This document shows, piece after piece, positions 1 through 64,000 of a DNA stretch of 64,000 nucleotides. Below the pieces are notes generated by a model. It was not told where the DNA came from. It searched no databases and saw nothing but the letters and a program-made list of their open reading frames with translations. Made by a program: the position numbers and the translations under genes. The stretch is from contig NC_081397.1 in the NCBI RefSeq assembly GCF_030684315.1, positions 1,054,001 to 1,118,000 on the forward strand, written 5' to 3'. Positions within the stretch are counted from its first letter, which is position 1, and each line of letters starts with the position of its first letter. The DNA comes from Stegostoma tigrinum. Its lineage: Eukaryota.

Positions 1-767
1 AGCACCTTCCCCTGCAGCCAGCGAAGGTGCAATACATGCCCATTTACCTCCTCGTTCCCCAGTATCCAAGAGCTTCAACATACCTTCTCGTTGAAGAATC
101 AATTCACCTGCTCTTCCCAAAATCTAATCTACTGCATTCGCTGCTCACAATGTAGTCTCCTCTACTTCAGGGAAACAAATCTTAGATTGGGTGAGCAATT
201 TGTGGAATCTCTGTGTTCTACTTGCAAAAATGATGCTGAGCTACCTGTTGCCTGCCACTTTAACACACCACCCTGTTCCCTGGTCAACATCTATATCTCT
301 CGCTTTCTGCAGTGTTCCAGGGAAGATCAATGCAAGCTGGAAGACCAACACCTCGTTTTCCATTTGGGCACCCAGAAGCTCGCCGGACTCAATATTGAGT
401 TCAATCATTTAAGGCCTAAACTCTACCATGTCTGAGCCCTCTATCCCACGCACTGGGCATGGTTTTCACGAAGCCTGCCATTATTCACCACCTGTTGTTA
501 GCCACTAATATTCCCTGTAACCAACTCTTCTCCTCCACAGCCTGATCATTATCAATTCTTTGTCTATCCAAGTGCTCTTCTCTCTCTTTAGGGTCTATTC
601 TAACATTTACTCCCTCCCCCTTCCCTTTTATCTGCAACTAAACTGACATTTCCGAGGCACCATCAGTTCTGAGGGAAGTTCACAGAACCCAAAATGTTAA
701 CTCTGTGTTTTTCCTTCACAGATTCTGCTCGACTTGCTGAGCTTTTCCAGCAACTTTGTTCTTGTTG
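1..767 (+). mobile_element. Penelope-like element 3' fragment (GIY-YIG endonuclease remnant plus decayed hammerhead tail), subfamily B
   Basis: ORF 91-435 NLIYCIRCSQCSLLYFRET..RL.E resembles the PLE GIY-YIG motif NVVYCIxCxxCxxLYIGET; decayed tail CAGTTCTGAGGGAAG...CCCAAAATGTTAACTCTG near 664-705. Confidence 0.8.
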
Positions 768-1091
768 TTGTTGAGGGAGTTTACAGTTTCTGTGGCACAT
801 GATGAGGTTGTGCAAGCAGGCCAAACTGCCAACATTTTATACTGAATAAACACCACAGTGTTTGAATTAACAGCACCTATGGAGGGAGTTTTGTCGCGCT
901 TTTGATCGGAATTTAGTCTCAGGAGCAGAGAACGATATTGTCGGAAATGTCTCGAAAACAGCTCTTTATTTTTGGCAGCTTTTCATTGATCATCACATGG
1001 TGCAATGTGTAAAATTCTTAACTCAGAGTAACAAGACTTGAATTCCAGTCAGCCTTCAGGAACTTTTCCTCTGATGTATGCTAAGTGCTGA

Positions 1092-1125
1092 TTTCTGAAG
1101 AAGGTTCCTGACCCGAAACGTCAAA
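1092..1125 (+). ncRNA. Isolated PLE-type hammerhead ribozyme motif (stem II imperfect)
   Basis: TTT-CTGAAGA-A-GGTTCCTGACCC-GAAA-CGTC-AAA; TTT/AAA can form stem I. Confidence 0.55.
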
Positions 1126-1989
1126 AGCACAGGACAGGGCACTCTGGTCCATCGAGTCTCCAACAGTCAAAGGCAAACCACTGAAGTATTTGAACTCCAT
1201 TTTCTAGTATTTGGTCCCATGCTTTGTATGCATTGTCATCGTAAGCACTCGTCTAAATTCTTCTAAAATTATATGACTTCATGATTCCCGTATTCAACTG
1301 GGTGACCCTTTTTACTCACATGTCCCATAGACCTCCTGCCCCTCACCTTAACTACATCATCACCCTAATCCCTACCTCAGTTACTGATCTCTTCACCAAT
1401 TGGAAAAGTTCCATCCAGTATGCCGCACAGGATCTTGTACTTCTCAATCATTTACCCTGAGTAAACTCGGGTCCATGGAAAAAAAAACCTTGAACATTGA
1501 TCCCTCCACATGAATAAAGCCCAGACACGGCTGTGATGCATGGTCTCCCAAGGCGCCCACTGCTATCACACCATACAATGATGTACTTTCCAGAAATGCG
1601 CACAAGTCTTTGGACTAAGAATTGCTTTACACAGTTCCAGGATGCCACCTTATTTCACATGGAAACTGCTCAAATCCCATAATGACATAGCTGATAATGC
1701 ACTTCAATCATATTCAGTTTGTCCACGAACAGCACCAAGAGATAAGGGGAAAGGGTATAAATGCTGAAGTGAAGAAGATCAGATCAGCTGCGATCCAATC
1801 GACTGACACAGCAGACTCAAGTGACCAAATGGTATATTCCTGCTCTAATTTCTTGTGATTTTATGGAACAGAGTCATCCTCCTGGCAGCGTAAAATTGTG
1901 GAAATCGGATTAAATAGTACATGAAGGCACAGAATGGGATGCCAGATTTCCTCGTTCTCTGATTTTCTGTATCCCATACAATTAATCAG

Positions 1990-2800
1990 ATCACCCCATA
2001 TATTTCAGAGAGGGCTGATGAAGATCAGATGAATGCCATCTCAATAAAGTTTCAAAAGGTTTTATTTTGATAAAATGTGACACAGTTTGACTCTTGAGTA
2101 AAGGTTAAGCTGTTGGATGTGAAAGTACAGCAGCAACCTGAAGAGAAAACTGTTGAAGAGTCAGAAATCAGGCTGTGCTGATGATGTTTGTTGTTCAGGC
2201 TGGAGAAGAGTCGATGGCAATGCTCCTCAGGTGCTGGGATAATTATGTGATATATGTTGGTGGTGAGTGCAAAAAAAATCTTTAACTGTGCATGTCAATC
2301 AGGAGTGATAATTCTTCATATCAGCTCAGACATGACTGAAACCAAATGGAGCATTGTCTGAATCAAACCCCACTCAATAACGATTCAGCGTCGAGTTTCT
2401 GGTGAATAAATATTGCTCCAATATTGGGTTCAGTCTCCATTCTCTCCCAAGCTCTCAGATCATGCCAGCCAAATTCACACGGCCAGCAATAGGGAATATT
2501 TTAATAGGTTCCACACAATGCAAACGTTGTAAATCTTCAGGAGGACAGTTAATTTCATTCAAGGAAGTGGAAATGGAAAGAAAAAAATTGCCGACCGTTG
2601 GGTAGACGCAGTTTAATGCGTCGAAGTACGAAGTGATGCATTTTGGCAGCAGGGATTAAAACAAACTGTCAGGACTGAATGGCACGATGTTACAGGAGGA
2701 TCTGATGATTCGCAAATGCAATTCTTGGAAGTAGTAGGAAAGGAAAGCCAATCTCTGGATTGAGAAATAGAAACAGAACACCATTTTCTTTGGTTTTCAA
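1990..2800 (+). mobile_element. Highly decayed CR1-like LINE RT fragments
   Basis: Patches such as CAGTTTAATGCGTCGAAGTACGAAGTGATGCATTTTGG match the CR1 'FN..KC.VMHFG' region. Confidence 0.45.
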
Positions 2801-3844
2801 TAACTAGGACAGAAGATGTGCAAATCTTTTCTTTTGGAAAGCCGCATCTGTCTTCTCAGATGACATTATTTTTGATACTAATTGATATGGCAGGCCAAGG
2901 TCGGGTTGTAGAAACCCTGATTTAATATGTTTCCAATCTTTAAGTATGGGACAAGCTGCGAAAAAAGTTAATTATTTTGCGTGAAATAGACACTTGAAAT
3001 TGATTCAATCTTTCGAAAAATATCGAAGTAAAGACCCCCTAAAGAGAAAACAAATATTTACGGCAAAAGTGTTCACTGAAATAGATGTTTATTGGAGGTG
3101 GAGAGTCAACACTGATGGGTAAGAGAAGTGTGGTAAAAGGTGGAGTTCTCGAGGAAATCCATAGAATTAGTTACATTCACTAATGTGTTCTTTGAAATCA
3201 TAATGACTGCAGAATGCTCCATAAAATATGCGTCAAACAGTGCATGCTGCAAAAAAAAACAAAAATAATTCTCTGTCCAGCAATGGACAGATTGACCAAA
3301 CATTTACTACAAAGGTTATGATCTGTACATACTAAAGACATAAGATCATAAGAAATATGAATAATAGACCATACTGCCTCTCGAGCCTGTTCTGACATCC
3401 AATAGGAACACAGTCACTCGAATATTCATCACATCCACAGGCCTGCCTTTTTCATGTAACACATGATACCTCGACTGATCAAGAATCTACCCATCTCAGA
3501 CTTTAATATACACATAGACTCTGTCGCCACAGCTCTCTGTGGCAAGGAGTTCCAAAGACAACAATCCCCATGCGAGAAGAAATTCTACAATATATCTGTC
3601 TCAGATTAACTATCCTTTATTCTGATACCATATCCTTTAATCATAGGCTCTCCAATGAGAGTAGGCATTCTCTCAGCATTTACCTGGTCAAGTCCATTCA
3701 GAATTCTTCATGTTTCAATTAGATCACCTCTCATAATTCTAAACTCCAAACAGTAGATTCCCAGCCTGTTTAGCCTTTGTTCATATTACAATCCACTCAC
3801 ACTCGGGATTGTGTAGCTGAACATTCTCTGAATTCCTCCAAAGG

Positions 3845-5188
3845 AATCCGAGATAATTGGAACGGCAGATGCTGGAGAATCCAAGATAACAAAGCGTGAA
3901 GCTGGATGAACACAGCAGGCCAAGCAGCATCTCAGGACCACAAGAACTGACGTTTCGGGACTAGACCCTTCGTCAGAGAGGGGGATGGGGAGAGGGTTCT
4001 GAAATATATAGGGAGAGAGGGCGAGGCGGACCGAAGAAGGACAGAGGAGAAGATAGTTGGAGAGGACAGTATGGATGGGGAGGAAGGGAGGGGATAGGTC
4101 AGTCCGGGGAGGATGGACAAGTCAAGGAGGAGGGATGAGTTTGGTAGATCGGAAATGGAGGTGCATCTTGTGGTGGAAGGAGTGGATAGGTGAGAAGAAG
4201 AGCAGGTTAGGGAGGCATGGATGAGCTGGGCTGGTTTTGGGATGCAGTGGGGGGATGGGGGAGATTTTGAAGCTGGTGAAGTCCACATTGATACCATTGG
4301 GCTGCAGGGTTCCCAAGCGGAATATGAGTTGTTGTTCCTGCAATCTTTAGCAGGCATCATTGGGGCACTGCAGGAGGCCCAGGATGGACATGTCGTCTAA
4401 GGAATGGGAGGGGAGATAAAATGGTTCGTGACTGGGAGGTGCAGTTGTCCCTCACCCCCATCCCAGGCCCCAAGATGACTTTCCATATTAAGCAGATGCT
4501 CAGCTGCACATCTGCCAATGTAGTATACTGTATCCACTGTACCCGGCGATGCTTCTTCTACATTGGGAAAATGAAGCGGAGGCTTGAGGACGACTTTGCG
4601 GAACACCTCCGCTCGGTTCGCAACAATCAACTGCACCTCCCAGTCGTGAACAATTTTAACTCCCCGTCCCATTCCTGAGATGACATGTCCATCATGGGCC
4701 TCCTGCACTGCCACAATGACGCCACCCGAAGGATGCAGGAACAGCAACTCATATTCCGCTTAGGAACGCTGAAGCCCAATGTTATCAATGTGGACTTCAC
4801 AAAATGCAAAATCTTCCCTTCCCCCACTGCATCACAAAACCAGCCCAACTCGTCCCTGTCTCCCTAACCTGTTCTTCCTCTCACCTATCCCCTCCTCCCA
4901 CCTCAAGGCGCACCTCCATTTCCCACCTATTAACCTCATCCCGCCTCTTTGACCTGTCCGTCCTCCCCGGACTGACCTATCCTGTCCCCACCTCTCCACC
5001 TGTACTCTCCTCTCCACCTATCTTCTCCTCTGTCCATCTTCGGTCCGCCTCTCCCTCTCTCCCTATTTATTTCGGAACCCTCTCTCCACCCCACTCTGTA
5101 ATGAAGGGTCTGGGCCCGAAACGTCAGCTGTTGTGTTACTGAGATGCTGCTTGGCCTGCTGTGTTCATCCAGCTCCACACTTTGTTAA
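3845..5188. mobile_element. Head-to-head inverted PLE insertion (minus arm 3845-4447, plus arm 4448-5188)
   Basis: Both arms encode the GIY-YIG C-terminus (QEQQLIFRLGTLQPNGINVDF) and end outward in hammerhead-bearing tails; possible TSD CCTCC(A/T)AAGG at 3835-3844 and 5189-5198. Confidence 0.9.
3949..3976 (-). ncRNA. Minimal type I hammerhead ribozyme motif
   Basis: Minus strand reads CTGACGA-A-GGGTCTAGTCCC-GAAA-CGTC; core nucleotides retained. Confidence 0.7.
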
Positions 5189-5425
5189 CCTCCTAAGGTC
5201 TGATAGATTTATTTAAATAAGGAGACAGAAACTGCGCACAGTATCCCAGCACTTGTACTTGTTCCACACTCTTCTGCAACAACCACTTTGAAATATGGGC
5301 CACAATTCAACTCAATTTCCTGATTACCTTTTGCAACTCCTCACTGACGTCTGTGTTTTCTGCATAAATATGTTTAAGTATTTCTGTGTTACAGCTTCCT
5401 GTGGGTTTTCCTCATTCAAATAATG

Positions 5426-6297
5426 AACTACAATGAGTACAAAGTGGAGTATAACGTGGGAAAGTGTGAAGTATAGAGTACAACATGGGAAAGTGAGAGG
5501 TCACGCACTTTAGTGAGAAGGATAGAAGCATGGACCATTTTGGAAATGGGGAGAACATTCAGAAGTCTGAAGTGCAGAGACTTGAATGTTCTTGCCTGGG
5601 ATATTCTCAAAGTAAGCTTGAAGGTTGAGTCAGTAGTTAGGAAGGCAAATGTAATGTTGCCATTTATTTTGAGCGAAGTTGAATGCAAAAGCATAGATTT
5701 ACTTCTGCGGCTCCAGAAGATTCTGGCCAGGCCACATTTGTAATATTTTAAGTAGCTTTGGGCCCCATATCTCAGAAAAGACACACTGGATTTTGAGGCT
5801 CATGAGAACGGTCCCGGAAATGTAAAGTTTAGCAAGCTAAATTGCCTTTCTTGCTCAGGGATGTGGAGATGAGGTGGGTTATACGAGGACGGGTCAGTGT
5901 GCGCTTGATGGGCCAAAGGATTCTATGATCTTTGATCTATATGAGGAAACTTTCAGGACTCTGGATCTCTTCTCGATGGAGTTTAGCAGGATGAGGGGGC
6001 ATCTGGTTGAAATTTGCAGAGTAATGAATGGCCTGGACAGAGTGAATGTTGGGAAAATGTTTCCAATGTTAGGAGAGTCGAGGACACGAGGGCATAGCCT
6101 TAGAGCAAAGGGTAGGCATTTTAGGTCAGAGATAAGGGGAAACTTCTTCACCTCGACAGTGGCAAATCTTTGGAATTTACACCACAGAAGGCTGTGTTCA
6201 AGAGATTAAGGGTTACAGGGAGAAAGCAGTCCAATGGGTTGACAAAGCAGACTCGATGGGCTGAATGGCCTAATTTCTGTACCTTTGTCATGTGGTC
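5426..6297 (+). mobile_element. CR1-like LINE 3' fragment
   Basis: Translations KANVMLPFI, LARPHL and MRGHLVEICRVMNGLDRV...SRTRGHSL...NFFT..VANLWN are typical of the CR1 ORF2 C-terminus; 3' end GATGGGCTGAATGGCCT. Confidence 0.8.
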
Positions 6298-7867
6298 TTC
6301 AGGTAAATATTGATTTCCATTTGAAAATTAACAACTTCTCATCTTCCCACTTTTTAAAAAAAGTTTTCATTGTGGAAAATTTTGCTCACTTACTTAATCC
6401 ATCAATACCTCTGTAATTTGATTGTATCCCATTTAGAACTTGCCTTTTCACCTTTGAGAGTGTCATCTGAATATTTGGCCAAAGCACATTTGCTCCCTTC
6501 CTCTAAATCATTGACATAGATTTTGTACAGGTTTGTGGTCCCAGCACTGATTCATTTAAACCCTACTAGAGAGACCACCAAACAAAAAACAACTCCGTAA
6601 AACTGTTCGCTATTCCCTGCCAAATGTCAAATTCTCAAGCTACGCCACATAAAATTTTCAACACCGTGGTGTCTAATGTCTTAATCTTTTGTTAGCTCCC
6701 TTATGAAATGCTGACTCAAAATCTAAATGCAATGCATCCATTGTTTCCCTTTTTTTTCCATTATGGTTCAGACATTCTCATAATGTCGAAGGAGTTTTGA
6801 CCATAATGACACAGGAGATGAAACTAGGTCATCTGGCCCATCGAGTCTCCTCTCCCATTCAATCATTGCTGTTGAGGTGTTTCGATGATCAGTTTATATT
6901 TAACAACTTTTTTGCCTCGTTCCCTTTATTTTATATAGGATGACACATTGGTAGTTTTAGGATCCTCTGGTGTGTCTCCGGAATTCAAGAATTTATTTTT
7001 GATAAAATTAAAACCAATGTAGCTACCCTCTCTGTAGCTACTTATTTTATAATCTCAGGATGCAAATCATCAGTACCAGAAAGCAAATCTTCCTAAGAAA
7101 AATTAGTTTTTCTGTTACAACGTTCATAATGTTGGTGTTGATACTGAATATTCCTCGATATTCTTTTGCATTAATAGTTTGTTTGAAGATGTTACATGCC
7201 GTTCTGTTTTCTAGGAGAAAAATAAAATTCATTCAGAGCTCTGTGTTCATACCTTGGCCTGTAGATAAACTCCAGAGGATTTCACAGTTGTCTAGAATTG
7301 GTTTGTGGCAGAGGGCATGTGAAATTAAGAGGGCTGCAGAAAAAAAAACTAAAGTGAATCTCACAGATGGCATTCAAGCTGTTAGAATTCCCTTACCCAG
7401 TAATCGTGACCGAGTATGCAATTTAAGAAACTGTATCATTGATAGAATGTGGTGAGCACCCATATATGTTACAGTTGTAGCTACTAGCAGCTCGGTGGAG
7501 CAGAGCACTGTAGATACAGGAATTAATGCAAACAAAAAATTGAAACCCATTCATGCGTCAGGCTTATTTTAGACAAAAGACAACTGTCTAATTTCAGAAA
7601 TTAAGTCATATGCGTGACATCAAGGTCCAAACAACAGGGGAGCCAATCAATTAAATGTATGGCGTCAGGGTCAGATCCTATTTCATTTAGTGTATTATGC
7701 AAAAAAATTTACAAAATCGAATTGATTGTAATTAATGTGAGTGATGATTTGACACATTTACCCCTCTGGAGATCTGATGATTGTAAAAGTACAGACTGGC
7801 TTTCCATATCCTGGCCATACAACTCTCAGAGACCGTCAACACAGACAGAAGTGATTCATTCTCATAA

Positions 7868-9198
7868 ATGAGAAAACCAGCAATTTTGCTGTTGAAAGAG
7901 ATTTACTATCCACTTCTCGCAGCTGCTTGTCTTCCAGGTAAGCCATTCTCACTTGTTTGCTTTTAGTAGATTTTAGTTTCTCCTTGTTAATGCCACATAT
8001 CGTATATTTCCTCGTGTCAGTGTTGCCAGAACAATATCAAGAAATGTGTTTGGACACTGACTGCTTTTTGTTTCACTTTATCTGAAAACACAACTCCTGT
8101 AATGATAATACACTATACGTGTCATCTGCAATGAAAATTGATGATTTTTAGACAGGCTGGCTATACTATATGGAATGATGACTGATGCAACATATTAAAC
8201 TCTTGGGTAAATTTTCTATTTTTAAATCAATCACAATGTATTCAAATGCTCTAAATAATTACCTTCACCTTTATTTCAAACGTGCATTGCAATATTACTT
8301 AACTTCTTTGCCTCTCTTACAGCGAACATGATAACAGTTTTTATTCTCTTACGAAGAAATTGTGGCCTTTCCAAATGCATCTCAACTTACATGGTGGCCA
8401 TGGCAACAACGGATCTATTAGTCATTATCAATAGCATTATAGTATATCGTATTTTGAGTTATCACTTTCCATTTTCCTTCCTGTCCCACACACCAGTGTG
8501 TAAGCTCATTGTATATATGATTACTGTGAGTCTCGATTTAACCGTTTGGTTCACCGTTTCCTTTACATTTGACAGATTTGTGGTGATCTGCTGCCAGAGG
8601 TTTGAAGCAAAATATTGCACCAAAAGAACTGCAACCACGGTATTAACCGTCGTTAAAGAATGTACCGGTTTTGTTTGCATATGAGCCAGAGAAAATCATC
8701 AACAAAATCCAGTGGGGCTGCCGATCAAGTGCAAGTTTCTTAGCTTCATCTCCAGGGATAGCATTTGTCTGGTTTTACAGTGCCTGGGTTGCTTGGCTTC
8801 CATTTATTCTCATGTTCTTGTTTAATTCTTTAACCATTCACCGTATATTAGTTGCGAACAGGATTCACATTGGACTTAAGGGTCACAGAATTGAGAATCA
8901 TGGCAATTCAGAAATGGAAAACCGTAGGAAGTCCATCATTTTATTGTTCTCAGTATCAATTAGTTTCATACTACTTTGGTTAACACATTCTACGAGTTTG
9001 GCCATAACTAGGCTGTCAAAACCTAATTATTACCGAGGTGACTTGAACAATCCTGAATATATCGCAACTGAAACAGGACATATCCTCAAGTTGTTGAGTT
9101 GTTTCCTGAACCCATGTATTTGTGCAAAGACCCAGAACAAATTCAGAGCAGAGCTGAGCAAGGTGATGAAATCTCTATTAAACAAATTCTTTGATTAA
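7868..9198 (+). pseudogene. GPR139/GPR142-like class A GPCR, frameshifted (exon 1 7868-7937, exon 2 8323-9198)
   Basis: Exon 1 MRKPAILLLKEIYYPLLAAACLP ends at a GTAAG donor (7938); acceptor CTCTCTTACAG at 8322 splices in frame to ANMITVFILL...MATTDLL...WFTVSFTFDRFVVICC. Frame shifts at ~8650-8655 (TVLTVV to LKNVPVLFAYEP), then EMENRRKSIILLF and NPCICAKTQ to the stop at 9198. Confidence 0.88.
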
Positions 9199-10639
9199 CT
9201 GAAAAACAAACGGACAAGGCAAATGCATTTTAAATGATTCTCTTTGAAGCTGAGCCTTAATTTCGCATCATTTTCCACAATGGATTCCCTTCGCCCATCT
9301 GGCTGAAAAATAAAATGCTTTACTCAGATGTTTCTAATATTTTCAACTGGACATTTGATGTGTGTGTTACTTTCAGTTATTTAAGATTTTTTTGTTTGAA
9401 TTTTGCAGATAGCATACTTATTCAAAGATAAGATTTTCAAATTCAGGTACGAAGTTGATTCTTTTAAAAATCTGGCTTCAGCACTGGAATGTAAAACATT
9501 GGAAGAAATGTTCCCTTCCTCCAAATCATGAACATAGATTGGAAATATTTGTGGTCCCAGCACCGCTTCTGTTGAACCCCATTCGATCCAGATCATCAAA
9601 CCAAAAAAAATCCTTGACACCATTCGCTATTTCCTGCCAACTATCGAATTCTCAGATCATGCCAATATAACACGTAAATCAATTAATCCACGACAGCGAT
9701 TTGAATCAAATGCATCAGGTTCGACCCATGGTCCAGTTTATTTTTGTCTGGACAAGCAACCAAAGATATTACTGCCTCAAACTTGGAAACTGCATGTTGC
9801 GAGTTAATATCGCCGGAATGAGACCCCACTCTCCGACAAAATTACACATTGAAACGTCACTCACAGAAACTTCATACAAGTAAAGGAAGCACCACAGGAA
9901 AAATATTTCCTTGCTATCCTGGTTATTGCATGATACTGATTAAAAACATGTTTATTGAACGGCTGTAGCCTGCAACATCTGTAAATTATCCGAAAATACA
10001 CATTTGTATGATGCCTTAAACACTCACTGATGAGTGCACGGATGAGCCATAGACTCATGGAAATATCTATTACAGGAATGATCTGATGACTGCAGTACTT
10101 TCTCCCGCATTCTCCAAATAACCTTTCACCCGTGTCGCCCTCAGAAACACACACATCTACTTCCTGAATGTATCCAATGTTTTGACCTTACGTGATTCTT
10201 TGCCACAGAAGGCAGTAGTCACTGTTTGAAAACTCTCTTGTCATCTCAGTGGTACATGTCCTCCCCAATGTGCTTACACTGTGAAACATGTTTCCAGTTC
10301 GCAGTAACATGGCAGAAGATCTGATCAGCTCTTTTGTTCTCACTCAGAATAAATATCTGCTCTATGCCCTTATATTTTCATTTGTTTCAAGGGGAGGAAT
10401 TCTGAGACAGTGCTTAAGTCAATATTTAATGCATTACCCTTGCTGCCCAACTTAGATTGTAGTTTGCTCTCTTGTTTAACTGTTGCAGTTCTTGTGGGAA
10501 TACCACACGTGAGAATGCAGGGGCTCTTGGTTGAAGAAGGGTAGTTACAGTTGCTCACCCATTTTATTTTTCATGCAAACACAATTATCAGTGAACGTTT
10601 GCTCTGAGTTCATAAGAACAGGACCTTGTAAATACCGTC

Positions 10640-11600
10640 ATGTAGTCATACATTCATTCGAACAGAAATAGCCTTTTTAATCCAAGTAATCCATGCCGAC
10701 CATAATCCCAAACTAAACTAGTCCCACCGCCCTGTGCGCCACCCATTTCCCTTCAAGTTCCTATTCATGCATTTACCTAAATGTCTTTGATACATTGTAA
10801 CTGTAGCATCATCCATCACTTCCTCTGGAAATTCAATCGACACAGGAACTGCTCTCTGTAAAGTAAAATACACACATGCCTTTTCTTAAATCTTTCTCCT
10901 CTCGTGTTAAAATGATTCCCCTCAGTTTTGAAATCTCCCATACTATGGAGAAAAAGACAGCTACCATTCGCGTTATCTGTATCCCTCATGAATTCATAAA
11001 CCTCGGTAAGGTCAGCCTCCAATCTTCCAAGCTGCATTGAGAAAGAGTTCCAGCTGATCCAGTCTCTCCTTACAACTCAAACAATTCCAGGCAACATCCT
11101 AGAAAAATCTCTTCTGAACCCTCTACAGCTGGTCACGTCCGACCTATCACCAGGCAGCAAAGACTTTAAAGAGTACTCCAGGAGACCCCTCACCAAGGTC
11201 CTGCACAACATCAATTTAACATCCCAACTGCTAAACTCAACGGCCTGAGCAATGAAGGCAAGCGTCCTAAATGCATACTTAACCCATCCTATCAACATGG
11301 AATGCAAACTTCAAAGAATTATGGACTCGATCATGAAGACTCTGTTGTACTACACAACCCAAGGCCCAACTTTTCATTGCTTAAGTCTTGCAGCTGCTTG
11401 CTTTATCAAAATTCAACCTTGTGTTTAACCAGATTAAACTCCATCTGACCCAATTCATCAAGTTCTCTTTTGAATCATCAATAACCTTCTTCACTGTCCA
11501 CGATACCAGCAACCTGTGCGTCATCTGCAAACTCACTACCCACTCCTCCAAAACGCTCATCGAAATAATTTTTCTAAATGACCAACAAAAGTGAACCCAT
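10640..11600 (-). mobile_element. CR1-like LINE 3' fragment
   Basis: Minus ORFs AFIAQAVEFSSWDVKLMLCRTLVR..LEY and RLEADLTEVYEFMR; CR1-type 3' end near 10650-10740. Confidence 0.8.
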
Positions 11601-12094
11601 CACCGATAAAATTATTTACAAGTCAGGATTTTGCAATACTTCATGTCACTCCGACTAAACTGGCAGCTCACACAATTTTGACATCTCTGAAGATTTTTTT
11701 TCTTGCAGTAGATATGATTCCTGTGAGAGCTTGGACACATTGTAACTCAGTACTCCATTCAACTATGAGGTTCCTTTGAATGGAACTGGGCTGGGAGGGA
11801 GTGAACGACATTACAAATGTGGGTATTGGTGTCCCCTAAAGAAAGGGATTTCATCTTAACTGCTGTGGAACATGCAATCTCGTTTTTCAACGATCACAAC
11901 AGTGATAAAATTTGTAAAATCCTAACATGAGAAAACAAAGCAGAAGAATCAAGAAAATCACAGTAGTCACAATGCACATTGCAGTGTAATCATTAAGTTA
12001 TGTTGTACCAAATGTATCCTGTTCTCTGTTTGAATTTCCCAAAAAAGATTTTGTTTTGCGAATGAGTGAAAATAAACTTGCAAACAATCCTTGT

Positions 12095-12368
12095 GGCGAC
12101 CCGCTGGCTCAGTGCCAATTCCAGCACTGGGCGACTGTCTATGTGGAGATTGTATGCATGGGTTTCTTCCGGATGCTCTGGTTTCCTCCCACAGTCCAAA
12201 CACGTGCAGGTTAGGGTGGTTTGGCCATGCTAAATTGCCCAAAGTGTTCAGGGATGTGCAGATTAGGTGAATTATGCGGGATGTGTCTGGGTGGGATGCT
12301 CTGAGGTTCGGTGTGGACTTCTTGGGGAGAAGGATCTGTTTCCACACTCTCGGAGTTCTATGGTTCTT
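12095..12368 (+). mobile_element. HE1-like (V-SINE type) SINE, internally deleted
   Basis: TGGCTCAGTG A-box start, core TGGGTTTCTTCCGGATGCTCTGGTTTCCTCCCACAGTCCAAA, CR1-like tail TTCTATGGTTCT. Confidence 0.75.
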
Positions 12369-13007
12369 AAAACGAGGTAGCAAAGTGAAAATCGTTACCT
12401 GACGTCATGCATGGTAATCCTACAGGCACTAACCAAAGGGTTGCAGAGAAATAGAAACCTGTCAAGAAATACGGTGTAACATTACGGGCTTTGCGAACAG
12501 GCTTTTTTACGGGTTGCAGGTGCAGGAATTTATTACCTTGAGGGTCTGTACCATCAACTTTTAGGAAGGTCTCCAGAGAGCAGTCTAATCAGGAAAATGG
12601 AAGATGGATCGTAAAAAGTGAAGGATGACATTGGGAAGAGTTCCCCTGACTAGACAACAATTAACACACAACAAATAGGAACAGAATTAGGAAATTTGTC
12701 CCATCCAGTCTGCTCCACCATTCAGTCATGGTTGATACGTTTCTTCACCCAATTCATCCACCTTCACCCAGGAAGGCCTGAAGCAATTTTGTGTGTGCAA
12801 ATTAAAAGAAGCTACCTTAACACTGCAGGGATTCTATGATCAAACACTGAGACAATTATTTCATCTTTATTGCACACAGCGAACAAAAAAGGACCCCTCC
12901 ACTCAGCAAGTTAAGCATGATCACACAACAAGGCTCTTAACAAGATAATGAAATGTGAGGCTGGATGAACACAGCAGGCCAAGCAGCATCTCAGGAGCAC
13001 AAAAGCT

Positions 13008-13035
13008 GACGTTTCGGGCCTAGACCCTTCATCAG
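13008..13035 (-). ncRNA. Minimal type I hammerhead ribozyme motif, intact core
   Basis: Minus strand reads CT-CTGATGA-A-GGGTCTAGGCCC-GAAA-CGTC-AG. Confidence 0.78.
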
Positions 13036-14611
13036 AGAGGGGGATGGGGAGAGGGAACTGGAAAAAATAGGGAGAGAGGGGGAGGCGGACCGAAGATGGA
13101 GAGTAAAGAAGATAGGTGGAGAGAGTGTCGGTGGGGTGGTAGGGAGGGGATAGATCAGTCCAGGGAAGACGGACAGGTCAAGGAGGTGGGATGAGGTTAG
13201 TAGGTAGCTGGGGGTGCGGCTTGGGGTGGGATGAAGGGATGGGTGAGAGGAAGAACCGGTTAGGGAGGCAGAGACAGGTTGGACTGGTTTTGGGATGCAG
13301 TGGGTGGGGGGGAAGAGCTGGGCTGGTTGTGTGGTGCAGTGGGGGGAGGGGACGAACTGGGCTGGTTTAGGGATGCAGTAGGAGAAGGGGAGATTTTGAA
13401 ACTGGTGAAGTCCACATTGATACCATATGGCTGCAGGGTTCCCAGGCGGAATATGAGTTGCTGTTCCTGCAACCTTCGGGTGGCATCATTGTGGCACTGC
13501 AGGAGGCCCATGATGGACATGTCATCTAGAGAATGGGAGGGGGAGTGGAAATGGTTTGCGACTGGGAGGTGTAGTTGTTTGTTGCGGACTGAGCGGAGGT
13601 GTTCTGCAAAGCGGTCCCCAAGCCTCCGCTTGGTTTCCCCAATGTAGAGGAAGCCACACTGGGTACAGTGGAAGCAGTATACCACATTGGCAGATGTGCA
13701 GGTGAACCTCTGCTTAATGTGGAATGTCATCTTGGGGCCTGGGATGGGGGTGAGGGAGGAGGTGTGGGGGCAAGTGTAGCATTTCCTGCAGTTGCAGGGG
13801 AAGGTGCCGGGTGTGGTGGGGTTGGAGGGCAGTGTGGAGCGAACAAGGGAGTCACGGAGAGAGTGGTCTCTCCGGAAAGCTGACAGGGGAGGGGATGAAA
13901 AAATGTCTTGGGTGGTGGGGTCGGATTGTAAATGGCGGAAGTGTCGGAGGATAATGCGTTGTATCCGGAGGTTGGTAGGGTGGTGTGTGAGAACGAGGGG
14001 GATCCTCTTGGGGCGGTTGTGGCGGGGGTGGGGTGTGAGGGATGTGTTGTGGGAAATACGGGAGACGCGGTCAAGGGCGTTCTCGATCACTGTGGGGGGA
14101 AAGTTGCGGTCCTTGAAGAACTTGGACATCTGGGATGTGCGGGAGTGGAATGTCTTATCGTGGGAGCAGATGCGGCGGAGGCGGAGGAATTGGGAATATT
14201 CCGCCTGGGAACCCTGCAGCCATATGGTATCAATGTGGACTTCACCAGTTTCAAAATCTCCCCTTCTCCTACTGCATCCCTAAACCAGCCCAGTTCGTCC
14301 CCTCCCCCCACTGCACCACACAACCAGCCCAGCTCTTCCCCCCCACCCACTGCATCCCAAAACCAGTCCAACCTGTCTCTGCCTCCCTAACCGGTTCTTC
14401 CTCTCACCCATCCCTTCCTCCCACCCCAAGCCGCACCCCCAGCTACCTACTAACCTCATCCCACCTCCTTGACCTATCCGTCTTCCCTGGACTGACCTAT
14501 CCCTTCCCTACCTCCCCACCTATACTCCCTCCACCTATCTTTTGTCTCCATCTTCGGTCCGCCTCCCCCTCTCTCCCTATTTATTCCAGTTCCCTCTCCC
14601 CATCCTCCTCT

Positions 14612-14639
14612 CTGATGAAGGGTCTAGGCCCGAAACGTC
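14612..14639 (+). ncRNA. Minimal type I hammerhead ribozyme motif, intact core
   Basis: CT-CTGATGA-A-GGGTCTAGGCCC-GAAA-CGTC-AG; predicted cleavage after GUC (14639). Confidence 0.78.
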
Positions 14640-15339
14640 AGCTTTTGTGCTCCTGAGATGCTGCATGGCCTGCTGTGTTCATCCAGCCTCACATTTTATT
14701 ATCTTGGAATTCTCCAGCATCTGTAGTTCCCATTATCTCTGATACTATTTTAAGGCTCTTAACAAATTGGTTCAAACAAATCGTGTTTGCTTCCGGATGT
14801 GCTCACTCTTAGATTCGTATACAGCATTTTTCCCTGAAACTCTGCAAATGAACAGTCCTGAAGTTTAATTCTTATATAAGTTTCTGTCCATAGAGTTCAT
14901 GGTGAGAAATTATTGAGAATTGTTTCGATACATGTGTCCACTTTATTGGTTATTGTTCTGGATCCATCAACCCTGGAACTTGTTTTTATATCAGAAGCAG
15001 CTCCCTGTTTTGTTTAACGTTCGGCATGAGGTGTCTGTTTGAAGTGTGGCTGTTGCTGCATTTTACCCATTTACCTCAGGACTTTACTTCGACAGACGTT
15101 CCTATTTAACTGTGTGTCACAAGGTGGCACGTTATCAAATGTTGTTATCTCCTCTGTCTCAGAAAACAGCATGCTTATGTTGCATCCTAGAAATAGCAAA
15201 TTATTTTCAGTTCCTGTATAACAGTTTGTCATTGTCTCTGAACAGTTTCAAAATAACTGTCCAGAGGTCAGGTCCCATCACCAAGTCTCACCTTATTCAC
15301 TACTGCACAGGACACTGGCCGTGGCAGCTGTCATAGAGC

Positions 15340-15625
15340 TGTAGTGCTTTTATTTTCCCCCCAGCACCCGTGTTGTATGTGTGCAGGTGTAAGACCAGAA
15401 AATACCAGCCGTGAAAATAACTTTATCCACGCAGCAAACCAGTAAAGACACCCATGTGACTAAGGAGCTAGTAGCAAACAGAGCCCCGGAGGGCCATGCC
15501 TATGTGAACAAAAAGGTGACCTTCCGGTTTTATTGATCAACCAAAGCTTTCCTGATTGGCTCAGGTTCACAACCTAAATCAAGAACCTCGATGTTGACAT
15601 GATCAGCACAGTTCCAATTATTACA
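15340..15625 (-). mobile_element. Probable solo LTR
   Basis: Termini TGTAGT...ATTACA; minus-strand CCAATCAGG and AATAAAA near the end; no TSD visible; ~115 bp of it recurs at 16759-16872. Confidence 0.5.
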
Positions 15626-16758
15626 GGTTTACTCCAAAAACAGTTGTTTCAAATAAATTACCACAAGCAACCTTTAACTTGGCAACTTCACAAGAAATTC
15701 GGAATATTAAACTCTTATTTCTCATCATTGATGACACTTTGAAAGCGTTTGGCATGTTTGGCCAGGCCTTGTCCTTCCACCATCTCTGTTCCATTTATGA
15801 GATTCATGTCGTGATGTACATTGGTTTTGTATCCAGATGTTACCCCACAATGAAATAATCCAATCCTCACAATATTCCAATCCATTTTTTTCCCTACATG
15901 ACAACACTCAGATGAACCTCATAACTACACACAGAAACTGATCCAAGGTGAGCCCTTTTAAGCATTGGTTGAGTTCAAATATTTTCCAGGTAATGGGAAA
16001 GGATTGAAAATGACCTCAAAATATAATGTGATGCTTCCAGGAATATCTTTCTCTTTATGGCTTACCTAAAACTGTTTGCAGCCTTGGAAATAATCCTTTG
16101 CACAAATATCCACATTATCCATACAACAAAATGTTTACTCGTCTCTCCTTCTCTGAATCGCAGTTAAGCATCAGTTGGTTGTTTAAATACTCCTCACGTT
16201 GCTTTTCAACTGCTGCATGTCTAACTCTTCAATCTTTTCCAGCCTGACAATGATTGTAAGCTCTTGAATTTTCTTATGATTAGCAGCTTTGACCTCACAT
16301 TTTGGAATCAACCATTGGTTTTGTCTGACAAAGGTTAATTGGACTCGAAACTTTAATTCTGTGAGCCCTTCTCTCTACACTTGCTCCAGTTTCTCCAGAT
16401 ATTTCTTTCTTTCTTTTTCTCTTTTCCTTCAGATCTCCAATTATGTAAAATATTAAAAATTGCAGCTCTTCCTTAATTTCCCCAATCACATATGTTTCTT
16501 TCGTTTTTCCGGATCCATTTCAAGGCTGGTTTTTCAAGCATGATTGTGGACATCTTGTTGAAAATGCAATTGGATGCTTTCTTGCCTTACCTTGGCTGAA
16601 GACATTTATATGGAAATTAGCAATAATAACTTTGTTATTGTTTCTGTTTTGTTGTTGTTCCAACACCCAGTGGGTTTGCTTCCTCCACACAGAAAGCCAC
16701 TCCCTGAATAGCATGCAACCAAGTTAGAAAATAATCTGAAAATGTGTCACTGAACCTG

Positions 16759-16872
16759 GTGTGCAGGTGTAAGACTAGAAAATATCAGCCGTGATAACAA
16801 CTTTATCTACACAGCAAACCAGGGAAAACATCCATGTGACTAAGGAGCTAGGAGCAAACAGAGCCGCGAGGG
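16759..16872. repeat. Direct partial copy of 15380-15493
   Basis: TGTGCAGGTGTAAGAC..CAGCAAACCAG..CCATGTGACTAAGGAGCTAG.AGCAAACAGAGCC is shared by both copies. Confidence 0.8.
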
Positions 16873-17607
16873 GGCTGGAACTCCAGTTTCTCTTTACAGA
16901 TGCTTCCAGGCCTGCTGACATTTTCCAGCAGTTGCTGTGTTCACTTAATGCAACCAGATTCATCATTTCATTCTATGCCAGTCAAAAAACTGAAGAAACA
17001 AATTGACACAGGCTACAAATTGCTCCTAATGCAAAGCAGCAACCAAAGGCCTCAATATGTTACAACACCAACTCCAATCTTGCAATAGGCATGTTTCATT
17101 CTCAGGTACAAAGTTTTCGATACTCTAATGGAAGCATGCACTTCTGAGAGTTGCAAAGTGATTCAATATTTATCAAGATGAAAATATATTTCATTTGCCT
17201 CTGAAATACACAGGCATTTGAGGTTGGAAAGCTCAGAATAATGAGTGGAAACCTCTGAATTTGATTTTTAGGTACATTTTCATAGCCTTAACAGACGTAA
17301 AGGAATGAAAAATCTAAATATATGCACAGGTCATTACCAAACCATCTTTCATCTGAAATTGTTTTGAAAACAACGACACAACTGCAGTAGAATTTTAACC
17401 CAGACAATAGAATAATCACTCATAAAACCATGGCAAATGTAGAAACAAGTAGTTCATCTGTTCGTTGAACCTATTGAAAGGAGGATCAAGGGTTAGAAGG
17501 GCATGAGAGACGACTCCCTGATAAATTCATTGTCCTTCATACAAATCATTTCAAAGGTATATGCCAAAGCTAAAAAGTTCATAACGTTTTCACATCAAAC
17601 AGGGCTA

Positions 17608-19978
17608 TTGGGGAGATTTTGAAACTTACAAAGTCCACATTGATACCATTGGGCCTGGAGTGTTCCCAAGCAAAATATGAGATGCTGCTCCTGCAACCTT
17701 TGGGTGGAATTGTTAGGAGACCCAGGATGTACATATCGTCCAATGAATGGGAGGGGGAGTTGAAAAGTTTCACGACTGAAAGGTGCAGACCAGGGAGTTG
17801 CAGTTGTAGTATGGCACACTGACCTCTACATCGCTGAGGCCAGAGGCCAGCTCTCTGACACCTCCTCCTACCGCCCCCTTGATCATGATCCCATGACCGA
17901 CCACCAAAGCATCGTCTCACTGACCATCCACAAACTCATCACTTCAGGTGACCTCCCAACCATAGACTCCAACCTCATCATTCCCAAAACCTGCACTGCT
18001 CATTTCTATCTCATTCCCAAAATCCACAAACCTGACTGCCCTGGTCATTTTCTCCGCCTCCCCCTGCCCCACCGATCTTATCTTCGCTGACCTCAGATCC
18101 ATTTTCACCGCCTTGCTCCATGGACACACAACCTACGCCTGTGACACCACCCACGCCCGCCACCTCCTCCAAACGTTCCGAGTCCCTGGTCGCCAACATG
18201 TAGTGTTTATCATGGACATCCAGTCGCCATACACCTGCATTCCCCAGAAGATGGCCTAAAGGCCCTCTGCATCTTCCTGTCCTGCAGGCCCGAACAGTCC
18301 CCCTACACTGGCACCCTCATTCACTTCAGTGAAGTCGCCGTCACCCTGAACAACTTCTCCTTCGATTCCTCCCACTTCCTACAGACAAAAGAGGTGGCCA
18401 CGGGTACTCACATGGGCCCAAGCTATGCCTGCCTCTTTGTAGGTTACATGGAACAATCCCTCTTCGGAAGTTACACTGCCCCTAAACCCCACTTCTTCCT
18501 CCGTTACATTGATGACTGTACCGGCGCCACCTCGTGCTCCCAAGGGGATCTCGAACAGTTCATCCACTTCACTAACACCTTCCACCCCAACCTTAAGTTT
18601 AAATGGGCCACCTCCAATACCTCTCTTTCCTTCGTGGGCATCCCTGTTTCAATCTCTGGCAACTGTCTGGAAACCAATATCGATTTCAAGACAACCAATT
18701 CCTACCTAGTATACACCTCCTCTGACCCACCTTCCTGCAAAAATGCCACCCCCATTCCAAATTCCTTCACCTCTGCTGCATCTGCTCCCGAGATGAAGCA
18801 TTCCACTACTGGATGTCCCAGATGTCCTCGTTTATCAAGGGCCGCAACTTCCCCTCCATAGTAGTTGCAAACGCCCTCGACCATGTCTCTCACATTTCCC
18901 GCAACTCATTCCTCACACCCTCTTCCCACAATAGCAACCAAAAACAGAATCCCTCTCATCCTCACGCACCACCCCACCAACATTCAGATGCAACGCATCA
19001 TCCTCCGGCACTTTCACCATCTGCCATCTGACCGCACTACCAAAGACATGTTTCCCTTCCCACCCTTAGCTGCTTTCCAGAGGGACCACTCTCACGTTGA
19101 CTCCCTTGTCTGCTCCACCCTCCCCACTAGCCCAATCACCCCGGCACCTTTCCCTTCAAGGTCAGTATACATACCCCCTCACTCATCCCAGGCCCCAAGG
19201 AGACGTTCCACATCAAAAAGATGTTCGGCTGCACGTCTGCTAATGTGGTATATTGTCCCTGCTGTTCCCAATGTGGCCTCCTCTACGTCGGGGAAACCAA
19301 GCAGATGCTTGGGGACCACTTTCTGGAACACCTGCGCTCGGTTCATGACAAACAACTGCACCTCCCAGACGTGAACCATTCCAACTCCCACCTCCCATTC
19401 CTTAGATGACATGTTCATCCCGAGCATCCTGCAGTGCCACACCACCCAAAGGTTGCAGGGACAGCATCTCATATTCCGCTAGGAAGCCACGCGGCCCAAT
19501 GGTATCAATGTGGACTTCACAAGCTTCAAAATGTCCCCTCCCGACCGCATCCCAAAACAAGCCCTCGTCCCCTCCTCCTTTACCTGTCCTTCCTCCCACC
19601 AATCTACTCCTTGCACCTCAAGCCTCACTCGCATCTCCTACCTCCCAGCCTCATTCTGCTTCCTTGACCTCTCCAAGCTCCTTGGACTGACATATCCTCT
19701 CCCTAACTCCCCACCTGCACTCATCTTTCCTGACTCCATCCCCTCCTGTTTGACCTGTCTGTCTCCCCTCCACTTATCTTCTCCTTTATCCATCTTTTAT
19801 CTGCCTCACCCACTTTCCTTATTTATTTCAGAATCCCCTCCCCCTCCCCCTCCCCCATTTTTGAAGAACGTTCTTGACAGCTTTCCTGCTCCTCTGGTGC
19901 TGTTCGGTCTTCTACACTCATCCAGCTCTACACCTTGTTATCTCAGATTCTCCAGCATCGGCAGTTCTTACAATCTCT
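17608..19978 (+). mobile_element. Degraded PLE with RT and GIY-YIG domains (17785-19978), preceded by a short inverted arm (17608-17788)
   Basis: AD(Q)G.AVVVW.TDLYIAEA; FYLIPKIHKP; ATGTHMGPSYACLFVGYME; FFLRYIDD (RT catalytic motif); NVVYCPCCSQCGLLYVGET; several frameshifts; hammerhead region partly deleted at ~19860. Confidence 0.93.
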
Positions 19979-19999
19979 GCTGACATGCTGGACCTGGTT

Positions 20000-20420
20000 C
20001 ACACCCTCGTGTAATACTAGTTCATACCCTCGTGGGTGGCAGTCACAAATGTCACTACAAGGATATTGGAACCCATCCAGCTGAGACGCAATCCATCCTG
20101 CAGGTTCCTCCTGCCCTGGCAGTGATTCCAATGATCCAGAGAGATCAATCCCTTCCTCCGACACTCACCCTTTAGCCACTGCATTATCATCCAATTTCTG
20201 GGCTCACTAGCACATGGTAGAGGGAGTTAATCCAGACATTCCAACGCTAGAATTTTTGTTTATCATCTTTCCAACCAATTCCCTAAAGTCCTGTTGCAGG
20301 ATCCCATCTCCCTTTCTGCCTACATTATTGATGGCAATATGCACCACAGAGTCTATCTGCTTACTCTCTGATTTTGAATAACCTATGGCCACTCAGAGAC
20401 ATGCTTGGCCCTAGAAGGAA
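20000..20420 (-). mobile_element. CR1 ORF1 fragment (SGNH/GDSL esterase-like domain)
   Basis: Minus ORF 20207-20392 VVHIAINNVGRKGDGILQQDFREL...VGMSGLTP resembles the CR1 ORF1 VVHIGTND...VISGLLP blocks. Confidence 0.7.
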
Positions 20421-21811
20421 GGTGATAACATATCATCCTGAAGTCTTGCATGGGTTTCTTGGCCCTGACTATGGAATGCTCAGTCCCGGCCGATCGCCTG
20501 TAGTTCAACACTTCCAGATGAAACACAGAGTCAATTGCTGTGCCAGTGATCAAACTGCTACTGTTGACTTTCACTGTTTCTGTGCCCCTTTGCCTTCAGA
20601 TGTAAGTGACCGTGGGATGGAAAGTTTTGTCTAAGTATCTTTTGTAAATTCCTGCTGTGCATTTGGAGAATGTACAGAGATGTTGGTTGTCACAAAAAAG
20701 ACATGACTGCAGAGTTTTTGTGACATCCAGCGCGGAAACAGACCCTTCAGGCCAATTCGTCCATGCTGTCAGGATATCCTTCCTTAATCTACTCCAATTT
20801 GCCAGCATTTGGCCCATAACTATATGAGTTATGAGGAGAGACCGCACAGCCTGTGGTTGGTTACACCAGAGAAAAGTGAGCTGTGGTGGGGTGCTGTCTG
20901 GTTAAGGTCTGGTGTATGAAATTATGACTGATGTAGTAATGGGAGTTTGTGAAAGCATTTTCCATGGCAAACCTGTCTTGAAGAAGTCGACGTAAGTTTC
21001 AGGTCAAGAGGTAAATTATTAATGTGGAAAATGTTCAGGAAGCTTTTGGACAGCCTTGGGCAGCAGAGTTATGGATCATGATGCCTGAGAGGCCGCTGAA
21101 GGCATGCATTCTCGCAACATTTCAGAAGTTTCTGAGCGAACTCTTAACGTGAAAGGAAATGTCAGGCTACTGGCTAAGTGCAGTTCATTCCTCAGTATTA
21201 TTTTGTTTCTGCTGGGTGGCATAGACATGGGCTGAATGGCCTGTTTCTATGATGTATCACTCTTTGAATTAAAGTAGCTGCAATAATTTTCTATGTTCAA
21301 CCAGTTTGGAATAATTCATTCATTAAAACAGCTCACTTGAATTTCAAGAGCAGAATGTTTGCAGTCGAGTGAAGCACATTACTCAAACAATTTGAGAACC
21401 GAGCAATGGGACTCCTGGCATCTGTGTGGGACAGCGCCATTCACGTGAGAATTCAGCTTCATTCATGGTTGTGTTGGGAACTGAACAGTTTGGTTTTAGT
21501 GCTGAACATAATTAACACAGCGGGGAATTTACCACCTACTGCACACTTTGTTTTGTTTTCAAGAAAGATCATAAAATTGAATGATGTAACGTTGACATTC
21601 ACAAGGCCACTGGACGGGGAATAAATTAAGTGCTTCATGAAACAACATTTTGGAATTGATAGCAGGATAATTACACACAGTTTAAGAGACACATAACCGT
21701 GAAAATGCATCTTCCAATTCAGCATCTTCCAATATATCACATGATTCTTGCTGTTATTGGCGTTCCTGGTAAGTGGCTGTACCGATTAAATTTGTACGAG
21801 TTTGTGTGTTC

Positions 21812-21928
21812 AGAATCCCCTTCCTCTCCCCCATTTCTGAAAGAGGGTCCATTTCCCAAACGTCTGTTTTCCTGCTCCTCTGATGCTGCTTGGCCTGTTG
21901 TGTTCATCCAGCTCGACACCTTGTTATT
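21812..21928 (+). mobile_element. PLE 3' tail fragment with decayed hammerhead, inside the GPCR intron
   Basis: CCCCCATTTCTGAAAGAGGGTCC...CCCAAACGTC...GATGCTGCTTGGCCTG.TGTGTTCATCCAGC. Confidence 0.8.
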
Positions 21929-21989
21929 TAAATAGCTAACACATGTTTATACTTTCTGGCTAGGGAGACCGATCGGACAGGGTGACTTT

Positions 21990-22372
21990 GTTTTTTGCTG
22001 GAACACCAGAGGCTGAGGGGTGAACTAATGCAAATTTATAAGATTATGAATGGCATGGATAGAGTGGAAAGTATGACTTTTTTTCCCACGGCAGGGGGGC
22101 GCAATTACTAGGGGACACAGTTTTAAGTTGGGAGGAGGGAGTTATTCACACCAAGGGTGGTGAGTGCCTGGAACGCACGGTCAGAGGAGCTGGTGGGAGT
22201 AGAGAAAATAGCAAAATTCAGGAAGCACCTGGTTGAATCCGTGAATAGGAAGGGAATTGAGGGATACCGACCCTGTAAGTGAAGACCATGTTAGTTTGGA
22301 AGGACATAATGTGACGGTGCGGATTTGGAGGGCCAGGTGGCCTGCTCCTGTGTTGTGTTGTTCTTTGTTCTT
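21990..22372 (+). mobile_element. CR1-like LINE 3' end (intronic)
   Basis: AGGCTGAGGGGTGAACTAAT...ACTAGGGGACACAG...GGGTGGTGAGTGCCTGGAAC; tail TGTTCTTTGTTCT. Confidence 0.75.
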
Positions 22373-22953
22373 ATTCACCGTCCTTTATTGGGCCAGAAAT
22401 TTTATTGAATTCAAATTTCACAAACCACAATTGTGAGATTAAAACCCATGTCCCCAGAAATCTGCCTGGGTTCTCAGGCTTGGTTTCTGGCACTAAAATG
22501 TGGCCGATTATGAAAGGTATCCTATACTGAGAGAGGGACAGTCCCAGGGGAGATCTGATGCTGATGAGGATGGACACATTTTTGGTGTATGTGAACTCCT
22601 GACAATGTCTTCTTCAACTGACCAATGTGTGACCAATACTGGCTGTCATTTCACGAGAGCTCTCATCCTGAGCGGAGCCACATTCTCACTTCTGTCTCAC
22701 TCAGCCATGAGTCTCACTTGATACACAATAATTAACATTGTGGGAAGATGAAAAGCCAGTGCAGGTTCTTCATCTGTGAAGCATCAGGCACGCACACTCA
22801 GTCGCATTTGACAATGTCTATTCTGGTCCTTCCTGCACAAACTCTCATGTTGGGACTTATGTAGAGAGGCTTGCAAAGTCGGAAACAATCTCTGTAAGGA
22901 TGGCCAGTGGGTCAAAGACTGAGAATTTTCCAAACGGCAGGTTGTTTAAAGCT

Positions 22954-23094
22954 NNNNNNNNNNNNNNNNNNNNNNNNNNNNNNNNNNNNNNNNNNNNNNN
23001 NNNNNNNNNNNNNNNNNNNNNNNNNNNNNNNNNNNNNNNNNNNNNNNNNNNNNNNNNNNNNNNNNNNNNNNNNNNNNNNNNNNNNNNNNNNNNN
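22954..23094. other. Assembly gap (141 N)
   Basis: Run of n. Confidence 1.
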
Positions 23095-24559
23095 GAAGGT
23101 CCATGTCAGATTATGATGAATTTTAGGAAGTGATTTTCATTCATTTTTCGTTCTGTCTTCTTCAGTGAATTTACTGGGGATTGTGATCATGTCCTACAGA
23201 AAGTGTGGCCTCTCCACCTGCACTACTCGCTACCTGGTGGCCATGGCAATGGCAGACCTACTTGTTGTTATCACTGAAGTCATCTTGATCCACGACAATC
23301 TTTATTATTTCCCAATTTCTTTCCTGGATATCACACCTATGTGTAATTTAACTGCTGTCCAGCTTTCTGCAGCTACAGATTGTTCTGTCTGGTTTACCGT
23401 CATGTTCTCCTTTGATCACTTTGTTGTCATTTGTTGCCAGCAGCTGAAAACAAGGTATTGCACTGTGAAAACAGCAATTGTGGTTCTAGCAACAATCTGC
23501 ATTCTTCTTTGTTTGAAAAAACATTCCTTTGTACTTTATATCTGATCCTTGGATAATAATCGACAATGTACCCTGGTTCTGTTCTACGAAGCCAAGCTAC
23601 TGTACTCATCCTGGTTGGGTGGGTTTTGACTGGTTTGATAAGATTCTAACTCCCTTTCTACACTTCAGTTTGGTTTTGTTGATTAATGCTGGGACAGTCA
23701 GACATATTTTAGTGGCCAGCAGAGCCCGTAAGGGACTGAAGGGTCAAAGCATCGTAGGGAATCGTAGTGACCCAGAGATAGAGAGCAGAAGGAAATCTAT
23801 GATTTTACATTTCACCATATTTGGCAGTTTCATCCTCCTTCGGTCTGTATATGTAATATATGCTACAACATAACGGGAAGAGATCCTGGGGATTACAAAG
23901 AGTCAAAAATTACTTTTCAACAAGTTGGTGTGATGCTGCAGAATTTAAGTTGCTGTACAAATACTTTTATTTATGCCGTGACGCAGACCAACTTCAGAGA
24001 ACAGCTTAAGAGGCGTTTTGAACCATCCTGTTACATCTATTGTTCAAATATTGAATAAACGTAAGAACCGAACCTCTCCTCACGGCATGTTAACCTATGA
24101 GCGACCTCGCTCAAGTGATTTGTTACCCACCTCCCCAAAATACCGATCTCCTCCTGCTGGCTGGCGGTTGTTCATCAAATCAGTTACACGAGTCAAGTCA
24201 CATGCTCTTGCTGTGCCTGGTGAAGAATAGATTCGATCAAACTGTAAGGATACACCGTCCAACAAATGGAAGTTGCCAAAATTGCGACCACATCTTCCCC
24301 ATTCTTTCCTTATGAGCGGCTTTGAACTGACAGTTGCCTCATTCAGTGAATGGATTGAAACAGCACGTCCTGGAATGAAGGCAACAATGTTCCAAACACC
24401 AATCGATGACTGAGCATTTCACGGGGCTCATCACAGTTTACTCCTGCACAATCTGTTACAGTCAATCCATTCAGCTCAACAGTGATCAGCCTTGTATTTC
24501 TTTGATAAATCCCATTGTTGCGATGCTAACTCAATACCCAGTTTCTTCTTCTTTGACTG

Positions 24560-24960
24560 TGTACGTATCTAGTATGTGTTTGTGGTTGTGGTTGTGTGTG
24601 TGTATTAATGTGACCAGCAACTGCATCTGCATGTGTAAGAGCGCGCCTCTCTTTGCTTGTCTCTGCGTCTCTACTTGCGTGGTTGAATGTATAACTAGTT
24701 GTGAAATTGTGTATGTAGTTCAATATTTATGTGTCCACGCTGATGCAGCTTTGCTTGTGAACGCACGGATGTGTTTCACGTTTATCTGTGATTCATACAT
24801 TGGAAGTGTGTGTTTTCGCTCTGAGTCTCCGTGATAGTGTTATTGGTATCAATGTATGTTTGTGAGTGGGTCAGTTTTTCTCTGTATCAGTAAGAGTGTG
24901 CATACTTCTTTTGTGTATGTTTGTTTCTATCTGTTTGTATCTATATCTTTTTATGTACGC
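24560..24960. repeat. Degenerate (TG)n low-complexity tract
   Basis: TG/TA-rich with imperfect periodicity. Confidence 0.6.
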
Positions 24961-25075
24961 ACGCCCTATGAGTGCAGTTGAGTGTCCTTCTGCGTTTGGG
25001 TTTCTCGAAGGTTCTTGAGGAGATTTGGAGCTCGGATTGTGGTTCGCTCACTGAACTGGTTCGTTAGTTTGCAAA

Positions 25076-25330
25076 CATAGAACATAGAACACTACATCGC
25101 AGTACAGACCCTTCAGCCGTCGATGTTGCACCGACCTATGAAACCAAACTGAAGCCCATCTAACCTACACTATTCCATTATCATCCATATGCTTATACAA
25201 TGACAATTTGAATGCCCTTAAAGTTGGTGAGTGTACGACTGATGTAGGCAGGGCATTTCACGCCCTCACTACCGTCTGAGTAATGAACCCACCTCTGACA
25301 TCTCTCCTATATCTATCACCCCTCAATAAA
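25076..25330 (-). mobile_element. CR1-like LINE 3' end, same family as 61191-64000
   Basis: CATAGAACATAGAAC tail and GCCCATCTAACCTACACTATTCCA are shared with 61191-61450. Confidence 0.85.
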
Positions 25331-25559
25331 TTGTTTTGAGCAATTAGAAAATGATTAGTTTCTTCCTTCATTCCACAAAGACTAATCCACACTAGCACTG
25401 TGTGCCTCAGTCATGTACTTTCACAGGGTAATGGGGACTGAATCAGAGCACAGATATTCCCGGATCATCACAAGGACACAGATATTACAGGATACTGAGT
25501 CCTGGAAGCAAAATCATTTCTGACACAAAGAATATTGATGCAGAAAAGCAAGAAATTAA

Positions 25560-27370
25560 TTGAAGGAACAAACAGGTGAATAAGGAAACACTGGCAGTCA
25601 ACAGAAAGGTGGATCCCAATATATTCTACAAATCTGTCAAGGGGAAGTGAATATCCATTTAAAGATTCAGTCCTGTTGAGGTAAAGGGGGCAGTCTGTGC
25701 TTCAACCGGAGCACCTTGGTAGAATGCTAAAATAATTCGTCACAGATGACTTTATTTGGGAGAAGGACGATGAAAGCACAGAATGTTGGAAGATGGACTG
25801 TGAAGTTCCCTATCAGATTGATGTATGAAACGAGGAGGTATTGAAAGGTTTGGCGCATTCAAAAGCTGACAAATACTCAGGTCCGACTAACATGCATCTT
25901 GGGTTGGTCTGGAAGGTAATTACAGGGGGCTGAGCCAAACTTTCCAATCGTCCCCTGCCACAGAAGAGGTGCAAGAGGATACGAGAACAGCTAATGCACC
26001 AGCTTACACTCTCCATGTAATGTGGTAGATAGATACCAGGGAGCTGTCAACCAGGGACCTCATTTAATTTGCACGAAACCTCTTGGGGGATAAAAAGAAG
26101 CATACAATTAATGTACATTTGGAGAAACAAAGTTTGAAATGGAATTCACTGAGGCTTGCCAGAGCGACGGCCTGCCTCAGAAACCTATTGGAATATTTCC
26201 CAGAGGTTACAATGCGTTTAGCAGTTCATGTAGTTGACACAACTTTCCACAATTTCTTTAGCAAGATACCAAATCGGACATCAGGGGAAAACAAATAAAA
26301 TCCATGGTATACAGAATAATTGGGAAAGTTGGATTCAACATTTTTTGCTGAATGACTGGAGGAATGTGGCTATGGCAGAGGCCAGTTTGTGGAACTGGCA
26401 GCAGCGGATGCCACGGTGGTCATCACTGGGTCACTTCAGCTTTGTGATATTCATAAATAATGCAGCTGTCTAGATGAATATTTTGGAGTGTGCTGTGGTG
26501 GGAATCTTTATTAAGTTCATGTATTACACAGACATTGGCCAAGTAATCCCAATGAGGAGGAAGGTATTCGGTGACAGGAGGATATAAACGGTTTGCCAGA
26601 TGCTGGTATCTCTACCAGATGAAATTTAACCCTGACATACATGTGATGATTCAATTTGGAATGAGGGAGAATGAAAGACATTACTGAATGAATGGCCAGA
26701 AATTCGGAATCAGAGAGGAAGAAGGGAATCTGGGGGTGCTTGTACACAGATCCCTGAATGTGGCAAGGGAGGTGAACAGAGTAGTTAATGAGGCACATTG
26801 GATGGTTCCCTTTCTCAGGCATCCTTTAGTGCATACGCGTAAGGAGGTCATGTTTCAGCTGTTTCAGCACTTTGTTTAGGACATTGTTGGAGGACTGTGA
26901 GCAGCAACAAGAAGATTTGAATGCAATGGAGGTTGACCACAGAATATTTACCAGGAATTTGATTGGGATGGAGCTATGTAGAAAGGCTGGATGAGATTGC
27001 ATTGATTCCCTTGGAGAGGAAGATGTTCAAACTGGCCCTTACAATGGCATAGAGATGAGAAGGGACATGGACAGGGGGTTTCCCTTACTCGGAGCTCAAA
27101 CAACAGGGCGTATAATTTTCAAGTGAAAAGTAGAAGGCTTGGAAAGTTTTTCACGTAAGAACGTATTCGCACAGACACTGCTGAGGTTTGGAGCGCTCTG
27201 GCTGGGAGGTTAGTTCAGGAAGGCAACCTCGAAAACATTTAAACATAGTGGACCAGCACTTGAAGTGTTATATTAGCCAAGGCTGTGGTCTAGTCGGAGG
27301 AAGTGGGACTTGTGATAGTTGTCATGTTTCATTGGTCATATGGCCTCTTTGCTACTTCTGCTTTGTATAA
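25560..27370 (+). mobile_element. Decayed CR1-like ORF2 (RT region to 3' end)
   Basis: NLLEYFPEVT..AVHVV; LGHFSFVIFINN; NLGVLVHRSLNVAREVNRVV. Confidence 0.7.
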
Positions 27371-30300
27371 TTCTGCCAGTTCTCTCTCCTGAGTTACAAT
27401 ATCTCACCCACCTCTGTTATCGCATCCCGATCACCTCAATTATTAATTTCCATTTCACTGGGTTGGTCCATCTCAAATCATCATTTCACACTCAGTGAAG
27501 ACACTGCCTCCCGGCATCTTCAATCACTAAGTCCCACTCACCCCAATCAATGCATCTTGATGCTGTCAATTACTGAATCCCATTTCCCTCCATCACTGCA
27601 TTCCACACCTCTCCATCACTGCATCCCATTCTCCTCCAACACTTCATCTCACTTCTCTGTGTCACTGCAGTCGACTCTCTTCAGTCACTTGGACTCTCTC
27701 CCCTCTGTCACAACCTCCCACATCCTCAGGCACGACATTCCATCTCAATGAATCTTTGCACTATATTTCACTCACTTATTCATCTCGCAAGTTTTACCGT
27801 GCTTCAGACGTTTATGTGTTCTGCCAGAATCATTCTTGATCTCTGCTGTGAAGTTAGTTTCCCTTTTTTTTTCAGAATCTTGCTGTTCTCCGGAACATAG
27901 TAATAGCTTCGTATCGTATCTTATTCTGTTTTTGGTTTGTTTATTTGCAAGATGAGGGGTGCATGTAACATTCTGAGAGCAACGCGATACATCTCAGAAC
28001 CTCACTGTGAGTGATTAATAAATTATGATTTACTTGTACAATATCTAGCGTTATAGAAGGGTGTCGGCTTCAGCTCAGACACAACCAAAAACTGGAGCGG
28101 TTCTCAATGATGATGTTTTGGCTACTGTAGCATTTATTCCCATTCCAGTTAAAATAGACGGTCCTGGTTACCTCGCCTTCCCTCACAAAGAGATGATAAC
28201 CTGCAATGAGCGTTTATTTAGTTTAATACAAAAAGGATAAAATTATTGTTGAAAGTGCTGAACAGAGGGTGAGATCTGCTCTGTTAAAATGTGGTAATCC
28301 CATTGAACCAGCCCGTACTCCTCGTGCAACAGTGATCAAATTGCACAACTTTCTCTGGAACCATCCACCCACCAGAACTGAAATAATAATCACACAGTCT
28401 GATCCTGACCTGGTCCCAATTATTACCCGACTCTTAGAATCGGAGGGAGGTCGGAAATCTGTGCCCCCTTTCTTCTCCATCCACTCTCGGCAACGTATGG
28501 CCATGTATCCTTTGTGTATCCTGTTGGCCCTTGCCCCAGTTCCGCACGTTTCAAAGATTTTGCAGAGGATTTAGTGCATAGAAAGTGGACATTGTGCCTA
28601 GAGTTGTATTTTTTTCTGTTGTTCACAGTCACATGAACTGTTCATATTCTCACATCGACATTAATTTATCATCTGGTGCTCTCATGTGTTCATCGAGCTT
28701 CACCCAATTAAACATATGACAGAGATTCACCGAAATCCCCTTCTCTTCGCTTGTGAGACCAACATTCACAGCATTTTGCCAGACAGATAGGTATGTCCAA
28801 AATTCCCCATTGGATTCATGATTAAATCTCTCACATTGATTGTCTCCTTCATGGTTGGCTCAACCAAATAGAAATATATCACAGTGCTCCGAGCAGAGAC
28901 TAACGTGGGAGGATGTAATTTTCACAGTAGGGTCCCCCGCTCCTCGTGTGGATGAACAGAGTGATATGGAGACCAAAACTCAGTGTTGTGCTTCTGGTGG
29001 GGACGTTGAGTATGGAGACAAGAAATATGTACTGTATTCCAGTAGTCATGTGATAAATGTTTTAAATATAGTTAAACAGGATTATCAACAGGCTGTGCTT
29101 TACATTATATACAAATACTACAAATCCTTCCCTCAATATATTCGTGATCTTTTTTTTTTGCAACAGGCAATGGCTTCACAGTCAGTGCTGAATGAGATTA
29201 GTTTAAATTTCCGGAGTTACAAATGGACCGTAACTCCCACCAGCTCTCTCAGAGTGTTTGCCTAGTCCCCAGCACCACCAGTACATTACAAGCACAATCA
29301 CTCTACCATCTTCCCAACCTGCCACAATTATTGGCTGCATTCCAAGAAAGTTCACTCTTTACCTATTCAACCTGAACCATTCCTGTTGAAGGATATTATT
29401 TTCCACTATCCACTCCTTTTAGCCATTCACTTAAACACAGATCGACGCTCCTCCAGGCCTCGTCCAGGACTGTGTGATTCACACACATGGTCAGCGTGTT
29501 TGCTCCCTGGGACTGAATGTCATAAAACACGTTTAATGTTATGTTCATAAGTACCGTGTATATTACATCGCGACATATACTCCCAGGAGCAACAAAACCA
29601 CAACTGATGAAAATGAGAGCAGGAACGAGGGGCTTCAGTGACCTTGACAGATGAAAGTTCCGATTCTGCTCATTGAAGAAGTGGAGGTTGAGTGGAGATT
29701 TGAACAAAGTATTGAAAACCAGGAGGCGTTTAGACAGTGTAATCACCAGAAAACACTCTGATTGACAGAACTGTTGAATACCAGAGAGGAATGATTTGAG
29801 TTGATGAGAGAATAAAGACATTCCAAAATGCAGAAAAAATGTTTCCCGCTGCGATTGAATGGGATCAGGAATGTTAAGCTTAGGAGCCCAGTGGATGCAG
29901 TGTCAATCCAGCTCCATGGGATGGAGTTAGCTTCAGGTCTGTGCAGGAAGGAGTTAGAGAGATTGTGGAAAATTGATCCTTGGGGAATGAATCATTCAGG
30001 GAGGCAGCAGAGTCACGATGTGCAGAATGGCCTCCTTCTCTCCTGTAACCATTCTGTTAGAATCTGTGCATCGTATACGAATGACTGTGAACTCCAGAAA
30101 TTATATATTTGTCTCATTAAGAACAGTTATTATTTTGTCCTTTGTAAAAGAATCAAAGATTTTCGGTGAACATTTCGCAACAATGAAAGAAATTTGACAG
30201 AATTGTGCCCATTCAGTATATTACTCATGAGGATTTTATTCCTTCAGATTATACCCTCTGTTTATTGCAAACCATAACATTTCGGTTTATCACCCCGCCA

Positions 30301-30981
30301 GAACAGTGACATTGTTTGAATAAAGTCACAAATACACCATGGGAGGTGTTGCTGCAGAATTAAAATAAATAAAGAGTGAAGTTTGAATAAATCGCAAGGA
30401 ACTTTCTGATGAAGCTGAGAACCAGCAGCAGAGTGCTCATGTCACTGTGTGATATTCTGGGACCGGGATCACAGAATTACCATTGGAAAATGTCATTGGA
30501 AGAGGAAATATGATGGAAGATAAATTATGGAATGGCCGTTCTTGGATAATTGAGAACAATAATATGAGTGTATGGTCCCTCCATTTTCCCTCATTCGGGC
30601 ATCTGCATGAATAGTGAGATATATCTCTCTGTCCGAGAGGGATGTCTACAGACAGCGTGATATTAACTGTTCTTCTCTATTCACACCTACAGAGTGAACA
30701 CAATCTCTCTCACGTGGATCTTCCAGGTGTATACTTCCTCATATTTTCCAAGTACAAATGTCAGTACTTTGAAGCTGGTTGTTTTTCTGATGTCACACGA
30801 TTTCCAGAACCCCAACTGATTTGAATCCTAGGTTTCTAACAAATAAACTATCCCGCTCAGCTTCTTCTAGTGCATTACTACCCATTACGACTCGAGAAAA
30901 GCTCTAATTGCTAAGATTTGGATCATGACAGGGGAAGTAGTTCGTCCACCGTGGAGCCCTCACAAAACATGTAACTCTTTT

Positions 30982-31107
30982 CTGAGATAATGGGAACTGC
31001 AGATGCTGGAGAATCCGAGATAACGGAGCTGGATGAACACAGCAGGCCAAGCAACATCTCAGGAGCATAAAAGCTGATGTTTCAGGCCTGGACCCTTCAT
31101 CAGAAAA
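30982..31107 (-). mobile_element. Solo PLE tail starting at the hammerhead motif (core 31076-31103)
   Basis: Minus strand TTTT-CTGATGA-A-GGGTCCAGGCCT-GAAA-CATC-AGC followed by the standard tail; no upstream PLE sequence. Confidence 0.85.
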
Positions 31108-31223
31108 GCTTTTATTATGTTTAAATGTTCAACTTTGTTCTTAGTTTTTATTACCAGATATTCAGCTTCCCTTCTGTCCTGGCCTGCTATCCATTATCTC
31201 CTTTGTTACTCACCCCTTTCATA

Positions 31224-31827
31224 TGTTACGGAACGGACCAAACCTCCCAAAAAACAGCAAGGAGATAGCCTGGTCACTAACTTTTATTTTCAGGCAGGTA
31301 AATGGTGCTGCACTCCAGATTTGATTTGAATGGTCAAACTACTGAGCTTTCAGAAAAACACACTTTATCATGACTCAATAATTAAAATGCAAACAAAAAA
31401 ATTGACGTAACTTTAACTCCGCTGAAATATTTAAATAATGTATGAACTAATGCCCATTAACTGATCCAATAAAGCAACATCCCATGAACGCAGCCTGGCA
31501 AAGACTAATCCAGCAATTCAACAGATTCCAGTCCAGGAGAAGGATCAATAACAGGATGAAACCAGCAGCACAGAGGGAGAGTGAGAGAGAGAGAGCTGTA
31601 TCTGGCAGTTTCAATTCCAACAGCCCAATTTCAACAATTAAAAGCAAAATTAAAACCTTGCGTCAGTGTGAGCCTGACTCGGCCGATTCCTGCTTCTTTT
31701 GTTTACGTTAAATAAAATTTACTTACTCCGCTTTTCATGGAGCAGATACCTCAGCACATGCTTCACATCCCCCTCGTGAAGAGAAACCAAACAGAATAAA
31801 TCCCTCTTAAAGGAACACATTGTCACA
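31224..31827 (-). mobile_element. Probable solo LTR nested in a PLE subfamily-B 3' fragment (~31130-32030)
   Basis: Termini TGTTAC...GTCACA; minus-strand AATAAAA; flanks join into a PLE-type tail with a decayed hammerhead at ~31955-31990; no exact TSD. Confidence 0.5.
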
Positions 31828-32549
31828 CGTTTCTCTCTCTCTCTTTCTTTAGTCTCTATCTCCGCCACCTGATCATCCCTTCCTTTCCCCACCACATCAC
31901 CCCACCCCAATCCCAGTCTTCAGGATAAATCCCACTTACTCCCCGATGCTATCAGTTCTGACAAAGAGTCACCAGATTCGAAGCAGTAACTCTGCTTTCT
32001 CCCTCCAGATGCTGTCAGACCTGCTCAGTTTTGAGGGTTTACAGGAAGAATTTCAAAGACAATTCATGATGGATAATGACGGTTGATTTATCCAACAAAA
32101 ACACCAAATTGCAAATCCCGAACTTTCTCCACTGCTACCTTGGGGGCACCGCCTCACTTCCGTCCACACACCGTGCCATCTCTGAGCACAGACAGAATCC
32201 AAAGTGTAGAACCAAGCTTATGCTTCTGCCTCCTGGAACACAATTGCCAGATAATCACCCCCTGAGTGAGACACTGGCCTGCAGGGAGTTCAGACTTTAT
32301 TACATTGTCACTGATCTGCTGTTTCTTGACCCACAGGCATTTGCTCTGTCTGTGGTTGGCACAGATCACACTAGCGTGCACCAACATACCCAGAGTACAG
32401 CTGGAAACTATCGTTTACCATCCATCCAAATGATATTGCAGTTTTAGAATCAGAATTCAAATTGTGCTTTTTCCACATTTTCATTTATATTATCTTGTCA
32501 AACCAGGTATTCAGAAATATAATGTCTTGAATTCAGCAGCCTGCTTGAG

Positions 32550-33830
32550 AAAGACAGGGAGACAGTAAGCGAGAGAGAGAGAGAGAGAGACTGACTGACA
32601 GAGTGATGAGAGAGATAGACAGATAGAGCAAAAATAAATAGAAAGACACACGTAGAGAGAAAGACACACAGGGAGACAGTGAGAGAGGGACTGGGGAGAG
32701 AAAAGATGAAAGAAACAGTGTGAGAGACAGTAGGAACTGCAGATGCTGGAGAATCCGAGATAACAAGGCATAGAGGTGGATGAACACAGCAGTCCAAGCA
32801 CCACCTCAGGAGCAGGAAAGCTGATGTTTTGGGCCAAGACCCGTTTCCAGCTCNNNNNNNNNNNNNNNNNNNNNNNNNNNNNNNNNNNNNNNNNNNNNNN
32901 NNNNNNNNNNNNNNNNNNNNNNNNNNNNNNNNNNNNNNNNNNNNNNNNNNNNNNNNNNNNNNNNNNNNNNNNNNNNNNNNNNNNNNNNNNNNNNNNNNNN
33001 NNNNNNNNNNNNNNNNNNNNNNNNNTGAGAGACAGAGAGGGAGAGTGATATTCAGAGAGGAACAGAGAGTGGTGAGATACAGAGAGAGGCACAGAGTGAG
33101 AGAAAGAGAGGGAGACAGAGACTGAGACAGAGAGAATGATATGTATGTGTGAGAGAGATTGAGAATATGTATTTGACGGAGAGGGAGTCAGTGAGTGAGA
33201 AACAGGCAGTGGGAGAGAGACACTGTGAGGAAAAGAGACAGTGAGAGAAAGAGACAGAGTTTGAGACATAGTGTGACAGAAAGAAAGAGAGAGAGACAGT
33301 GAGACAGACAGTGGGAGAAAGAATGAGACACAGAGAGACAGTGAGAGATCAAAAGTGGAAGTGACAGTGAGAGGAGAGCAATAGTGTGAGAGACACAAAG
33401 TGAGACAGCAAGTCAGACGTAGACACAGAGGGACTCCCAAAGAGGGCAACACAAGGAGAGAGAGATAGATAGACAAACATGACAGGGAGGGGGAAAGAGC
33501 AAGAGGAACGGTGACAGAGAGAAAGGGAGTTTGACACAGACAATGAGAGACACAGAACGAGGGGGAAGGACAGTGAGTGAGAGAGAGAGAGACAGAGAGG
33601 GAAAGAGTGAGAAGTAGGACAGAGAGTGAGTGAGTGAGATAAACAGAAAATTTGTGAGTGAGGGAGTGAGAAATTGAAAGGCTCAGAGAGAGAGGGAGGC
33701 ACTGGCACAGAAAGACAGAGAGAGACAGAGTGCAAGAGAGACGGAGGGAGAGTGGGAGAGAGTGTGATGGAGAGAGGAAGAGACAGAGGCAGAGATCAAA
33801 CCAGATGGAGAAAAACAGCCAGACAGGGGC
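32550..33830. repeat. GA/GACA-rich simple repeat, containing a solo PLE tail (32722-32853, minus) and a 172-N gap (32854-33025)
   Basis: Purine-rich dinucleotide tract; PLE tail GGAACTGCAGATGCTGGAGAATCCGAGATAAC. Confidence 0.9.
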
Positions 33831-33944
33831 ACAAAAAAGATTCACCTGAAACACCTCTTCTCTGAGATAATTCATGGCTCTGCTTGAGTCCTCAATTTAA
33901 GTCACTATCCATGCTGGGCCACTCCTACTTTTGATATGGCCAGA

Positions 33945-35375
33945 CATTTACACTTCTCAAAACAATCTTCTTCGCCAAATGAAATGCGGCATGCTCATCT
34001 GTCTCTGAGGCCAACAGGCAGAGAATGCAATAATTCAGTTGTATTTGCATGTTCCTTTGCTTCGTGCCCATTTGACGACTGAGCTCTGGTGGCTGGTTCC
34101 AGATTGTCCTCAAGGTGAGGCATTTGATCAGTATCCTACATTTCAAAATGTGTGTGTAATTACATAAACTCTAGTTTTTTTTTAATGAGACACATAATTT
34201 CATGTGCAATGCTACTGCCATCTGACAAAATACTGTAAAGTTGAACTCTCCACTGGAAGTGTGTCCTTCCCTCATAAGATCAGCAATACCACGCACTTTA
34301 CTGAAAGGCACAAACCATTTGAAATCTGGCAAGTGGACAACCTGTCAGTGAAGCGTTGCCTCTCCACTGCTCCTGGTAACGCGACAGTCTGTGTGCTCTG
34401 TGGGTTGTATATCTTGCATTTAACTATTTCGTCATTGGTAAAAAATTTAAGTTCTGGTCATGAGCAGAAGCCAAACAATATCAAATCATGGAATACAAGG
34501 GAAGGTAAAGATTGTTGTCAATCAAAGAAAAAGATGTGTGAAGCTGAATTTGGGGGTCTCGGGGCGGTGGCGGGGGGGGCACCATGTGGTGCAGTGGGAA
34601 TAAACAGGTGATTTGAAAAATAGTTTTACATGAAAACAACATGTATAAAGCTTACATTAAAGCCCAGGCATGGGGATTCGGAACACTTTTGAATTCAATA
34701 AAGCGAGACTAACAGAATAATGCATTAAGAGAGAAAACAGCATTAAATTAAACGAGCGAGAGACATAAACATGTCTTTATAAAAGCTTTCCCCTGTATTC
34801 CATGATTAGATCTTGTGGGACTGCTGCTAATGATTAGGACCTAAATTTGTCACAAATGATGAAAGAACTAAAATCTTTGATTTAAGTGGAAGCTGAGCAG
34901 ATACAGAGCACACAGACTGTCCCATTACCAGGAGCAGTGGTGAGGCAACACTTCACTGTCTGGTTGTTCACTTGCCAGATATCAGGTGGCTCTGAGTCAA
35001 GTGCACATTGCTGGTGATCTTATGAGGGAAGGACGTTGCATCGAGTGGATTGATCAACAAAAGAGTGTTCTTTCAGATAACTTGCTTCTCACAATAGCTC
35101 ACACGTAAAATCATTTACGTTGTTTAAAAAAACAGCCAGGTTTTTTGAACAGCTGTTGAATTGTTGGATGCCGAGGTAACGTCTCACCTTGAGGAGAGTC
35201 TGGAACCAGCCACCAGTGTATCATCTTCAAATTATCCCAAAGCAAAGGAACATGCAAATGCAATCAATGTCTTTGTTTTGCACTTTGCATTCTATCCCTG
35301 CTGACATGAGAAACGGATGGATGTGCTGTGGTGAAGATCGTCGGCCAAGAGATTGTTTTGCAAGATGTACTAAAT
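33945..35375. repeat. Diverged inverted duplication (arms ~33945-34505 and ~34787-35375)
   Basis: Colinear reverse-complement blocks, e.g. ACAGTCTGTGTGCTCTGT / ACAGAGCACACAGACTGT, CTGGTGGCTGGTTCCAGA / TCTGGAACCAGCCACCAG, AATCATGGAATACA / TGTATTCCATGATT. Confidence 0.9.
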
Positions 35376-35449
35376 TGGAGGAATGCAAATTTTGACAGTG
35401 TTAGGCAAGAACTTTCAAAAGTGTGTTTAAATATTCACAGGTAAAGGGA

Positions 35450-36560
35450 CACCTGGAAAATGGGAAGGCTTCAAAAGTGAGATGGTGAGAATCCAGAAAC
35501 AGTGTTTTCCTGTTCCCGAGAAGGACAAAGCTGGAAGGGACTGTTGGATGACGGCAGAAATTGAGGCTTTTTCTGAAACAAAGAGGGTTGCAGAGGTCAA
35601 GAATAGACAGCAGGGATCAAGTGAATCCCGAGGAGAGTAGAGAGTCAGTGTATGTAAGTGTCTGTAAGGAGGAAAGCAGGAAGGTGTAAAGGGGAAACAG
35701 GATAGCTTCGGCAAATGAGAGTAAGGAGAATCGAAAGGAATTCCACAAATACATAAGGATAAAAAAGTAACTGGGGAGACAATACGGCTTGTTAAAGATC
35801 AACTTATGTGTGGAATAGGTGGAGACGCAGAGAGATACTAAATGAGTAGTTTGCATCAGTTTTTATTGTGGAGAAGGATATGGAAGCCAGGTAATTTGGT
35901 GAAATAAATAGTGATGTCTTCTTATAAATTCCCACATTACAGCGGAGGAGGTGTTGGATTCCTTAAATGACTGAACGGTGGATAAATCCCCGGGACCTGA
36001 TCAGGTGTCCCCTGGAACTCTGTGGGAAGCTCGGGAAGTGTTTGTTGCGCCTCTAACTGAGGTATTTGTGCCACAGAGTTTGGCTAAAGTGGTGTCACTG
36101 TTTCAGAAACATGGTAAAGAAATTCCACGGAGATATAAATGAGTGAGCCTGACATCAGCGGTGGGCACACTGTTGCAGAAAACCCTGAGGGACAGAATTT
36201 GGATGTATTTGGAAAGGCCAGGATTGATTAGGGTTGGTCAATATGGCTTTGTGCATGGGAAATCGGATCTCACTAACTTGATTGAGTCTTTTGAAGAAGT
36301 AACAAAGTGGATTAATGAAGGCAGAGCAGTTGGTGTGATCTATATGGAGTTCAGTAAGGCATTCAACAAGGTCCTGCATGGTTGACTGGTTAGTGAGGTT
36401 AGATGACGTGGAATACTGAGGGAACTAGCCATTTGGAATCAGAATTGGCTTGAAGGCAGAAGGCAGAGAGAGGTGGTGAAAGGTTTCATTTCAGATTAGA
36501 GACCTGTGACCAGTGGTGTGCCACAGGGATCAGCGCTGGGTCCGCTCCCTTTCATTGTTT
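35450..36560 (+). mobile_element. CR1-like ORF2 fragment (RT N-terminal half)
   Basis: SLTSAVG...QYGFVHGKSDLTNLIESFEEVT...IYMEFSKAFNKV; GGTGTGCCACAGGGATCAGCGCTGGGTCCG encodes GVPQGSALGP. Confidence 0.88.
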
Positions 36561-37284
36561 GGATGTGAGAGTATGACATGAAAATGAGTGATGCATTGGA
36601 CATAGAAACATAGAAAATTGGAGCAGGAGGAGACCATTCAGCCCTTCAAGCTGTGGGATGTTTTATTAGTTTAAGTAACAAAAGGAAACTGGAGAGGATT
36701 GCAGACAGGAGAGGCGGAGAGAAAGACCTCCCAGATTCACAGTGAATTGAATTAAAGTGGCCAATGACATGATTCTCAAATTGTATCATCCTGCCCCCAC
36801 ACGTCGCACATTACTCTAACATAATAACAAGTCTTTCAGGAGAGTTTCACATTAAGGGTTTTAATTTCCACCTTTGGGGGAGCCCTGTCTGTCAGGGGCT
36901 CGCTGGGGGTCTACCTGTTTGTGTCAAATCCCAAGGCCCCAGTTACTTTAACCCCAGGCTTCAAACCTGTTTTAAAGCTGCAAGGCCACAATCCAACAGG
37001 ACCCTGTTAACTAGTGGCCCATAAAAAAAAACAGGGGCTCACAGAAGAAATCAAACCTCGGGGTAATAACCAGAAACAGCTCACATGGACACCGCGGAGT
37101 GTTGCCTGTTGTACAGGCCTCAGGCCTCAGAGCTATGGCTCCCCACTCTTGGAGGATGCTCTTGTACAAAGATCACCCTGTCCCAAAGTCTCTCTCTCTC
37201 TCTTTGGATCTTCTGAATGAACAACAATTCCCTGGGAGGAACAAGACAGGATTAGTTGGGAGACAGCATGAACAGCAGATGGTG

Positions 37285-38305
37285 GAGACAGAATCAATAC
37301 AGGGTGGGGCTGGAGGAACACAGCGGGTCTGGCAGCATCAGAGAAGCAGGAATGTCAACATTTCAGGTCGACAGCCCCCCACCAGGACTGGAGAGGGTGA
37401 AAGGAGCTGGGAAATAACTAGAGGGAGAAGGGGCTGGGCTGGGGAAGGTATGTGGGATGGTGATAGGTGAATGCAGGCAGGGGGCAGTGGGGATTGTGTC
37501 AGTGCAATGGGAGGGCAGAGAGGTGGGAATGAACATCGATGGGTTGTGTCAGGACTAGGGGTTGGGGATGAGAGAGAGTGTTGGACAGAGGATGAGGCCG
37601 GTGGTGGGGAGATTGTAAAATTGGTGAATTCTATGTTGAGGCCATTGGGCTGCCGGCTCCCGAGGTGGAATTTGAGGTGTTGTTCCTCCAGTTTGTGTGC
37701 GGTGTCATTGTGGTAATGGAGGAGGCCTGAGATGGACATGTCACGTGGAGAGTGGGAGGGGGAGTTAAAATGGTTGGCAGCCGGAAGGTGTTGTTGATGA
37801 TAGCGTACAGAGCACAGATGCTCTATGAATTAGTCACAGAGTCTGTGCTTGGTCTCGCTGGTGTCGAGGAGGCCACAATGGGAGCAACAGATACAGCAGA
37901 TCAGTTTGAAGGATCTACGGGTGAACCCCTGTCAAATAAAAGAAAGTTTGCCTGGGGGCTTGGACCGAGGTGGAGGGGGAGGTGTAGGTGAAGCACCTCC
38001 CACGGTTACAGGGAAAGGTACTGGGTGTGGTGGGGCTGGTGGAGAGTGTGGAGTGGATGAGGGAATCACGGAGTGAGTGGTCCCTGTTGACGGAAGGTGG
38101 GGGTGAGGAGGGAAATATCTCTTTGGTGGTGGGGTCGGATTGCAGATCGTCGAAGTGACGGAGGATGATGTGCTGGTTGCGGACGTTGGTGGGATGGTAC
38201 GTGAGGACCGGGGGGATTCTGTCCTCATGTTTGTTGTGGGGAGGGCGTTTGAGGGCAGAAGTGTGGAAATGCAAGAGTTGCTGTTGAGGGCATTGTGGAT
38301 CACAA
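37285..38305 (-). mobile_element. PLE 3' fragment of an older subfamily (GIY-YIG plus decayed hammerhead tail)
   Basis: RIPPVLTYHPTN..IILRHF..LQSDPTTKEIFP; KLEEQHLKFHLGSRQPNGLNIEF. Confidence 0.88.
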
Positions 38306-38614
38306 GGAGAGATGGCACAGCAAGATCCCAGTGATTCCAGTCTCAGCAGAACACTGACAATCTCTCAGCAGCATATCAGTTACAGATTGAGTTTATCTGC
38401 TGGGCTCCTTTCAAAAACTTCAAAAGCGACTAATTTGCTGCTTTGAACACTCACTGCCTGCCACAATGGTATTGCAGACATTGCTGCACAGCAAGATCTC
38501 TGTCAAACAATACAGCAGCAAACAGCCTGATCATCTGATTCCTTTATCCTCTGTGGCACTGCTTAAATGTTCACTGTTTGGAGTAATTCCAGAAATTACC
38601 TCATCTCAAAAGCC

Positions 38615-38729
38615 TCTCTCTGTCTCTCCCTCCCACTCTCTGCCTTTGTCTCTGTCTCTCTCTGTCTCTCTCTCTCTCTGTCTCTCTGTCCCAATCTCTC
38701 CCTCTATCTCTGTTCCCAGAAACACTCAC

Positions 38730-38784
<55 letters not shown>

Positions 38785-38802
38785 ACACAGACACAGACAC
38801 AC
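38615..38802. repeat. (CT)n and (CA)n microsatellites
   Basis: Perfect (CA)n at ~38734-38780 preceded by an imperfect CT tract. Confidence 0.95.
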
Positions 38803-39712
38803 AATATCTTGACGAGACGGCGAGAGCTGGTGACTCTCTCGATAGACAGAGGGAATAAGGTATTTTCGAAAGAATCTGATGCATTCTTCTCCAGATTTAC
38901 TCTCAGTGAGGAGTTTATTGTCTCCACTCCTGGAATGTCTTACTCTCCCCCACCCCCGAGAGCTCTCTGACACATTGAGATGTTAATGCCAGGACAGGAA
39001 CCGCGTTGAATCATTCTGAACATTGACATGTTAACTCGAGGGCAACAGAGATTGACTGTTCCCTGTTTCAATTTAATTTTTAAAAGAAAGCTTTGTTAAT
39101 TATTTCAGTGCAGCAAAAAATTATTCAACATTGATCCCACACGACGCTAAAACTACTAACATACACAGCAGTGGCCAGACCATGGGGATATTTGCTGAGG
39201 CTCTCTCCCTGGGGATTTTTAAGCTGTCACTGTGATTCCTCAATATGAATCTCTCTCCCTCTCTCTCTCCGTTCCTGTTTCTGTCTTTGTCCATCTCTCT
39301 TTCTGTCCTGCACTCATTGCAGCCATTTCAAACTTGACTTTCACACTTCCCTGGGTAAAGTCACAGGTAATCTGATTGCTCTGTCCTCTGTGATGCTGCA
39401 CAAGTGTTCATAATCTGCTTGAGCTCCAGAAACTAACATTCCTGCTGTTTCACTGTCCAAAATACGTCTCCCTGTCTCCCCTCCTGTCTTTCTTTTTCCA
39501 GTGTATCTCTTTCTTTCGCTGTTGCCGTTGTATGATCCTGCCCCACACAAATCACATATTACTCTTCATTATGCTAAGTGTTTAAGGGGAATTTCACATT
39601 CAATGCCTATTTTAATTTTACACATTCTTATTTGGACAGTATAGAAAATCTATACGAGACAGTTTGACATTTAGGGTTTTAATTTCACAATAATAATTAA
39701 CACAATGTTTTA

Positions 39713-41045
39713 ATACACCTCCTCCCACCCACCCTCCTGCAAAAATTCCATCCCCTATTCCCAATTCCTCTGCCTCCGCCGCATCTGCTCCCACGATAAG
39801 ACATTCCACTCCCGCACATCCCAGATGTCCAAGTTCTTCAAGGACCGCAACTTTCCCCCAACAGTGCTCGAGAACGCCCTTGACCGCGTCTCCCGTATTT
39901 CCCGCAACACATCCCTCACACCCCGCCCCCGCCACAACCGCCCCAAGAGGATCCCCCTCGTTCTCACACACCACCCTACCAACCTCCGGATACAACGCAT
40001 TATCCTCCGACACTTCCGCCATTTACAATCCGACCCCACCACCCAAGTCATTTTTCCATCCCCTCCCCTGTCAGCTTTCCGGAGAGACCACTCTCTCCGT
40101 GACTCCCTTGTTTGCTCCACACTGCCCTCCAACCCCACTACACCCGGCACCTAACCCTGCAACCGCAGGAAATGCTACACTTGTCCCCACACCTCCTCCC
40201 TCAACCCCATCCCAGGCCCCAAGATGACATTCCACATTAAGCAGAGGTTCACCTGCACATCTGCCAATGTGGTATACTGCATCCACTGTACCCGGTGCGG
40301 CTTCCTCTACATTGGGGAAACCAAGCGGAGGCTTGGGGACCGCTTTGCAGAACACCTCCGCTCAGTCCGCAACAAACAACTGCACCTCCCAGTCGCAAAC
40401 CATTTCCACTCCCCCTCCCATTCTCTAGATGACATGTCCATCATGGGCCTCCTGCAGTGCCACAATGATGCCACCCGAAGGTTGCAGGAACAGCAACTCA
40501 TATTCCGCCTGGGAACCCTGCAGCCATATGGTATCAATGTGGACTTCACCAGTTTCAAAATCTCCCCTTCTCCTACTGCATCCCTAAACCAGCCCAGTTC
40601 GTCCCCTCCCCCCACTGCACCACACAACCAGCCCAGCTCTTCCCCCCCACCCACTGCATCCCAAAACCAGTCCAACCTGTCTCTGCCTCCCTAACCGGTT
40701 CTTCCTCTCACCCATCCCTTCCTCCCACCCCATGCCGCACCCCCAGCTACCTACTAACCTCATCCCACCTCCTTGACCTGTCCGTCTTCCCTGGACTGAC
40801 CTATCCCCTCCCTACCTCCCCACCTACACTCTCTCCACCTATCTTCTTTACTCTCCATCTTCGGTCCGCCTCCCCCTCTCTCCCTATTTTTTCCAGTTCC
40901 CTCCCCCCATCCCCCTCTCTGATGAAGGGTCTAGGCCCGAAACTTCAGCTTTTGTGCTCCTGAGATGCTGCTTGGCCTGCTGTGTTCATCCAGCCTCACA
41001 TTTTATTATCTTGGAATTCTCCAGCATCTGCAGTTCCCATTATCT
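39713..41045 (+). mobile_element. Young 5'-truncated PLE copy, near-identical to the 12944-14198 arm
   Basis: ORFs 39825-40154 and 40224-40694 nearly match ORF 13260-14129; in-frame TAA at 40152-40154; hammerhead at 40919-40946 with a GAAACTTC variant. Confidence 0.95.
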
Positions 41046-42547
41046 GCGAGGCTTGTCAGTGTCTGCACAGAGATTCAGTCTGATTGCCAGAATGAGACCG
41101 GGTGGAGGGACATTTAAGGCTTTAAAGATTGTGATTTATTTCACAAACACATTTGCTCAGTGATCCAAGTGTATGTAGAGTGGGACCTGTCAAAAACCAT
41201 TATCAATGAAAGAAACTTTAAATATTAATTTGCTGTTTATTTTTCGGCATTTCCTGGAACATCCAAGAAGGAGAAAAGACAAGATCCTGGTTTGATTCAA
41301 TTTGATTCTTATGCACTGAATGTTTCTAATCCGACATGGGGACAATAAACTGGGAGGTTCAGGAGTAATGCTCGTGTCTCTGGGTCTCAGGAAACCAGAT
41401 TGTAAACTACAGACAATACAGTCAGTACTACAATCCGAGTTTATGTCTATAAAGGTGCATATTGAATGGTGTATGTCAGTCTCAGTATCAGTGATGTGGA
41501 ATTCACCCTGACTCTTTTTATTTGTCTCTCTCTGACCCCAGTCAGTGAGGTACTGGTCTCACAGCTTCTTGAGGTGATGGCTCCCCTCTGCCATCGGTGT
41601 AAACCACTCCCTCATTTTTCTTAATCTACGATCAACCTCTTTCTCACATCAATCTGTCCCCACTCTCTACCAACTCATAACGAACTGCAGCAATCTGAAG
41701 CAAATCTGATGAGTGTCTGTCTAAAAGGCTTACGTAACCAGAAGCATTTTAATGTTTTTGTCAGAGTTATTGATTAAAGTTTTTTCTTAGTTGTTATTGA
41801 AGGAATACGTTCACTGCCCCTCTTCCCAAAATGCTGCTCAATGTGTTTATTTTCTCTTCATCTTCAATGATTTTTGGCAGTTCACCTGGACAACTGAAAT
41901 CACTGCAGGGTACAGGGCCTGGACTGAACGTGATAGCCTAAACATTTCATTTCATAACCACCACTCCTCTCATTATAGGGACATTCCTATAGTCACTGTC
42001 CCTCCCAGTAAATAGCCGCTCTCCAGGATGAAATCTCACAGACTGTTTCCCAGTATCCACCTCATGCTCAGTGAGAGTGTGAGCGATGATTATGCTCAGT
42101 GTCTGTGAAGTATCCTAACATTCCCCATTGGGTATCTGAAAGTTACAGCTACAATTCAATCAGACACACCAAGATAAACATCTCGGGTCAATTTGAGTTG
42201 AAAGTTACCAATGATTTTAGCAACAATATCTACAGCTGAGAAATGAGCAGAAAAAAAACTTATCATTTTGGCATAAAACAGGTGTTTTAGATTATTAAAT
42301 TAGAAATGGCAAAGCTTCTGTGAGGCTACTGATTTATAATGGCCGTTCCTCAGTAGGCGATGTACATTCAGACATCCTCAACATCATGTGTTCTCGCAGG
42401 TGGCATCTGCTGTATCCACTTGGGTAAGCAGACCGTACCATTGAGCAGCTACTCATCAGTGAAAGCAAACTGATAGCCTGAAGATAAAAGGCACGGCCCA
42501 TTGATTGACTGATTGATCCATTTGTGTCAGCCTGGATGGTGAGTGCC

Positions 42548-42715
42548 TTTAAAGACAGAGTTGTCTCGCAATTTTGGGAATGTGCACAATTAATGGGCAG
42601 GTAAATTACGGAGAATTTACAGCAAATGCATGGCGTCATCGCTCATTCATTGTCTTATTTACCCGCCCATTAATTGTGTGCATTTCCAAAATTGCTGGAC
42701 AGCTCTGCATTTAAA
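42548..42715. repeat. Inverted repeat with 59-bp arms (50/59 matches) and a 50-bp spacer
   Basis: Arm 42548-42606 compared by eye with the reverse complement of 42657-42715. Confidence 0.9.
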
Positions 42716-44284
42716 TATTTTTGCCATTGGTATAGTTGATGTTGAAGATACAATGTTTATGTTAATTAATAAGTTAAACATTGCCAGTGGATGAGTTGCT
42801 CACTATTTACAGTAGAAGTAACACAATGAATCTTATAGCAATTAGTAAGACCTAACTTCCTTTTGTATCTCCAGTGATTTGGGCAGTGGGCAATGTAAAA
42901 CGAGCACCAGAATTTGACAGGGATTGCAATGAATAAAATGGATAACAGAATCCGAGCAGCCCTTAGAGATAAACAAGTGTGGGAAAGAATACAACTGTTG
43001 ACTTTGGAAAGTGAATTAATGGGATGCATTGTTAGATCCCAAGATCTGATGATTGCAATGCCTGGTGAACACCATGAGATCATGGGGAAACTCGGGATGT
43101 CCATCATTGATCAGGTGTTTCACAGGATTGGATGTAGATGAAGGGTGAAGGAACAATGACAGTGTTGCTATAATTATTGTAACACAAGCTGTCTAAGAAT
43201 ACAGCTTCCCACTGGGGAAATCTGAGCATCTTTGGCGTCTCTGAGCTGTATGTTATGACAGCGACTGGCTCCAACATAAAGGCCAGTATCAGGGGGAGCA
43301 GTGTCTGTCCTATTCCGATTGTGCGGGAAAGAGTTCGAATAAAACTGAACACAGAACTCCAGGCTGCTCTTTGGCACCTCTCCTCAACAACTGGCACTGG
43401 AGCAGTGTACTGCACCTTTCTGCTACCGCCTACGTGGGGCCTAATTAGTTGAGTATATTTAATTTTACCACCCTTTAGGGAGAGGGCAAACCCTGCAGCT
43501 AATCCTAGCTGTCAGTTGCAGGACAGAAGAACTAAGAGGGACAATGCATTTGCGCTGTGTTCAGTTGACAATCGAAAGGCCTGGTCCTCACCAGGAAGAT
43601 TTGAGCCTCACAGCAGGACAGCGCTGACGAGAGTCCTTCCCAGGGAGAATTGAGTCCCACTGCTAGATGTCTCGGTTGAAGATAACTTCGTCCTCGCTGT
43701 GGAAAATAAGAGCCCCGCAAACAGGACAAGTGAATCCTCACCGAGAAAAGTTGGATTGTTTTTTTGCTGAGAGAAGGTGGGTTAATTACAACAGAAAGAT
43801 GGAATGATACAGTGGTTGAATGAAAAAGCATGCACAGAAGATGATTCTGGGTGTATCACAGAATGTCATAAATGCTGACACATTGTCACGACTTCGCTGA
43901 AGGATGATGGATGTGTGGTGGATAAAACAGCCTGAGAGGGTCTGCAGTATTAGCTGTTTGCATTCACAGATTTGGTGTGGTATATATATATATATATTTT
44001 CGAGTACTAATATCCTGAGGTGAAAGTCTTTGAAAATGGAGCCATCCTTGTTTGTCGACAGTGTCCTTTTTTTAAGGGTTGAGGTACGCTGGCACTGTGC
44101 TTTTTTCAGCATTTTCCTCCACCTTGATCCTCTTGCAGAGACGTGTTGCCAGTGGTGATATAATATCTTCATCCAAAGCTGTGGGCGAACAGCTTTGACT
44201 TCCCTGAGATTGTTTTTTATTCCACAAAAGAAGCATGAGAAGCACAGACCAGGGTTTCAGTTTGGCTTTCAGTTCATAGATCAT

Positions 44285-44612
44285 AGAATAGAATCCCTAC
44301 AGTGTGGAAACAGGCCCTTCAGCCCAAAATGCCAACACTGACACTAAGACCATAAAACACAGACCCATCTCCCTACAAAACCAAATAATCTACACATCCA
44401 TGAACACTACTGGGGCAATTTAGCATTGCCAATCGACCCAGCATGAGCATCTTTTGGACTGTGGGAGGAAACCGGAGAACCTGGAGGAAACCTGCACAGA
44501 ATCAGAGAGAATGTGCATGCTCTACACCGACAGTCGCCTCAGAGTGGAATCAAACCCAGGTCCCGGTGCTGTGGGGCAGCAGAGCTAATCACTGTGCCAC
44601 TGTGCCACCATG
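44285..44612 (-). mobile_element. HE1-like SINE, full length
   Basis: Minus strand A box TGGCACAGTGAT, B box GGTTTGATTCC, core GGTTTCCTCCCACAGTCCAAA, tail GATTCTATTCTA. Confidence 0.88.
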
Positions 44613-45342
44613 CTGCCCCATGCCAAAGTGGAGAACAGGGGAATGTTGCGGTTGGGTGTTTTGGTTTGCAGTTGCTAAATACAGCTGTGACTACTTTTGA
44701 GTTCTTTCTCTGCCGCTAGACTGTTTCATTTGCTGATTATTTCTCCTCCATTGGAGAAAATCTGCTTTACTGAATTTGCCTTTGCCAAGTATTTTTTTTA
44801 TGAGATGCTGCTATCATGGAACACTTGATAAGTAGTAGTTAAATACAATTATTTTGTTCAGTATTTCAACCCAGTTAAAGACATGCCAATTCCATTTTTT
44901 TCCCAAAAAAATATTGTCACTGTGATGTACAAATAAAGTGTGTTTTGCTTAAAGCCAAGTAATTCAATCGTATCTGGAATGCACCGCCTTAACTAAGATA
45001 AAAGTTAAGGATTGTACGATCTCCTTGGTATACTTTGAGGGGAGTTTTGATCTCGTCCACAAAATTAAACCTATGCCACTGGCCATTGCTCACTTCATTA
45101 AGGGGAAATGTTTCTTCCTATCTGCTCTATGTCCCTCTTAATTTAGAACATCTCAATCACATTACCTCAATCTCATCCGGTACAATTAAAAAGAAAAACA
45201 GTTTATTCATTCATTCTTAATGAATGGCCAGTGTCCTCTGGAGTTCAGAATGAACATCATTGAAATATTTGAGATCCTGAGGGAGCCTGACCAGCTGGAC
45301 GTTGAAAGGACAATCTAAAACTAGGATTAAAAATGAAGGTAC

Positions 45343-45658
45343 ATACCTCTCATCCCCACCTCCTTGACCTGACACATCCTGTCCATCTGCTGTCCCAGCT
45401 ATCCTACCTTCCCAACTCACTGACCAATCCTCAGCAGCCCCGACCTGCACTCAGTGATCACCTTCCCAAAGACCATCCCCAGCACCACCTCTCCTCTCTC
45501 TATTATTTCTGAGCACACTTCTCCATCCCACATATCTGAAGAAGGGTCCTGACCCAAAATGTCAACTTTCCTGCCCCTCCTATGCTGCCTGGCCTGCTGT
45601 GTTCCTCCAGATCCAAACTGTGTTATCTCTGACTCCAACATTGGCAGTTTTTACTATC
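45343..45658 (+). mobile_element. PLE 3' fragment with CpG-decayed hammerhead (45536-45563)
   Basis: CTGAAGAAGGGTCCTGACCCAAAATGTC followed by the tail. Confidence 0.8.
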
Positions 45659-45787
45659 ACTGGGAAAACATTTGTTTTGCCCAGCCCTACTGAACCTCCT
45701 CTTCCTCAAAAGGCAGGAGATGTAGAATCTTCAAATGTTTCTAAAGTTGAGGAATATGGATTCTTGTTTCACACAAATTGGTGGGGA

Positions 45788-45892
45788 TTACACAAGGGAT
45801 GTAGAATTGCTGAAGCAACTCAGCCGGTCTGGCAGGGTGGGTGGAGAGAAGGCATAGGTTAGGTTTTGAGTCCAATGACCCTTCTTCAGATT
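45788..45892 (-). mobile_element. Solo PLE subfamily-B tail starting at the hammerhead motif
   Basis: Minus strand TCTGAAGAAGGGTCATTGGACTCAAAAC...CCAGACCGGCTGAGTTGCTTCAGCAAT. Confidence 0.65.
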
Positions 45893-46410
45893 GGACATGA
45901 CATGCTTCAGTGTGTTCTCGGCTCGTTGAAAACTGACCCTGAATTGTTTCACCCGATTCCTGATCTGCTTTACACTATTGACAATTGTCTGCTTCAACAC
46001 GCAGCCTTAGGCTGTCCATTACTTCCTTCAGCCTATTTTCCCCCCAACCAGCATTGTGATTTCACCTTCCCAATTCCTGAGTTCCACACATTGGCTCACT
46101 GCACATGTCCCATGATGTATCCTCCCTCAGTACAGGTACGAGATACTCCTTTGACACTAATGCATCTGTCTATCTTGGATCACAGCGTTCTTTCAAGCTG
46201 TTCTTTTCAGATTCCAGTAAATATAATTAAGAGAATGATCCACAGCAGCAATTTGCTGAAATGTGAATGCTTATTGCATAATAATATATGATTATAATAG
46301 CAATAGTAAATTATTACACAGGCAATAATGAATGAAAAAGAAGAGAGGGGTGAAAAAAATAAAGCAAGAAACCTCATGGCTTTCAAGAAAATATCTACAA
46401 GTCTCATGTT

Positions 46411-46590
46411 CTCAGAGATAGTAAGAACTGGAGCCAGAGAGAACACAGTGTGGAGCTGGAGGAACACCGCAGGCCAGGAAGCATCAGAGGAGCAGGTAAG
46501 TTGACATTTTGGGTCAGGTCTCTTCTTCAGAAATGGAAAGAGGGAAGGGACCTCAAAAATAGAGAGAGGGGGATGGTTTTAGGAAGGTAG
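46411..46590 (-). mobile_element. PLE 3' fragment with decayed hammerhead (46503-46530)
   Basis: Minus strand CTGAAGAAGAGACCTGACCCAAAATGTC followed by the tail. Confidence 0.8.
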
Positions 46591-46949
46591 GGTCTTGTTC
46601 TGCCCTTCAGGGAGCCCTCGATCGATGGTTAGTCCGGAGGACGAGGTTCATTTATGGCACCGTTCACGATCTCGGTCTGAATTTGAAGTCCAGCAGCAGC
46701 TGTAGCAGCCTGGAGAGAAATTCTGTCTTTCACACAGCGTGCCAAACATGCAGCATAAAGAAAGCAGGCAGTAAGGCAAAACTGCTGCCTGGTACGGACA
46801 ACACAGGATGGGAAAACAAGTGCGGGCGTCGTCTTCGGCTCAGAAAGGAATGTTCGCAGGACTCAGAGGTTCGCAACTGGTTGAGTATTATTCAAAACTC
46901 TCCCAGCCTATTTTCTGGTTCTGTGCAATCTATTTTCCCATGCAGCTGT

Positions 46950-48620
46950 TGAATGTCATCGTGAACTTGTAGCCCGCTTTGGCCATTCCTCTACGCTCCC
47001 CTTTATATCTCCTTCTGTTGACCTTATACATCGAAATCCTATAACACTCAGCTGCCTGTCCCTCTTTCAAAAAAATCTGTCATTGCAATAATGTCATCAT
47101 TCCAGGTACTAACAAAACTCGAAGGTCATTTCCTTGAATATTCCTCTTCCTGCACTGAAACATTTCTCACCCAACTCCTCTGCTCTTCTCAGTAGCGTTT
47201 CCCTGTCTGTTCTTGGTCTTCGTCACGTTTGCCTTGGTTTCTAACTCTCCCTCAACTTCTGCATCTATTGCTCTTCTCCTCTGGTTCCCATGCCCCTGCC
47301 ACACTAGTTTAACCCCCACTCCGCCAAAACCTCTCTGTGTGATGGGTGAGCTTCACTTCCCCTGTGTTGACTGGGACTAACTTTGTGCTGGGGGCTTGGA
47401 TGGGGCAGAACTTAAAAAGACTATTCAGGAGGATTTCTTGACACACTTTATAAACAGTTCAACCAGGGAAGGCGTTACATTGTACCTGATGTTGGGAAAT
47501 GAGCCCTTCTGGGGGACTGAAGTTTCAGTCGGGGAGCATTTTGGGAATAGTGAGCATAATACCATGAGTTTTAAGATACTACTGGATAGGAATAACAAAT
47601 GCCCCTGAGTGAGCATGTTAAATTGGGGCAAGGTGAACTCCAACAATATCAGGCAGGAACTGGAGAATCCTGATAGGAGGCCACTGTTTGTGGGTAAATC
47701 CACGTCGGACATGTGGGAGTATTTCAAATGCCAGCTGATTTGAAGAGCAGATAATCCCCACTCTTGCTGTCCCCAAGATACCAGTTCCAGGTGCAACCCA
47801 TCCAGATGGCATATGCCCAGATCTAGCCTCAATCCAAATCTGAATCCCTCCCCACTAACCACATTTTTCAGCGATGCGTTCATCACATATATCCTGCAGT
47901 TTCTGATCTGACTAGCTCATGGCACTATTCCTGACGTCCCACATTTCAACTTTCTTCCAAATTCTCCATATTCTGCTCTTAGGACCTCATTCCTTCTATT
48001 TATTTTGACCTATATTGTTAGAACCAACATACACCATGGCCAGTGGTTCTCCCATCTTTCCCTCCAGAATCTCCTGCAACCGCACGGATACATCCAGGAC
48101 CCGAGCACCAGAGAGGTAACACATCATCCTGGACTCAAGTTTGTGACAGAAATGTCTGTATTTTCCCTTTAGCATTGAATCTCCTCAAACTTGAGCATAT
48201 CGATGGTTGTTCCATCCTCCTTCTGCAGCAGATCTGGTTCCATGAATTTGGCTGCTACTGTCGTCCCATAAGAGGGCAATCCCCTCAAGCATATCCAGGA
48301 CAAGGGCATCAGTTTTGCAGGGTGATAGTCGCAGGAGATTTTTGCACTGCCAGCTTAGCCCTCCTGTTCTGCCTGGTGGCCACCCATTCCTTTTCCTGCC
48401 TGTAGAGCCTGTGGTGTGATGACCTTCCACCACACTCTCGGTACTGTCTGCAGATGCTGCTCCAAATCTGAAACCCGAGCTCCCAGGAGCTGCAAGTGGA
48501 AACAAATCTTTCACACATGCAGGTCCCAGGCACTGGGAATATGCTTCCCACATCGAGACAGAGGAGCAGCCTCCGATTTGGAGCTCACCTGCCACGTCTT
48601 ACCTTTTTAATTTAAATGAT
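46950..48620 (-). mobile_element. Decayed CR1 ORF1/ORF2-start region with an opposite-strand endonuclease piece at ~47340-47760
   Basis: Plus piece TREGVTLYLMLGNEP..VSVGEHFGNSEH is homologous to the C-terminal part of ORF 63223-63921; flanks resemble CR1 ORF1 on the minus strand. Confidence 0.6.
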
Positions 48621-49817
48621 CCAAACAGTGTCAAATACTTGTAATACTCGATCGAAGCTGTTGGTGTTTCTCCAAATTACCAGTTACTCGCCAACAACAG
48701 ATTCCAGAAGTTGTTGAGCCTCAGGCTCCTTCACCCACTGGAACTCTCACTGCTCACCTTCCTCTCACAATATTCCTCTCTCTTCACCTTTTCCGTCTCC
48801 CTCTTTAAGTAGAGGAGGAAAGGACAGGGGGAGGACAGGGAAATGAAAGCACTGCAGTGATGTGATCTTTGGTGCGGCTAATCCTTACCATCAAGTACAC
48901 CCACCAGACCCTTCACACTCACTCTGACAAAATGTACATCAGAATGCCGTGTCTCAGCGCTCTCTGGTTGGACAATTAACCTTTGACTGATTCAGTTTAG
49001 ATTTTTTTTTAATATCCGACATTGTCATGTTGACATTGCTGCTGTGGGCCGCTTTCAATTTCATATTTATTTGAAGTTGCCTTTTACTGCAAATCAGTAT
49101 GGTGCATTGTGAACTTATGTCCTCCCTGTTAAAAGAAAATAAATCTGCTGTGTAGCTGAATTGACATCACATCCGCAATATATTTGCTGTCTCCAGAAAC
49201 CGGGAATTCAAAAAATGCATGAGAAATCAAAAAGGCGAGTTCTATCAACAATGGGATTTCCTCGTTGTAAAAAAAGATTTCCTTGTAGTTCTGATTCGAA
49301 CACAGAAGGATCATCAACAATGTACAATTCGATGCCAGAAATCAACCAAACTACATTCCAGACTCAGGGTAGATTGGATTTTTAACCCGTTGCTGCCTTT
49401 ATATTTCATTCTGTCCCCGACAAACTAACAATGGCACACATTTTATCTTCCCATCGAGTCGATAATGCACTGTAGGCTCTGAGTCAGATCGATAATCACA
49501 CTCACCAGTTAAAGTGGTAAATTCACACTTCTTTCTGGTGCGTATATCCTAATTGTACTTCAAAGTGTTGCTCATGATATCTTCCAAAAAGGTACATTGG
49601 ATGCTGTGGGAATTTAGGTTGCTGCAAAAAAATCTATACACTGACTGAACATGGGAGCAATTCAAGCATGTGGTGAAATATCTAGATTTATTAATGATTT
49701 AATTTAGTAAGTATAATTTCTACATTATATAATTGGTAAAGCCCACAATTAAGAGGGGAAGTGCTCGCTGAGAGACCAGACAAATCAATTCTGGGAGAAC
49801 AAAACTGTAAAAGGTGG

Positions 49818-50025
49818 ACAAAAACAGAAGTTGCGGGAAAACCCAGCAGGTCTGGACCATCTGTGAAGAAATAGAGAAATCAGAGTTAACATTTTGGGCG
49901 AACGTTTGGTGAAGGGTCACCGAATCCGAAACATGAACTCTGATTTTTTTTTTCTTCACAGAGACTTTCCAGCAAATTCTGCTTTTGTCCCTGATTTATA
50001 GTATCCGCAGTTCTTTGGGTTTTTA
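49818..50025. mobile_element. Miniature head-to-head PLE tail pair joined at the hammerhead region
   Basis: Minus arm ends CAGAGTTAACATTTTGGG; plus arm begins TGGTGAAGGGTCACCGAATCCGAAACATGAACTCTG. Confidence 0.75.
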
Positions 50026-51199
50026 TTTGCACAGATCATTATTCTATGCGTTAGTTTTCTGTTGGAAGTATAAGGGGAACGCAAAAGAATATGAGCTAAT
50101 AGCCTTTTTGGTGCAGCATCAACAATTAACTGAGGTTTGAGAAGTGTTAGCAAGGACATCAATCTCTGGGTTCTGTCTGTGTATGCCTGCATTTGGAGAC
50201 TGATACAGACTGATCATCGAGTCCATTAAACCAATTAGAAATTCATCTCACCTGGGCAAGGTCAGTCATCATTTAATGCTTCAATTGATTAGACTATAGG
50301 TGTGAGGCTTTGAAGAATTATTGAGCAGTTTTCAGTGATTCAAATGCCAATGTGAAAGTTTGAAGTTATGCAGCTTGCAAACAGGAGTGGCCTAACCTGG
50401 AGGCTTTGGAAAGAGACTGACAATTTGAGTGTTGGTCTGCATCCTGAGCTGAAGCAGAAAACAAAAGCTTAGTATGTCTACGAGGTTGCTACATGACTTC
50501 AATAACAATAATAATGAATTAAAGTTTCTTCAGTTATTGCAATAGGCTGTTTTCTGTCACCTTGTTGGTTTGTCTCAAATGAACAAACCAATTTCAGAAC
50601 TTGTGTGTAAGATCCCCTGAAACTTCCACTTGCTGCATCTCTGCCCTTCCCCAGCTCTAATTCCTTCATCTTACTGTGACTCGCACTGGCCTCAGAAACC
50701 TCCCTATCTCTGCCTCTTTCTACAGCACTTTGCAGTTTCCACAATCATCTCCAAGCTCACGATCTTCCCTCGATCAGCACCCTTCCTCAATATTTTCTGC
50801 ACGGTCAAATTAATGGTCTTTTAGTCAATCGAAAAATCAGAGTAGGCTCTTTGTTCAGTAGATTTCAGCTGCTGTAAAAAATCACTCGAAGGATACTTTG
50901 TAAGATCACTTTGGTGACTCGCTGCACATAACTTCAAGATCAATATCTACATGTAGACACTGCATCATTTTATCCAAGTGCTCCATTAGGTCTATCAGCT
51001 GTAATGATTCTTTGGTATGTTGTACTGTACAAGGTAGATTTAAATATTCTAGTCCAACCTTTGCTATTTTCACAATTGAACCCTTGACACTTCTTATGAA
51101 TCCCTTTCGGACTGTGTAAATGTTCTGGTGCGACATTGAGCAGAGTAATACAGCTGTTTGCTCAGGGACTAAGCAATGTCAGTCCCCAAGGATTCCACT

Positions 51200-51241
51200 T
51201 GCGTCACTGGGACAGAGAGAGCGCGGTTGGTCTATTTATAG
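51200..51241 (+). promoter_or_regulatory. Candidate core promoter of the open-frame GPCR
   Basis: TGCGTCA (CRE-like) at 51200-51206 and CTATTTATAG (TATA-like, also fits the MEF2 consensus) at 51232-51241, ~150 nt upstream of the ATG; motif match only. Confidence 0.3.
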
Positions 51242-51392
51242 GGCAATCCTTGTAATGGCTTACACAGTATATTTGGACACCAACGAGGATAAGTGAATCC
51301 AGACTCAGACAGAAGAGAAGCTAAGAATCAAGGCTTTGAAATCTTATGGAAATCTGTGGGACTCCAAAAGCAGTGATTGAAACTTAACAGCA

Positions 51393-51657
51393 ATGGATCA
51401 GAATCTGAGTGCAGCCCAATGGACTGGTACAGCAACACACCAGGTTCTGAGCAAAGGAGCTTGGAACGTTTCATCAAGTGTTCAGGATCTCGGTACAAAA
51501 AAATGCAATGCGACACCAACCAGTAGAGATTTATCCTGGACTATTCACTTTCTTTCTCTGTTTTACAATCGGATATCAGTAGCCTGGCGGATCCAATATA
51601 TACATTATATTGTTCAATGCTTCTACGATCCTACCCTTGCAATTGTTGGTGTTCCAC
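51393..51657 (+). CDS. GPR139/GPR142-like GPCR exon 1 (extended glycosylated N-terminus plus start of TM1)
   Basis: MDQNLS...IVQCFYDPTLAIVGVP then a GTAAGT donor at 51658; same phase-1 position as in the two paralogs. Confidence 0.8.
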
Positions 51658-52639
51658 GTAAGTAACAACAGCTGTTTATTTTATTTTCTATGAACAAAGT
51701 TTAACTGGATTATTATTCATGTGGTTCATTGCAGCATTATTGATGAGATTGGTGTTTCTGAGATGATTCCATAGAAAGTTGTAATTTTAGAATCCACTGC
51801 TTTATTCTTGTCTCTGTGATGTTAACTAACTTCCTTTTTTTTGGTTTCAGGTGGTAGGTGTCAGCATTCAATTTGTATGTTTGTAAACCTTACTATTCTC
51901 CATTGTTGATCTTCTTATTTTCGTGCTGGGAACACCAAACCATTCTCTCCAGTATTCACCAAAGCCATGGTTTGCCGTCAGATTCTATCAAATAAGTAAA
52001 TAATACTGTTTTACATCTGCATGTCTGTGGCAATGTTTTCAGGCCCACTTTAACAGTTTGTGCCATCCTAATTTCTGTTATTATGTGTTCAGCTTGTTAT
52101 TGGCAAATATGTGTTTTTCATCTAATTACTGGATCTTTCAAGAATGGAAATGACTTCCCTGCAATATAAATGAAAAAAAATCCAGAAACCTTCTTCGGAA
52201 CACTTTTTTCAACATGTTACAATTATGCATTTTAATGCTTGATGGGTAAAATAGAATTTCTCCCAGCCACTTTGGATTCTTTTATCAGTTGTGTTACTGC
52301 CCAATCACATTATTATTAATCATAACCAACCTAGAGAAACAGTTCTGCATCAAATAAATCATCAAGTAAATTAATTCTCCTCTTAATCTTCTCAACTCAA
52401 AACTGAACTATCCTATTTTGCGCATTCTCCTCTGTAAATGCATAATATGTCCTCAGGGGAAAAAAAACTTCCTTTGTATGATTTATCACTCTCTCTGCAT
52501 TCTTCACATCATCACTCCTGGCACCCCTTCTACAACAGCCAGCCAATGACACTCAGATAAGATCAAGGGTATTCTGTCGAACTTTCAGAGCATCTACCTT
52601 GTTGCCTACAGTTCTGTTCACCATACTACTAGAAGAATG

Positions 52640-53122
52640 TGGTTGATGCTTTGAGAGGATAGCGATAAAGGTTTAGCAGGACATTGCTTGGTATGGCTGG
52701 ATTTTACCTCTGATTAAGAGACTAATTGGAATAGATTAGCTTTGTTTTCAATGAAGCAGGAGTTGAGATTCATAAGATTGGAAATCTCATGGATGGAGTG
52801 GAAAATGTTAGGCTTTTCCAAAGGTGGGGAGGGGGGCTCCATTACGAGAGGGCACACATTCAAGGCGCGAGGGGCAATTTTAAAAGAGATGTGCGAGGTA
52901 AGTTTTTCGCACAAAGGGTGGAGAGTACCTGGAACACACTGCCAGAGGAGGTGGAGGAAGCTGGCACAATAGCAGCATTTGAAAATCACCTGGAAGAATA
53001 CATGAATGGGAAGAACATGGGGGAATACAAATCCTGTAAGTGAAGGCACCCTTCGCTGGGAAGGGCAAAATGTGAAGGTACAGGCCTGGATGTTCTGCTC
53101 CTGTGCTGGATTGTTCTTTGTT
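52640..53122 (+). mobile_element. CR1-like LINE 3' end (intronic)
   Basis: ITRGHTFKARG; DVRGKFFAQRVESTWNTLPEEV; tail TGTTCTTTGTTCT ~60 nt before the acceptor. Confidence 0.8.
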
Positions 53123-53182
53123 CTTTAAGTTTTTCTCATTTCCTAAACAAAATATGTGCATGTTTGTTACTCTTACTTCCAG

Positions 53183-54075
53183 TGAACTTTGTGACAATTC
53201 TGATTCTGTCCCGTGGGAAGTGTGATCTGTCCAAATGTGTCACTCTCTACCTGGTGGCTATGGCAGTTGCGGACCTACTGGTTATTATCTTCGATCTCAT
53301 CTTCAGACACATTCCAATTGTTTACCGTGATGAGTTCCATTTCTTGTTTTCTATCCCCATGTGCAATATCCACGCTGTCGTGCTTTATGCAGCCACTGAC
53401 TGTTCTGTTTGGTTCACCGTCAGTTTCACCTTCGATCGCCTTATTGCCATTTGCTGTCAGAAGCTGAAAAGCAAATACTGCACTGAACGAACAGCCGCTA
53501 TGGCTCTGGGAACGGTGACTGCTTTGAGCTGCATGAAGAACATTTCCTGGTATTTCATGCTAATGGGTAACTATTATCAGATCAACTTACCCTGGTTTTG
53601 TCTCTTAAGGAAAAATGTTTTAAAGTCTGTGCTCTGGGTGACGATTGAATTTTTACATCATATATTAACACCGTGCTGCCCTTTCATCTTGATTTTGTTG
53701 TTCAATGCAATAACTGTGAAAAATATTTTATTGACAAGCAGAGCCCGTAGAAGACTGCATGCTTCTCGTAGTGGCAGAGATCCAGAGATGGAGAATCGGA
53801 GGAAATCCATCAATTTACTCTTCATTCTCTCAGCTAATTTCATTATCTTATGGTCAACCTTAATGGTGTTTTCTATTTGGTATCGGATGTTTTCTTTGGG
53901 GTATTATTCTGTATCATTGCTTCCTTTTGTGCTTGAGTTGGGATTCATGCTTCAGCTCCGGAGTTGCTGTACGAACACTGGTATTTATGCTGTAACTCAG
54001 ACAAAATTCAGAAAGAATTTGGTGAATGTCGTAAAATTCCCCTTTACTGCAATCATTAAATCAATTGTGAGATAA
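53183..54075 (+). CDS. Probable G-protein coupled receptor 139-like, exon 2 (spliced product 385 aa, open frame)
   Basis: Acceptor CTTACTTCCAG at 53182; LNFVTILILSRGKCDLSKCVTLYLVAMAVADLL, DCSVWFTVSFTFDRLIAICC, DPEMENRRKSI, SCCTNTGIYAVTQTKFR; hydrophobic segments consistent with 7TM; no internal stops. Confidence 0.92.
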
Positions 54076-54549
54076 GGATGGAATGAATGAAAAATTGGTC
54101 TTTTTCCCAAATATTTTGCTGAGGTTTGTGGGAATTGAGACAACAACAAATGTGTGTTTCATTTTAAATCTGAATGAAATCAAATAGGGTTCTGTCCCTG
54201 TCTAAATGATTAAGATAGACAAAAAGTGGAACAGTAAATGCGGCAGCAGGATTAAATCCTACTCTGATGGTGACCATGAGACAATTGGTGACAATGAGGG
54301 AAAAAAGATTACCGCCACATCACTCTTCCCTTGGTTATCAGTAAACTGAGGAAATCTGTCATCAACAGAGCAATGAAGGAGCACTTGCTCAGTAACAACC
54401 TGCTCACTGGGGTCCTGTTTTGGTTTCTAACCCCTTCTGCCCAGACCTCATCACAGCCTTGACAATGGAGAATACTTGTACAGCTGGTGAACATGACTCC
54501 CCATCGCATTGATGCTATTTTTGATGGTTATTGCAGAAATTATGTGGTT

Positions 54550-55055
54550 TAATTCCAGCGTCAGGTGACTGCGAGTGTGGAAATTGCATGTTCATCTGTC
54601 TCCACATGGACACTTCGGTTTCTTCTTGGAGTCCAAGGATGTGCGGGTTAGGGTGGATTGGCCATGCTACATTGTCCTGTTGTGCCCAGGGATATGCAGG
54701 TTAGGGTGGGATTGGCCATGATACATTGTCCTGTAGTGCCCAGGGATGTGCGGGTTAGGGTGGATTGTCCATGCTAAATTGTCCCGTAGTGCCCAGGATG
54801 TGCTGGTTAGGTTGGATTGGCCATGCTAAATTCCCCCGTTGCGCCCAGGGATATGCAGGTTAGGGTGGATTGGCCGTACTAAATTGTCCCATAATACCCA
54901 GGGATGTGCGGATTACTGGGTGATTAACCATAGAAAATGCATGGTTAGGGGTATAGGGTTTGGTCGGTGGGTTGTTCTGGGTAGGATGATCATTTGCGGG
55001 CCTGTACAGTCTTGGCAAGCCAAATGGCCTTTGTCTTCATCTTTGGCATTCTATG
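54550..55055 (+). mobile_element. HE1-like SINE with an expanded internal ~53-bp tandem array
   Basis: Units GGATGTGCGGGTTAGGGTGGATTGGCCATGCTAAATTGTCC..TAGTGCCCAG start at ~54637, 54690, 54744, 54796, 54849 and (partial) 54902. Confidence 0.85.
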
Positions 55056-55059
55056 AATC

Positions 55060-56350
55060 CACGAACATGACCTACCTGGTTCCTTCTCCCAAAGGGTGTC
55101 ACCTCAGATGTGTCAGTGTTTCGTTGCATCAGCTACTGACCTGCACACTGGATCATACTGTTTATATCCTCTTGTAACCTAATGCACTCCTCTTCACTGT
55201 CTACCACCTGGCCAATTATTGTGTCTTCCTCAAAAATACCTGTCTTTATTTCCACGTTCTCAACTAAGTTATGTTTTGAACATAATAGCAATGGAACCAG
55301 CACTAATCCCAATGGTAAGTCACTGCAAACCTTCTCCAAGCAGCTTTCCACCATCGCGCAATATCTCCTGTAAAGAAGACAAATTTGAATCCAAATTTGC
55401 GACCGTATCCTGATATCCTGAGCTTTCATCTTCTTCTTCAGTCTCCCCAAGGGCCCTCATGGAAAGCCTTGCTGAAATCTAACTGAACGATAGAGAATGT
55501 CCTCCCATTATCTGAACTCCTGGTCATCTCCTCACAAAAATTCCTGCAGATTTATTAGGCCTCCATCTGGCAGAGCCATTTGGAATAAACCTGATCAAAA
55601 TTGCTTCTCCAAGTCCAAAGATGTGCAGGTCAGGAGGATTGGCTGGACTAAACTGGAAAGGTGAAGTGGATTAATCATGACAAATGCAGGGTTACAGGGG
55701 TAAGTTCGTGGTTTAGGCCTGAGTGGATTGCTGTTTGGAGTCAATGCCGACCTGATGGACTGAAAGGCCACCTTATATACTGCACAATTCTACAATGGTA
55801 AGGTTTTAAATGAGGATTAATTTTCTCCTTTACTATTTTTTTCCATTACTACTAGTGTTCGGCTCACTCGCCTATAGATCTCTGGTCTATCTATAATATC
55901 TTCCTTGCAAACTGGAACAACATTAGCTGTCATACAACACTCCCCTGTTGCCAGAGATGAGTTAAGATTTCATCAACACTCTTAAGTTTTATCCTTACCT
56001 CCCACAGCGACCTGCGATATACTTCATGTGGCCCTGGCATTCGCTCAATTTTAAATCCAACAAAATCTCCTATATGCTTCTTATATGCGTCAGACAAAAA
56101 AATCCACAACCCCATTTTGCACTTCAGCTTTCCCTCGCCGAGAGAAGCCATATGAAGTACTCATTTAACAGTCTGCCAAAGTCACTGCATTTCACCTGCT
56201 AAATAACCCATGGTCCCTTATGGGCTTTCCGCGTTCCCTGGCCATTCCATTCCCTTGATATATTCGTTTAACATTTTGGGACGTTTCTCTCATCGTACCT
56301 ACCAGTGTATTCACAGATGCCAATTGCTCTCCTAATTGATTTCTGGAGTT
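55060..56350 (-). mobile_element. Decayed CR1-like RT fragments, interrupted by a SINE fragment at ~55610-55795
   Basis: LPLGLVLVPLL...FEEDTIIGQVVDSEEECIRLQEDI resembles the CR1 PQGSVLGP/FADDTK region. Confidence 0.65.
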
Positions 56351-56729
56351 AACAATCCCCATGTTAGGAAGGGTAGATTAAACCCCTCTGGATATGAAAA
56401 TTGAAACACAAGCCTCTCGTCTATGGGAGTAGAAGTCCGTTTCCAGTAATTAAACCCAAAACACCACTGAAACTCACCTCACCTCATCTTATTAGTATAA
56501 CATTTGCAGAGAAGGGGAGGTTGAATGAAAGAAAATCCCTGATATTCAAGTAATAAGTAGCAAGTAACAATTTGTTGATTTAACCTGAACAGTGAACAAT
56601 TTAACAGAGTTACTAACAAGCTGAACAATTCCCCCAGAACTATAAACTATTCCCTGATCGAACTGAATTCTACTGGCATGCTATTCCAATTAACACAAGC
56701 TCTACTTAAATAAAAAAAAGAACTATGGA

Positions 56730-57515
56730 TGGTGCAAATCAGAAACAAAGCCAGAAGTTGCTGGAAAATCTCAACAGGTCTGGCAGGATCTGTGGCTGGT
56801 GATAGTGGTTGGGAAAACATCAGTTTTATATGCAGAAAATAGGGAGGGGTTGGTGTCGGGAGTAAATGATAGGATAGAGCCTAAAGAGAGAGAAAGACGG
56901 TTGTGCAGACTAAGGAGTCGAAAAAGATCAGGCGGGGAGGGTGAGTAGCTGTTAATGGGGACTGTTCGTGACTAACAACAGGTCGTGTAACGGCAGGCTC
57001 TGAATAGCAAGGCCTGGTGTGTGGGGTTGGGGACTGGGACATGGGAGGGTTTAGACCCTAAAAGTATTGAACTCAATATTGAGCCCGGAGGGCTACAGGG
57101 TCCCCAAAAACGGAAAATGAGGAATTGTTCTTCCAGCTTGCATTGAACTTTGCTGGAACACCGCAGCAAGCCAGAGACAAAGATGTTGGTCTGGGAAGAG
57201 GGTGGTGTGTTAAGCTGGCAGGCAACAGGTAATTCAGGGACTTACTTACAATCAGAACATAGATGTTCTGCGAAGCCGTCACCCATTATCACATAACCTG
57301 CTATTACACTGCATGTTATTGGTCACTAATAATGGCATTTCGCTCTCCCATCGATTTTCAATAGCCTTCTCCCTATTTTCTGCATACAAACTGATATTTT
57401 CCCAGCCACCATAACTTCTGAGGACGGGTCACCACACTAGAAATGTTAACGCTGTTTTTAATTCACCAATGTTGCCAGATCTGCTGAACTTTTCCAGCAA
57501 CTTTGTTTTTGCTCC
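56730..57515. mobile_element. Head-to-head inverted PLE subfamily-B insertion (minus arm to ~57285, plus arm from ~57286)
   Basis: Minus ORF LRCSSKVQCKLEEQFLIF; both outer ends carry TTTTCCAGCAACTT-type tails; decayed hammerhead at ~57418-57450. Confidence 0.75.
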
Positions 57516-57934
57516 CACTTACAGAAACCCAATTAGGAAAGTAAATTAAAATTTAGTCCCTCAAAGCCTACATGCCTTTCGTCTGCTGTCCCCAATACAT
57601 AAATGCCTACCGTCCGCTCACCTGGCTGTCATAGAACATAGAGCATAGAACAGTACAGCACAGTAAGGCCCTTCGGCCCCCGATGTTGTGCCGAACTTTT
57701 AACCTGATCCTCAGGTTTATCTATGGAACGCTTCACAAACTCATGGATGCTTTCTCTGTGATGTCTGTTGTGAGGTCTCTTGCCTGCAAGTGCTGTGGTA
57801 CTTTTTATGGATAGATCGTGCTTTCTGAAGAGAGATCAGTGATTTCTTGTGACAGCCTGATTCTTATTTCTCAGATGGTGATTCAGTCTCACACCGATTT
57901 TCAAAACTCGTCTCCTTATGTATCTTGGCAGATT

Positions 57935-58222
57935 GGATTAGATTCCCTCCAGTGTGGAATCAGGCCCTTCGTCCCAACAAGTTCACACAGCCCCGTGAAG
58001 CCACCCAGACCCACACACCCCTGAACACCTCGGTCAATTTAGCATGGCCGATCCACCTAGTCTGTACATCTTTGGACTGTGGGAGGAAACCGGGGCACCC
58101 GGAGGAAACCCATGCAGACATAGGGAGATCATACAAACTCTGCACAGACAGTCACCCGAGGCTGGAATCGAACCCAGGTCCCTGGCGCTGTGAGACTGCT
58201 AGCCACTGAGCCACCATGCCGC
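57935..58222 (-). mobile_element. HE1-like SINE, full length
   Basis: Minus strand A box TGGCTCAGTGG, B box GGTTCGATTCC, core TGGGTTTCCTCCGGGTGCCCCGGTTTCCTCCCACAGTCCAAAG. Confidence 0.9.
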
Positions 58223-59110
58223 CCCCCACACCATCACCACCCCACCCCACTCCGATCGCAATTATCTTACAACATTGATCTGAGGTTGTCAAAACCATCA
58301 GATGTAAATTCAGTTCGTTTTCAATCAATAAGTGCTCAGTGTAAATTAATTGGCTGATTCTGGCGAGTTGCCAAAACATCAAAACAAGTCTAAAGCTTCC
58401 AATCACACAGCCAATTGACACGTTTCAATTTTAGAACCATCTGTACGTCTTCAGCTGCTTAGGTACTTTTTCTGCATAAATCTCGAAGCTGAGAAAAACA
58501 TTTTAAATCTCAATGGAGCCACGCACTCTTATCCCTTATGATTTTTAAACGAACAAATTCCAACATCCTGCCTTCTAATTCACAATTACTCTACACAACT
58601 TCGTAATACCTCCTCCCTGAAGGGAGTAAAAACACACCATTATCAAATGATGCCTTCATGTAAAAAAAATCTTCACACCAATGTCACGAGACACATAGGT
58701 CAGTAATCTAAAGTTGCATCTTTCATCCTAATTCTCATTTATATATTACATTGGACCATAATGGCTCTGTCTGGTCTGCACATTTTCTTTAAAACCAGCG
58801 ATAATGCAGCTACAACGATATTTTAATGACCCATCATGTTATATCAATTAAAAGCCTGCAACTTAAGACTCGAGCAAAATAGTCTTGTATTCTAGCTCTG
58901 AAATCTTTCCAGAAAGGTGAGAGGGTTGTGTTCTAAGTGCACAGCCATCTCTGAAATATTATTTGTGACATAAACATCAAAATGTTGTTTGGCAATAACC
59001 GGCCGTGGTCTTTATTTTCACCTTAAGGTAATTACATTCAGTAATACATTTTGATTCCTTTTCCAAGGAGGTTTTTTTTATCCTTGAGGTATTACAACTG
59101 CCGATGTTGA

Positions 59111-60490
59111 ACCTCCTCTCACCCACCTTCCTGCAAGAATGCTACTCCCCATTCCCAATTGTTCACCTCCTCTCACCCACCTTCCTGTGAGAATGTTATC
59201 CCATTTTCCCAAATCCTTTGCCTCCACCACCTCTGCTCCCAAGATGAGGCATTCCATCCCAGAAAACCGAGATGTCCTCATTTCCCAAGGGCCACTCCTC
59301 CCCATCCCCACAGTTTTCAAAAATACCCTCAACCACATCTCTAGCGTTTCCTGCACCTCATCCCTCACACCCACTCCCTGCAATATCAGCAAAGTCAGAA
59401 TTGCCTGAGTCCTGACGTATCACCCTATCAACCTCTGGATTCAATGCTTCATTCCCTGCCACTTCTGCCACCTGCAATCTGACCCCACTACCAAGGATAT
59501 ATTTCCTCTCGACCCTTATCTGCCTTCTAGACCAAGCACTCTCTACACGACTCCTTCATCCGCTCCACAGTCCCCACTAGCCCCACTCCCCCGGCACCTT
59601 TCCCTGAAAACATAGGAGGTGTGGCATCTGCCCGTACACCTGCACCCTCACCTCCATCCCAGGCCCAAAGAAAACCTTCCGCATGAAGCAGATGTTCACC
59701 TTCACATCGGCTGCTGTGGCTGATTGTGCCCGTTGCTCCCAATGTGGCATCCTCTACATCAGGGAAATCAAGCGAGGCTTGGAAACCGATTTGTGGAGCA
59801 TCTAGCTCTGTTTGTGACAAATGACAATAGCTCCCATTCACGAACCAGTTCAAACTTCCCTCCCACTCCTTGGACGACATGTCCATCCTGGGCCTCCTCC
59901 AGAGTCATGATGATGCCACATGAAAACTGGAGGCAAAACAAGTTGTGTTCCATCTGGGAACCCTACATCTCAATGGTCTCAATATGGACTTTACAAGGTT
60001 CAAAATCTCCCCAACCAACACCCCGCCCAACTCACCCCAAGACTAGCACCACCTCTCGACCCCGCCTCCTTGACATGTCTGTCATCCCTCCCACCTACCC
60101 GCTCCTTCCACCTCACTGACCAATGCCCAACCCAACTCCCTAACTGCACGCACTTTTACTGGCTCCATCCCTGTCTCCTTGACCTGTCCGTCTTCCCGCC
60201 CACCTACCCGCTCCTTCCACCTCACTGACCAATGCCCAACGCAACCTCCTTCCTGCACGCACTTTTACTGGCTCCATCCCCCCCTCCTTGACCTGTTCGT
60301 TTTCTCTCCACCTATCTGCTCTAGTATCCACCTTCTATCATCGGCTCCCCCCGCCCTTCTATTTATTTCAGAGCCCCATTCCCCTCCCCCATTTCTGAAG
60401 AAAGGTCCAGACCCAAAGCATCAGCTTTCCTATGCTTCTGATGCTGCCTGGCCTGCTGTGTTCATCCATTTCCAGACCAATTTATTCTCT
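59111..60490 (+). mobile_element. Degraded 5'-truncated PLE with internal tandem duplications
   Basis: Homologous to 39713-41045; ~54-bp duplication at the 5' end and 109-bp-period duplication at 60068-60292; decayed hammerhead at ~60395-60422. Confidence 0.88.
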
Positions 60491-61190
60491 GATGGCCTTT
60501 AGGGAAGGAAGCTGCCATTTTCATCTGGTCTTGCGTAATTGTGACTCCTGACCCACAGAAATGTGATTCATCAATTCATCGATTCATGGATGGTACAGCG
60601 CAGAAACAGACCCTTTGGTCCAATGTGCCCATGCCGACCAGCTCTGCCAATTTAATCTAGTCCCATTGGACAGCATTTGTCCCACACCACTCTCAATGCT
60701 TCGTATTCATGGAGAGGCAAGGGAGGACAGATCTTGTAACAGATCCTGTCATAACGGGCACATTGTTTGAAATACATTGAAACAGATGGCATGCATTTTG
60801 CCAGGACCAGATGGCTTGATGGCTAAAGGATTCCCCTGTCCAAAACAGGCAGAGGTTGAAAATGTGTTTCCTCTAATCAGTTAAATATTAACAAGGGGCT
60901 TAAGGACAGTGTAAAGGGGCAATCATTTAAAATGCAGGGTGCTATGAAATCTCTTCTCACATTGTGGTGAATGCCTATAATTACTTGTTTTAAATAGATC
61001 CGGAGGTGACAATGCTGAATGTATTTTGATACATGTTTAAACATTGCTAAACTATGAAAACTTGACACTGAACAGAATTTGAGTTCTGAGTCATGTCAGG
61101 GAAAGGTGCCGGGGGAGTGGGGCAAGTGGGGACTGTGGAGTGGATGAAGGAGTCTTGTAGAAATTGTACAAAGTCAGGGCAGGGTGGAAG

Positions 61191-64000
61191 ATAGAACATA
61201 GAACATAGAACATTACAGCACAGTACAGGCCCTTCAGCCCTCGATGTTGTGCCGACCTGTCATACCGATCTCACGCCCATCTAACCTACACTATTCCATG
61301 TACGTCCATATGCTTGTTCAATGACGACTTAAATGTACCTAAAGTTGGCGAATTTACTCCCGTTGCAGGCAAAGCGTTCCATTCCCTTACTACTCTCAGA
61401 GTAAAGAAACTACCTCTGACATCTGTCCTGTATCTTTCACCCCTCAATTTAAAGCGATGTCGCCTCGTGCTCGCCGTCACCATCCAAAGAAAAAGGCTCT
61501 CCCTATGCAGCTTATCTAACCCTCTGATTATTTTATATGTTTCAATTAAGTCACCTCTCAACCTTCTTCTCTCTCATGAAAACAGCCTCAAGTCCCTCAG
61601 CCTTTCCTCGTAAGACCTTCCCTCCATTCCAGGCATCCTTCTTCTGATGCAGTGACCAGAACTTTACACAACACTCCAAGTGCGGCCGCACCAGAGTTTT
61701 GTACAGCTTCACCATAACCTCTTGGTTCCAGAACTCGATCCTTCTATTAATAAAAGCTAACACATTGTATGCCTTCTTAACAGCCCTGTCACCCTGGGTG
61801 GCAACTTTCAAGGATCTGTGTACATGGGCACCGAGATCTCTCTGCTCATCTACACTACTAAGGATCTTACCATTAGCCCTGTACTTTGCCTTCTGGTTAC
61901 GCCTACCAAAGTACATCACCTCACACTTGTCTGCATTAAACTCCATTTGCCACCTCTCAGCCCAGCTCTGCAGCTTATCTCTGTCGCTCTGCAACCTATA
62001 GCATCCTTCGTCACTATCCAGAGCTCGACTGACCTTAGTGTTGTCTGAAAATTTACTAACCCATCCTTCTACGCCCTCATCCAGGTCATTTGTAAAAATG
62101 ACAAACAGCAGTGGACCCAACACCGACCCTTGCGGTACACCACCAGTAACTGGTCTCCAGGATGAATATTTCCCATCAACTACCACCCTCTGTCTTCTTT
62201 CAGCAAGCCAATTTCCGATCCAAACTGCTATATCTCCCACAATTCCATTCCTGCACATTTTGTACAATAGCCTATTGTGGGGAACCTTATCGAATGCCTT
62301 GCTGAAATCCATGTACACCACATCAACCGGTTTACTCTCATCTAGCTGTTTGGTCACCTTCTCAAAAAACTCAATAAGGTTTGTGAGGCACAACCTTCTC
62401 TTCACAAAACCGTGCTGACTATCCCTGGTCAATTTATTCTTTTCTAGATAATTATAAATCCTATCCCTTATAACCTTTTCCAACACTTTCCCAACAACTG
62501 AGGTAAGGCTCATTATGTCTATAACTACCAGGGCTGTCTCTACTCCCCTTCGTCAACACGGGAACCACATTTGCTATCCTCCAGTCATCTGGCACTATTC
62601 CTGTAGGCAAAGACGAGTCAAAGAGCAATGCCAAAGGCTCGGCAATCTCCTCCCTGGCTTCCCAGAGGATCCGAGGATAAATCTCTTCTGGCCCAGGGGA
62701 CTTATCTATCTTCACCCTCTGTAGGATTTCTAATACCTCTTCCTTGTGAACCTCAATCCCACCTAGTCTAGTAGCCTGTACCTCAGTATTCTCCTCGACA
62801 ACATTGTCATTTTCTAAAGTGAATACTGTTGAAAAATATTCATTTTGCACTTCCCCTATCTCATCTGACTCCACGCACAACTTACCACTACTATCCTTGA
62901 TTGGGCCTAATCTTAATTTCGTCATTCTTTTATTCCTTAAATACCTATAGAAAGCCTTGGGGTTTACCCTGATCCTATCCACGAACAACTTCTCATGTCT
63001 CCTCCTGGCTCTTCTGAGCTCTCTCTTTAGGTCTTTCCTGGCTACCTCGTAGCCCTCAAGTGCCCTAAATGAGCCTTCACATCTCATCCTAACATAAGCC
63101 TTCTTCTTCCTCTTGACCAGAGATTCCACCTCCTTCATAAACCACTGCACCTGCACACTACAGCTTCCTCCCTGCCTGACAGGTACATACTTATCAAGTA
63201 CACACAGGAGGTTTTCCTTTAATTATCTCCATATTTCTAATGTGCCCATCCCCTGCAGTTTCCTTCCCCATCCCATGCTCCCTAAATCTTGCCTAATCTC
63301 ATTGTAATTGCTTTTCCCCCAGCTAAAACTCTTGCCCAGTCGTATGCACATATCCCTTTCCATCACTAAAGTCAACATAACAGAATTGTGATCGCTATCA
63401 CCAAAGTGCTCACCTACTTCAAAATCTAACACCTGGCCAGGCTCATTACCCAGTACCAAATCTAACGTGGCTTCGTCCCTTGTTGGCCTATCTACATACT
63501 GTGTCAGGAATCCCTCCTGCACATGTTGCACAAAAACTGACCCATCCATAGTACTCCAACTATAGTGTTCCAAGTCAAAATTTGGAAAGTTGAAGTCCCC
63601 CACGACAACTACCTTGTCTCTCTTACTCCCATCGAGAATCATCTTTGCTATCCTTTCCTCTACAAATCTGGAACTATTGGGAGGCCTACAGAAAACTCCC
63701 AACAGGGTGACCTCTCCTTTCATGTTTCTAACCTCAGCCCACACTATCTCAGCTGACGAGTCCCCAAACATCCTTTCTGCAACTGTGATACTGTCCTTGA
63801 CCGACAATGCCACACCTCTGCCCCTTTTACCATCTTCTCTGTTCTCACTGAAACATCTAAATCCCGGAACCTGCAACAACCATTCCTGTCCCTGCTCTAT
63901 CCGTGTCTCCGAAATGGCCACAACATCGAAGTCCCAGGTGCTAACTCATGCTGCAAGTTCACCCACCTTATTCCGGATGCTCTTGGCATTGAAGTAGACA
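61191..64000 (-). mobile_element. CR1-clade LINE ORF2 (APE endonuclease plus RT) and 3' tail, disrupted; runs off the window
   Basis: AISET, GVFCRPP, VVGDFNFP, LDLVL, GDSDH (endonuclease); SQHGF, YMDFSKAFDKV, GVPQGSVLGPLLF, FSDNTK (degenerate FADD); (TTCTATG)n tail at 61191-61212; stops and frameshifts split the ORF. Confidence 0.95.

What the first reader, a model, noticed from the sequence alone, without database searches (positions are those of the whole stretch)
12944..14751. Minimal hammerhead ribozymes in the PLE 3' ends, more than a dozen copies in 64 kb
Seen: ~65-110 nt from the PLE 3' ends is CTGATGA-A-GGGTCTAGGCCC-GAAA-CGTC-AG. The core is intact at 13008-13035(-), 14612-14639(+) and 3949-3976(-); variants lie at 1095, 5098, 31076, 40919, 45536, 46503, 49907 and 60395, among others. 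Established: this is the type I hammerhead core (CUGANGA, stem II, GAAA, UH cleavage site), and PLEs are known to carry such minimal hammerheads. Here stem III is reduced to the loopless palindrome ACGU. Inference: a monomer cannot fold, so cleavage would need two copies pairing as a dimer. Subfamily B uses a different stem I (AGTT/AACT) around the same core, consistent with structural selection. The phenomenon is known in general; this family and its density may be undescribed.
Basis: partly seen in the sequence, partly recalled or inferred. Interest (0 to 1): 0.8.

Follow-up and report, generated by a model that had tools for sequence, protein, structure and literature searches.

The report
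Penelope-element minimal hammerheads in a shark
The motif is the already described minimal self-cutting "hammerhead" RNA carried by Penelope-like jumping genes, here in mostly dead copies scattered through a shark genome, and the only new hint is that the copies begin just in front of the ribozyme rather than at its cut site.

Summary
Confirmed. Three intact minimal type I hammerhead cores and about 20 homologous loci lie in the window; the genome, a shark's, holds 111,803 intact cores. They sit in the pseudo-LTR of a 3.64-kb Neptune/Nematis-type Penelope-like element. This is the min-HHR class of Cervera and De la Peña 2014, and this scan has noted it before in other sharks and rays. Positions 12944-14751 are one dead insertion with a 14-bp target-site duplication; its two cores face away from each other on opposite strands and cannot pair in one transcript. 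Across three subfamilies the core is fixed while N7, H17 and one helix I pair change; helix I is 4 bp in the old and 2 bp in the young ones. So inserted DNA was copied from uncut RNA that probably starts at helix I. Cleavage itself is untested. New member of a known kind.

The parts
12944..14751 (.). One inverted, doubly 5'-truncated insertion of a Penelope-like element (subfamily A)
   Evidence: Flanked by a 14-bp direct repeat; short arm plus tailed arm
12930..12943 (+). Left copy of the target-site duplication (up to 3 nt shared with the element end)
14752..14765 (+). Right copy of the target-site duplication
12944..14198 (-). Left arm: end of RT thumb, CX4CxxC linker, GIY-YIG endonuclease, 3' UTR, hammerhead, ends at core +91..94 (no tail)
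   Evidence: the sister copy 40155-40691 hits GIY-YIG PF01541 at E 3e-4, below the curated cut-off
14196..14751 (+). Right arm: ORF end, 3' UTR, hammerhead, 5' UTR with tail, ends at core +139
   Evidence: 14 mismatches in 511 aligned nt to the left arm
13008..13035 (-). Intact minimal hammerhead core, left arm
14612..14639 (+). Intact minimal hammerhead core, right arm: CUGAUGA, unpaired A9.1, 4-bp helix II with CUAG loop, GAAA, palindromic ACGU, C17; predicted cut between 14639 and 14640
14608..14611 (+). Position -4..-1 before the core: 5' strand of helix I (only 14610-14611 pair with 14640-14641) and the family-wide modal 5' end of short copies; inferred RNA start
   Evidence: the RNA start is inference
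14656..14722 (+). Conserved predicted stem 14656-14663/14715-14722 enclosing a hairpin 14672-14675/14684-14687; brackets the two reverse-transcription start zones (about 14703 and 14736-14751)
   Evidence: 78% and 81% of cells paired in 36 copies, few two-sided changes; RNAalifold did not recover it; role inferred by analogy with PMC11167929
3949..3976 (-). Third intact core (N7=C, helix II 3 bp); head-to-head with the mutated copy at 5098
5098..5125 (+). Subfamily A core, C3 and G5 mutated
1095..1122 (+). Subfamily C core with intact core letters, broken helix II, no tail behind it
31076..31103 (-). Short subfamily A copy starting 5 nt before the core; stem III CpG decayed
40919..40946 (+). 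Subfamily A core, G16.2 mutated, end of a 1.3-kb truncated copy
45536..45563 (+). Subfamily C core, G12 and C15.2 decayed
46503..46530 (-). Subfamily C core, decayed
60395..60422 (+). Subfamily C core, decayed
669..698 (+). Subfamily B core (AGUU/AACU helix I), decayed
49906..49935 (+). Subfamily B core, decayed, in a short head-to-head pair with 49805-49898(-)
57418..57447 (+). Subfamily B core, decayed

Best explanation
The motif is the minimal type I hammerhead (min-HHR) of the pseudo-LTR of a Neptune/Nematis-type Penelope-like retrotransposon, amplified passively with the element; the window's copies are dead insertion products. Shown: a 3.64-kb unit with RT and GIY-YIG, one hammerhead per unit about 150 nt before the start codon; copies end at two fixed sites behind the ribozyme; inverted copies are single events with one arm from each site; 5' ends pile up about 4 nt before the core. 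Inferred: the endonuclease makes a staggered 11-16-nt cut, each DNA end primes reverse transcription at one of two internal sites on uncut RNA, both cDNAs run through the ribozyme, and many run off an RNA 5' end (probably a capped start) at the first base of helix I before they are joined head to head. Inferred from the literature and not tested here: the ribozyme cuts rarely, only as a double hammerhead and probably with help of the element's protein, and its products are not the main template for insertion.
For: Full-length unit and tandem junction; RVT_1 and GIY-YIG hits, both below Pfam's cut-offs, 289 long homologues, most with RT domains; 111,803 intact cores, reversed control 0; core fixed while N7 and H17 vary among three subfamilies; sense-strand min-HHRs with other helix I, II and stem III letters in 26 of 80 related loci from metagenomes, against 1 hit in 10 shuffles; 38 of 40 inverted pairs short+long, 32 of 40 with a direct repeat of 7 nt or more against 21 of 500 controls; 5' ends 32 of 100 at -8..+3 and 0 of 100 at +26..+33 in 360 kb taken at arbitrary places; head-to-head junctions at the core start 6,242 (A) and 1,046 (B); cores lacking a tail 5 of 214; agrees with PMC11167929 (two internal RT starts, both strands extended, uncut RNA the main substrate, protein-assisted cleavage) and PMC4209133.
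Against: No RNA evidence: the start site and any cleavage are inferred. About 700 junctions in subfamily A are fused exactly at the AGCT behind the cleavage site (39 of 50 listed of 894), far above a downstream palindrome (5 of 50 listed of 139) and the adjacent ACGT (2 of 50), which could be run-off from cut RNA. Core conservation between subfamilies is only modestly beyond the tail's own 71% identity (P about 0.013), and pair covariation in 36 copies is weak (32 of 500 shuffles reach the paired fraction). Nearest-neighbour energies disfavour the double hammerhead of the young subfamilies by 15-17 kcal/mol against two folded monomers.
Confidence: 0.8

Rival explanations
1. Cleavage defines the transposition template (first reader; model of Cervera and De la Peña): two hammerheads of a tandem pair up, cut out a unit-length RNA that is circularised and then reverse-transcribed through the junction.
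For: A religated circle would also give copies that read through the ribozyme; about 700 junctions fused at the AGCT behind the cut site; tandem junctions exist; low dimer activity published for other min-HHRs.
Against: A circle has no 5' end, yet a third of arms stop at -8..+3. 0 of 100 arms start and at most 2 of 214 cores end at the cut site. In subfamily B, predicted the better ribozyme, fusion at the cut site (5 of 50 listed, background included) is no more frequent than at the neighbouring stem III palindrome (6 of 50). The AGCT fusion is equally produced by cDNAs stalling at the foot of the 6-bp hairpin that the A monomer forms.
Confidence: 0.15
2. In the young subfamilies the hammerhead is no longer a working ribozyme: it folds into an inactive hairpin and its letters are kept for another job (promoter element, protein-binding site, translation control) or simply have not had time to drift.
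For: Helix I shrank from 4 bp (B) to U-A plus C-G or U.G (A, C); the 41-nt A monomer folds core on core at -11.4 kcal/mol, 81% of the ensemble; 8 of 9 Xenopus dimers did not cleave (bioRxiv 2026.07.22.740005); PLE clades without hammerheads proliferate well (PMC8557442).
Against: All 13 constrained core positions are kept between A and B while the two free ones changed; the second helix I pair moved through C-G, U.G, U-A; 2-bp helices I are published for Drosophila, Culex and Oikopleura min-HHRs, though with G-C pairs.
Confidence: 0.3
3. Sub-question, the 5' pile-up: it is not a transcription start but a reverse-transcriptase stall or an exonuclease block fixed by the ribozyme structure or a protein bound to it.
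For: Ends are spread over -8..+15 rather than one base; half of the arms run well past the site; the G before the first templated base is often ambiguous because the opposite arm also supplies a G.
Against: The mode stays at -4 (A) and -4/-3 (B) although the upstream sequences differ (C-rich against mixed); an extra non-templated C on the cDNA strand at this point appears in 5 of 5 shown contig joints that leave at -4 or -2 (3 distinct junctions), the signature ascribed to capped RNA for LINE-1 (PMC4859970); the three subfamilies read like initiator motifs there (TCT-type in A, Inr-type in B and C; consensus recalled, no call).
Confidence: 0.35
4. The focal pair is a host-used device, or the motif is a chance match.
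For: Both cores of the insertion are intact.
Against: 55 of 98 subfamily A copies are intact simply because they are young, and intactness falls to 6 of 31 and 1 of 34 in older subfamilies, with CpG-type decay at the core's own CpGs; 90,316 identical 30-mers exist; chance is excluded by shuffles.
Confidence: 0.02

Closest known systems
min-HHRs in the pLTRs of metazoan Penelope-like elements (Cervera and De la Peña 2014, PMC4209133; dimer cleavage also Lunse, Weinberg and Breaker, RNA Biol 14:1499, seen only as cited in PMC6765202)
   Same: CUGANGA, an unpaired base at 9.1, G10.1-C11.1, GAAA, palindromic 15.2-16.2 without loop 3 (C G U C/U is the commonest form in their alignment), short helix I, one per pLTR, mostly single motifs in truncated copies.
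   Different: No shark in their main text or in the supplement file that could be searched; 111,803 intact cores against about 4,000 (coelacanth) and 9,000 (Xenopus); helix II only 4-5 bp; helix I of the young subfamilies weaker (C-G or U.G plus U-A) than the rows of their alignment that I saw.
PAc (Poseidon) of Anolis carolinensis, Frangieh et al. 2024, PMC11167929
   Same: Hammerhead at the pLTR-ORF junction; two internal RT start sites that delimit the tail; both target strands cut and extended; uncut RNA as the main substrate; no reads ending at the cleavage site.
   Different: Here the linker has CX4CxxC (Neptune/Nematis type, absent from Poseidon); the ORF starts about 150 nt behind the core, not inside it; in vitro they saw no strand preference for the two starts, whereas here 38 of 40 insertions use one start on each side.
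Drosophila virilis Penelope (PMC2377424, PMC4209133)
   Same: Internal promoter in the pLTR, tail, 2-bp helix I, inverted 5' copies.
   Different: There the start lies 46 nt plus a 75-nt intron before helix I; here copy ends point to an RNA 5' end at helix I itself, and no recurrent upstream exon is seen at junctions.
Non-LTR retrozymes of animals (PMC7229834 listing; bioRxiv 2026.07.22.740005)
   Same: Type I hammerheads derived from PLE pLTRs, also reported in one chondrichthyan.
   Different: Retrozymes are head-to-tail tandem arrays; no tandem array in the window contains the motif, and the short copies here are head-to-head pairs with target-site duplications.

Membership tests
PLE minimal hammerhead (min-HHR) | Core CUGANGA ... 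GAAA ... UH | tested here: met
   3 window copies, 111,803 genome-wide
PLE minimal hammerhead (min-HHR) | Unpaired base at 9.1 and G10.1-C11.1 closing helix II | tested here: met
   A9.1 in 98 of 98, 30 of 31, 32 of 34; G-C majority in all three subfamilies
PLE minimal hammerhead (min-HHR) | Palindromic 15.2-16.2, no helix III loop | tested here: met
   ACGU in all three majority sequences, CpG-decayed in old copies
PLE minimal hammerhead (min-HHR) | Helix I of usually 3-5 bp | tested here: inconclusive
   4 bp in B, 2 bp in A and C; 2-bp cases are in print
PLE minimal hammerhead (min-HHR) | Sense orientation in the pLTR of a PLE | tested here: met
PLE minimal hammerhead (min-HHR) | Self-cleavage as dimer, none as monomer | not testable with these tools
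   Energies only
Canonical type I hammerhead (Rfam models) | 6-bp helix I, helix III with loop, tertiary contacts; Rfam score | tested here: not met
   No Rfam match
EN+ Penelope-like element | One ORF with RT and C-terminal GIY-YIG | tested here: met
   L077, one frameshift near the RT end; RVT_1 E 2e-5, GIY-YIG E 0.019 and 3e-4, all under curated cut-offs; homologues to 57%
EN+ Penelope-like element | Partial tandems (pLTR), inverted 5'-truncated copies, 30-40-nt tail on one end | tested here: met
Neptune or Nematis clade | CX2-5CxxC linker before the endonuclease | tested here: met
   CNRRKCYTC in window ORF 40155-40694; definition from PMC8557442
Neptune or Nematis clade | Placement in an RT tree with named references | not tested
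   No named PLE references were on hand; Neptune and Nematis not told apart
Non-LTR retrozyme | Head-to-tail tandem array of units that each hold a hammerhead | tested here: not met
   None of 23 tandem-repeat rows covers a core; tested in the window only

The most novel reading that the evidence does not exclude
The element's RNA is capped at the first base of helix I, so the hammerhead is the very 5' end of the message. Cleavage, needing two RNAs held by a protein dimer, would then remove a 32-nt capped piece and act as a decapping switch between translation and another fate, rather than release the element from a longer transcript; and each insertion would be made by two priming events, one per target strand, at the two internal starts of one RNA, leaving thousands of palindromic 'strong-stop' mini-elements.
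Probability: 0.3. Interest if true: 0.55.

Novelty: new member of a known kind. Interest (0 to 1): 0.27.

Why it matters
The class is known and the scan has met it repeatedly, so the catch itself changes little; the copy number (over 100,000 intact cores) is roughly ten times the highest count in the 2014 survey. What could matter is the record left by the copies: the function of Penelope hammerheads is still called unclear (PMC8557442), and this family offers a large natural data set which says that insertion uses uncut RNA, that the RNA probably begins at the ribozyme, and that the two RT starts are used one per strand. That gives exact positions for a 5'-end test.

Tried and rejected
Rfam scans found no hammerhead. 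RNAalifold on 36 copies gave a near-zero-energy structure that matches neither hammerhead nor tail stems; decayed copies are poor input. No RNA holder listed for a pLTR-ORF junction. Two runs of unrecorded kind were laid as contigs; their depth follows genomic copy number and they cannot show RNA ends. A reading of AGCTTTT before the core as a joined cleavage product was dropped: it is a head-to-head junction of a variant with CTTTT upstream. A class of elements ending at the cleavage site was looked for and not found (5 of 214 cores lack a tail, 2 of them stop near the site). Whether the two arms come from two RNA molecules stayed open: arms differ at 26 of 193 diagnostic cells, against 38% for random pairs and 68 of 2,058 at other sites. 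The 5' edge of pLTRs in distant relatives could not be read, too few loci have two copies. A downstream promoter element at +28 of the inferred start was considered and rejected: the letters do not fit the recalled RGWYV and the spacing differs by 2 nt between A and B. A first family B junction pattern was too strict (9 matches). In-register filters first mis-set the B helix II length and were corrected. NCBIfam gave nothing. Lunse et al. could not be read. The unbiased sample stayed at 360 kb.

Full report
Observation. The core is at 14612-14639(+) and 13008-13035(-). A strict minimal-hammerhead descriptor finds these two and 3949-3976(-), against a mean of 0.04 in 100 shuffles. Rfam has no match. 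In the own genome (3.2 Gb) the exact 30-mer occurs 90,316 times and a pattern for all three subfamilies 111,803 times, reversed controls 0. The window is thus average. A rhodopsin-family receptor gene of the window has only chondrichthyan proteins among its named top hits, so the host is a shark.

The element. A search with the window's RT fragment led to a near full-length copy, L077: remnant of a 5' pseudo-LTR, an ORF with RT and, after one frameshift, GIY-YIG, and a 3' hammerhead; unit length 3,644 nt. Pfam hits are weak (RVT_1 E 2e-5, GIY-YIG E 0.019 and 3e-4), but 289 long homologues reach 57% identity. The CX4CxxC linker places it with Neptune or Nematis by the definition in PMC8557442 (passages); no tree was built. 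In 30 loci chosen on the ORF-proximal sequence, the stretch behind the hammerhead runs on into the start codon, about 150 nt after the core. The apparent 3' end of a copy is therefore the 5' UTR of the next tandem unit.

The focal locus. 12944-14751 is flanked by a 14-bp direct repeat. Its left arm (minus strand) ends at core +91..94, its right arm (plus) at about +139; they differ at 14 of 511 aligned bases. The cores point away from each other, so a transcript in either direction holds one core in sense and the complement of the other, and the 510-nt inverted repeat would pair. This copy is an insertion relic and not a dimer. The pattern is general: of 40 head-to-head pairs, 38 join one short arm and one tailed arm (P 7e-10) and 32 have a direct repeat of 7-16 nt, against 21 of 500 mismatched flanks. 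The one-sided tail is known (PMC8557442), and Frangieh et al. (PMC11167929, parts 1-2 of 4 read; supplement text gave no hits, figures not visible) showed for an Anolis element two internal RT starts, extension of both strands, uncut RNA as main substrate and cleavage only with protein.

Structure across subfamilies. 184 arms were clustered on the tail alone; 98 of 100 A, 31 of 39 C and 34 of 45 B arms were in register and counted, the rest had indels or junctions in the core. Majority cores: N7 is U, A, G; H17 is C, C, U; all other core letters are the same. With 40 of 56 tail positions identical between A and B, 13 of 13 fixed core positions has P about 0.013. Helix II keeps GGG/CCC, switches U.G and U-A at pair 4, and has a fifth pair in B. 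Helix I keeps U-A, goes C-G, U.G, U-A at pair 2, and has pairs 3-4 only in B. On 36 copies the named structure is paired in 78% of cells (slid controls 23-40%), but shuffles reach that in 32 of 500 and the covariation score in 7 of 500, so covariation is present but thin. Intact cores fall from 55 of 98 (A) to 6 of 31 (C) and 1 of 34 (B), mainly by CpG decay: copies decay neutrally. The A monomer folds its core into an inactive hairpin (-11.4 kcal/mol); the double hammerhead scores -5.5 (A), -1.9 (C), -17.3 (B) against -22.8, -16.4, -22.6 for two monomers (no tertiary terms). In 80 related loci from metagenomes, 26 carry a sense min-HHR (29 plus, 2 minus hits; 1 hit in 10 shuffles) with helices I of 3-6 bp and several palindromes in stem III.

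Where copies begin. In 360 kb taken at arbitrary places, 100 arms were chosen on the tail only. Their 5' ends relative to the core start: 21 beyond -200, 19 at -200..-9, 32 at -8..+3, 13 at +4..+15, 7 at +16..+25, 0 at +26..+33 (the cut site), 8 at +34..+45 (BLAST ends, approximate in old copies). Genome-wide, head-to-head junctions at the core start number 6,242 in A, commonest form both arms at -4 (7 of 50 listed), and 1,046 in B, commonest -4/-3 (8 of 50), though the upstream sequences differ. Against this reading: 894 junctions lie around the cut site in A, 39 of 50 listed fused exactly at AGCT, against 2 of 50 at the adjacent ACGT and 139 at a downstream control; 2,244 more lie between, mostly at microhomologies. 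This could be run-off from cut RNA, but a stall at the foot of the A hairpin gives the same product, and B shows no such excess (5 of 50 at the cut site, 6 of 50 at stem III, 310 matches against 97 control). Only 5 of 214 cores lack a tail. For a capped start: among 49 arms with foreign upstream DNA, 20 stop at -4/-5 and 15 of these have G next, but many are ambiguous; in contigs of two runs, all 5 shown joints that leave at -4 or -2 carry one extra C on the cDNA strand (3 distinct junctions; 5 of 12 rows shown, 388 not shown). Untemplated G is read as a cap mark for LINE-1 (PMC4859970, passages). The likeness to TCT and Inr initiators rests on recalled consensus. Drosophila Penelope has an internal pLTR promoter (PMC2377424, passages).

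What is known. Cervera and De la Peña (PMC4209133; parts 1-2 of 4 and part 2 of supplement file 2 read, file 1 not searchable) define this motif, argue the dimer and report low dimer activity; fish, lamprey, coelacanth, Xenopus and reptiles are listed, sharks not in what I saw. Lunse et al. was not available and is known to me from a review passage (PMC6765202). A 2026 preprint (parts 1-3 of 5) finds hammerhead tandems and PLEs in one chondrichthyan and cleavage in 1 of 9 dimers. Searches for a shark-specific description or for a start site at the hammerhead (listings only) found none; subscription journals, Repbase and Dfam are not covered, so this is weak. Earlier notes of this scan report the same motif in other sharks and rays.

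Verdict. Real, correctly named, and a new member of a known kind. Cleavage is untested and doubtful for the young subfamilies without help. The end statistics favour insertion from uncut RNA (about 80%) that starts at helix I (about 55-60%). Interest 0.27.

Noticed in passing
G000-wide; examples L004, L009, L013, L017, L030; window 49805-50027: Thousands of about 225-bp palindromic mini-elements made only of two pseudo-LTR arms (about 95 and 130 nt) joined at the hammerhead start, with 9-16-bp target-site duplications; they look like MITEs but are retrotransposition products.
   Followed up: yes
L136, about 2395-2470: Two to three telomere-type TAACCC units sit at the inversion junction between two arms of one insertion.
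   Followed up: no
window 8647-9198, 22140-23814, 52901-54075: Cluster of rhodopsin-family receptor genes and fragments ('probable GPR139' in shark annotations); the surrounding contig is segmentally duplicated (identical RT relics at three places).
   Followed up: partly
window 1095-1124: A lone hammerhead fragment from about -4 to +29, which is the extent of the predicted capped 5' cleavage product; the only such case among 214 cores, so possibly a deletion.
   Followed up: partly
window 14656-14722: Conserved stem and inner hairpin in the 5' UTR that bracket the two RT start zones, with an A-U/U-A swap in some subfamily C copies; candidate protein-binding site.
   Followed up: partly
window 14575-14589 and 640-660: A pyrimidine tract ending in CAG lies 23 nt (A) or about 12 nt (B) before the core, like a 3' splice site; Drosophila Penelope has an intron ending at helix I. 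No junction pile-up there.
   Followed up: partly
L168, L204, L214, L218, L226: Related elements from marine metagenomes carry the U3-A8 core variant, published for Schistosoma and Saccoglossus.
   Followed up: no
window 61551-63945 (-) and 54633-54915: A broken LINE with AP endonuclease and RT, and a 53-bp tandem repeat of 5.3 copies.
   Followed up: no
L028, L098, L111, L075: Template jumps in which a cDNA that reached the core start continues in, or is joined to, ORF sequence; the same hot spot acts in direct as well as inverted junctions.
   Followed up: partly
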